A stretch of 26,549 nucleotides of DNA, from the IMG/VR virus record IMGVR_UViG_3300011339_000624, positions 1 through 26,549 of that record, one strand, 5' to 3'. Below the pieces are notes generated by a model. It was not told the DNA's origin and did no database searches. It saw nothing but the letters and a program-made list of their open reading frames with translations. The position numbers and the translations under genes are program-made. This document shows, piece by piece, positions 1-26,549 of this stretch; the first letter of the stretch is position 1; each line of letters starts with the position of its first letter. The stretch comes from a virus (Duplodnaviria; Caudoviricetes).

Positions 1-1
1 C

Positions 2-928
2 GGCCAGTATTGTCGTGGCGATGGTCTTGTTAAGTTTGCTGATCGTATTTGGTTGCTTAGCGGTACTCCCCTTCCTTCTAATGTCAGCGATCTGTGGACA
101 CATCTCAAAGCGATTTGGCAGTACCCTCTAAACTTTACTGACTTTACGTTGTATTTTTGTAAAACTTGGAATGGTAAGTTTGGATTGCAAATTCTTGGGA
201 ACAAGTCGGAACGCATGGCTGAGTTTAAGACCGTGCTAAAATCAATGATGCTTCGCCGTAAATCCGAAGTTGTGTTGAAGGATTTACCACCCATCTGGTG
301 GCAAGATACATCCATAGAAGTTGATAACTGGAGCGATACTAAGCACATTGAAGACCCACGAGAGAAGGAGGCCGTCGATGCTATCCTTGCTAACGCTCTG
401 ACAAACGAAGATTTATCCGAAAAGATAAGCAGCATCGCCCCGCATATCGCGTCACTAAGACGGCTGACAGGTGCAGCCAAGGCAGCGCCCATCGCCACAC
501 AGATAGCTGGCGAGTTGGCGGATGAGGCTTACGACAAGATCGTCATCTTCGCTTATCACACCGACGCAATCCAGACGCTTTACGATAGGCTCAAAGACTT
601 CAGCACGGTGGTAGTCGCAGGCGGTATGCCGACAGCCGACCGTCAAGCGGCGATTGACAACTTCCAGACCGACCCGAAGGTGCGGGTATTCATCGGCCAA
701 ATCACCGCATGTTCTACGGCGATTACGCTGACAGCAGCCAATCAGGTGGCGTTTGTTGAGATGGACTGGCTTAATTCTACTAACGCACAAGCCGCCAAGC
801 GTTGCCACCGGATCGGCCAGCTAAAACCTGTAATCGTCCGCGTGTTTTCTTTAGCCAATTCAGTAGACGAACACGTTAATAAGATACTTGCGCGTAAAGC
901 CCGGATGATTTCCGAGGCGTTAGACTAA
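2..928 (+). CDS. SNF2/SF2-family phage DNA helicase, 5'-truncated
   Basis: Frame is open from base 2 (GQYCRGDGLVKFADRIWLLSGTP...). Shows motif III LSGTP, MLRRKSEV, KIVIFAYH, AITLTAANQVAFVEMDW and motif VI QAAKRCHRIGQ. Confidence 0.9.
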   Translation, partial: GQYCRGDGLVKFADRIWLLSGTPLPSNVSDLWTHLKAIWQYPLNFTDFTLYFCKTWNGKFGLQILGNKSERMAEFKTVLKSMMLRRKSEVVLKDLPPIWWQDTSIEVDNWSDTKHIEDPREKEAVDAILANALTNEDLSEKISSIAPHIASLRRLTGAAKAAPIATQIAGELADEAYDKIVIFAYHTDAIQTLYDRLKDFSTVVVAGGMPTADRQAAIDNFQTDPKVRVFIGQITACSTAITLTAANQVAFVEMDWLNSTNAQAAKRCHRIGQLKPVIVRVFSLANSVDEHVNKILARKARMISEALD

Positions 929-1420
929 CCGCCTAAACTCACCGTGATATTCGCGGCTGGCTTTACAGTACGCGGCAAAGGCTTCCTGTGCAGATGCAAA
1001 GCGGCCAAGGTGTATGGCCTTGTTGTTGCGCCAAATCTTAGCCTGCCATTTCTTGCGGTCTCTGTCATATGACACGCCTTTGAAGCCGGACGTGTTGTTT
1101 CGGCTCATGCACCGATTGCGGTTATTCTCAGAACGGTTGGCCTCGCGTAGATTTACTAGGCGGTTATCAGTGCGCTTGCCGTTGGCGTGATCGAGAAGTT
1201 CAGGTGGCCATTTGCCGTACATCATGAGCCAAGCTACGCGGTGTACGCGATACTGCCTGCCCATAAGTACAACTACGCGATAGCCTTGCGCGTTTGTAGT
1301 TAGTATTTCGCGCCCGCTAGGGCGTCCAGTACGCGGCCAAATCTTCCAGCGCATCTCGCCTGTGGCCGGATCATAGTCTAGATATTTGCGTGCATCATGT
1401 GCCTTAATTAAACTTTCCAT
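920..1420 (-). CDS. HNH homing endonuclease with C-terminal AP2 DNA-binding domain
   Basis: YDPATG, YRVHRVAW, DHANGKRTDNRLVNLR (HNH_3-like), then NNTSGFKGVS...WQAKI...IHLGRF...AFAAY (AP2). GGAGG lies 5 nt before the ATG at 1420. Confidence 0.92.
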   Translation of the reverse strand: MESLIKAHDARKYLDYDPATGEMRWKIWPRTGRPSGREILTTNAQGYRVVVLMGRQYRVHRVAWLMMYGKWPPELLDHANGKRTDNRLVNLREANRSENNRNRCMSRNNTSGFKGVSYDRDRKKWQAKIWRNNKAIHLGRFASAQEAFAAYCKASREYHGEFRRLV

Positions 1421-1435
1421 AACAGCCTCCATAAA

Positions 1436-1471
1436 GAAGGGCCGAGGTGACTTCCAACTCCTCGGCCCTTC
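1436..1471. terminator. 12-bp stem-loop, probable terminator or attenuator after the ssb gene
   Basis: GAAGGGCCGAGG-12 nt-CCTCGGCCCTTC is a perfect stem, with short T-rich tails on both strands. Confidence 0.6.
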
Positions 1472-1478
1472 CCTTTAC

Positions 1479-2039
1479 TCAGAGTAAATCGTCTAAGTCT
1501 GAGATGTCTGCGGACGGACGTTCCGAAGCAGTGAACTCATCTGAAGCTGACAATCGGCCATCCATACGGGGGCCGTCACCAACCTTCTGAAGATTGCCTA
1601 GCGAAAAAGAAACGCCGTTGTTTCCATTGACGCTGTACGCATAGGCGCGCAGCGAGGCGCGGACCTTGGCCCCTGGATAAATATCCTTGGGGTCCGTGAT
1701 CGGAGCAGGCTTGCCGTTCTCGCCAGCAAACTTGCTGACTACACCAGGGGCTTGCTTGGATTTGACATTCATGAAGACCGACCCTTCAGGGTAGCCCTTC
1801 TCTTCGCCATCGTTACGGAAAGGCATACGGATTTTGCCGCCTTCCATTAACGATTTGGTCTTGTCTCCCCACTTTTCTTTAGCAACAGACGCCGCAACCG
1901 CTTTCAGTTCCGACATGTCCGTCCCGTCAGGGAATACAAGGCAGCAAGAATAGACTGGCTCACTTGCGCCTGGTGGAATCTGTGGTTCAAAGACATGCGG
2001 ATAAGAGATGACGGCTTCAGGTGTAATAACTTTTGACAT
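1479..2039 (-). CDS. DUF2815-family phage ssDNA-binding protein
   Basis: ISYPHVFEP, PFRNDG, IYPGAKVRASL, NGNNGVSFSLGNLQKVGDG and an acidic tail (DEF...DLDDLL). RBS AAGGA before the ATG at 2039. Confidence 0.88.
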   Translation of the reverse strand: MSKVITPEAVISYPHVFEPQIPPGASEPVYSCCLVFPDGTDMSELKAVAASVAKEKWGDKTKSLMEGGKIRMPFRNDGEEKGYPEGSVFMNVKSKQAPGVVSKFAGENGKPAPITDPKDIYPGAKVRASLRAYAYSVNGNNGVSFSLGNLQKVGDGPRMDGRLSASDEFTASERPSADISDLDDLL

Positions 2040-2049
2040 CGGTGTTTCC

Positions 2050-3195
2050 TTATTCAACGGTGAATTCGTCTGCTGCCAACAGGGCAACAGCCGGACGGTT
2101 ATCTGTATCAGCGACCATAGATGTGCCGGATGATACAGCTATTACGAGCGATGTCGGCAAGTTCTTCTTGCCCACGATACGCTCGATCTGCGGTGGCGAC
2201 TTCAACTTCTTTTCGTAGATGTCGTCGTCATCGAGACCTTCTTCTGTGGCCCAAGCCACAACCTCTTCCTCAACACGCCAGCGGCGTGTCGGTCGTTTCT
2301 CAACCAGCTTGTAGCCGGGAAGTTCCGCGCCAGCGTCCAGTATGTTATTGGCGTGGCGGCGTAGAGACTTGATCCACTCTTCAATCAGCGGAACCCTTTG
2401 CAGGAAATCCGCTATCTCTTGAGGGGATAGGTCATTGATGTTTCGCACTGTGCCGAACTCGTCTTGAGCAATCTCAAGGGCGTTGTTGCGCAGGGCCGAA
2501 CAGGTTCCTGCTGCTAGGCAGAATGTGCAATGCTTACCAGAAATGCGCGGTGCGTCCGGCTTCATGGCTGCGTGCGCTGCGTCAATTAGGTCTGTGCCAA
2601 AGTCCATGATGTCGTCACGGGTGTAGCTATACTCCCGCACCGGCCCATCGGGGTGCATGGCGCGTGGCTGCACAACAACCGTGATAACCTTATTGACTGG
2701 AGCCTTCTCCCCTATCTCAAGGATAGCGCCGAGTGCATAGTATTTAAGCTGCGCATTGTCCTCGACTTCAACGGCGATACCTTGGCCGTGCTTGTAGTCG
2801 ATGACGTAAAGCGTCCCGCTTTCTTTGCCGTAGATGATACAGTCAGCCGTGCCGAACATCGGCATGGGCGGGTCAAGTTTGTCTAGGCTAAATCTTTTTT
2901 CGTATCTACAAATATTCGGTTCGGTCGCAGCCACATCTCGGATGTAGTCGATGTAAACCTGCACCGCACGGGCCATGTTGTCGTCAACCTTGTGGCCGTT
3001 ATGCTCTTCGCCAATGAAGGCGAAGGCATCTTCGTGTCCATTGACTAAGCAGAACTCACCCAGTTCATGCGCTGCCGTACCAAGTTCGGCGTATGGCGAA
3101 CTCTCGTTAGGGAAGGGAGCCTCGGCTTCAAGTGAACCAGGGCAACTCATGCGGCGCTTTGCATTGGACGCGCCAAACTTTGCGTGTGCTGTCAT
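2050..3195 (-). CDS. DUF2800-family PD-(D/E)xK (Cas4-like) exonuclease
   Basis: HAKFGAS...CPGS, GTAAHE, FGTADCI, VIDYKHG, NAQLKYYALG, HCTFC...C. ATGA overlap with the polA stop. Confidence 0.88.
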   Translation of the reverse strand: MTAHAKFGASNAKRRMSCPGSLEAEAPFPNESSPYAELGTAAHELGEFCLVNGHEDAFAFIGEEHNGHKVDDNMARAVQVYIDYIRDVAATEPNICRYEKRFSLDKLDPPMPMFGTADCIIYGKESGTLYVIDYKHGQGIAVEVEDNAQLKYYALGAILEIGEKAPVNKVITVVVQPRAMHPDGPVREYSYTRDDIMDFGTDLIDAAHAAMKPDAPRISGKHCTFCLAAGTCSALRNNALEIAQDEFGTVRNINDLSPQEIADFLQRVPLIEEWIKSLRRHANNILDAGAELPGYKLVEKRPTRRWRVEEEVVAWATEEGLDDDDIYEKKLKSPPQIERIVGKKNLPTSLVIAVSSGTSMVADTDNRPAVALLAADEFTVE

Positions 3196-5099
3196 TTCCG
3201 ATACCTCTTTCCTTCTTTGCCTTCGGCGTTGATCGGGCATCCGTCTGCCCATGCCGGAACGCGGGTCATGATTTCAATCATCTCTTCAAGCGAACCAAAA
3301 TCATCTGGCACTTCGCTAATGATTTCATCGTGTACGGACAGGATTACGTTGTAGCCTTTCAGTTCCAACGCCATCATGGCCGTGGCCATCAGGTCGCGGG
3401 CGGTTGCTTGCACCACATTCTCTGTCAACAGACCACCCCATATAATCTGTGACACCCACTGACGGGTCACACTATTCAGCGTATCGACTTGCGCGGTGTC
3501 ACGCATTGCCCCCCAAGGCGTCTCTCGCTGAATAATGCGGGGATTGTGGTACGTTAGCGACCGCCCGCTAGGTAGTGGAAGCTCGACCGACCTAACACGG
3601 CCAGCTTCCTTCACCATCTCTACAAATTCGTTCTCACTATCACGCCAGTACTGCGCAATCCTGTTGTTCTTCTCACGGTAGACGGACACGATGCGCTTAG
3701 CTTCGTCCTCGTCTACATTGATACCCATCGTGGCGCACTGCTCGGCGAAGCGTTTGCCGCCCATGCCATAGCCGCAACCCAAGATAGCCATCTTGCCAAC
3801 TTGGCGCTGTCCATCTGTCACACTCTCCACGTTCACATTATAGATGGCCGATGCCATTTCTTTGTACACGTCCCCGCCGTTGCGGAACGTCTCAACCAGA
3901 TCAGTCTGCCCTGCTATCCACGCCAAGACGCGGGCTTCAATCGCAGAGTAGTCGGCAAACATAAGTCGGTGGCCGTCCTCTGCAATCAGCATCGAGCGTA
4001 ATAGGTCGGACGCTAAAACTGTCCCCGCACCATGCTCAGACACATCTTCGTCTGCCTTTAGCTTGGCGATGATCTGATCTAACTCGTCTTGCTTCTTTTG
4101 TGGACGTGGGAAGTTCTGCGGTTGCACCAGCCGACCCGACCAGCGGCCCGTTGCCGCGCCATGATACATAAGAAGGCCGCGCATACGGTTGTCGGCGTTG
4201 GCTGCGTTAACCATCGCCTCATACTTAGCGGTGCTAGACTTGGCTCCGTCTTGGCGTAGTCGCAACACTTGCTTGATGATGGGGTGCAGCTTCTCCATGC
4301 CCAGCATCCGCGTCACGGTCTGCTTGTCCACGGACTTAACTTGTAGCCCATAGCTACGAAGCCACGCGGTTAAGTCCATTGCGTTCGTTGCCGCTTTGAC
4401 TTGGCCGTTGGTAAGGCGCTTGATCTCTGCGTCGATATTCTCCGACGCGGAGTTAGCAAGTTTGCTAACCCGTTCGATGAGGTCGAGGTCAACCTTAACG
4501 CCACGGTCATTGATACGCTGATCGAGTTGATAAAGACGGCGTTCACTGTCGGGCATCTCGTTCAGCGTCTCAGCTACCGACAGTTCTGTTTTAACATCTT
4601 GGATGCAGTACGCTACTAGCGTATCTATTTTGCCCTTCGTGTTCCACCAAGTGTAGCTACCGTCGGCGTTCACCTTACGGGGCCGTGCCATCCGGAGCAT
4701 AAGGGCCGCGCCAGCTTTGTCCTTCTGTTCTTCAACGCCAAGGACAGACGCCGCTTGACCCAGTGCGCGAGGTAGTCCCATCGCGCTGGCCTGCGCCATC
4801 GTGCAGCGCCATTGCTTAATGCTAGTGCGGGGCCACTGATAGCGGCTGACCATGATCTCATTCCAGATCGTGCGTTCAAAGTTGGCGTTCCATGCCGAGA
4901 GCAATCCGCCTGCAATAATCCAATCTTCGAGGTGGGTATCTATCTCATCACCAGGCAACCATACCCGCACGTCGTCAGACCACGGGGCCTTGTATGCCAT
5001 GCACCAGATGTCGGTTGAGGGGTCAGCGGCGTACTTATAGACACCCGTCTTGCGGAGATCGACGGCGCTGCGCGTCTCGAAGTCTATGCTTACTACCAT
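3192..5099 (-). CDS. polA: Phage family A DNA polymerase with 3'-5' exonuclease domain
   Basis: ExoI IDFETRS, ExoIII YCIQDV, GAATGRWSG, QPQNFPR, motif A ADYSAIEAR, motif B RQVGKMAILGCGYG, motif C VHDEI. Confidence 0.95.
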   Translation of the reverse strand: MVVSIDFETRSAVDLRKTGVYKYAADPSTDIWCMAYKAPWSDDVRVWLPGDEIDTHLEDWIIAGGLLSAWNANFERTIWNEIMVSRYQWPRTSIKQWRCTMAQASAMGLPRALGQAASVLGVEEQKDKAGAALMLRMARPRKVNADGSYTWWNTKGKIDTLVAYCIQDVKTELSVAETLNEMPDSERRLYQLDQRINDRGVKVDLDLIERVSKLANSASENIDAEIKRLTNGQVKAATNAMDLTAWLRSYGLQVKSVDKQTVTRMLGMEKLHPIIKQVLRLRQDGAKSSTAKYEAMVNAANADNRMRGLLMYHGAATGRWSGRLVQPQNFPRPQKKQDELDQIIAKLKADEDVSEHGAGTVLASDLLRSMLIAEDGHRLMFADYSAIEARVLAWIAGQTDLVETFRNGGDVYKEMASAIYNVNVESVTDGQRQVGKMAILGCGYGMGGKRFAEQCATMGINVDEDEAKRIVSVYREKNNRIAQYWRDSENEFVEMVKEAGRVRSVELPLPSGRSLTYHNPRIIQRETPWGAMRDTAQVDTLNSVTRQWVSQIIWGGLLTENVVQATARDLMATAMMALELKGYNVILSVHDEIISEVPDDFGSLEEMIEIMTRVPAWADGCPINAEGKEGKRYRK

Positions 5100-5139
5100 A
5101 TTCTCTCCACTTTTTTGTCGGTGTCACGTTTGCTTTCCC

Positions 5140-5215
5140 TATAGCTGGCACAGAACGCATAGTGCCGTCAACAAAAAAAAGTTCTTGCATTCGATATTCG
5201 AACTGTGCCACCCAA
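5140..5215. promoter_or_regulatory. Divergent promoter pair (polA operon / primase operon)
   Basis: Minus strand TTGACG-N12-CTGTGCCA and plus strand TTGCAT-N12-CTGTGCCA, back to back around an A-tract. Confidence 0.55.
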
Positions 5216-5243
5216 TAAGGACAACAGAAAAACAGGGGAGATT

Positions 5244-6008
5244 ATGGTTAAGAAAATTAGCGCGTGGAGTCCCAAAGAGGACGACCAACTCAAAGAACTT
5301 TATGAGAATATGATACCGCTTGTGCAGATTGCACGGGTGCTTGACCGTACTGTTGAATCAGTTGAAAGTCGGCGTAGGAAAACCGGACTTAGGCGGGAAT
5401 CTCTTTCAGAGAAAGCGCCGCCGCCGTCTGACTTTGCGGAGATGCTAGAGACTATGAATGTAAGCCAACTTATGAAACATTACGAACGCGCAAGGTCTGT
5501 GATCTGCCGTTGGATGCTAGAACTTGAACTTACAAAAGTAGTTACTGGCCGAAGGAAGAAAGTCATACCGCCTACCTTTGCTAAGGTGGCCCCAACTATG
5601 ACTTGCGCCGAACTAATGCGTTTATATAATACCAATCGCGTAACGGTTCGGGGTTGGCTCCAAGAATTAGGCATCCACCCGATGTCGATTTGGGATCGTC
5701 GTGCATTAAAGGCCAACCCCATTCCGGCTAAGACTGAGGAAGACGCCCCGGCTACTCGGCGTGAGTTAAACGGTCGCACGAAATTGGTTGCGGCTGAAGC
5801 TGCAAAGTTTCTGCGGCGCTATCACCCGTCGGTCCATCGCGCAGATATAAAGATGTTTGAGCACTCGTCACACACATGGGGTGACGTTAACAATGTGCCC
5901 TTTCGCGGCATCAATCAGTATTATGTCGCAGGTAAAGGCATCATGTGGAGCGATGACCTCATCGCTTACGCTGAATCAAGAGGCTTTAAGATAAAGGAAT
6001 TAACATAA
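5244..6008 (+). CDS. Multi-HTH putative transcription regulator (GcrA/Myb-like N-terminus)
   Basis: WSPKEDDQLKELY...IARVLDRTVESVESRRRKTGL followed by two internal HTH-like repeats. RBS GGGGAG before the ATG at 5244. Confidence 0.6.
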   Translation: MVKKISAWSPKEDDQLKELYENMIPLVQIARVLDRTVESVESRRRKTGLRRESLSEKAPPPSDFAEMLETMNVSQLMKHYERARSVICRWMLELELTKVVTGRRKKVIPPTFAKVAPTMTCAELMRLYNTNRVTVRGWLQELGIHPMSIWDRRALKANPIPAKTEEDAPATRRELNGRTKLVAAEAAKFLRRYHPSVHRADIKMFEHSSHTWGDVNNVPFRGINQYYVAGKGIMWSDDLIAYAESRGFKIKELT

Positions 6009-6163
6009 TGGCACGTCCTACAAAAACTACTGAAGAACCAACGCCTGTCGTGAATGAGAAAGAAGCGATCATTGCTTGGCTTCGTTCCGGCAAGATGAAT
6101 ATGTTTGAGCGCAGCACACGTTGGCTGGCGGATAGAATTGAAGCAGGGGAGCATTTGAAATGA
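6008..6163 (+). CDS. Hypothetical 51-aa protein (not in ORF track)
   Basis: MARPTKTTEE...EAIIAWLRSGK...WLADRIEAGEHLK. TAATG and ATGA coupling on both sides; AAGGA upstream. Confidence 0.7.
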   Translation: MARPTKTTEEPTPVVNEKEAIIAWLRSGKMNMFERSTRWLADRIEAGEHLK

Positions 6164-6378
6164 AACAGATATTAGCAGCACAACTGGCCGAGTGGCTCGA
6201 CAACAACACACATGGCTACGTCAAACGTGAAGGCAACATAATAAATATCGAAGGCAGTATTGATGCCTACGAACTTGCGCTATATGTTCAGTCGCTCGGC
6301 GCGGGGAAGAGTACAGAGCAAATCCTTAACGACAACCGGACTTCATATACCGGACGGAGTTTTGCTAGGGGGGTCTAG
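6160..6378 (+). CDS. Hypothetical protein
   Basis: ATGA overlap, RBS GGGGAG, in operon context. Confidence 0.7.
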   Translation: MKQILAAQLAEWLDNNTHGYVKREGNIINIEGSIDAYELALYVQSLGAGKSTEQILNDNRTSYTGRSFARGV

Positions 6379-6380
6379 TA

Positions 6381-6602
6381 ATGAGCAAGATAAGATGGAA
6401 GGATGAAAAACAAACGGTAGAGTTTGTTCCAGTATTCATCATCGGTTTTGAAGAAGAGTTTGAACGCGGTGTAATAATGACAACAGCCGCGTACAAAATA
6501 CTAGACGAAGCTGAACCAGACTTCGCAGTCTACGCCATCGACGCAGCAATAGATATATTGATGCAGAGGCGGGACGAAATTGAAAAGAGGGAATTGCACT
6601 GA
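6381..6602 (+). CDS. Hypothetical protein
   Basis: In operon context; TGATG coupling to the primase gene. Confidence 0.7.
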   Translation: MSKIRWKDEKQTVEFVPVFIIGFEEEFERGVIMTTAAYKILDEAEPDFAVYAIDAAIDILMQRRDEIEKRELH

Positions 6603-9076
6603 TGAAGTTTCAAACATTGTACAAGATTGGTTTTACCGATCTCGTGTCCGTTATCCCACCGAACGCTGAGTTGTCAGCCATGTCTAAAATCCAAGCGGAT
6701 CAGGCAGGCAAAGCACCAGGCCGGTTGAATGCGCAAGGCACATGGGGTGGCTATGGCTGGCAGGACTACACGCCGACAGCCAATGATGTCGAACGGTGGG
6801 ACCGCAGCCATGCTAATATCGGCTTGAAGGCCAGCAAATATCCTGCGGTTGACATTGATGTTGTTAACGAGGGGCTGGCTAGGGTCATTGGTGATATGGC
6901 GGTGAAGGCATTGGGCAAAGCCCCGATGCGTATCGGTCGTTTCCCCAAGCGCCTGTTCATGTATCGCACCGAAGAAAAGATAGGGCGCATGCAGGTGCGG
7001 TTCCGTGATGATCGCGGGGTCGAGCAGCTTGTAGAGTTTCTAGGTGACGGGCAGCAGTATGTCATTGCAGGTATCCATCCTATCACTAAGGAACCTTACA
7101 GTCTCGATGTGGACCTGACGCAACGGGGTCCGGCGGGCTTGAAGCTGGTCACGCGGGAAAAGATTGAGCGGTTCTTTATTGATCTGACTGAGACGTTGGA
7201 GATGATGGGCTGCGTTATTATCCATGCGGATAAGACAGCGCACAAGGCCGTCGAGCGGCAGTCGGTAGACCAAGTGTCGCTTACCGCTCCGAGCATCACC
7301 CATGTCGCTGCCGCTGTGGCTGCTATCCCGAACACAACCGAGAACTTCCCAGACCGTGACGATTATATCCGTATGGGCTACGCCATCAAGGCTGCGTGTG
7401 GCCCAGACCATGAGCCGGATGCGTTCGAGATATTCGCAGCCTGGGCCGAGCGTTGGGAAGACGGGGTTAACTCGCTCGATACTATCGAAGCAGACTTCGG
7501 TCGTATGCACCCGCCCTATGAACTGGGTTGGGACTGGCTGGCGGGTAAGGCTGCGACCTTTGGCTACAAGCGCGAGGTCGATGAGTTCGAAGTGTCGGAC
7601 TTTGATGATGAAGACTTCGGCATGGTGGCCTCGGCTGGTGAAACGCCGATAGAGTATAGCGACATTGCATTGGCGCAGCGCGTTGCTCGTCTACACGTTT
7701 CGGATATTCGATACGTTGTTGGCGGCATGGGCTGGGTCGCATGGGATGGTAACAAGTGGGCGAAGGACGTGGCGAACAAGCACCTGTCCATTGTGCGCAA
7801 GGTTTGCGCGAACGCATCGGCTGAAGCGTTGGACAAGATCGAAAGCCCGCAAAAGGCAGAGCGTATCGCGCAGCGTGTGGCGTCATACAATGTTATCTCG
7901 AACGTAGCCAAGCTGGCTGCGGTTGAGCCGACAATGCAAGCAACCACCGAGCAGCTAGACGCGGACATCTATATCCTCAACACCAAGTCGGGGATGGTGG
8001 ACTTGAAGACAGGCGTCCTGTTCGCGCATGACCGTTCGCGGATGTGTACTAAATGCACATCGGTTGAGGCAGACTTCAGCAAACCAGCCCCGCAGTGGCA
8101 AGCGTTTCTGAATGAAGCTTGCAACGGTGATAGCGAGATGATCTCTTACCTTCAAAGGTTGGCTGGCTATTCGGCAACGGGTAGCACCAAAGAGCATGTA
8201 TTAGCCTTCGCTCACGGCTCCGGCGGTAATGGCAAAGGGACGTTCCTTGGCGCGGTAGGAAACATCCTTGGTGATTATGCCACCGTGGCCAGTGCGGACG
8301 TGTTCCTTGCGTCGAACAATCAGCGGCATCCTACAGAGTTGGCGTCATTGATGGGCGCTCGGCTGGTTCACGCGCAGGAGATTGATCCATCGCGCAAGTG
8401 GGACGAAGCCAAGGTGAAGTCGCTGACTGGCGGGGACAAGATCAGTGCGCGGTTCATGCGTCAGGATTTGTTTGAGTTCCAGCCGCAGTTCACGCTTGTG
8501 ATTGCGGGCAACACTAAGCCAGAGATTACTAATGTGGATGATGCCATGCGGCGGCGTATGCACCTCATACCATTTGACACTAAGCCTATCCGCAAGGACG
8601 TTGACTTGCCGGACAAGCTGAAAGAGGAATACCCTGCAATTCTGGCTTGGGTTATCGAAGGCGCTAAGTCTTGGCTGGTAGAGGGGTTGAACCCACCAAA
8701 GGCAGTAGTCGAAGCAACCGATGAATATCTCGCTGGCGAGGACGCATTGGCCCGCTGGGTGACTGAGCGTTGCGTGGCTTCCCCTGACCATGAGATGGGG
8801 ACAACCGAAGCGTTCAATGACTTCCGGGACTGGTGCAAGGATAACAACGAAGCCAAGGGGCGTGACTGGTCGCAGCGTAAGTTCACAGCAGAGATGAAGA
8901 CCCACGGCTATGACCACGCAAAAGATCGGTCCACACGAACGAAGCGTGTGTTCCGTGGTCTTGAGCTTCTCATTGGCGATGCAGATCACATGATCATCAA
9001 CGCCATGATAGACGAGCAGCCGGAAGATTTCTTTGGCGTGCAGATTAACTTTAGGGCAGGTGAGGAGGAACTGTAA
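6602..9076 (+). CDS. Prim-pol / PriCT-2 / D5-type SF3 primase-helicase (P4 alpha-like)
   Basis: N-terminal NIGL...AVDID...QQYV..GIHP (AEP prim-pol), DYIRMGYAIK (PriCT), WVAWDGNKW (D5_N), Walker A GSGGNGKGT, VKSLTGGDKISARFM, AMRRRMHLIPF. Confidence 0.93.
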   Translation: MKFQTLYKIGFTDLVSVIPPNAELSAMSKIQADQAGKAPGRLNAQGTWGGYGWQDYTPTANDVERWDRSHANIGLKASKYPAVDIDVVNEGLARVIGDMAVKALGKAPMRIGRFPKRLFMYRTEEKIGRMQVRFRDDRGVEQLVEFLGDGQQYVIAGIHPITKEPYSLDVDLTQRGPAGLKLVTREKIERFFIDLTETLEMMGCVIIHADKTAHKAVERQSVDQVSLTAPSITHVAAAVAAIPNTTENFPDRDDYIRMGYAIKAACGPDHEPDAFEIFAAWAERWEDGVNSLDTIEADFGRMHPPYELGWDWLAGKAATFGYKREVDEFEVSDFDDEDFGMVASAGETPIEYSDIALAQRVARLHVSDIRYVVGGMGWVAWDGNKWAKDVANKHLSIVRKVCANASAEALDKIESPQKAERIAQRVASYNVISNVAKLAAVEPTMQATTEQLDADIYILNTKSGMVDLKTGVLFAHDRSRMCTKCTSVEADFSKPAPQWQAFLNEACNGDSEMISYLQRLAGYSATGSTKEHVLAFAHGSGGNGKGTFLGAVGNILGDYATVASADVFLASNNQRHPTELASLMGARLVHAQEIDPSRKWDEAKVKSLTGGDKISARFMRQDLFEFQPQFTLVIAGNTKPEITNVDDAMRRRMHLIPFDTKPIRKDVDLPDKLKEEYPAILAWVIEGAKSWLVEGLNPPKAVVEATDEYLAGEDALARWVTERCVASPDHEMGTTEAFNDFRDWCKDNNEAKGRDWSQRKFTAEMKTHGYDHAKDRSTRTKRVFRGLELLIGDADHMIINAMIDEQPEDFFGVQINFRAGEEEL

Positions 9077-9318
9077 TGTATGGGAACGAAGAGAGATTAA
9101 AGAACTGGGCGGCAACTCCGGACATCATCGGGGCTATCCACCTAGATGCGGCGCTGTATGGCGTTCCTGAAAAGGAAATGACCAAGATAAAGATTGTCGG
9201 GCTGTCTAGATCGCTCAACGCGGCTCACTCAAAACTCGTCAAGGCTCATTTGAAAATCCGTAAGTTGGAAAAAGAAAATGCGTTGATGAAAGAGGAACTG
9301 AAGAAGGAGACAGCCTAA
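9076..9318 (+). CDS. Hypothetical protein with C-terminal coiled coil
   Basis: RBS GAGGAGG; TAATG coupling at both ends. Confidence 0.7.
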   Translation: MYGNEERLKNWAATPDIIGAIHLDAALYGVPEKEMTKIKIVGLSRSLNAAHSKLVKAHLKIRKLEKENALMKEELKKETA

Positions 9319-9641
9319 TGTATGGGAACGATTTTATGCGATACAAAGAGATTCGTGATGCGCTCAATGAGGAGGCGCTCTGCGTCGAACCCTTCGATTG
9401 GGCGGATAGGGGTGCGGTGGATGTGGTCAATAGTCCACCGCACTATAAGTCTGGTGGCATCGAGGCCATCGAAGGTATCGAAGCGTCGATGGGGCCAGAG
9501 GCATATGCTGGCTACCTCAAGGGCAATATCATGAAATATATGTGGCGCTATGAAAGAAAAGGAAAGCCGATTGAGGACTTGAAGAAGGCCCGATGGTATC
9601 TTGACCGGCTAATTGGTTTACGCGAACGTAAAGCAGACTAA
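9318..9641 (+). CDS. DUF3310 protein (T7 gp1.7-like putative nucleotide kinase)
   Basis: VNSPPHY...IEAIE...GNIMKYMWRY..K...EDLKKARWYL. Confidence 0.88.
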   Translation: MYGNDFMRYKEIRDALNEEALCVEPFDWADRGAVDVVNSPPHYKSGGIEAIEGIEASMGPEAYAGYLKGNIMKYMWRYERKGKPIEDLKKARWYLDRLIGLRERKAD

Positions 9642-9664
9642 GGGGGCTTCGGCTCCCTTTTTTT
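9640..9664 (+). terminator. Rho-independent terminator
   Basis: AAGGGGGC-TTCG-GCTCCCTT followed by a T-run, directly after the DUF3310 stop. Confidence 0.85.
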
Positions 9665-9669
9665 GGTTT

Positions 9670-9948
9670 GGGGACGCATACGAGAAAGTTGGGGACGCTT
9701 TGGGGACGCTTCGGGGACGGATAAATATGAGGACTTCTGCGGTCGGGGACGGAAGGGACGGATAATTCTGACATGATTGGCTCTAATATAAGTAACAGTG
9801 TTACCCCTGGTCAAATAGCACTGTTACTTACATAGGCCAACAAACCGGCGTTCAAACCCGTCCCTTCCGTCCCGAGCCGCCTAGAAGCTGGGTTTTTGCC
9901 GTCCCCGATTTGTCCCCGTGGCGTCCCCGATTTTCTGAACCCGTCCCC
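9670..9948. repeat. Symmetric iteron array, putative replication origin
   Basis: Six GGGACG copies (9670-9760), six inverted (C/T)GTCCC copies (9859-9948), and a central 12-bp inverted repeat TAAGTAACAGTG / CACTGTTACTTA (9789-9830). Confidence 0.8.
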
Positions 9949-9963
9949 GATGGCAGTTTTCCG

Positions 9964-10497
9964 TTAATCGTCGTCAAAAACACCCGGCAAGTCGTCCGCA
10001 TCGAGATTATGAGAGCCGACTTGCTTGGGTGGTGTGATGTCGATGATGGTGGCGTCCTCGATGATGTCATGGGCTTCATGAGGATTTGATGACGCCAAGT
10101 TTAGCTGCTTCAGTGCATCAAGATGTAGTTGGTTCACGTTCACTTGAATTGCTGTGGCTGGCTTGGCTTGGAACCTGTCAGGGTTCGTAACACCAGCCAT
10201 CCATTTGCGTGTCTCGATCTTGAGCCTATCAGCGTTAGCTGAGTTGTTGTCCGAGGCATCGGCAATGTCCAAGCACTCATCCGCCCATTGCTCCGCCGCG
10301 ATTGACCGAGCTTGCTTGAACCGCTCCTCTCGGTTCGGGTCTTTGCGAATCCAATGGTAGAGGGATAGGTTGCTGATGTTCAGTTCACGGGCAAGGCCAG
10401 CCATCGTCAGGCCAGATGCGATCTTTTCCAGTAGGACAGTCTCTCCAACCTTGTCTAAGTTGGATGCAATCGTGCGGCGTTTAATATGTCCAGCCAT
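9964..10497 (-). CDS. terS: Terminase small subunit (Sf6 gp1-like)
   Basis: LEKIASG..MAGLAREL.IS..SLYHWI (HTH), FKQAR..AAEQWADECLDIAD, RLKIETRKWMAG...PDRF. Confidence 0.8.
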   Translation of the reverse strand: MAGHIKRRTIASNLDKVGETVLLEKIASGLTMAGLARELNISNLSLYHWIRKDPNREERFKQARSIAAEQWADECLDIADASDNNSANADRLKIETRKWMAGVTNPDRFQAKPATAIQVNVNQLHLDALKQLNLASSNPHEAHDIIEDATIIDITPPKQVGSHNLDADDLPGVFDDD

Positions 10498-10500
10498 GTC

Positions 10501-10593
10501 TTATCCTTTGAATACTGTTATAAGCCCATATAAAGCCCATAGAGAGGCATACATGGCGATTGCTAGGTTACGGTCACGATTATAGCTAGGCAT
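10501..10593 (-). CDS. 30-aa hydrophobic peptide (not in ORF track)
   Basis: MPSYNRDRNLAIAMYASLWALYGLITVFKG exactly fills the gap between the XRE gene and terS; GGGGG/GGAG upstream. Confidence 0.5.
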   Translation of the reverse strand: MPSYNRDRNLAIAMYASLWALYGLITVFKG

Positions 10594-10765
10594 GCTCCAG
10601 CCCCCTTAGAAACGTCTCTAAGAGGATAGAGACTGTAGCTGGCACTGGCCGACCACCTTGTTCATAATATCTTATCGACCTTTCGCACAGCCCTATCTTA
10701 TCAGCAAGCTGGCCTTGCGTCAGGTTTAGCCTGTCGCGTATCGCTTTGAACTCTTCATTTGTCAT
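10586..10765 (-). CDS. XRE/Cro-family HTH protein, 59 aa (not in ORF track)
   Basis: MTNEEFKAIRDRLNLTQGQLADKIGLCERSIRYYEQGGRPVP is a classic HTH_3 pattern; ATGA overlap with the upstream ORF. Confidence 0.85.
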   Translation of the reverse strand: MTNEEFKAIRDRLNLTQGQLADKIGLCERSIRYYEQGGRPVPATVSILLETFLRGLEHA

Positions 10766-10947
10766 GTCTCATCCTTCAATGCTGCTTCAGCGTCTTCGAT
10801 CAATTCTATGGGGGGCCAGCGCAGATAGCACACATGGTCTGCGGTTATTACGCCGAGGGATTCCAGATATTCCATCAAGCGGTAGGCCAAGGTGGCCTCT
10901 GCCCGTTCGGTGTATCGGTCAGGCAATGCGTCATCATCATCGATCAT
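10762..10947 (-). CDS. Hypothetical protein
   Basis: RBS AGGAG before the ATG at 10947 (MIDDDDALP...); ATGA overlaps on both sides. Confidence 0.65.
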   Translation of the reverse strand: MIDDDDALPDRYTERAEATLAYRLMEYLESLGVITADHVCYLRWPPIELIEDAEAALKDET

Positions 10948-11078
10948 TTGCGTTGCTCCTGTTCTTTGCGCCTTTCGGCAAAGGTTTTTCCATCCAAGCC
11001 GCGCAGTGGCCAAGCACTGTCTGACGATACTCGATGACCACGCTTTAAGGGCGCGGCCTGTGCTGGTATCTTAATCAT
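10944..11078 (-). CDS. Hypothetical 44-aa basic protein (not in ORF track)
   Basis: MIKIPAQAAPLKRGHRVSSDSAWPLRGLDGKTFAERRKEQEQRK overlaps both neighbouring ORFs. Confidence 0.55.
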   Translation of the reverse strand: MIKIPAQAAPLKRGHRVSSDSAWPLRGLDGKTFAERRKEQEQRK

Positions 11079-11277
11079 GCTGCGGGGTTCCCATCTGTGC
11101 TTTAAGCGCCAAAATTAAGGCTTCATACTCTACCGCTAGGTCATAGTATGTTCCGGCGCGGATTTCGTGGCCCATTTCATCGGCCCGTGCTGCTTTCTCA
11201 AAACAATCTGAACGCACATCATCCAGTGTTGCAAGGATCGTAAGCAATTGCAGGGTGGTTAGCTCTAGTTTGTGCAT
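11071..11277 (-). CDS. Hypothetical protein
   Basis: RBS AAGGGG; tight operon packing. Confidence 0.65.
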   Translation of the reverse strand: MHKLELTTLQLLTILATLDDVRSDCFEKAARADEMGHEIRAGTYYDLAVEYEALILALKAQMGTPQHD

Positions 11278-11278
11278 G

Positions 11279-11563
11279 TTAGGCCCCTTCTACCACTGTG
11301 AAGACATAGCCCGTTCCCTTGGCGTTGCCGCCTTGCGTCCATGTGCCAGTGTTCCAGATTGAGCGGCTACCGCCATGCTTCAAGGCTAGGGCCGTCATCT
11401 TCTCAATCAAGGCCAAGGCGGCGGCTTTGTGTGCGCCGTCACTGTTTAGTTCATGGTCATAGCCGATTGTGATGTTGCCGCCCCAGCATTCCGCTTTGAT
11501 GCGTCCGCCTTTGGTATTGGTAGGGCCAAGGTATTTGGTTTCGATTGCTTGATAGATTGTCAT
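11279..11563 (-). CDS. Hypothetical phage protein (QAIETKYLGPTNTKGGRIKA motif)
   Basis: AG-rich RBS; the N-terminal motif resembles a recurrent uncharacterised phage protein. Confidence 0.75.
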   Translation of the reverse strand: MTIYQAIETKYLGPTNTKGGRIKAECWGGNITIGYDHELNSDGAHKAAALALIEKMTALALKHGGSRSIWNTGTWTQGGNAKGTGYVFTVVEGA

Positions 11564-11628
11564 AATATCTCTCTCTTTATTGGCACTAGCGCCAGCCTCG
11601 CGGCGGATTGCTCCGCCGTCCGGTGGTG

Positions 11629-11838
11629 TTAGCTAACGAATGCGCCACCCTTGTTTAGTATGCGCTCAACGGCGGGCCATGAATATTCGACATCGCCACC
11701 CTTGCCGCTCAACAGGCGGACAACACCGTATGTGTTGCGCGCACCAGCCATTGCAGCAATCTCTCCGTCAAGGGTGATGCCCATTGCATTTGCCTTGTCT
11801 ACTAGGACGAAACGATAGTCGCGGGTTGCTTGTGCCAT
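11629..11838 (-). CDS. Hypothetical protein
   Basis: RBS AAAGG; operon packing. Confidence 0.65.
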   Translation of the reverse strand: MAQATRDYRFVLVDKANAMGITLDGEIAAMAGARNTYGVVRLLSGKGGDVEYSWPAVERILNKGGAFVS

Positions 11839-11839
11839 G

Positions 11840-12022
11840 TCAGTTGCCTTTCTTTGCGGTGTTTAATGCGCGGGCCGCTTCCTTGTGTCCTTCAAGAAAC
11901 AACCAAGTGATAGCGGTGTCGGTGTCTGCGAAATAACGTAGGCGCTTGACGCTTTCGTCACTTAGCAAGAATTGGTCATTACTCTGCCAGCCGTGCCAAT
12001 CGTCATGTGTAAATGAAACCAT
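11840..12022 (-). CDS. Hypothetical protein
   Basis: RBS AAGGGAG; operon packing. Confidence 0.65.
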   Translation of the reverse strand: MVSFTHDDWHGWQSNDQFLLSDESVKRLRYFADTDTAITWLFLEGHKEAARALNTAKKGN

Positions 12023-12024
12023 GA

Positions 12025-12123
12025 TTATTCTCCCTTATCGTTACTGGTAAACAGTGAGACACTGGCCAACATGCCTAGTATCCACAAAAATATGAATGCG
12101 TTGAATGGTAGATAGGCTTCCAT
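12025..12123 (-). CDS. 32-aa single-TM peptide (not in ORF track)
   Basis: MEAYLPFNAFIFLWILGMLASVSLFTSNDKGE fills the gap between neighbours; RBS GGGGG. Confidence 0.55.
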   Translation of the reverse strand: MEAYLPFNAFIFLWILGMLASVSLFTSNDKGE

Positions 12124-12124
12124 G

Positions 12125-12313
12125 TTACGCGCCCCCATTTAACTTGTGGCGGATGTCGTCGATTGTTTCGGTATAAAAACCTATACCTAACGCGGGCAAT
12201 GTATTGCCATCAAAATCATCGACAAGGCGGGCAGCATAGGCGCGGCCTGGTGTGTCGATGCAAGTGCGGCGGATAGTCCAGCGGCGGTTTGCGATGTCTA
12301 CATAGTCAATCAT
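12125..12313 (-). CDS. Hypothetical protein
   Basis: RBS GGGGAG; operon packing. Confidence 0.65.
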   Translation of the reverse strand: MIDYVDIANRRWTIRRTCIDTPGRAYAARLVDDFDGNTLPALGIGFYTETIDDIRHKLNGGA

Positions 12314-12315
12314 GA

Positions 12316-12501
12316 TTACTCCCCTTGTGTTGCGTAGTTAGCGACGAATGCGGTGCAACGTTTACATTCGCGGGGTGATAGCCACATCGCCGAATGGTCG
12401 ATTGCTACGTCAAGGCGGGCCAGCCTATCGGCGAATGGTATGTCGTGGCGTTCAAGGTTAGCGGTGTAACGTTCGAACGCGGTAAGGTTAGCTAGTCGCA
12501 T
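12316..12501 (-). CDS. Hypothetical protein, first gene of the leftward operon
   Basis: AAAGAGAGAGA precedes the ATG at 12501 (MRLANL...); the longer track start overlaps the promoter. Confidence 0.6.
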   Translation of the reverse strand: MRLANLTAFERYTANLERHDIPFADRLARLDVAIDHSAMWLSPRECKRCTAFVANYATQGE

Positions 12502-12534
12502 GGTTAGTCTCTCTCTTTCGTGGTTGAGGTAATA

Positions 12535-12563
12535 CCAATAGGCATGCCGTGCCTGTTGGTCAA
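12535..12563 (-). promoter_or_regulatory. Putative sigma70 promoter of the leftward operon
   Basis: TTGACC-N17-TATTGG, with the dyad AGGCA-N5-TGCCT in the spacer. Confidence 0.5.
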
Positions 12564-12582
12564 TAACAACAACAACCATTAT

Positions 12583-12984
12583 GGTTCTATTATTAGAACC
12601 GATATGGTTCCTTTATATAATCACATTATAATGTGCGCGCCTTGCCCCTATATATAATAATGCCGGAACGATGTGCCTATTTATAGTGGAGAATAGAGAC
12701 CGCCAGTCGTCGTTTCTTGTGCGCCTCTGCGCCCCTTTGGTCGCTTACTAATACACTGTTACACCGTGAAACGCGCAGACATACGTGCTTTTTTATATAG
12801 GGGGGCGGGGGTAGCAATTAATTTATACCCCCCCCGCCCCTGCCTTGCGCGGGGGGCGTGTGCGTAGTACTAAACAGACATCGAGGTGTGACCCCCTCCC
12901 CCCTACCCCCTATGTTTTTCGCACCCAATCCAAAAAAATTGTATAATTTTCCCCTTGCCAAGTTGTAACATTAGAGTGTAACAG
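12583..12984. promoter_or_regulatory. Divergent control region with palindromes and G/C runs (candidate res/pac region)
   Basis: GGTTCTA-TTAT-TAGAACC, the perfect palindrome CACATTATAATGTG, GGGGCGGGGG...CCCCCGCCCC, and TGTAACA repeats. Confidence 0.55.
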
Positions 12985-13014
12985 CGATGGATAACCAAAA
13001 AGAGGAGAAATACG

Positions 13015-13695
13015 TTGGCTGTTTATGGATACACTCGCGTCTCAACTGAAGACCAGATTGAGAACACATCGCTCGATGACCAAGCCCGCCAAATCCAAGG
13101 CATCGTGCTCACACACAACTTGGAACTGGACCATATCTACGAAGAGCGTGGCGTCTCCGGCGGTGTTCCGCTGCTACGCCGAGAAGAAGGCTGCAAGCTA
13201 GCGTTCCTTCGCCCAGGCGATACGGTTATCGTCTCCAAGCTGGACCGTATGTTCCGGGACGCACGGGACGCACTAAACGTGATTGCCGACTGGGAGACGG
13301 CAAACATCAATCTCATTATCAATGGCTATGGCAATGTCATGGACAAGGCCAACCCGAACGGACGGTTTATGCTAGAGATCATGGCCGTCTTTTCAGGGGA
13401 AGAGCGCCGCCGTATTAGAGAACGTGTCACCGCCGGTAAGAGAGCGAAGAGTTCGCAGGGCGGATATGTCGGTGGCAAAGTGCCATTTGGATTTAAGAAG
13501 ACGGGCGTAGGCCGCAAGGCCAAGCTGCACCCAGAGCCAAACGCCCAAGACGCGCTCATCACCATGAAAGCCGCTCGCGTTAAAGGCCATAGCTACCGCG
13601 ATATTGCTATTATCGTAGCAAAGCGTCATGGTATTACGGTTAGCCATCAAACAATTGCACGGGTAATCAGGGGAGATAAGAATGCCGAAGTCTGA
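13015..13695 (+). CDS. Serine recombinase (resolvase/invertase family)
   Basis: YGYTRVSTEDQ (catalytic Ser), ERGVSG, GDTVIVSKLDRMFR, ERRRIRER..AG, GGKVPFGF and a C-terminal HTH. TTG start with RBS GAGGAG. Confidence 0.93.
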   Translation: MAVYGYTRVSTEDQIENTSLDDQARQIQGIVLTHNLELDHIYEERGVSGGVPLLRREEGCKLAFLRPGDTVIVSKLDRMFRDARDALNVIADWETANINLIINGYGNVMDKANPNGRFMLEIMAVFSGEERRRIRERVTAGKRAKSSQGGYVGGKVPFGFKKTGVGRKAKLHPEPNAQDALITMKAARVKGHSYRDIAIIVAKRHGITVSHQTIARVIRGDKNAEV

Positions 13696-15091
13696 GCCAA
13701 ACTTCTTTCTGGAGTTTCTGAAGAAGTATCGCGATGATCCCGTCGGATTCGTGCGTGATATTCTAAGAACCAAACCGGACCCCTGGCAAATCGAGTTCTT
13801 AAAAGCGATTAGTTCAGGCAACCGCCGTATCTCAGTCCGATCAGGCCACGGCGTCGGCAAATCGACTGCCGCAAGCTGGGCCATGCTGCATTACTTTCTG
13901 ACGCGGTATCCCGTGAAGGTTGTCGTGACTGCGCCGACATCTGCACAGTTGTTCGATGCAATGTTCGCGGAACTGAAGCGATGGGTGAATGAACTACCTG
14001 AAGTTCTGAAGGTTCTGATCGAGGTGAAGGCCGACCGTATCGAACTAAAGGCTGCGTCGAGTGAAGCCTTTATCTCCGCCAGAACGAGCCGCGCAGAAAC
14101 GCCGGAAGCGTTGCAGGGTATCCACGCCGACAACGTGCTTCTTGTAGCGGATGAGGCGTCAGGTATTCCAGAGAGTGTGTATGAAGCTGCGTCCGGTTCT
14201 ATGTCGGGCCACAATGCGACGACGCTTCTTCTGGGCAACCCTACCCGAAACAGTGGTTTGTTCTACGATACGCACAACCGTCTGAAGGGTGAATGGAAAA
14301 CCTTCCACGTTAGCTGTCTTGACAGCCCGCGTGTGTCGGATGCGTTTGTCCGAGAGATGCAGCTACGGTACGGTGAGGATAGTCCCGCCTACCATGTGCG
14401 TGTCCTTGGTAACTTCCCGCCGCGGGAAGAAGATACGGTTATTCCTGTCGAGTTGATTGACAGCGCCATGAACCGCGAGATTAAGATCGCCAAGCAGACG
14501 CGAAGTGTGTGGGGCCTAGACGTTGCGCGTATGGGTTCCGATGCTTCCGCGTTAGCCAAAAGGCGCGGCCCAGTTGTCGAAGAGATACAGACTTGGAAAG
14601 GTCTGGACCTTATGCAACTAACCGGCGCGGTTGTAGCGGAGTTTGAGGCGCTGCCGCCGTCCGAGCAACCCGTTGAAATATTAGTAGATAGTATCGGGTT
14701 GGGAGCCGGTGTGCTTGACCGTCTGCGCGAACTGGGCCTGCCAGCGCGTGGGATCAACGTCGCTGAAAGCCCCGCGATGAAAGGGACTTACGCCAACCTA
14801 CGCGCCGAGTTGTGGTTCAAGTGCAAAGGATGGCTGGCGAACCGCGATGTGAAGATACCAAAGGATGAACAGTTGTTCGCCGAGTTGGCGTCGCCGCGTT
14901 ACACCTTTACCTCTTCTGGCAAGATGCAAGTAGAGAGCAAGGAGAGCATGAAGAAGCGGGGGCTTCCCTCGCCAGATAAGGCGGATGCGCTGTGTCTATG
15001 CTTGGCCACCGATGTATCTACTATTATGCACGGCTACTCTATGGCTAACAAGAGTGGAGCCTTGCGTAGAAATATAAAGGGCATTGTTTGA
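13682..15091 (+). CDS. terL: Terminase large subunit
   Basis: PDPWQ, Walker A RSGHGVGKS, Walker B LVADEASG, LLGNP, nuclease motifs GLDVARMGSD and SPDKADAL. Confidence 0.95.
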   Translation: MPKSEPNFFLEFLKKYRDDPVGFVRDILRTKPDPWQIEFLKAISSGNRRISVRSGHGVGKSTAASWAMLHYFLTRYPVKVVVTAPTSAQLFDAMFAELKRWVNELPEVLKVLIEVKADRIELKAASSEAFISARTSRAETPEALQGIHADNVLLVADEASGIPESVYEAASGSMSGHNATTLLLGNPTRNSGLFYDTHNRLKGEWKTFHVSCLDSPRVSDAFVREMQLRYGEDSPAYHVRVLGNFPPREEDTVIPVELIDSAMNREIKIAKQTRSVWGLDVARMGSDASALAKRRGPVVEEIQTWKGLDLMQLTGAVVAEFEALPPSEQPVEILVDSIGLGAGVLDRLRELGLPARGINVAESPAMKGTYANLRAELWFKCKGWLANRDVKIPKDEQLFAELASPRYTFTSSGKMQVESKESMKKRGLPSPDKADALCLCLATDVSTIMHGYSMANKSGALRRNIKGIV

Positions 15092-15115
15092 CATAGAATA
15101 AAGATGTGATATATT
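15088..15115 (+). promoter_or_regulatory. Near-consensus sigma70 promoter
   Basis: TTGACA-N16-TATATT with an extended -10 TG. Confidence 0.65.
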
Positions 15116-15120
15116 TGTTT

Positions 15121-15258
15121 TGCTCGGCAGGTTTTTCTCTCTCTCCCTCTCCTGCCGGGCATCATAGGCAGCTAGGGTGTGCGCGGTTTAGCCGGTAATA
15201 GCGACAGAACGACAGGATGCTGCCCCGTTTGTTCGTCCCGCCGCCACCCTCTTTTTGC
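15121..15258 (+). ncRNA. Candidate small structured RNA
   Basis: Begins at the expected start site of the upstream promoter. Has an 11-bp stem with a 19-nt all-pyrimidine loop and a second long stem AGGGTG...CACCCT followed by a T-run. No credible ORF. Confidence 0.5.
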
Positions 15259-15283
15259 TTTTCTGTTAATGTTATGCTATAGT
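15255..15283 (+). promoter_or_regulatory. Putative promoter for the endonuclease VII / head operon
   Basis: TTGCTT-N17-TATAGT with an extended -10 TG. Confidence 0.55.
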
Positions 15284-15303
15284 TATTCACAGGGGGCGTA
15301 CCT

Positions 15304-15729
15304 GTGGATACTAAAACTTGTCCGACATGTGGCGAAGAAAAGCCAATTGAAAACTTCTATCCTCAGAAGCGGCAATGCAGGATATGTATACGCGACCACC
15401 AACGCCGCTTCAGAGCCGCACGCCCAGACTATCACCACGGTCGAAACCTTAAACAGCGATACGGTATTACTGTCGATGAGTATGAAACTATCATCGCCAG
15501 TCAAAATTCTGCTTGCGCTATTTGTAAGGTAGAAATACCTGATACAATAGGCTATAAGGGAAAGCGACCAGTTGCTGTTGACCACAACCACGAGACAGGT
15601 GAGGTTCGCGGCATACTCTGCTTGAAGTGTAATTTAGTTCTTGGCCACGCAAGAGAGAATACAGATATTCTTTACTGGGCTATTGTGTACTTGAGTGAGC
15701 GTGGCGCATACGCACCGAAAGGTAGATGA
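15304..15729 (+). CDS. Endonuclease VII-family protein
   Basis: N-terminal CxxC...CxxC, YGITVDEY, CAIC, VDHNHETGEVRGILCLKCN. Confidence 0.9.
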   Translation: MDTKTCPTCGEEKPIENFYPQKRQCRICIRDHQRRFRAARPDYHHGRNLKQRYGITVDEYETIIASQNSACAICKVEIPDTIGYKGKRPVAVDHNHETGEVRGILCLKCNLVLGHARENTDILYWAIVYLSERGAYAPKGR

Positions 15730-15730
15730 C

Positions 15731-15913
15731 ATGAAGAAGATGGACGCAGCCAAGAAGATTGGCAAAGTAATGGGCGAATATAAAAAGGGTACGTTGCACG
15801 CTGGTGTAAACCCTAAAGGCCCCGCAAAGGCTCCCTTAGCTAAATCGCGCAAACAGGCTATAGCTATTGCTATGTCTGAAGCGGGTATGAGCAAGAAGAT
15901 GAAAAAGAAATAA
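15731..15913 (+). CDS. Small basic protein (DUF6496-like)
   Basis: KVMGEYKKGTLH...SRKQAIAIAMSEA. Confidence 0.7.
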   Translation: MKKMDAAKKIGKVMGEYKKGTLHAGVNPKGPAKAPLAKSRKQAIAIAMSEAGMSKKMKKK

Positions 15914-16176
15914 TGGAAACCCAAAAGTTTCTAGGACGTAATCAATTGGTAGATAGACTTGCTGCGCAAGTTGGCGACCGAGATATGGCCGTAGGGCTTT
16001 TAATAAAGAACGGGCTGATGACAGCCGATGGTAAGTTAACTGCCCAAGGCCACGCCCGTAATGCTATGACTGCTGAAGAGCGTGCAGTTGATCGTGCGGT
16101 GAAACGTAGTGGTAAAAGTCACGGGGATTATGTATACAGCCCCAATACTAACCGCGCCACATTACGGAAGAGATAG
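15913..16176 (+). CDS. Hypothetical protein
   Basis: TAATG coupling; abuts the portal gene. Confidence 0.7.
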   Translation: METQKFLGRNQLVDRLAAQVGDRDMAVGLLIKNGLMTADGKLTAQGHARNAMTAEERAVDRAVKRSGKSHGDYVYSPNTNRATLRKR

Positions 16177-16179
16177 TAA

Positions 16180-18597
16180 ATGGCATATCGCAGTAACCGT
16201 AAACCTACCAAGGCCCAAATGGCTAAGAACAACCGTATGTATCAAGACACGGGTGTTCCTAATTCTAATTCGGAAAACGAAGACGGCGAAGATATGTCCG
16301 ACGAAACTTCGATGGAACTTCCTGACGGTACGGAAATTTCTATTGAAGGCCCAGAAATGGAAGACGAGCAGGTAGAAGAACCTGTATCTGAAGAAGACCT
16401 TCAGAATATTATCACCGCCGAAATTGATGATGCGCAAGAATATATCGACGACATCATCTCGCCGCAGCGTGCGCTTGCTGGCCAGTACTATAAAGGCGAA
16501 CCTTTCGGCAACGAAGAAGAAGGCCGTTCGCAGGCTATCTCTATGGATGTACGCGATACTGTACAGGCCATGATGCCGTCGATCATGCGCGTATTCTTTG
16601 CTGCGAACAATGTTGTCGAGTTTGCGCCGAACGGTCCAGAGGATATTGAGAACGCCGCGCAAGCTACAGAGTATGTTAACTACTGCCTGACACGCGACAA
16701 CAACCTTTTCAACGAATGCCATTCAACATTCAAGGACGCGCTGATCCGTAAGAACGGGATCATGAAAGTCTGGTGGAATGACGACAAAGACATCACGACT
16801 CATAAGTTTACTGGCCTAGACGAAGCTACGTTCTCGGTCCTTCAGTCCGATACTACCGTCGAAGTTAAGGACGTAGAGATTACTTACGGCGAAGCGCCAA
16901 TGATGCCGCCAGAGATGGAGGGTATGGTGGACCCAATGGGTATGCCCCCCCCCACGCCCCCACCACCGCCCGCAATGTACGACTGCACCGTTGTTCGTAC
17001 AGTTGAGAAGGGCCGTCTGTGCGTTCAGTCCGTACCGCCAGAAGAGTTTTTGATTGACCGCCGTGCGCGCTCGATTGAGACAGCCGAATTTGTAGCTCAC
17101 CGTCGCTACGTTACGGTATCCGATCTTGTGAAGATGGGCTACGATTTCGATGAGGTCCAAGACCTTGGCTATGAAACGACGGATGACTTTGGCGGTAACG
17201 AAGAAGCATTCGACCGTAACCCGCAAGCCTTTGTTAATATCACAGGCCGCACCGACACGTCCTCGCGTAGAGTTCTTTACATTGAGGGCTATGTGTACGT
17301 TGACATGGACGGCGACGGGATTGCGGAACTTTGCCGCGTCTGCGTTGCTGGCTCGGCTAACAAAGTTCTGCATTGGGAACCTTGCGACTTTATTCCGTTT
17401 GTAGACTTCTGCCCTGATCCTGAGCCACATACCTTCTTTGGCATGTCGATGGCCGACGTGACGATGGACATTCAGCTTATCAAGTCAAACATCCTGCGTA
17501 ACACGCTCGACAGTTTGGCCCAGTCGATTCACCCGCGTACTGGCGTTGTTGAAGGCCAAGTAAACATCGAAGACGTGATGAACACCGAAGTCGGTGGCAT
17601 CATTCGTATGCGTGCGCCTGGTATGGTGCAGCCGTTTACTATTCCTTTTGTTGGCCAGCAAGCGTTCCCGATGTTGCAGTACATGGACGAACTGCGCGAG
17701 AACCGTACAGGTATCTCAAAGGCTGCGGCTGGCTTGGACGCAAACGCGCTTCAGTCTTCGACCCGCGCTGCGGTTGCGGCTACGATCTCTGCTGCGGCGC
17801 AGCATATCGAACTGATCTGCCGTATCTTTGCCGAGACAGGTATGAAGAACCTGTTCCGTAAATCAATGCAGCTTATCTCCAAGAACCAAGACGCGCCCCG
17901 CATGGTCCGTCTGCGCAATAAGTTTGTCCCGATTGACCCGCGTGTATGGGACGCGAATATGGATGTTGTTGTTAACGTCGCTATCGGCGTTGGCAGCAAT
18001 GAAGAGAAGATGGCGTTCTTAGGCCAAGTCGCGCAGAAGCAAGAGATGCTTATGCAGATGGGCGGACCGCTGGCCGACATGCAGGGCTACTACAATACCC
18101 TAGCCCAGATGATGGCATTGGCCGGGTACAAAGACCCGACTGTATTCTTCAACGACCCAGCCACGATGCCGCCCCCCCCTCCACCCGCCCCCCCCCCGCC
18201 GACACCAGAAGAGATGCTGGCCCAGGTTCAGATGGAATCAATCCGCGCTGACATCCAAAAGAAAGCAGCCGATCTTGAATTGCAGCGCGAAGACATGCTG
18301 CGCAAGGACGACCGTGAGCGCGACAAACTTGACGCCGACCTTATGATTAAGGCCGCTGAGATTGAAGCCAAGTACGGCACACCGGTTAACACGGCCAGCA
18401 TTGAAGAAATGATTATGCGTGATCGTGAAATGGTGCGCCAGCAAGAAGAAATGCAGCGCGCCGCTATGCAGGCCCAACAGGATGCGCAGATGGCGCAGGC
18501 CCAGCAGGCCCAGCAGATGGCGCAGGCAGTTCAACAAGCACAGATGCAACCTGAAATGCCGATGCAACCTGAACTCCCCCCAGAAGGTATGGTGTAA
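16180..18597 (+). CDS. Portal protein (P22-like podovirus type)
   Basis: 805 aa after terL, with YYKGEP..NEEEGRSQ, AAQATEYVNY, FKDALIRKNGIMKVWW, VPPEEFLID, ENRTGIS and a coiled-coil C-terminus. Confidence 0.9.
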   Translation: MAYRSNRKPTKAQMAKNNRMYQDTGVPNSNSENEDGEDMSDETSMELPDGTEISIEGPEMEDEQVEEPVSEEDLQNIITAEIDDAQEYIDDIISPQRALAGQYYKGEPFGNEEEGRSQAISMDVRDTVQAMMPSIMRVFFAANNVVEFAPNGPEDIENAAQATEYVNYCLTRDNNLFNECHSTFKDALIRKNGIMKVWWNDDKDITTHKFTGLDEATFSVLQSDTTVEVKDVEITYGEAPMMPPEMEGMVDPMGMPPPTPPPPPAMYDCTVVRTVEKGRLCVQSVPPEEFLIDRRARSIETAEFVAHRRYVTVSDLVKMGYDFDEVQDLGYETTDDFGGNEEAFDRNPQAFVNITGRTDTSSRRVLYIEGYVYVDMDGDGIAELCRVCVAGSANKVLHWEPCDFIPFVDFCPDPEPHTFFGMSMADVTMDIQLIKSNILRNTLDSLAQSIHPRTGVVEGQVNIEDVMNTEVGGIIRMRAPGMVQPFTIPFVGQQAFPMLQYMDELRENRTGISKAAAGLDANALQSSTRAAVAATISAAAQHIELICRIFAETGMKNLFRKSMQLISKNQDAPRMVRLRNKFVPIDPRVWDANMDVVVNVAIGVGSNEEKMAFLGQVAQKQEMLMQMGGPLADMQGYYNTLAQMMALAGYKDPTVFFNDPATMPPPPPPAPPPPTPEEMLAQVQMESIRADIQKKAADLELQREDMLRKDDRERDKLDADLMIKAAEIEAKYGTPVNTASIEEMIMRDREMVRQQEEMQRAAMQAQQDAQMAQAQQAQQMAQAVQQAQMQPEMPMQPELPPEGMV

Positions 18598-20126
18598 TGG
18601 CTATAAACTATAACTTTAACGACCCCGCCCTACAGGGCCTTTTGGGCGCGGCTGGGCCTATCATGGACACGCCCCGTCAGGCGGCGGTTATGCCGATGAC
18701 GCAACAGGCCGTTGCTCCAGATTACCTAAGCATGTTGGCAGGCTTAGACCTAAGCGGTCTAGGCGGCTTTGGCGGCGGTCGTATGGGCGGTGTAATTCAA
18801 GACCCAAACATAGAATATATTACCGCGCCAATATCTAACAAAGGCAACCCTACGGGGAAAATGGGCGGCAATGTTTTTGCAGTGACGCCAAACCAGCCAG
18901 TGCGCCTTGTTGACCTCAACACTAAAACAGTTATCTTTGAGGGCACAGGCGCTGACGCCGCACGCGAGGCGACCCGACTGGGCCAGAGCATAACCGACGA
19001 AAAAGGTCGCAAGGCATCATACGACATTCAAACCGCAGACCCGTCTGGGACGTATGTTACCGTAGCCAATGAGAAAAGAAACAAAAGCGTTCTTGGCAAG
19101 ATTGCGGATGTGGCTCTACCGATTGCCGCTGGCTTTATCCCCGGCGTTGGCCCAGTTCTTGGTGCGGCTCTGGGTTCTGCGGCGTCAAGCGTTGCTCAAG
19201 GGCGCAGTCTAGAAAACACATTGCTCCGCGCCGGATTGTCCGCTGGTGGTTCTGCTCTTGGCGGTCAACTGTTTGGTCAAGTTGCTCCGGGAGCGTCAGC
19301 CCCGATGACCGGTATAAACGCGGACTTAATTCCAAATGCACTTCAAGGTCTTAACTTTGGAAGCCTTGCAAGCGCATCAATCCCTGCTGCCGTTGGTGGC
19401 GCTGCGGGCGACATCCTTGTAAATGCAGCGAGAAACGCCGCGTCTAATGCTATTGGTTCGGCGGCAGGTAGCGCGGCAGGTTCAGTTGCAGCGCAAATAG
19501 GCGCACCAAACCAAAGTAACGTGGTTGATGGTGTTGACCAAGACACAGGTGACATCGTTGTTAGCAAATACCGCCCATTAAGCCCTTCGGGCGGCTTTGA
19601 TCCTATAGCCGCTACGGCTGCGGTAGCCTTTCCTACCGGCTCTATACTTGACAGTTTAGGCCCACTAAATCCACCACCCGCAGACCCCGCGTTGATGGAG
19701 CCTCAAGTAGCCACACCGCAACTTCCTCTTGAAGGCGCTATAGTTCCTACTCTAGGCCCACTAGTCGCCCCGCCATCAACACCGCCAACGGCTCCAGGTA
19801 ATGGTGGCGTTCTCGGCACGGGCCTGAACATACCCCAACTCTTATCCATTGGTGGCGTTGGGGCCGATCTGCTAAAAAGCCTTCTAGCTGGCGGTGGTGA
19901 TACAGGTACAGGCGTGCCATATGTTTCCCCGTTTGGCACGGGCGTAGGTTTCGCGCCTGGCCGCGATATGCGCGTTAATCCAAACATCTTAGATTACGAG
20001 CGGTATGGCTTTGGCCCAGAAGCAATGTTCTTCCGGCCAGAGTATAGCGGTCTTGTGTCTGGCGCTGCGCCTGCCCAAGCCCCGCAAGCCATGACCATCA
20101 ACCCTGCGTACCAGCCGCTAATCTGA
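18597..20126 (+). CDS. Gly/Ala/Pro-rich protein, possible internal virion or ejection protein
   Basis: TAATG and TGATG coupling; glycine-zipper hydrophobic segments (IAAGFIPGVGPVLGAALGSAAS). Confidence 0.55.
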   Translation: MAINYNFNDPALQGLLGAAGPIMDTPRQAAVMPMTQQAVAPDYLSMLAGLDLSGLGGFGGGRMGGVIQDPNIEYITAPISNKGNPTGKMGGNVFAVTPNQPVRLVDLNTKTVIFEGTGADAAREATRLGQSITDEKGRKASYDIQTADPSGTYVTVANEKRNKSVLGKIADVALPIAAGFIPGVGPVLGAALGSAASSVAQGRSLENTLLRAGLSAGGSALGGQLFGQVAPGASAPMTGINADLIPNALQGLNFGSLASASIPAAVGGAAGDILVNAARNAASNAIGSAAGSAAGSVAAQIGAPNQSNVVDGVDQDTGDIVVSKYRPLSPSGGFDPIAATAAVAFPTGSILDSLGPLNPPPADPALMEPQVATPQLPLEGAIVPTLGPLVAPPSTPPTAPGNGGVLGTGLNIPQLLSIGGVGADLLKSLLAGGGDTGTGVPYVSPFGTGVGFAPGRDMRVNPNILDYERYGFGPEAMFFRPEYSGLVSGAAPAQAPQAMTINPAYQPLI

Positions 20127-20356
20127 TGGACCCTATAACAAAAGCAGGCCACGCAAAGCGACTTCTTGAGGATGACATTCTCAAGGGTGCGTTTGCTGAA
20201 GTCGAAAGAGATATTTTTGAAGAGTGGCGCATGTCTGGCTACGCCGACAACGACGCCCGCTCTGACATGTTTCACACGCTCAAAGGACTTGAGCGTTTGA
20301 AAGCCCGCCTACAGGCAATCCTTGACGATGGCTTAGTCGCCAAATCGAGGAGTTAA
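20126..20356 (+). CDS. Small head-module protein
   Basis: Helical 76-aa ORF between the portal region and the scaffold gene, a typical position. Confidence 0.7.
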   Translation: MDPITKAGHAKRLLEDDILKGAFAEVERDIFEEWRMSGYADNDARSDMFHTLKGLERLKARLQAILDDGLVAKSRS

Positions 20357-20378
20357 CATTTATTAAAGAAGGTGCTAT

Positions 20379-21386
20379 ATGACGGAACAAGTCGGCAACC
20401 CCGGTGGGATCGGCCTCCACGAAGCAACATTAGCCATCGACCAACTACTTGGCCCGAATGAGGACAACCAAGATCAGGCCGAGGCGCAAGAGCCTGAAGA
20501 GGCTCAAGACGAACCGGAAGAAACTGAGGCCGAGGATTACTCGGAAGAAGAAGATACCGAAGAGTCTGACCCGTATGAAGAGGACGACACAGAAGAGGTT
20601 ATCGAACAGGAACTTCCTGACGATCTAGTCATCAAGGTAAAAGATGATGGCAAAGAAGTGGAAGTCACCCTTGACGAACTTCGGAAAGGTTATTCTCGTT
20701 ATTCGGATTACACACGGAAAACTCAGGCATTAGCTGAAGAACGCAAGTCGTTCCATAGCGAAGCCGAAGCGATCCGTATGGAACGCGCTCAATACGCGGA
20801 ACTGCTCCCGACGCTTAAAGCGCAGATCGAAGTGCAGTCCGAGGCTGAGCCTGACTGGGACAATCTTTATAACGAAGACCCCATTGAGGCGGCGCGGTTA
20901 GAACGGCATTGGAATAAGTCTCGTCAAGAGCGAGCCGCTAAACTTCAGGCTATTAATACTGAACAGCAGCGGATTGCTGAAGAGATGAGCAAAGAGCAAC
21001 AGCGGGCATTGGCTGACATTGTACAGTCAGAGCGCGCCAAACTCACCGACGTAATTCCTGAATGGAAAGACGAAGGCACAATGCAAAGCGAAGCTAAGGA
21101 ACTTCGTGAATGGGCTATAAACAATGGGTTTAGCGAACGCGACCTAAGTGCACTTGTTCAGGCCACTCACGTTTCAATCCTACGCAAAGCGATGATGTTT
21201 GATAAGGGTTCAAAGAAAGTGGAAAAAGCAAAAGCACAGCCAAAAAGGGTTGCGCGGATTGTTCGCCCAGGTTCTTCTGGTACTCAAACCAACACACGTT
21301 CGACCGATGTAAAGAGGGCTTCCCAGCGCCTTGTGCGTAGTGGCCGCATTTCTGATGCAGCTACTCTTTTGGATAAACTCATTTAA
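20379..21386 (+). CDS. Capsid scaffolding protein
   Basis: Acidic N-terminus, VKDDGKEVEVTLDELRKGYSRYSDYTRKTQALAE, coiled coil; directly precedes the MCP gene. Confidence 0.85.
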   Translation: MTEQVGNPGGIGLHEATLAIDQLLGPNEDNQDQAEAQEPEEAQDEPEETEAEDYSEEEDTEESDPYEEDDTEEVIEQELPDDLVIKVKDDGKEVEVTLDELRKGYSRYSDYTRKTQALAEERKSFHSEAEAIRMERAQYAELLPTLKAQIEVQSEAEPDWDNLYNEDPIEAARLERHWNKSRQERAAKLQAINTEQQRIAEEMSKEQQRALADIVQSERAKLTDVIPEWKDEGTMQSEAKELREWAINNGFSERDLSALVQATHVSILRKAMMFDKGSKKVEKAKAQPKRVARIVRPGSSGTQTNTRSTDVKRASQRLVRSGRISDAATLLDKLI

Positions 21387-21400
21387 TAAGGATATGAACC

Positions 21401-22363
21401 ATGGCTATTGTAGCTAATACATTTACCCGGTACTCCGCTATCGGTATTCGTGAAGACTTGTCGAATGTTATCTATAACATCTCGCCAGAAGAAACTCCGT
21501 TCATCTCGAACATTGGCCGCGAGAGCGTCAAGAACACCTACTACGAATGGCAGACAGATGCTTTGGCTGCGGCCTCAGCTTCTAACGCTGCGCTTGAAGG
21601 TGATGACATTTCCTCGTTCACTGCTGCTGTCCCAACCGCCCGCGTTGGTAACTACACGCAGATCAGCACGAAGAACGTCGTCATCTCCGGCACGCTTGAA
21701 AGCGTCGATAAGGCAGGCCGTCGTTCGGAACTGACCTATCAGCTTGCAAAGCTTGGTTCGGAACTGAAGCGCGACATGGAAGCAGCTTTGCTTGCTAACC
21801 AAGCTGCTGCCGCTGGTAGCACCACGGTTGCCCGTCGTACTGCTGGTCTTCCTGCGTGGTTGACTTCGAACACCTCGACTGGTGTTGGTGGTGCAAACCC
21901 AACTGTTGGCTCGACCCCGACTGCTGCTCGTACCGATGGTACGCAGCGTGCATTCACTGAAGCGTTGCTGAAGACTGTTATCCAGAGCGTCTGGACTTCA
22001 GGTGGCACGCCTAAGATGTTGATGGTTGGTCCATTCAACAAGGTCGCTTCGTCGGCATTCACGGGTATTGCTACTCGCTTCCGTGATGTTCCTGCGGGCC
22101 AACAGGCACAGATCATCGGCGCAGCCGACGTGTATGTGTCTGACTTCGGTACGGTTAACATCGTTCCTAACCGCTTCCAGCGTGACCGTGATGCGTTCAT
22201 CATTGACCCTGATTACGCCTCGTTGGCAGTTCTTCGTCCCATCCAACAGATGGAACTGGCGAAGACCGGCGATGCTGAAAAGCGTTTGATGCTCGTTGAG
22301 TATGGTTTGAAGGTGAACTCGCAAGCAGCCCACGGTATCGTGGCCGACTTGACCACCTCGTAA
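21401..22363 (+). CDS. Major capsid protein (DUF5309-like)
   Basis: GIREDLSNVIYNISPEETPF, EWQTDAL, NYTQI, ELKRDME, YVSDFG, LAKTGDAEK...EYGL; biased codon usage. Confidence 0.92.
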   Translation: MAIVANTFTRYSAIGIREDLSNVIYNISPEETPFISNIGRESVKNTYYEWQTDALAAASASNAALEGDDISSFTAAVPTARVGNYTQISTKNVVISGTLESVDKAGRRSELTYQLAKLGSELKRDMEAALLANQAAAAGSTTVARRTAGLPAWLTSNTSTGVGGANPTVGSTPTAARTDGTQRAFTEALLKTVIQSVWTSGGTPKMLMVGPFNKVASSAFTGIATRFRDVPAGQQAQIIGAADVYVSDFGTVNIVPNRFQRDRDAFIIDPDYASLAVLRPIQQMELAKTGDAEKRLMLVEYGLKVNSQAAHGIVADLTTS

Positions 22364-22373
22364 GCACTAACTG

Positions 22374-22400
22374 GGTGAGGGGGCCAAGCGCCCCCTCATC
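22374..22400 (+). terminator. GC-rich stem-loop after the MCP gene (attenuator or mRNA stabiliser)
   Basis: GGTGAGGGGGC-CAAGC-GCCCCCTCATC, with no U-tract. Confidence 0.55.
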
Positions 22401-22417
22401 TAACTATTGAGGGCTAT

Positions 22418-22723
22418 ATGACAAAACGTCTCATTAACGACGATGCTTTCACAGGCGTCAAAACTTTTTACGATTACGATGCCGGTAAGGACGAAGCAAT
22501 CATCTCGAAAGAGCAAGATGTTTCCGCAATTATTGAGCAGAACAAGCGCGAATTTAACGAAGCGCCGGAACGCTGGGGTGAATGGTCCAAGGTTGGCAGC
22601 ATCCCAATTTCAGTGTATTACGAACTTGAGCGCCAAGGTATTACTAAAGACCAAGAGCGCATGAAGAAATGGTTGAACGATCCTGACAACCTTTACTTCC
22701 GCACAAGGCCGGGGACTGTTTAA
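22418..22723 (+). CDS. Hypothetical head-tail module protein
   Basis: RBS GAGG; QDVSAIIEQNK...VGSIP...KWLNDPDN..FRT pattern typical of genes following this MCP type. Confidence 0.75.
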   Translation: MTKRLINDDAFTGVKTFYDYDAGKDEAIISKEQDVSAIIEQNKREFNEAPERWGEWSKVGSIPISVYYELERQGITKDQERMKKWLNDPDNLYFRTRPGTV

Positions 22724-23343
22724 TGGCAATTACAACGTACTCTGAATTAAAGACCGCCGTAGCTGATTTCCTTAACAGGGACGATCTTACTTCGGCCATT
22801 CCAAATTTCGTTGCATTAGCGGAAGCGTCTTTGAACCGCCGTATGCGCGCTCCTGAAATGGTGACGCGTGCAACGGTGACGGTTGACGCAGAGTACGAGA
22901 CACGTCCGGCTGATTGGCTTGAGACGATCCGGTATCAGATTAATACAAACCCAATCGGTGTTCTTCAGTTTGTTACGCCAGAAGAAGCCAGTATCCAGAA
23001 GACCAAGTTCTCTGCGCCTGGTTCGCCGTTGTTCTTCTCAACTGTTGGTACTCAGTTCCAACATGTACCCGCGCCGGACACGTCTTACTCAGGTGAGTTG
23101 ATGTATTACGCCCGCGTTGCGGGCTTGTCTGACGCGAACACTTCTAACTGGCTTTTAACTGCTAATCCTGATATATACCTCTACGCAACACTTGTTCAGA
23201 GCGCGCCATATTTGAAAGAAGATGAGCGCATTGGTGTTTGGGCTGGTATATTAGACCGCTTGATGGCTGAATACGAAGTTGCAGAGCAGCGGGCCAAGAC
23301 AGGCTCAAGTCGGTTGGTTACTCGGACAAGGACGTTTGGCTAA
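22723..23343 (+). CDS. Head-tail adaptor protein
   Basis: MAITTYSELKTAVADFLNRDDL...SNWLL...PDIYLYATLVQSAPYLKEDER, plus position. Confidence 0.75.
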   Translation: MAITTYSELKTAVADFLNRDDLTSAIPNFVALAEASLNRRMRAPEMVTRATVTVDAEYETRPADWLETIRYQINTNPIGVLQFVTPEEASIQKTKFSAPGSPLFFSTVGTQFQHVPAPDTSYSGELMYYARVAGLSDANTSNWLLTANPDIYLYATLVQSAPYLKEDERIGVWAGILDRLMAEYEVAEQRAKTGSSRLVTRTRTFG

Positions 23344-24206
23344 TGCCTGATACAACAACTTCAAACCTTGGCCTTACCAAACCAGAGATTGGCGCGTCTG
23401 CCGATAGCTGGGGTAATAAGCTAAACGCTGACCTTGATCTAGTCGATGCGCTCTTTGCAGCCGCAGGTACAGGGACAAGCGTCGGCGTTAATGTAGGTGC
23501 GGGCAAGACACTTGCTGTTGCGGGGACGTTGAACGCCACTGGCGCAGTGACTGGCGGTGTTATCGCTCCGCTTGCATCGCCAACATTTACTGGCACGGTT
23601 GTTCTACCTTCGACGACAAGCATCGGCGGCGTTAGCGCAACGGAACTGGTTTACCTCGACGGTGTAACGTCGAACGTCCAGACGCAGCTTGATGCTAAAC
23701 TAGCTATCTCGGCGGCAGCATCGACATACGCGCCCCTCGCCAGCCCAAGCCTGACGGGCGTACCGACTGCCCCTACCGCCGCTGCTTCGACCAGCACAAC
23801 GCAGATCGCTACCACAGCGTTTGTCGATACTAGCTTTGCGAAGCTTGCGTCTCCTGCGTTCACTGGAACGCCGACTGCGCCAACCGCTGCGTTTGGCGCT
23901 AACAACACTACAGTCGCCACAACTGCGTTTGTGCAACAGGTTGCGCTTAACAATCAGCTTCCGTTGCAGGCGGGCAACGCTGGTAAGTTTCTTACTACTG
24001 ATGGGTCCAACGCAAGTTTTGCGACTATCACGATCCCAGCGCAAGTCTACCCAGCCGCTGGCCTTGCCGTCTCAACGGGAACTGCATGGGGAACATCTGT
24101 TGCCCCAGGCACAACCGGGCAGGTGCTAACCAGCGACGGAACCAATTGGGTTTCTGGTTCCGCACCATCCACATCATACACCACACTTATGAAATTCGGT
24201 CTGTAA
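23343..24206 (+). CDS. Tail fibre protein
   Basis: N-terminal TTSNLGLTKPEIGASADSWG anchor, repeated LASP.(F/L)TG.PTAPT...ATTAFV and G..G..LT.DG motifs. Confidence 0.8.
   Translation: MPDTTTSNLGLTKPEIGASADSWGNKLNADLDLVDALFAAAGTGTSVGVNVGAGKTLAVAGTLNATGAVTGGVIAPLASPTFTGTVVLPSTTSIGGVSATELVYLDGVTSNVQTQLDAKLAISAAASTYAPLASPSLTGVPTAPTAAASTSTTQIATTAFVDTSFAKLASPAFTGTPTAPTAAFGANNTTVATTAFVQQVALNNQLPLQAGNAGKFLTTDGSNASFATITIPAQVYPAAGLAVSTGTAWGTSVAPGTTGQVLTSDGTNWVSGSAPSTSYTTLMKFGL
23727..23933 (+). repeat. Tandem ~36-codon tail-fibre repeat
   Basis: YAPLASPSLTGVPTAPTAAASTSTTQIATTAFV and FAKLASPAFTGTPTAPTAAFGANNTTVATTAFV. Confidence 0.8.
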
Positions 24207-24218
24207 GGAAGTTCTGAA

Positions 24219-25463
24219 ATGCCTGATACACTGAAGCAATTCTACAATGCGTCGATTAACGTCACTGGGTTAACCGGGGCGCAGACGGCTACGTTGTTTA
24301 CAAACAACGCAACGACCCGTGCCGTCATCAAGGACATTGATGTTGCGAACACGTTTCCAATAGCGCCAAACCTGACGGTTGGCGGAACACCTACCGCTTC
24401 TCTTAGCGCGAACCTTACTGGTTCTGAAATTGTAGACGTTAGCCAAGCGGTTCAGATTTCGTTTCCGGCTGCTCTTATATATACAGCATCTACACTAGTG
24501 TACCTAAATCCGGGCGTGCAGAGAACCTCAATCACTTATAATATTAGCGGATTCCAGGCGTCTAACGTCATCCTTGATCAAGCTCCACCGTCCCAAGATG
24601 GCGCTGCAACTCATTCACCTGCCCTATATTATGCCACAGATGGCGATGTATTTTCCGTGCAAACAAACGGCGACGCTACTTGGTTTTTGTTTAAGAACGC
24701 AGGTTCCGCAAGTGGAACCCGCACAACTATCAACACTGGCAATACCGCAAATTATTCAGCAATTGCGTTTGATGGTGTAAATACCTTCTATTGGCTTTCA
24801 AGCACAACTAATTTGCGCGCCTTTAACGCAGACACGGAAACAACAACGAACACTGCTATCGCCGCCACAACAACCGCAGCACAGTGGCCGCGTATTGTGC
24901 ATAGTAACGGGTACTTACTGTATGCACACACAAACGGCAATTACCCGTATTTAATTGAAATTTCAACTGGTCGGTGGGTGCAGTGTATTGGAGTCGCAGA
25001 CGATTGGGACCAAGCATCTAGTATACCGGGTTTCTGGTTTGAAACATCCACTCGCGTTGCGACACTGATGTTTTTCAATGGAGCCGGTCCTAATGTATAT
25101 TACCGTTACATAAGCCCTGCAATTCCTGTTTTAACAGCAGCATCGTCATCTTTCTCCAGTACTTGGTCAAGCGGAACTCTAGCAGCAGGTTCCTTTCAAG
25201 GCTCCGCCGCCGCAACTAGCAGCACCCATATTGTGCTATCAAGTGCTGACGGTGGTATTATGCTTCAGGGTACTATTTACCCAGCCACACTATCCGGAAT
25301 ATCTGGCGCTACATCGGGGTGGAGGCTATCAACGGGGCTTAATGCTACTAATGGAGCATTTTGGCGGCCTAGAGCACTTAATAATCTATCCCCAACAATT
25401 AACACCACAAACTTCCCCAACACAATTTCTCTGCGCGTTACCGGCGTAGAAGTAACACCGTAA
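24219..25463 (+). CDS. Putative tail / receptor-binding protein
   Basis: T/S/A/G/N- and aromatic-rich beta-type sequence, nearly free of Lys and Glu, in the tail module; RBS AAGGA. Confidence 0.6.
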   Translation: MPDTLKQFYNASINVTGLTGAQTATLFTNNATTRAVIKDIDVANTFPIAPNLTVGGTPTASLSANLTGSEIVDVSQAVQISFPAALIYTASTLVYLNPGVQRTSITYNISGFQASNVILDQAPPSQDGAATHSPALYYATDGDVFSVQTNGDATWFLFKNAGSASGTRTTINTGNTANYSAIAFDGVNTFYWLSSTTNLRAFNADTETTTNTAIAATTTAAQWPRIVHSNGYLLYAHTNGNYPYLIEISTGRWVQCIGVADDWDQASSIPGFWFETSTRVATLMFFNGAGPNVYYRYISPAIPVLTAASSSFSSTWSSGTLAAGSFQGSAAATSSTHIVLSSADGGIMLQGTIYPATLSGISGATSGWRLSTGLNATNGAFWRPRALNNLSPTINTTNFPNTISLRVTGVEVTP

Positions 25464-25473
25464 GGATTACGTT

Positions 25474-25737
25474 ATGCTTACAAATCCAATTCGAGGAAAA
25501 GCTGGAAAGCAGATTGTCGCCGTATCTCCGGCCAACCCAACGGTAATGTATACCGTTCCTACCGGGAAGTATTGCGAGATAGCGTTAGTACCCGCAAACA
25601 TAACCATTACCGCTAATGGTGTGACTTCAGCAACTACAGTGGCAACCGCAGTGCCGATGGTGCTGCAAGCAGGCACAGTAGTCACGGGTGTATCAAGCTC
25701 CGGTGTAGTCTTTATTGGCACGGAGTATGACGCATGA
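25474..25737 (+). CDS. Small putative virion protein
   Basis: MYTVPTGK...FIGTEY; RBS AAGGA. Confidence 0.6.
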   Translation: MLTNPIRGKAGKQIVAVSPANPTVMYTVPTGKYCEIALVPANITITANGVTSATTVATAVPMVLQAGTVVTGVSSSGVVFIGTEYDA

Positions 25738-26135
25738 CAATCGTAACTGTGAACGCAGACCTCACAGTTCACGTTGTTTCCGATGATATGACTAAGGAGT
25801 TTTTTCTCCCTAGTTATAATCCGGAAACGATGGTTGGCTTTGCCAATTCAGGCGATGCGGAAGCGTGTGGGTATGATTTTGCAAATCGCATCAATTCTTG
25901 GCAACCATACAAATCCCCTGAAGAGCGGGAGCAAGAAAGCAACGAGCAGACCATCGCCAATAACAAGCCTATCCGCAACGCCAAGTTGGCAGAATGCGAC
26001 TGGACGCAGATCAGTGACGTTAGCCTAACTGACGATTGCAAGGCTGACTTCGCCGCATACCGCCAAGCCCTACGCGATGCCGACATGCTTGACCCGGTAT
26101 GGCCGGATGCTCCTGCTGAAGAATGGGTTGCCTAA
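25734..26135 (+). CDS. Tail fibre assembly chaperone
   Basis: RNAKLAECDWTQ..D...FAAYRQALRD...WPDAP. Confidence 0.85.
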   Translation: MTIVTVNADLTVHVVSDDMTKEFFLPSYNPETMVGFANSGDAEACGYDFANRINSWQPYKSPEEREQESNEQTIANNKPIRNAKLAECDWTQISDVSLTDDCKADFAAYRQALRDADMLDPVWPDAPAEEWVA

Positions 26136-26137
26136 CA

Positions 26138-26356
26138 ATGGACATGTCGTTCGGCTTTGATACACTTATAACTCTCATTGGTGGCGTCTTCGCCATCATT
26201 GGCGTTTGGACGCAACTTAGCAACCGTCTCGCCATCCTTGAGACGAAGCTGGAATATGGTGACGAGAAGTTCAACGCTATCGACAAGAAGTTTGACGAGG
26301 TGATGATGCACCTCCGCCGGATCGAAGACAAGCTGGATAATAAGGCAGACAGATGA
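26138..26356 (+). CDS. Single-TM coiled-coil protein (possible holin or lysis accessory)
   Basis: LITLIGGVFAIIGVW followed by a coiled coil. Confidence 0.55.
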   Translation: MDMSFGFDTLITLIGGVFAIIGVWTQLSNRLAILETKLEYGDEKFNAIDKKFDEVMMHLRRIEDKLDNKADR

Positions 26357-26549
26357 ATTTCCTAAACAATTTTGAAAGCAAGATTGATGGCGTGAATGAC
26401 ACTGTAGAGTTTGTTATTCGCGTCTCTATCATAACGCTATCGGCTGTGATCCTTGTGGTCGTGATGGCGTTGGTAGTCGGCCTGTTTTTGCCGCATGATA
26501 TTGTGGATAGCACGGCCATCCTTGAGCTGCTTACCCCAGCGTTCCAGAC
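26353..26549 (+). CDS. Membrane protein, 3'-truncated (possible holin)
   Basis: ATGA overlap; MNFLNNFESKIDG...VIRVSIITLSAVILVVVMALVVGLFL..., open to the window end. Confidence 0.6.
   Translation, partial: MNFLNNFESKIDGVNDTVEFVIRVSIITLSAVILVVVMALVVGLFLPHDIVDSTAILELLTPAFQ

Follow-up and report, generated by a model that had tools for sequence, protein, structure and literature searches.

Several described systems resemble parts of the locus analysed here. Phage P1 uses Cre-loxP recombination for cyclisation and dimer resolution, and its loxP site is duplicated in the terminally redundant virion DNA; Cre belongs to the tyrosine recombinases, and its site is a simple one. P1 itself is listed as a headful packager with ParAB (PMC8026635, Table 1). 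Sin, a small serine recombinase of the Staphylococcus plasmid pI9789, has a res site, resH, that is described as a crossover site I plus a regulatory site II (PMC2428073). The origin of SaPIs is described as having iterons downstream of the primase-helicase gene, which are opposed around a centre and read by a C-terminal winged helix (PMC9371898). The closest cultured relative by TerL is Sinorhizobium phage phiM5 (MF074189), 56% identical in TerL and 46% in the portal. Its annotated polymerase A, Cas4-like exonuclease and primase genes are also present here; however, an annotated integrase lies elsewhere in phiM5, and no serine recombinase of the present family was matched in it. The DNA compared with these systems (the window, 26,549 nucleotides in full) is best read as carrying a res-like system, in which putative serine recombinase sites with a Sin-like layout lie at a predicted phage terminus. 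We put a probability of roughly 0.55 on the reading that terS has one orientation, that a motif in the intergenic DNA is a recombinase half-site, and that a res at the predicted terminus resolves multimers or joins ends.

The window comes from a podophage, and its gene layout is fixed across its lineage. A P4/D5-type primase-helicase gene (6602..9076, plus strand; PF08706, PF19263, phrog_1156) is followed by a DUF3310 gene (9318..9641, plus strand) with a terminator-like hairpin at its 3' side (9640-9669) and by a predicted replication origin (9670..9948; inverted repeats I1 and I11, iteron positions) that has a 38-bp dyad at its centre (9791..9828). The minus strand then carries an Sf6-like terS (9964..10497; PF20901, E 2e-15; phrog_1482), an Xre-type helix-turn-helix gene (10586..10765; PF01381) and a variable block of small ORFs (10762..12579). 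The preliminary description had placed terS on the minus strand away from terL, and this holds: the gene lies 3185 bp from terL (13682) and closes a minus-strand run of the small ORFs and the Xre gene. The small-ORF block differs in length and gene content among relatives. Its ORFs are accessory genes and are likely early genes, transcribed inward from a predicted genome end. To the right, on the plus strand, are the predicted 26-bp site I (12738..12763; TGGTCGCTTA CTAATA CACTGTTACA, with a degenerate left arm), a C-run/G-run element (12828..12869), the predicted site II over the recombinase promoter (12964..12996), the gene for a serine recombinase of 226 aa (13015..13695; PF00239) and terL (13682..15091), which overlaps the recombinase stop. 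An Rfam scan of 9300-13300 gave two matches, both at chance level.

Four motif copies had been reported, GTAACAGTGT (9792-9801), ACACTGTTAC (12753-12762), CACTGTTAC (9819-9827) and GTGTAACAG (12976-12984), and all four were confirmed. A fifth, TGTAACA at 12964, had been missed. Two of the half-sites, those at 9792 and 12753, are identical over 10 bp but point in opposite directions. The motif is found at three places: at the centre of the origin, some 260 bp ahead of the recombinase gene and over that gene's promoter. In the relatives compared, the motif type switches jointly at all three. Genome-wide counting, proposed earlier as a check on the motif, gave 4 copies of the 7-mer against 2.48 expected; since 27 of 100 shuffles reach 4, enrichment by count alone was rejected. 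It is the position and conservation of the motif, not its copy number, that exceed chance. Of the six WGTAACA matches in the window, five fall within two intergenic stretches, together about 3% of its length. With a weight matrix trained on the homologous sites of relatives the five copies rank at the top (14.0-18.3 bits; next match 8.1), and the right-hand copies are nearly invariant across 59 distinct upstream regions, counting that of the window. A candidate site upstream of terS (10513-10522) was dropped, as it is not conserved in relatives.

The motif is likely a half-site bound by the adjoining serine recombinase. This link, already suspected in the preliminary description, gained support from two findings: the motif varies together with the recognition helix, and homologues on plasmids share the two-site layout. 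The promoter motif type agrees with the recombinase helix type in 77 of 77 rows (60 HQ/HM with TGTAAC, 17 HV with TGTTAAG). In an alignment of relatives that share the motif, the Xre recognition helix varies within one motif type. The switch within the lineage is a single event on both the recombinase tree and the TerS tree, a point against the preferred reading. A strict one-residue code (Q/M to A, V to T, E to C) was rejected because the Methylobacterium enzyme has V yet a TGTAA site. The Azospirillum and Methylobacterium plasmid homologues have 26-bp and 33-bp dyads at their recombinase promoters, and no terminase was detected near the recombinase on either plasmid; no two-dyad layout of this kind was found at three of the six non-phage loci, those of Gluconobacter, Vibrio and Geminocystis.

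Site I (12738-12763) is likely the crossover site and would lie within a predicted terminal repeat. Its pattern matches in 99 of 102 loci, one of them spurious (a match with unrelated flanks, discarded as chance). A distant phage group has full 26-bp dyads at 6 of its 9 loci, as do 2 plasmids, and a 28-bp register was abandoned for the 26-bp register visible in these dyads. The centre varies (AA 32, AG 7, TT 4, one spurious; n = 44). With its 26 bp and AA centre the site resembles hix of Hin, Gin and Cin, which are likewise small serine recombinases; the window differs from those systems in having no second inverted crossover site, no inversion seen and one orientation lineage-wide. Site II (12964-12996) would be an accessory and autorepression site. 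In the window's subclade it is a head-to-tail TGTAACA pair 13 bp apart; the sister subclade and the plasmids have a 33-bp inverted dyad instead. A promoter with a -35-like TTGCCA (12955-12960) lies under site II. In a Sin-like res the spacer is expected to be short, helically phased and bound by HU/IHF. The gap between sites I and II is 5-15 bp on plasmids versus 191-278 bp in phages, about 200 bp here, and the gaps cluster near multiples of 10.5 bp with weak phasing (R 0.55, p 0.035, 11 clusters).

As a sequence layout, a crossover site I and a regulatory site II beside the gene are thus found in the phage and on 2 plasmids. The two-subsite res and the head-to-tail half-sites at site II, the latter as in the window's subclade, also characterize resH as described (PMC2428073). 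There are also differences from Sin. Similarity is low (Sin catalytic domain, E 6e-4), the window recombinase has an integrase-like GGxxPFGY linker, the I-II spacer contains the predicted genome terminus, there is an extra dyad in the origin, and the system belongs to a phage in which neither ParA nor a tyrosine integrase was detected.

The recombinase has a catalytic S10, the GGxxPFGY-type linker and a C-terminal helix-turn-helix with SHQT at residue 210. Its catalytic residues, as well as the YxRVS and DR motifs, are invariant in all aligned members, so that it is a small serine recombinase with an intact catalytic domain (PF00239), as DNA invertases are. Pfam finds the Resolvase domain only. 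For the member examined, the first of 31, no NCBIfam family reached cut-off, and the CcrB and XisF matches lie far under it. A model of a homologue that is 68% identical (P0057) has matches to both Bxb1 integrase and the Tn3/gamma-delta resolvase. Among homologues outside phages, the closest (38-46%) are plasmid-borne, in line with a resolvase role; one sits between RepA/Mob genes and a YefM-YoeB pair, and another comes after a P4 primase and an iteron array. A single recombinase and a single site I/II pair are present in each of five near-complete relatives. A literature search found no account of this recombinase family.

We infer that the assembly joins the two physical ends of the genome within 12580-13015. 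The small-ORF/terS block and recombinase-terL would then read inward from opposite ends. In phiM5 a C-run/G-run element also lies just before terL, where a terminal repeat of 357 bp, as annotated in GenBank, ends 13 nt past the element. The best phiM5 match of a 131-sequence profile of the element, at 312-356, is weak (E 0.026) and lies at the end of this repeat. The inner end of the terminal repeat is predicted near 12868, and the two subsites (12738-12763 and 12964-12996) flank the element. Among right-truncated contigs 9 of 19 stop 84-114 nt past site I, where the predicted end is at 115; contig ends cluster at the C-run/G-run element, and homopolymer runs also break assemblies. No left-end contig cluster was seen. 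In one of seven runs (X5) a 176-nt piece (12682-12857) has a depth of 21.6 against 7.2 and 10 beside it, which is too weak to count. The C-run/G-run stretch showed no folding beyond that of its shuffles (z -0.08), and a DNA search of 12680-13020 against cultured phages gave 20-bp chance matches only. In one locus (L313) the sequence meets other sequence at the C-run, possibly a misassembly. Gene 1.2, carried by the phiM5 repeat, was rejected as a terS relative, with no detectable relation to the window terS. Headful packaging is listed for B83, a more distant relative by TerL (PMC8026635, Table 1).

The predicted origin consists of two GGGAC iteron arrays facing inward around a central spacer. 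As in the SaPI origin described (PMC9371898), the opposed iterons follow the primase-helicase gene and are matched to its C-terminal domain. Residue 774 of the primase-helicase is K in 27 of 27 GGGAC-iteron alleles and R in 36 of 36 GTGCA-iteron alleles, with 11 further alleles unclassified or of a third type. The primase-helicase (6602..9076) is likely the initiator at this origin. Plasmid pM44601 has the same iteron layout after its P4 primase. Unlike a SaPI-type origin, the centre holds a predicted recombinase dyad in 43 of 64 distinct alleles and an AT-rich allele without the dyad, with an HNH gene beside it, in 21. The dyad is 36, 37 or 38 bp long in 6, 12 and 29 of 47 loci, respectively, and becomes the TGTTAAG type in the sister subclade. 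It is likely an optional recombinase binding site. A role as crossover site is unlikely, given its variable length and its replacement in 21 of 64 relatives.

The preliminary description had proposed that the recombinase flips the DNA between the origin dyad and site I (9.8-12.75 kb), destroying the origin and aligning terS with terL as a replication-to-packaging switch. Such a switch would have been the more unexpected outcome, but the evidence speaks against it. The inverted half-sites at 9792 and 12753 speak for inversion, sister lineages do show terS in line with recombinase-terL, and a rare or intracellular isomer could hide from virion-derived assemblies and contigs. However, terS is opposite to the recombinase in 138 of 138 loci whose recombinase is at least 67% identical (116 distinct spacers) and in line with it in 53 of 53 loci at 41-49% identity (49 distinct spacers), so the orientation follows lineage. 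A normal left flank precedes site I in all 87 true loci (85 by pattern, 2 by eye), none matching the origin, and terS follows the origin dyad in 46 of 47 loci, the other being cut off. Thus neither motif was joined to the other's flank in these 87 and 47 loci, and no strand-changing joint was found in contigs assembled from 7 runs, which come from 3 studies or fewer and are mostly possible sources of the window. These loci and contigs gave one orientation only. An invertase would also be expected to have two matching inverted crossover sites around the cassette, whereas the origin dyad, with 36-38 bp and a variable centre, fits neither the 26-bp geometry of site I nor the 33-bp one. Where the dyad is missing and the recombinase lies on the same stretch, both the catalytic motif of the enzyme and site I are retained (12 of 12 loci). 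The element AGAGAC..CGCGC..GATTTG, which follows terS in sister lineages, is here still left of site I and forward, so the historical breakpoints were not these sites. Inversion is therefore highly improbable, and the switch built on it, with no motif-motif junction and a left dyad that is variable or absent, is not supported; the fallback offered with it, a fixed ancestral rearrangement plus a shared protein site, matches the data. One locus (L020) with terL inverted beside the recombinase has a fold-back join at 12733/14285, off the motif; it was regarded as a chimera and excluded from the site counts.

Three other explanations concern what the recombinase does. It may mainly be a DNA-binding regulator that represses the recombinase-terL promoter and the origin, with recombination minor or absent. 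Site II overlaps the promoter and tracks it even where the gene is about 700 bp away (L257), the origin dyad lacks crossover geometry, and site I has just one good arm; but the invariant catalytic residues and the 26-bp spacing of site I, retained in phages and plasmids, make this reading rather unlikely. Slightly less credible is a miniature serine integrase with site I as attP for integration into the host chromosome. The homologue model ranks Bxb1 integrase first, the PHROG integrase outscores invertase, and the five near-complete relatives contain no other integrase, tyrosine integrases included. The matched integrases, however, have about 500 aa, with full recombinase and zinc-ribbon domains, against 226 aa here, no copy of this lineage integrated between host flanks turned up in GTDB scans, and none of the 87 site I loci is a host or prophage junction, although the host may be unsampled. 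Equally unlikely is that TerS, using the motif as a packaging signal, or some other protein binds it and that the recombinase is a mere neighbour. Site I adjoins the predicted packaging element, and the two motif types separate on the TerS tree just as cleanly as on that of the recombinase, yet the TerS recognition helix is essentially constant across the switch, and the two-dyad layout is also on plasmids with no terminase detected nearby.

The preferred reading, a single two-part Sin-like res site per genome that would straddle the predicted terminus, requires another genome copy as partner, because each genome has one res. The partner could be the neighbour in a dimer or concatemer (monomerisation) or the second terminal repeat (circularisation). 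The recombinase would thus resolve genome multimers and possibly circularise incoming DNA, and the origin dyad would be a lineage-specific extra binding site through which it could restrain origin opening. Products of res x res recombination are unchanged in sequence and hence invisible. For wild-type Hin and resolvase, the reactions described use supercoiled DNA (PMC4817059), a difficulty for the joining of linear ends. ParA (AAA_31) had no match in 5 of 5 near-complete relatives, which argues against a stable low-copy plasmid prophage. No host or prophage context was found, and bin matches to Arenimonas, Limnohabitans and Polynucleobacter are short contigs that establish no host.

A more specific proposal, which we regard as tentative, is that this large freshwater podophage family uses the recombinase as a Cre-like circulariser and as a protein-level timer of origin and packaging. 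Site I within the terminal repeat would be at both ends of injected DNA, and the recombinase, as the first gene after the left repeat, would close the circle and monomerise multimers. As it accumulates it would shut the recombinase-terL promoter and cover the origin centre, an inversion-free timer at the protein level that would separate circle replication from packaging. As in P1, a phage recombinase would have a site duplicated in virion DNA, but here the enzyme is a serine recombinase, its site has two subsites, the repeat is predicted to be fixed and ParA was not found. Circularisation and multimer control in phages with short terminal repeats could be tested by a simple plasmid assay. A half-site that changes with the recognition helix points to small recombinases of naturally varied specificity, maybe a useful tool. 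Genes for a 'Pin-like invertase' between terS and terL occur in many uncultured freshwater phages, and the family now has a defined predicted target, a 26-bp site I plus a 33-bp site II.

Protein family matches identify this DNA as a 26.5-kb podophage fragment. Genes for a helicase, ssDNA-binding protein, exonuclease and polymerase A lie in its left part, followed by a P4/D5-type primase-helicase (6602-9076), and an SU10-type portal, capsid and adaptor are encoded in its right part. DNA near-identical to the window is present in river metagenomes, and the near-complete relatives measure 37.4-38.6 kb.

The four motif copies, the minus-strand terS (9964-10497) and the recombinase-terL pair (13015-13695 and 13682-15091, plus strand) were confirmed as described earlier, and a fifth motif copy was found at 12964. 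By count the GTAACAG 7-mer is at chance level (4 observed versus 2.48 expected); two intergenic stretches hold five of the six WGTAACA matches, and the right-hand copies are kept in relatives. The preliminary description proposed that the terS block between these motifs may be inverted by the recombinase, or else that an ancestral rearrangement became fixed and the motif is a shared regulator site. Loci were collected with the recombinase, with terS and with two recombinase alignments, giving 191 that contain both genes, some contigs being counted twice. Where the recombinase is at least 67% identical, terS is opposite in 138 of 138 loci (116 distinct spacers), and where it is 41-49% identical, terS is in line in 53 of 53 (49 distinct spacers). 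Inversion was thus not borne out, as the lineage has one orientation throughout and the motif scans gave no junction. Site I was scanned at 88 loci, where the usual left flank was found in 85 by pattern and 2 by eye, the last being a chance match, and none aligns to the origin; at 47 loci scanned for the origin dyad, 46 run on into terS and one is cut off. Among the contigs of seven runs a strand-changing joint was not found and one contig spans 9576-13043 unbroken, but a minor inverted isomer is possible because rare variants drop out of contigs. The historical rearrangement that relocated terS appears not to have used the GTAACAG motifs, since an AGAGAC..CGCGC..GATTTG element, found directly after terS in one sister group, keeps its forward orientation and its place immediately to the left of site I in the window's lineage, with both iteron arrays in place. 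In a fold-back contig (L020:9720-11314) the equivalent of window position 12733 is joined to terL at 14285 via a short common stretch, probably by amplification or assembly chimera. In every sister lineage examined (L206-L268) terS and terL flank the recombinase and small variable ORFs precede or follow it; in most of these lineages terS is followed by a C-run/G-run/A-run-T-run element.

The left locus is likely an origin of replication, as judged from its sequence: positions 9670-9948 are filled by opposed GGGAC iterons, a layout that resembles the SaPI ori described in PMC9371898. A second iteron type is present in relatives, and two main types circulate among the close ones. Residue 774 at the primase C-terminus tracks iteron type across subclades (K in all 27 alleles of the GGGAC type and R in all 36 of the second type), so that all 63 classified alleles fit, 11 more being unclassified or of a third type. 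The central GTAACAG dyad (9791-9828) is 36-38 bp long. An AT-rich centre takes its place in 21 of 64 distinct origin alleles, and an HNH gene adjoins all 21 and is missing from all 43 that carry the dyad. Twelve dyad-less loci reach the recombinase; the catalytic motif and site I are kept in all of them and site II in 11. Because its length varies and a third of the population is without it, the dyad is not likely to serve as an obligatory crossover site. The HNH endonuclease beside dyad-less origins (L087:2932-3428, L097:3621-4118 and 19 other alleles) may spread by homing, in which the dyad allele would be cut and the origin centre converted. Several DnaA-box-like TTATCCACA boxes lie in the predicted origin of one sister lineage, where it follows the primase gene (L213:3250-3640, L220:8330-8720). 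Part of the sister subclade (L173, L179, L188, L189, L194 and L195) has further tandem TGTTAAG-type half-sites between the origin and the terS stop.

The motif is likely a site of the recombinase, which is predicted to bind it. In the sister subclade the motif is TGTTAAG(G/C)CG at the origin centre, site I and promoter alike, and the type of recognition helix matches that of the promoter motif in 77 of 77 rows (60 HQ/HM, 17 HV). The motif switch is a single event on both the recombinase and TerS trees, so the trees do not decide between these two proteins; the TerS helix is nearly the same in both motif types, and that of Xre varies within one of them. Homologues outside the lineage give independent support to the predicted link. 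On an Azospirillum plasmid and on Methylobacterium pM44601, a 33-bp promoter dyad comes 5 and 15 bp respectively after a 26-bp dyad, each plasmid having its own half-site sequences. An alphaproteobacterial contig has the 33-bp dyad by script and the 26-bp dyad by eye, and the layout was not seen at three other plasmid loci. Six of nine loci in a distant phage group have a 26-bp dyad, placed after terS and before the C-run element, and a 33-bp promoter dyad is present in the one locus of that group scanned; five other distant loci have neither. On pM44601 (L436) a P4 primase, an opposed GGGAC iteron array and the recombinase with its 26- and 33-bp sites form one compact module, and all three parts recur in the phage.

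The predicted res consists of site I (12738-12763), whose left arm is degenerate, and site II (12964-12996), which in the window's subclade has two head-to-tail half-sites, as does Sin site II (PMC2428073). They are separated by 191-204 bp in 60 sequences from this subclade and by 201-278 bp in 18 from its sister, and this gap is weakly helix-phased (R 0.55, p 0.035, 11 clusters). Each of five near-complete relatives carries a single recombinase and a single site I/II pair, and neither a tyrosine integrase nor ParA was detected in them. HTVC010P-type phages carry tyrosine integrases (PMC8477408), and small serine recombinases are listed for plasmid prophages (PMC8026635). For a homologue with 68% identity, the modelled fold (mean pLDDT 82) matches Bxb1 integrase as well as Tn3/gamma-delta resolvase. 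Outside phages, the nearest homologues (38-46%) are plasmid-borne and adjoin RepA, Mob and YefM-YoeB genes or come after a P4 primase and iterons. Such a context is typical of multimer resolvases. A literature search, with most subscription papers outside its coverage, found no account of this family. We rate this as a predicted Sin-like resolution system, differing from Sin in a res that straddles the predicted genome end and in an extra predicted site, the origin dyad.

Between sites I and II lies a C-run/G-run element (12828-12856), which directly follows terS in sister lineages. Among cultured phages phiM5 is the nearest by TerL (56%) and portal (46%); it is assigned to the LUZ24-like lineage (PMC10386132). 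Its GenBank annotation has a 357-bp terminal repeat immediately ahead of terL, and this repeat ends 13 nt past an element of this kind. When phiM5 was searched with a profile built from 131 element sequences, the top match was at 312-356 (E 0.026), which places the inner end of the repeat at about 12868 in the window. Nine of 19 right-truncated contigs end 84-114 nt past site I (p 2e-5 versus uniform), and two more end 13 and 14 nt past the G-run; this clustering could be a homopolymer artefact, as such runs also break assemblies. A cluster of left contig ends was not seen, and a headful phage is among the more distant TerL relatives (PMC8026635). A terminus at this position is given somewhat better than even odds. 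If it is real, the divergent layout is merely two ends meeting, and site I would be at both ends of virion DNA. In L313, on the same contig as L121, the sequence departs from normal at the C-run after site I and enters an unrelated ORF, by misassembly or by rearrangement at the predicted terminus.

The layout is fixed, the motif changes in concert, each genome has one res and the origin dyad is optional. The recombinase would bind all the sites, cut at site I and repress itself at site II. As there is no second site in the genome, its most likely role would be to convert dimers or concatemers to monomer circles. It may also link one terminal repeat to the other once the DNA has been injected, as Cre does for P1. 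Of these two roles end-joining is the less sure, since site II would be missing from the right end and the characterised reactions, as described in PMC4817059, run on supercoiled DNA. By binding at the centre of the origin the recombinase would hold back initiation, and the HNH-linked allele, which is without the dyad, shows that such binding would be dispensable.

The replication and head modules have two free-standing nuclease genes inserted in them, of HNH-AP2 type (920-1432) and endonuclease VII type (15304-15729). The terL-portal interval differs strongly in length among relatives, and between the portal and scaffold genes lies a low-complexity 509-aa ORF (18597-20126) with no Pfam or PHROG match.

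Follow-up and report, generated by a model that had tools for sequence, protein, structure and literature searches.

The question raised at this locus is what is done by the non-coding stretch that lies between terL (13682-15091) and the endonuclease VII gene. The window, meaning the whole 26,549 nucleotides analysed, is a 26.5-kb virus record with a completeness of about 70%. Its genes include a replication block (helicase, ssDNA-binding protein, exonuclease, DNA polymerase, D5-like regulator, and primase), terS, several small genes clustered on the minus strand, a serine recombinase, terL, endonuclease VII, and a portal-scaffold-capsid-tail unit. The recombinase is resolvase-type (PF00239; 13015-13695, + strand) and is encoded directly upstream of terL in all lineages. 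The terms early and late are assigned here by gene type and position, the minus-strand small genes being early by assumption. The nearest cultured terL match is the Sinorhizobium phage phiM5 at 56%, from which our guess is an alphaproteobacterial host; matches of terL, polA, and the regulator named no host. A first-pass annotation had nominated the region downstream of terL as a small RNA whose pyrimidine loop pairs with ribosome binding sites (RBSs), and all the coordinates it gave for this element are correct on re-reading. We find it rather probable that the element is an RNA of about 135 nt whose loop pairs with the phage's own early and replication RBSs, likely blocking translation, and probably late in infection.

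Relatives were gathered through terL by six scans, four of viral and metagenome sequence and two by pattern, plus an endonuclease search. This gives 338 loci at 85% terL identity or above, many being the same contig twice, and the 330 with enough downstream DNA reduce to 104 distinct sequences. Type A, the kind found in the window, accounts for 80 of the 104. An automatic test for a hairpin with a CU-rich loop is passed by 100/104 distinct terL-downstream sequences versus 1/21 distinct outgroup sequences. Among the 24 sequences that are not type A (types B and C, terL 86-91% identical), 23 retain the promoter position, the CU-rich loops, and the terminator, with three plain hairpins in place of the type-A scaffold; in the B lineages the loops of the three hairpins are unlike one another. 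The remaining sequence, L432, has a deletion. In a terL tree, type A is one well-supported branch and B1 is another, with C unresolved.

The near-consensus promoter is placed at the terL stop, as annotated. The TTGACA at 15088-15093 contains the TGA of terL, and a 16-nt spacer leads to TG-n-TATATT with the hexamer at 15110-15115, making a predicted sigma-70-type promoter with an extended -10 (15088..15115, + strand; 11/12 consensus matches). It is the best of the 8 sites returned by a promoter scan of 9500-16500, although that count does not exceed what shuffles give on average (6.7). The TTGAC at the terL stop is kept in 80/80 distinct type-A sequences, and the B and C lineages have a -35/-10 pair in the same place as judged by eye. 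Outgroup L092 also has such a pair at its terL stop, there ahead of a structural gene. The predicted 3′ end is a U-run at 15251..15262 (+ strand) that is retained in type-A relatives; in the B and C lineages, the element ends with a classical GC hairpin and U-run. The RNA between these ends has a predicted length of about 135 nt. A promoter for the next gene had been annotated as well. A TTGCTT-17-TATAGT can be read from the sequence and from relatives (15255..15283, + strand), in position to serve endonuclease VII and the structural genes, but it falls below the threshold of the promoter scan and is best called promoter-like.

As to what form the RNA takes, it may be a free transcript, a late-operon leader released by attenuation, or a 3′ end processed from the terL mRNA, and action in trans would be possible for all of these. 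The phage is contained in 22 sequencing runs, 4 of them recorded as RNA, all as contigs without ends or strand. Seven runs were aligned to the window, and those that share only a small part with it carry no evidential weight. In run X1, the best RNA library, the 9.7 kb repeat region and the gap at 12.6-12.9 kb are about as deep as the genes. Since these stretches are presumably silent, X1 contains DNA.

Repeats elsewhere in the window deserve mention in their own right. After the kinase terminator, at about 9660-9960, there is an array of GGGGACG, first direct and then inverted (CGTCCCC), with an AT-richer center, which has the look of a replication origin. At about 12790-12900, in the gap that separates the divergent early cluster from the recombinase-terL unit, there are long runs of G and of C. 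The phiM5 terminal repeat has similar G/C runs, and those of the window are possibly a genome end or packaging site.

Hairpin 1 (15121..15161, + strand) has the 11-bp stem (15121-15131/15151-15161) and 19-nt pyrimidine loop that had been described for it. The loop, at 15132..15150, is the putative seed, with the core CUCUCCCUC and an expanded UC run before it, and both its conservation and its co-variation with RBSs point to that role. The loop core CTCTCCCTC is present in 80/80 distinct type-A sequences; the UCUCUCUCU run, a local expansion, and TCTCTCTCT are seen in 5/80. A variable linker follows at 15162..15173 (+ strand), with length and sequence differing widely in the type-A alignment. 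For the window sequence alone, the fold is modestly unusual, with z -1.73 and 15/200 shuffles equally good. The alignment is more telling. A set of 30 diverse type-A sequences picked by hand has 98.1% of cells paired and 10 pairs with two-sided changes, values reached by 0/500 shuffles, with slid controls at 34-65%. In hairpin 1, 99.4% of cells are paired and 8/11 pairs have compensatory two-sided changes. It has 28 G-U cells and only 2 unpaired ones, from which the folded strand can be read as +. Covariation of the stem and conservation of the loop core, which the first-pass annotation had named as the check to make in relatives, are thus both seen within type A.

Past the linker, that annotation had a second stem, AGGGTG at 15174 with CACCCT at 15245, followed by a T-run. 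These are present as described, but the stem is not a simple one and instead closes a three-way junction (15174..15250, + strand). P1 is 15174-15183/15242-15250, P2 is 15185-15193, the invariant junction RRUAAUA is 15194-15200, and P3 with a dispensable extension is 15201-15241, all on the + strand. RNAalifold yields the same three-way junction unprompted. The core is weakly supported by covariation because its pairs are nearly invariant; outside the core, the P3 arm does covary and is dispensable, its extension being reduced to 3 nt in L005, L006, and L038. A model of the junction domain, R1, matches only type-A genomes (35 sources), with no second copy and none in B, C, or outgroup genomes. 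A search with the junction pattern in 46/64 parts of the viral contigs finds 119 loci, all of which are of the window's lineage or lack the flanking stems on inspection, and in genome contigs there are 4 matches, one being the same phage in a metagenome-assembled genome (MAG) and three being weak. Because the sister lineages have plain hairpins instead, the junction likely serves for stability or for binding a protein. It may resemble the SRP Alu U-turn or helices 43-44 of 23S rRNA, a likeness given no weight here. Two further observations concern this domain. In many type-A relatives, the variable loop of P3 contains CUCC as a second short motif, where the window has CUGCCCC (15214-15226). 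In L432, a deletion fuses the linker after hairpin 1 to the interior of the endonuclease gene with loss of the junction domain, which may be an assembly chimera.

The comparisons establish, at the level of sequence, that this is a real, conserved RNA element with a defined fold, strand, and clade-wide place between a promoter-like site and a U-run. Rfam covariance models give nothing at gathering score in the window, with only mir-BART16 (E 2.7) in 15000-15400; ARAGORN has no match in the window, and blastn of the element against GenBank phages gives chance matches only (E 0.2-0.8). A collection of 8,495 DNA-virus candidate structured RNAs from IMG/VR is described in PMC10690425, and the element may be among its unannotated candidates; 3/6 of the supplementary files contain no match to four motif spellings and two sample ids. 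The marine-type outgroup (terL about 64%; L453, L456-L458, L460, and L467) has a different conserved multi-hairpin non-coding stretch after terL.

The position between terL and portal, together with the type-A three-way junction, had raised the alternative of a packaging RNA like the pRNA of phi29, acting with the terminase and portal. That alternative is disfavored and strikes us as very improbable indeed. The scaffold is replaced among lineages whose terminases are 86-91% identical, and the RNA is absent from outgroups, where the terminase is 48-71% identical. No conserved self-complementary loop pair is seen in the alignments, and a packaging role would leave the RBS co-variation described below unexplained.

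What the loop may pair with was first suggested by two minus-strand sites, 11568-11576 and 12508-12516. These AGAGAGAGA sites are the only 9-nt loop complements in the window and are positioned 4 and 6 nt ahead of ATGs. Both are predicted targets: the first is the RBS of the early gene 11563-11279 (9 bp, -14.4 kcal/mol as a loop-only duplex), with AGAGGGA or GGGAAGAGA in orthologs, and the second is the RBS of the early gene starting at 12501 (9 bp, -14.3 kcal/mol as a loop-only duplex), with orthologs having GAGGGAGA in type A, GGAGUGC in B2, and AGAGGAGG in C4. The 7-nt matches annotated near 5101 and 12028 are real, being found at 5101-5108 and 12029-12035 and corresponding to predicted targets at the RBS of DNA polymerase A (5102..5108, - strand, 7 bp) and of the early gene 12022-11840 (12029..12035, - strand, 7 bp). 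Predicted targets on the + strand are the RBSs of the D5-like regulator (5235..5241, start 5244; type-A orthologs GAGGGAG or AGGGAGA), primase (6586..6592, 7 bp; type-A orthologs AGAGGGA(G)), and serine recombinase (13001..13010, 6 contiguous bp in the window). The terL RBS GGGGAGA (13670..13676, + strand), which would pair with one G-U and is conserved in type A, is a possible target.

In the window, 6/20 non-structural RBSs match the loop by at least 7 nt versus 0/16 structural or terS RBSs, the capsid, scaffold, portal, and tail RBSs being mostly AAGG-type. This contrast was dropped as standalone evidence, since four annotated outgroup phages without the RNA show it too, having GGAG in 36/120 non-structural versus 14/93 structural RBSs. 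Nor does the window alone show an excess of pairing over shuffled loops (p=0.12 for the count of matches of at least 7 nt, p=0.61 for mean match, p=0.64 for energy). The caution that any CU-rich loop will match purine-rich SD sites by chance is therefore right for one genome, as both the shuffled loops and the outgroup phages bear out; an excess over controls appears only across lineages.

One can draw from the single-genome result that the RNA is chiefly a generic anti-SD weapon against host mRNAs, with matches to the phage's own sites as a by-product of purine-rich RBSs. Non-cognate loops do match by 6 nt or more in up to 15/32 outgroup non-structural RBSs, and the window loop has no excess over shuffled loops. 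A weapon should nevertheless avoid the phage's own sites, and it does not predict that these sites track the loop lineage by lineage, including in letters that are not SD, such as GGAGUGCG/CGCACUCC. We consider this reading quite unlikely.

The tracking can be examined because loops differ among lineages, which allows cognate pairing to be compared with non-cognate pairing. The serine recombinase RBS is the ortholog that tracks the loop most clearly (p 0.0007-0.0009, 10 lineages). Its RBS and loop read GGGAGA/UCUCCC in type A, GGAGUGCG/CGCACUCC in B2, GAAAGGGA/UCCCUUUC in B4, CAAGAGGA/UCCUCUUG in B5, GAGGAGA/UCUCCUC in C1, C3, and C5, and AAGGAGA/UCUCCUU in C2. The DNA polymerase RBS is AGAGGGA in A, GAGGAGA in C, and GAAAGGGA in B4; the helicase RBS is GAGAGGGA in A versus GAAAGGGAAG in B4, where it pairs by 10 bp; and B1 early genes have a repeated GGAAAGGA with the loop UCCUUUCC. 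The two AGAGAGAGA sites of the window stand where orthologs have AGAGGGA or GAGGGAGA, matching the expanded UC run. AGAGAGA-type early RBSs are found in 2/30 type-A loci, both with long UC runs, which is too few for testing.

The co-variation test used 46/338 loci, picked for upstream length, in 10 lineages whose groups were drawn by the analyst. Starts were called by a script blind to the loops, row and column means were removed (two-way normalization), and pairing energies are for loop-only duplexes with mRNA structure ignored. With the true loop assignment, early and recombinase RBSs of the 10 lineages give p=1.5e-5 when scored on match length and 5e-6 when scored on energy, whereas structural RBSs in the same 10-lineage test give p=0.24 and 0.58. 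The lineages being compared are related, and when they are merged to 6 or 5 the true pairing comes first among all label permutations (1 of 720 and 1 of 120), the structural RBSs then ranking 295-365 of 720. Overlapping cognate 7-mer hits at -20..-1 number 189 over 330 non-structural starts versus 1 over 118 structural starts, and the five windows other than -20..-1 rank 59-717 of 720. A separate gene set, the replication-block genes of 8 long records, gives ranks 5, 21, and 3 of 720, with RBS matches of at least 7 nt in 26/97 replication-block versus 3/174 structural RBSs. Structural RBSs of those records rank 585-704 of 720, a slight hint that they avoid cognate loops. The tracking is not uniform. 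The cognate cell is the best in its row in only 5-6 of 10 lineages, C-lineage RBSs pair with the type-A loop in raw scores as well as its own RBSs do, and in G008 0/12 replication RBSs match by 7 nt or more.

Taken across lineages, these results make good comparative evidence for predicted pairing of the loop with the phage's own non-structural RBSs, as the first-pass annotation had proposed for an RNA acting in trans. Compensatory change that links a loop to sites on other transcripts, at distances of 2-10 kb, would be best explained by RNA-RNA pairing in trans. The features in general expected of a trans-acting sRNA are found here in the DNA: promoter, terminator, non-coding sequence, conserved fold, exposed seed, and seed-target complementarity maintained by compensatory change.

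A more modest explanation is that the element only separates terL from the structural operon as a terminator or leader, its loop being either an inverted copy of a repeated early-RBS element with no pairing function or a cis regulator of endonuclease VII. The position does require a terminator, the endonuclease VII gene is 3′ of the element in 10/10 loci checked and directly adjoins it in 9/10, and the type-A endonuclease VII RBS AGGGAG matches the loop by 6 nt. That match, however, is 4 nt in the window and 3-5 nt to the own loop in most B and C loci, and in L372 an extra gene intervenes before endonuclease VII. A neutral copy would not persist in the loop of a covarying stem, nor be re-tuned in at least 6 lineages. 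We hold this explanation to be highly unlikely. As a side observation, the endonuclease VII RBS and GTG start (15288-15306, + strand) are within a hairpin CACAGG/CCTGTG that is retained with different sequences in relatives, and it probably keeps the nuclease level low.

As to what pairing would accomplish, the proposed course is that the element is transcribed as a discrete RNA of about 135 nt, that its loop would form 7-10 bp with target mRNAs, and that a duplex over the SD region would exclude the ribosome and repress translation, as with anti-SD-loop sRNAs such as NfeR1. The RNA would then act as an early-to-late switch from which the capsid, scaffold, portal, and tail RBSs escape, and host mRNAs with matching sites would probably be affected too. 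Repression, by this analogy, and a late switch are likely. The opposite sign can be argued from the two best window targets, which combine weak canonical SD pairing (-5.2 and -5.3 kcal/mol) with the strongest loop pairing (-14.3 and -14.4), and from the coincidence of loop sites with the SD position. The RNA would then activate translation, as a second anti-SD supplied by the phage or by opening an inhibitory structure. In one version, each lineage's loop would switch on its own weak-SD early genes as a private translation code, with the junction docking on the ribosome. But 7-10 bp of duplex spanning -17..-5 should keep the 30S subunit off, and the junction, the only candidate module for binding the ribosome, is missing from lineages B and C. 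Moreover, NfeR1 loops of like kind are described as repressing (PMC10746234). Activation is therefore very doubtful in our estimate, and the private code version is equally so.

The timing of the proposed repression is the weakest step, as sigma-70-like promoters leave timing unfixed. Late action is suggested because the promoter occupies the place where the structural operon starts in the outgroup and no integrase was found; structural RBSs without loop sites also point that way. A site in type A at terL, a late function, speaks against a late switch. The same pairing and repression could instead be early or constitutive, holding the lytic program down in a carrier or plasmid-prophage state and giving same-lineage immunity, like P1 c4 RNA. 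Consistent with this are a promoter near the host consensus, a resolvase-type serine recombinase, targets among which are the genes that open the early operon and both replication operons, and lineage-specific tags that look like immunity groups. Against it, a search for a tyrosine integrase finds none in 9/9 related records, 7 of which have a completeness of 90% or more; close relatives within the genome collection are solely short MAG contigs, and a polA scan of that collection finds none. In addition, structural RBSs pair slightly worse with cognate loops (704 of 720), as expected if the RNA and late mRNAs coexist. We judge early or constitutive action unlikely, and keep late repression as the preferred reading.

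Two outgroup phages have hairpins that can be noted here. L475 (MW202496.1) has, near 23613 (-), a strong hairpin with a CU-rich loop between a gene like that of ssDNA-binding protein and DNA polymerase, possibly an analogous RNA. In phiM5 (L473), a + strand hairpin with a UUUUCCUUCC loop is near 25688, upstream of the primase gene. The B4 loop is similar to this phiM5 loop, and phiM5 RBSs match the B4 loop by at least 6 nt in 15/32 non-structural versus 3/22 structural cases. Being cultured, phiM5 is a phage where such an RNA could be sought.

If late repression by pairing is true, this would be a compact developmental switch made of RNA only, in which an RBS tag common to an entire class of the phage's own mRNAs is the address and each lineage has adjusted both tag and loop. 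In T4, by contrast, early-to-late translational control uses a protein nuclease, and described phage sRNAs address single regulatory genes or the host. The natural loop/tag pairs (A, B1, B2, B4, B5, and C) provide a swap matrix for host-free reporter work and a possible set of orthogonal translational repressors.

Among known systems, the closest in appearance are the cuckoo or alpha-r14 sRNAs of Alphaproteobacteria (NfeR1, CcsR/RSs0680), hairpins with variable stems that expose CU-rich anti-SD loops (PMC4615179, PMC10746234), NfeR1 being described as silencing by RBS occlusion (PMC10746234). The element shares the hairpin exposing such a loop, but identity with a cuckoo RNA is rejected on motif, architecture, and Rfam. 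In the account available to us in PMC4615179, cuckoo RNAs have an invariant CCUCCUCCC on 2-4 hairpins and target host mRNAs. Type A has instead the core CUCUCCCUC (80/80), with the B and C loops differing again, and it has one seed hairpin plus a three-way junction. Unlike the cuckoo motif, that of the phage RNA varies by lineage and tracks the phage's own RBSs, and it has no Rfam match.

Phage antisense RNAs that control their own genes include P1 c4 (PMC8201110) and Sar, OOP, aQ, and 24B_1 (PMC12197685). As presented in the parts of those sources at hand, each acts on one regulatory gene or operon of a temperate phage, mostly as cis antisense, whereas here one loop is predicted to reach about a quarter to half of non-structural genes in trans. 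Identity with the c4 antisense RNA of P1/P7 is rejected, there being no Rfam match and no antirepressor family among the 41 proteins of the window, which is about 70% of the genome. VpdS of VP882 and PreS of lambda are trans-acting phage sRNAs favoring lytic growth (PMC12197685), and as portrayed in what we have of that review they are Hfq-dependent, act mainly on host targets or by Hfq competition, and have no shared-RBS regulon. The phage sRNAs in the same 2025 review, to the extent of the text at hand, act on single genes or host targets (PMC12197685), and the accessible portion of a Pseudomonas phage transcriptome study has ncRNA candidates without functions (10.1101/2023.10.13.562163). 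Our literature search, with most subscription journals outside its scope, found no published account of this RNA or of an RBS-tag regulon of a phage sRNA.

A functional likeness is offered by the RegB endoribonuclease of T4, described as inactivating early mRNAs at a tag in the SD region and easing the shift to later stages (PMC9409239). The likeness is in the predicted outcome only, early mRNAs inactivated at an SD tag. RegB, as that source is available to us, is a protein that cleaves GGAG/U with S1 as a helper, and the phage RNA would act by base-pairing with a tag that differs between lineages; no RegB PHROG is found among the best 5 families for each of the 41 window proteins. For the tag itself, the parallel is found in cluster K mycobacteriophages, some of whose genes have an extended RBS tag particular to the phage, the start-associated sequences or SAS (PMC3203893). 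In the sections of that paper available to us, the authors did not decide between an RNA and a protein as the binding partner and recorded a single site on the opposite strand, with no partner RNA or co-variation shown, and the phages and sequences are unrelated to those of the window. Pairing of an RNA with a tag, as proposed here, suggests what might bind the start-associated sequences of other phages, and the suggestion can be tested.
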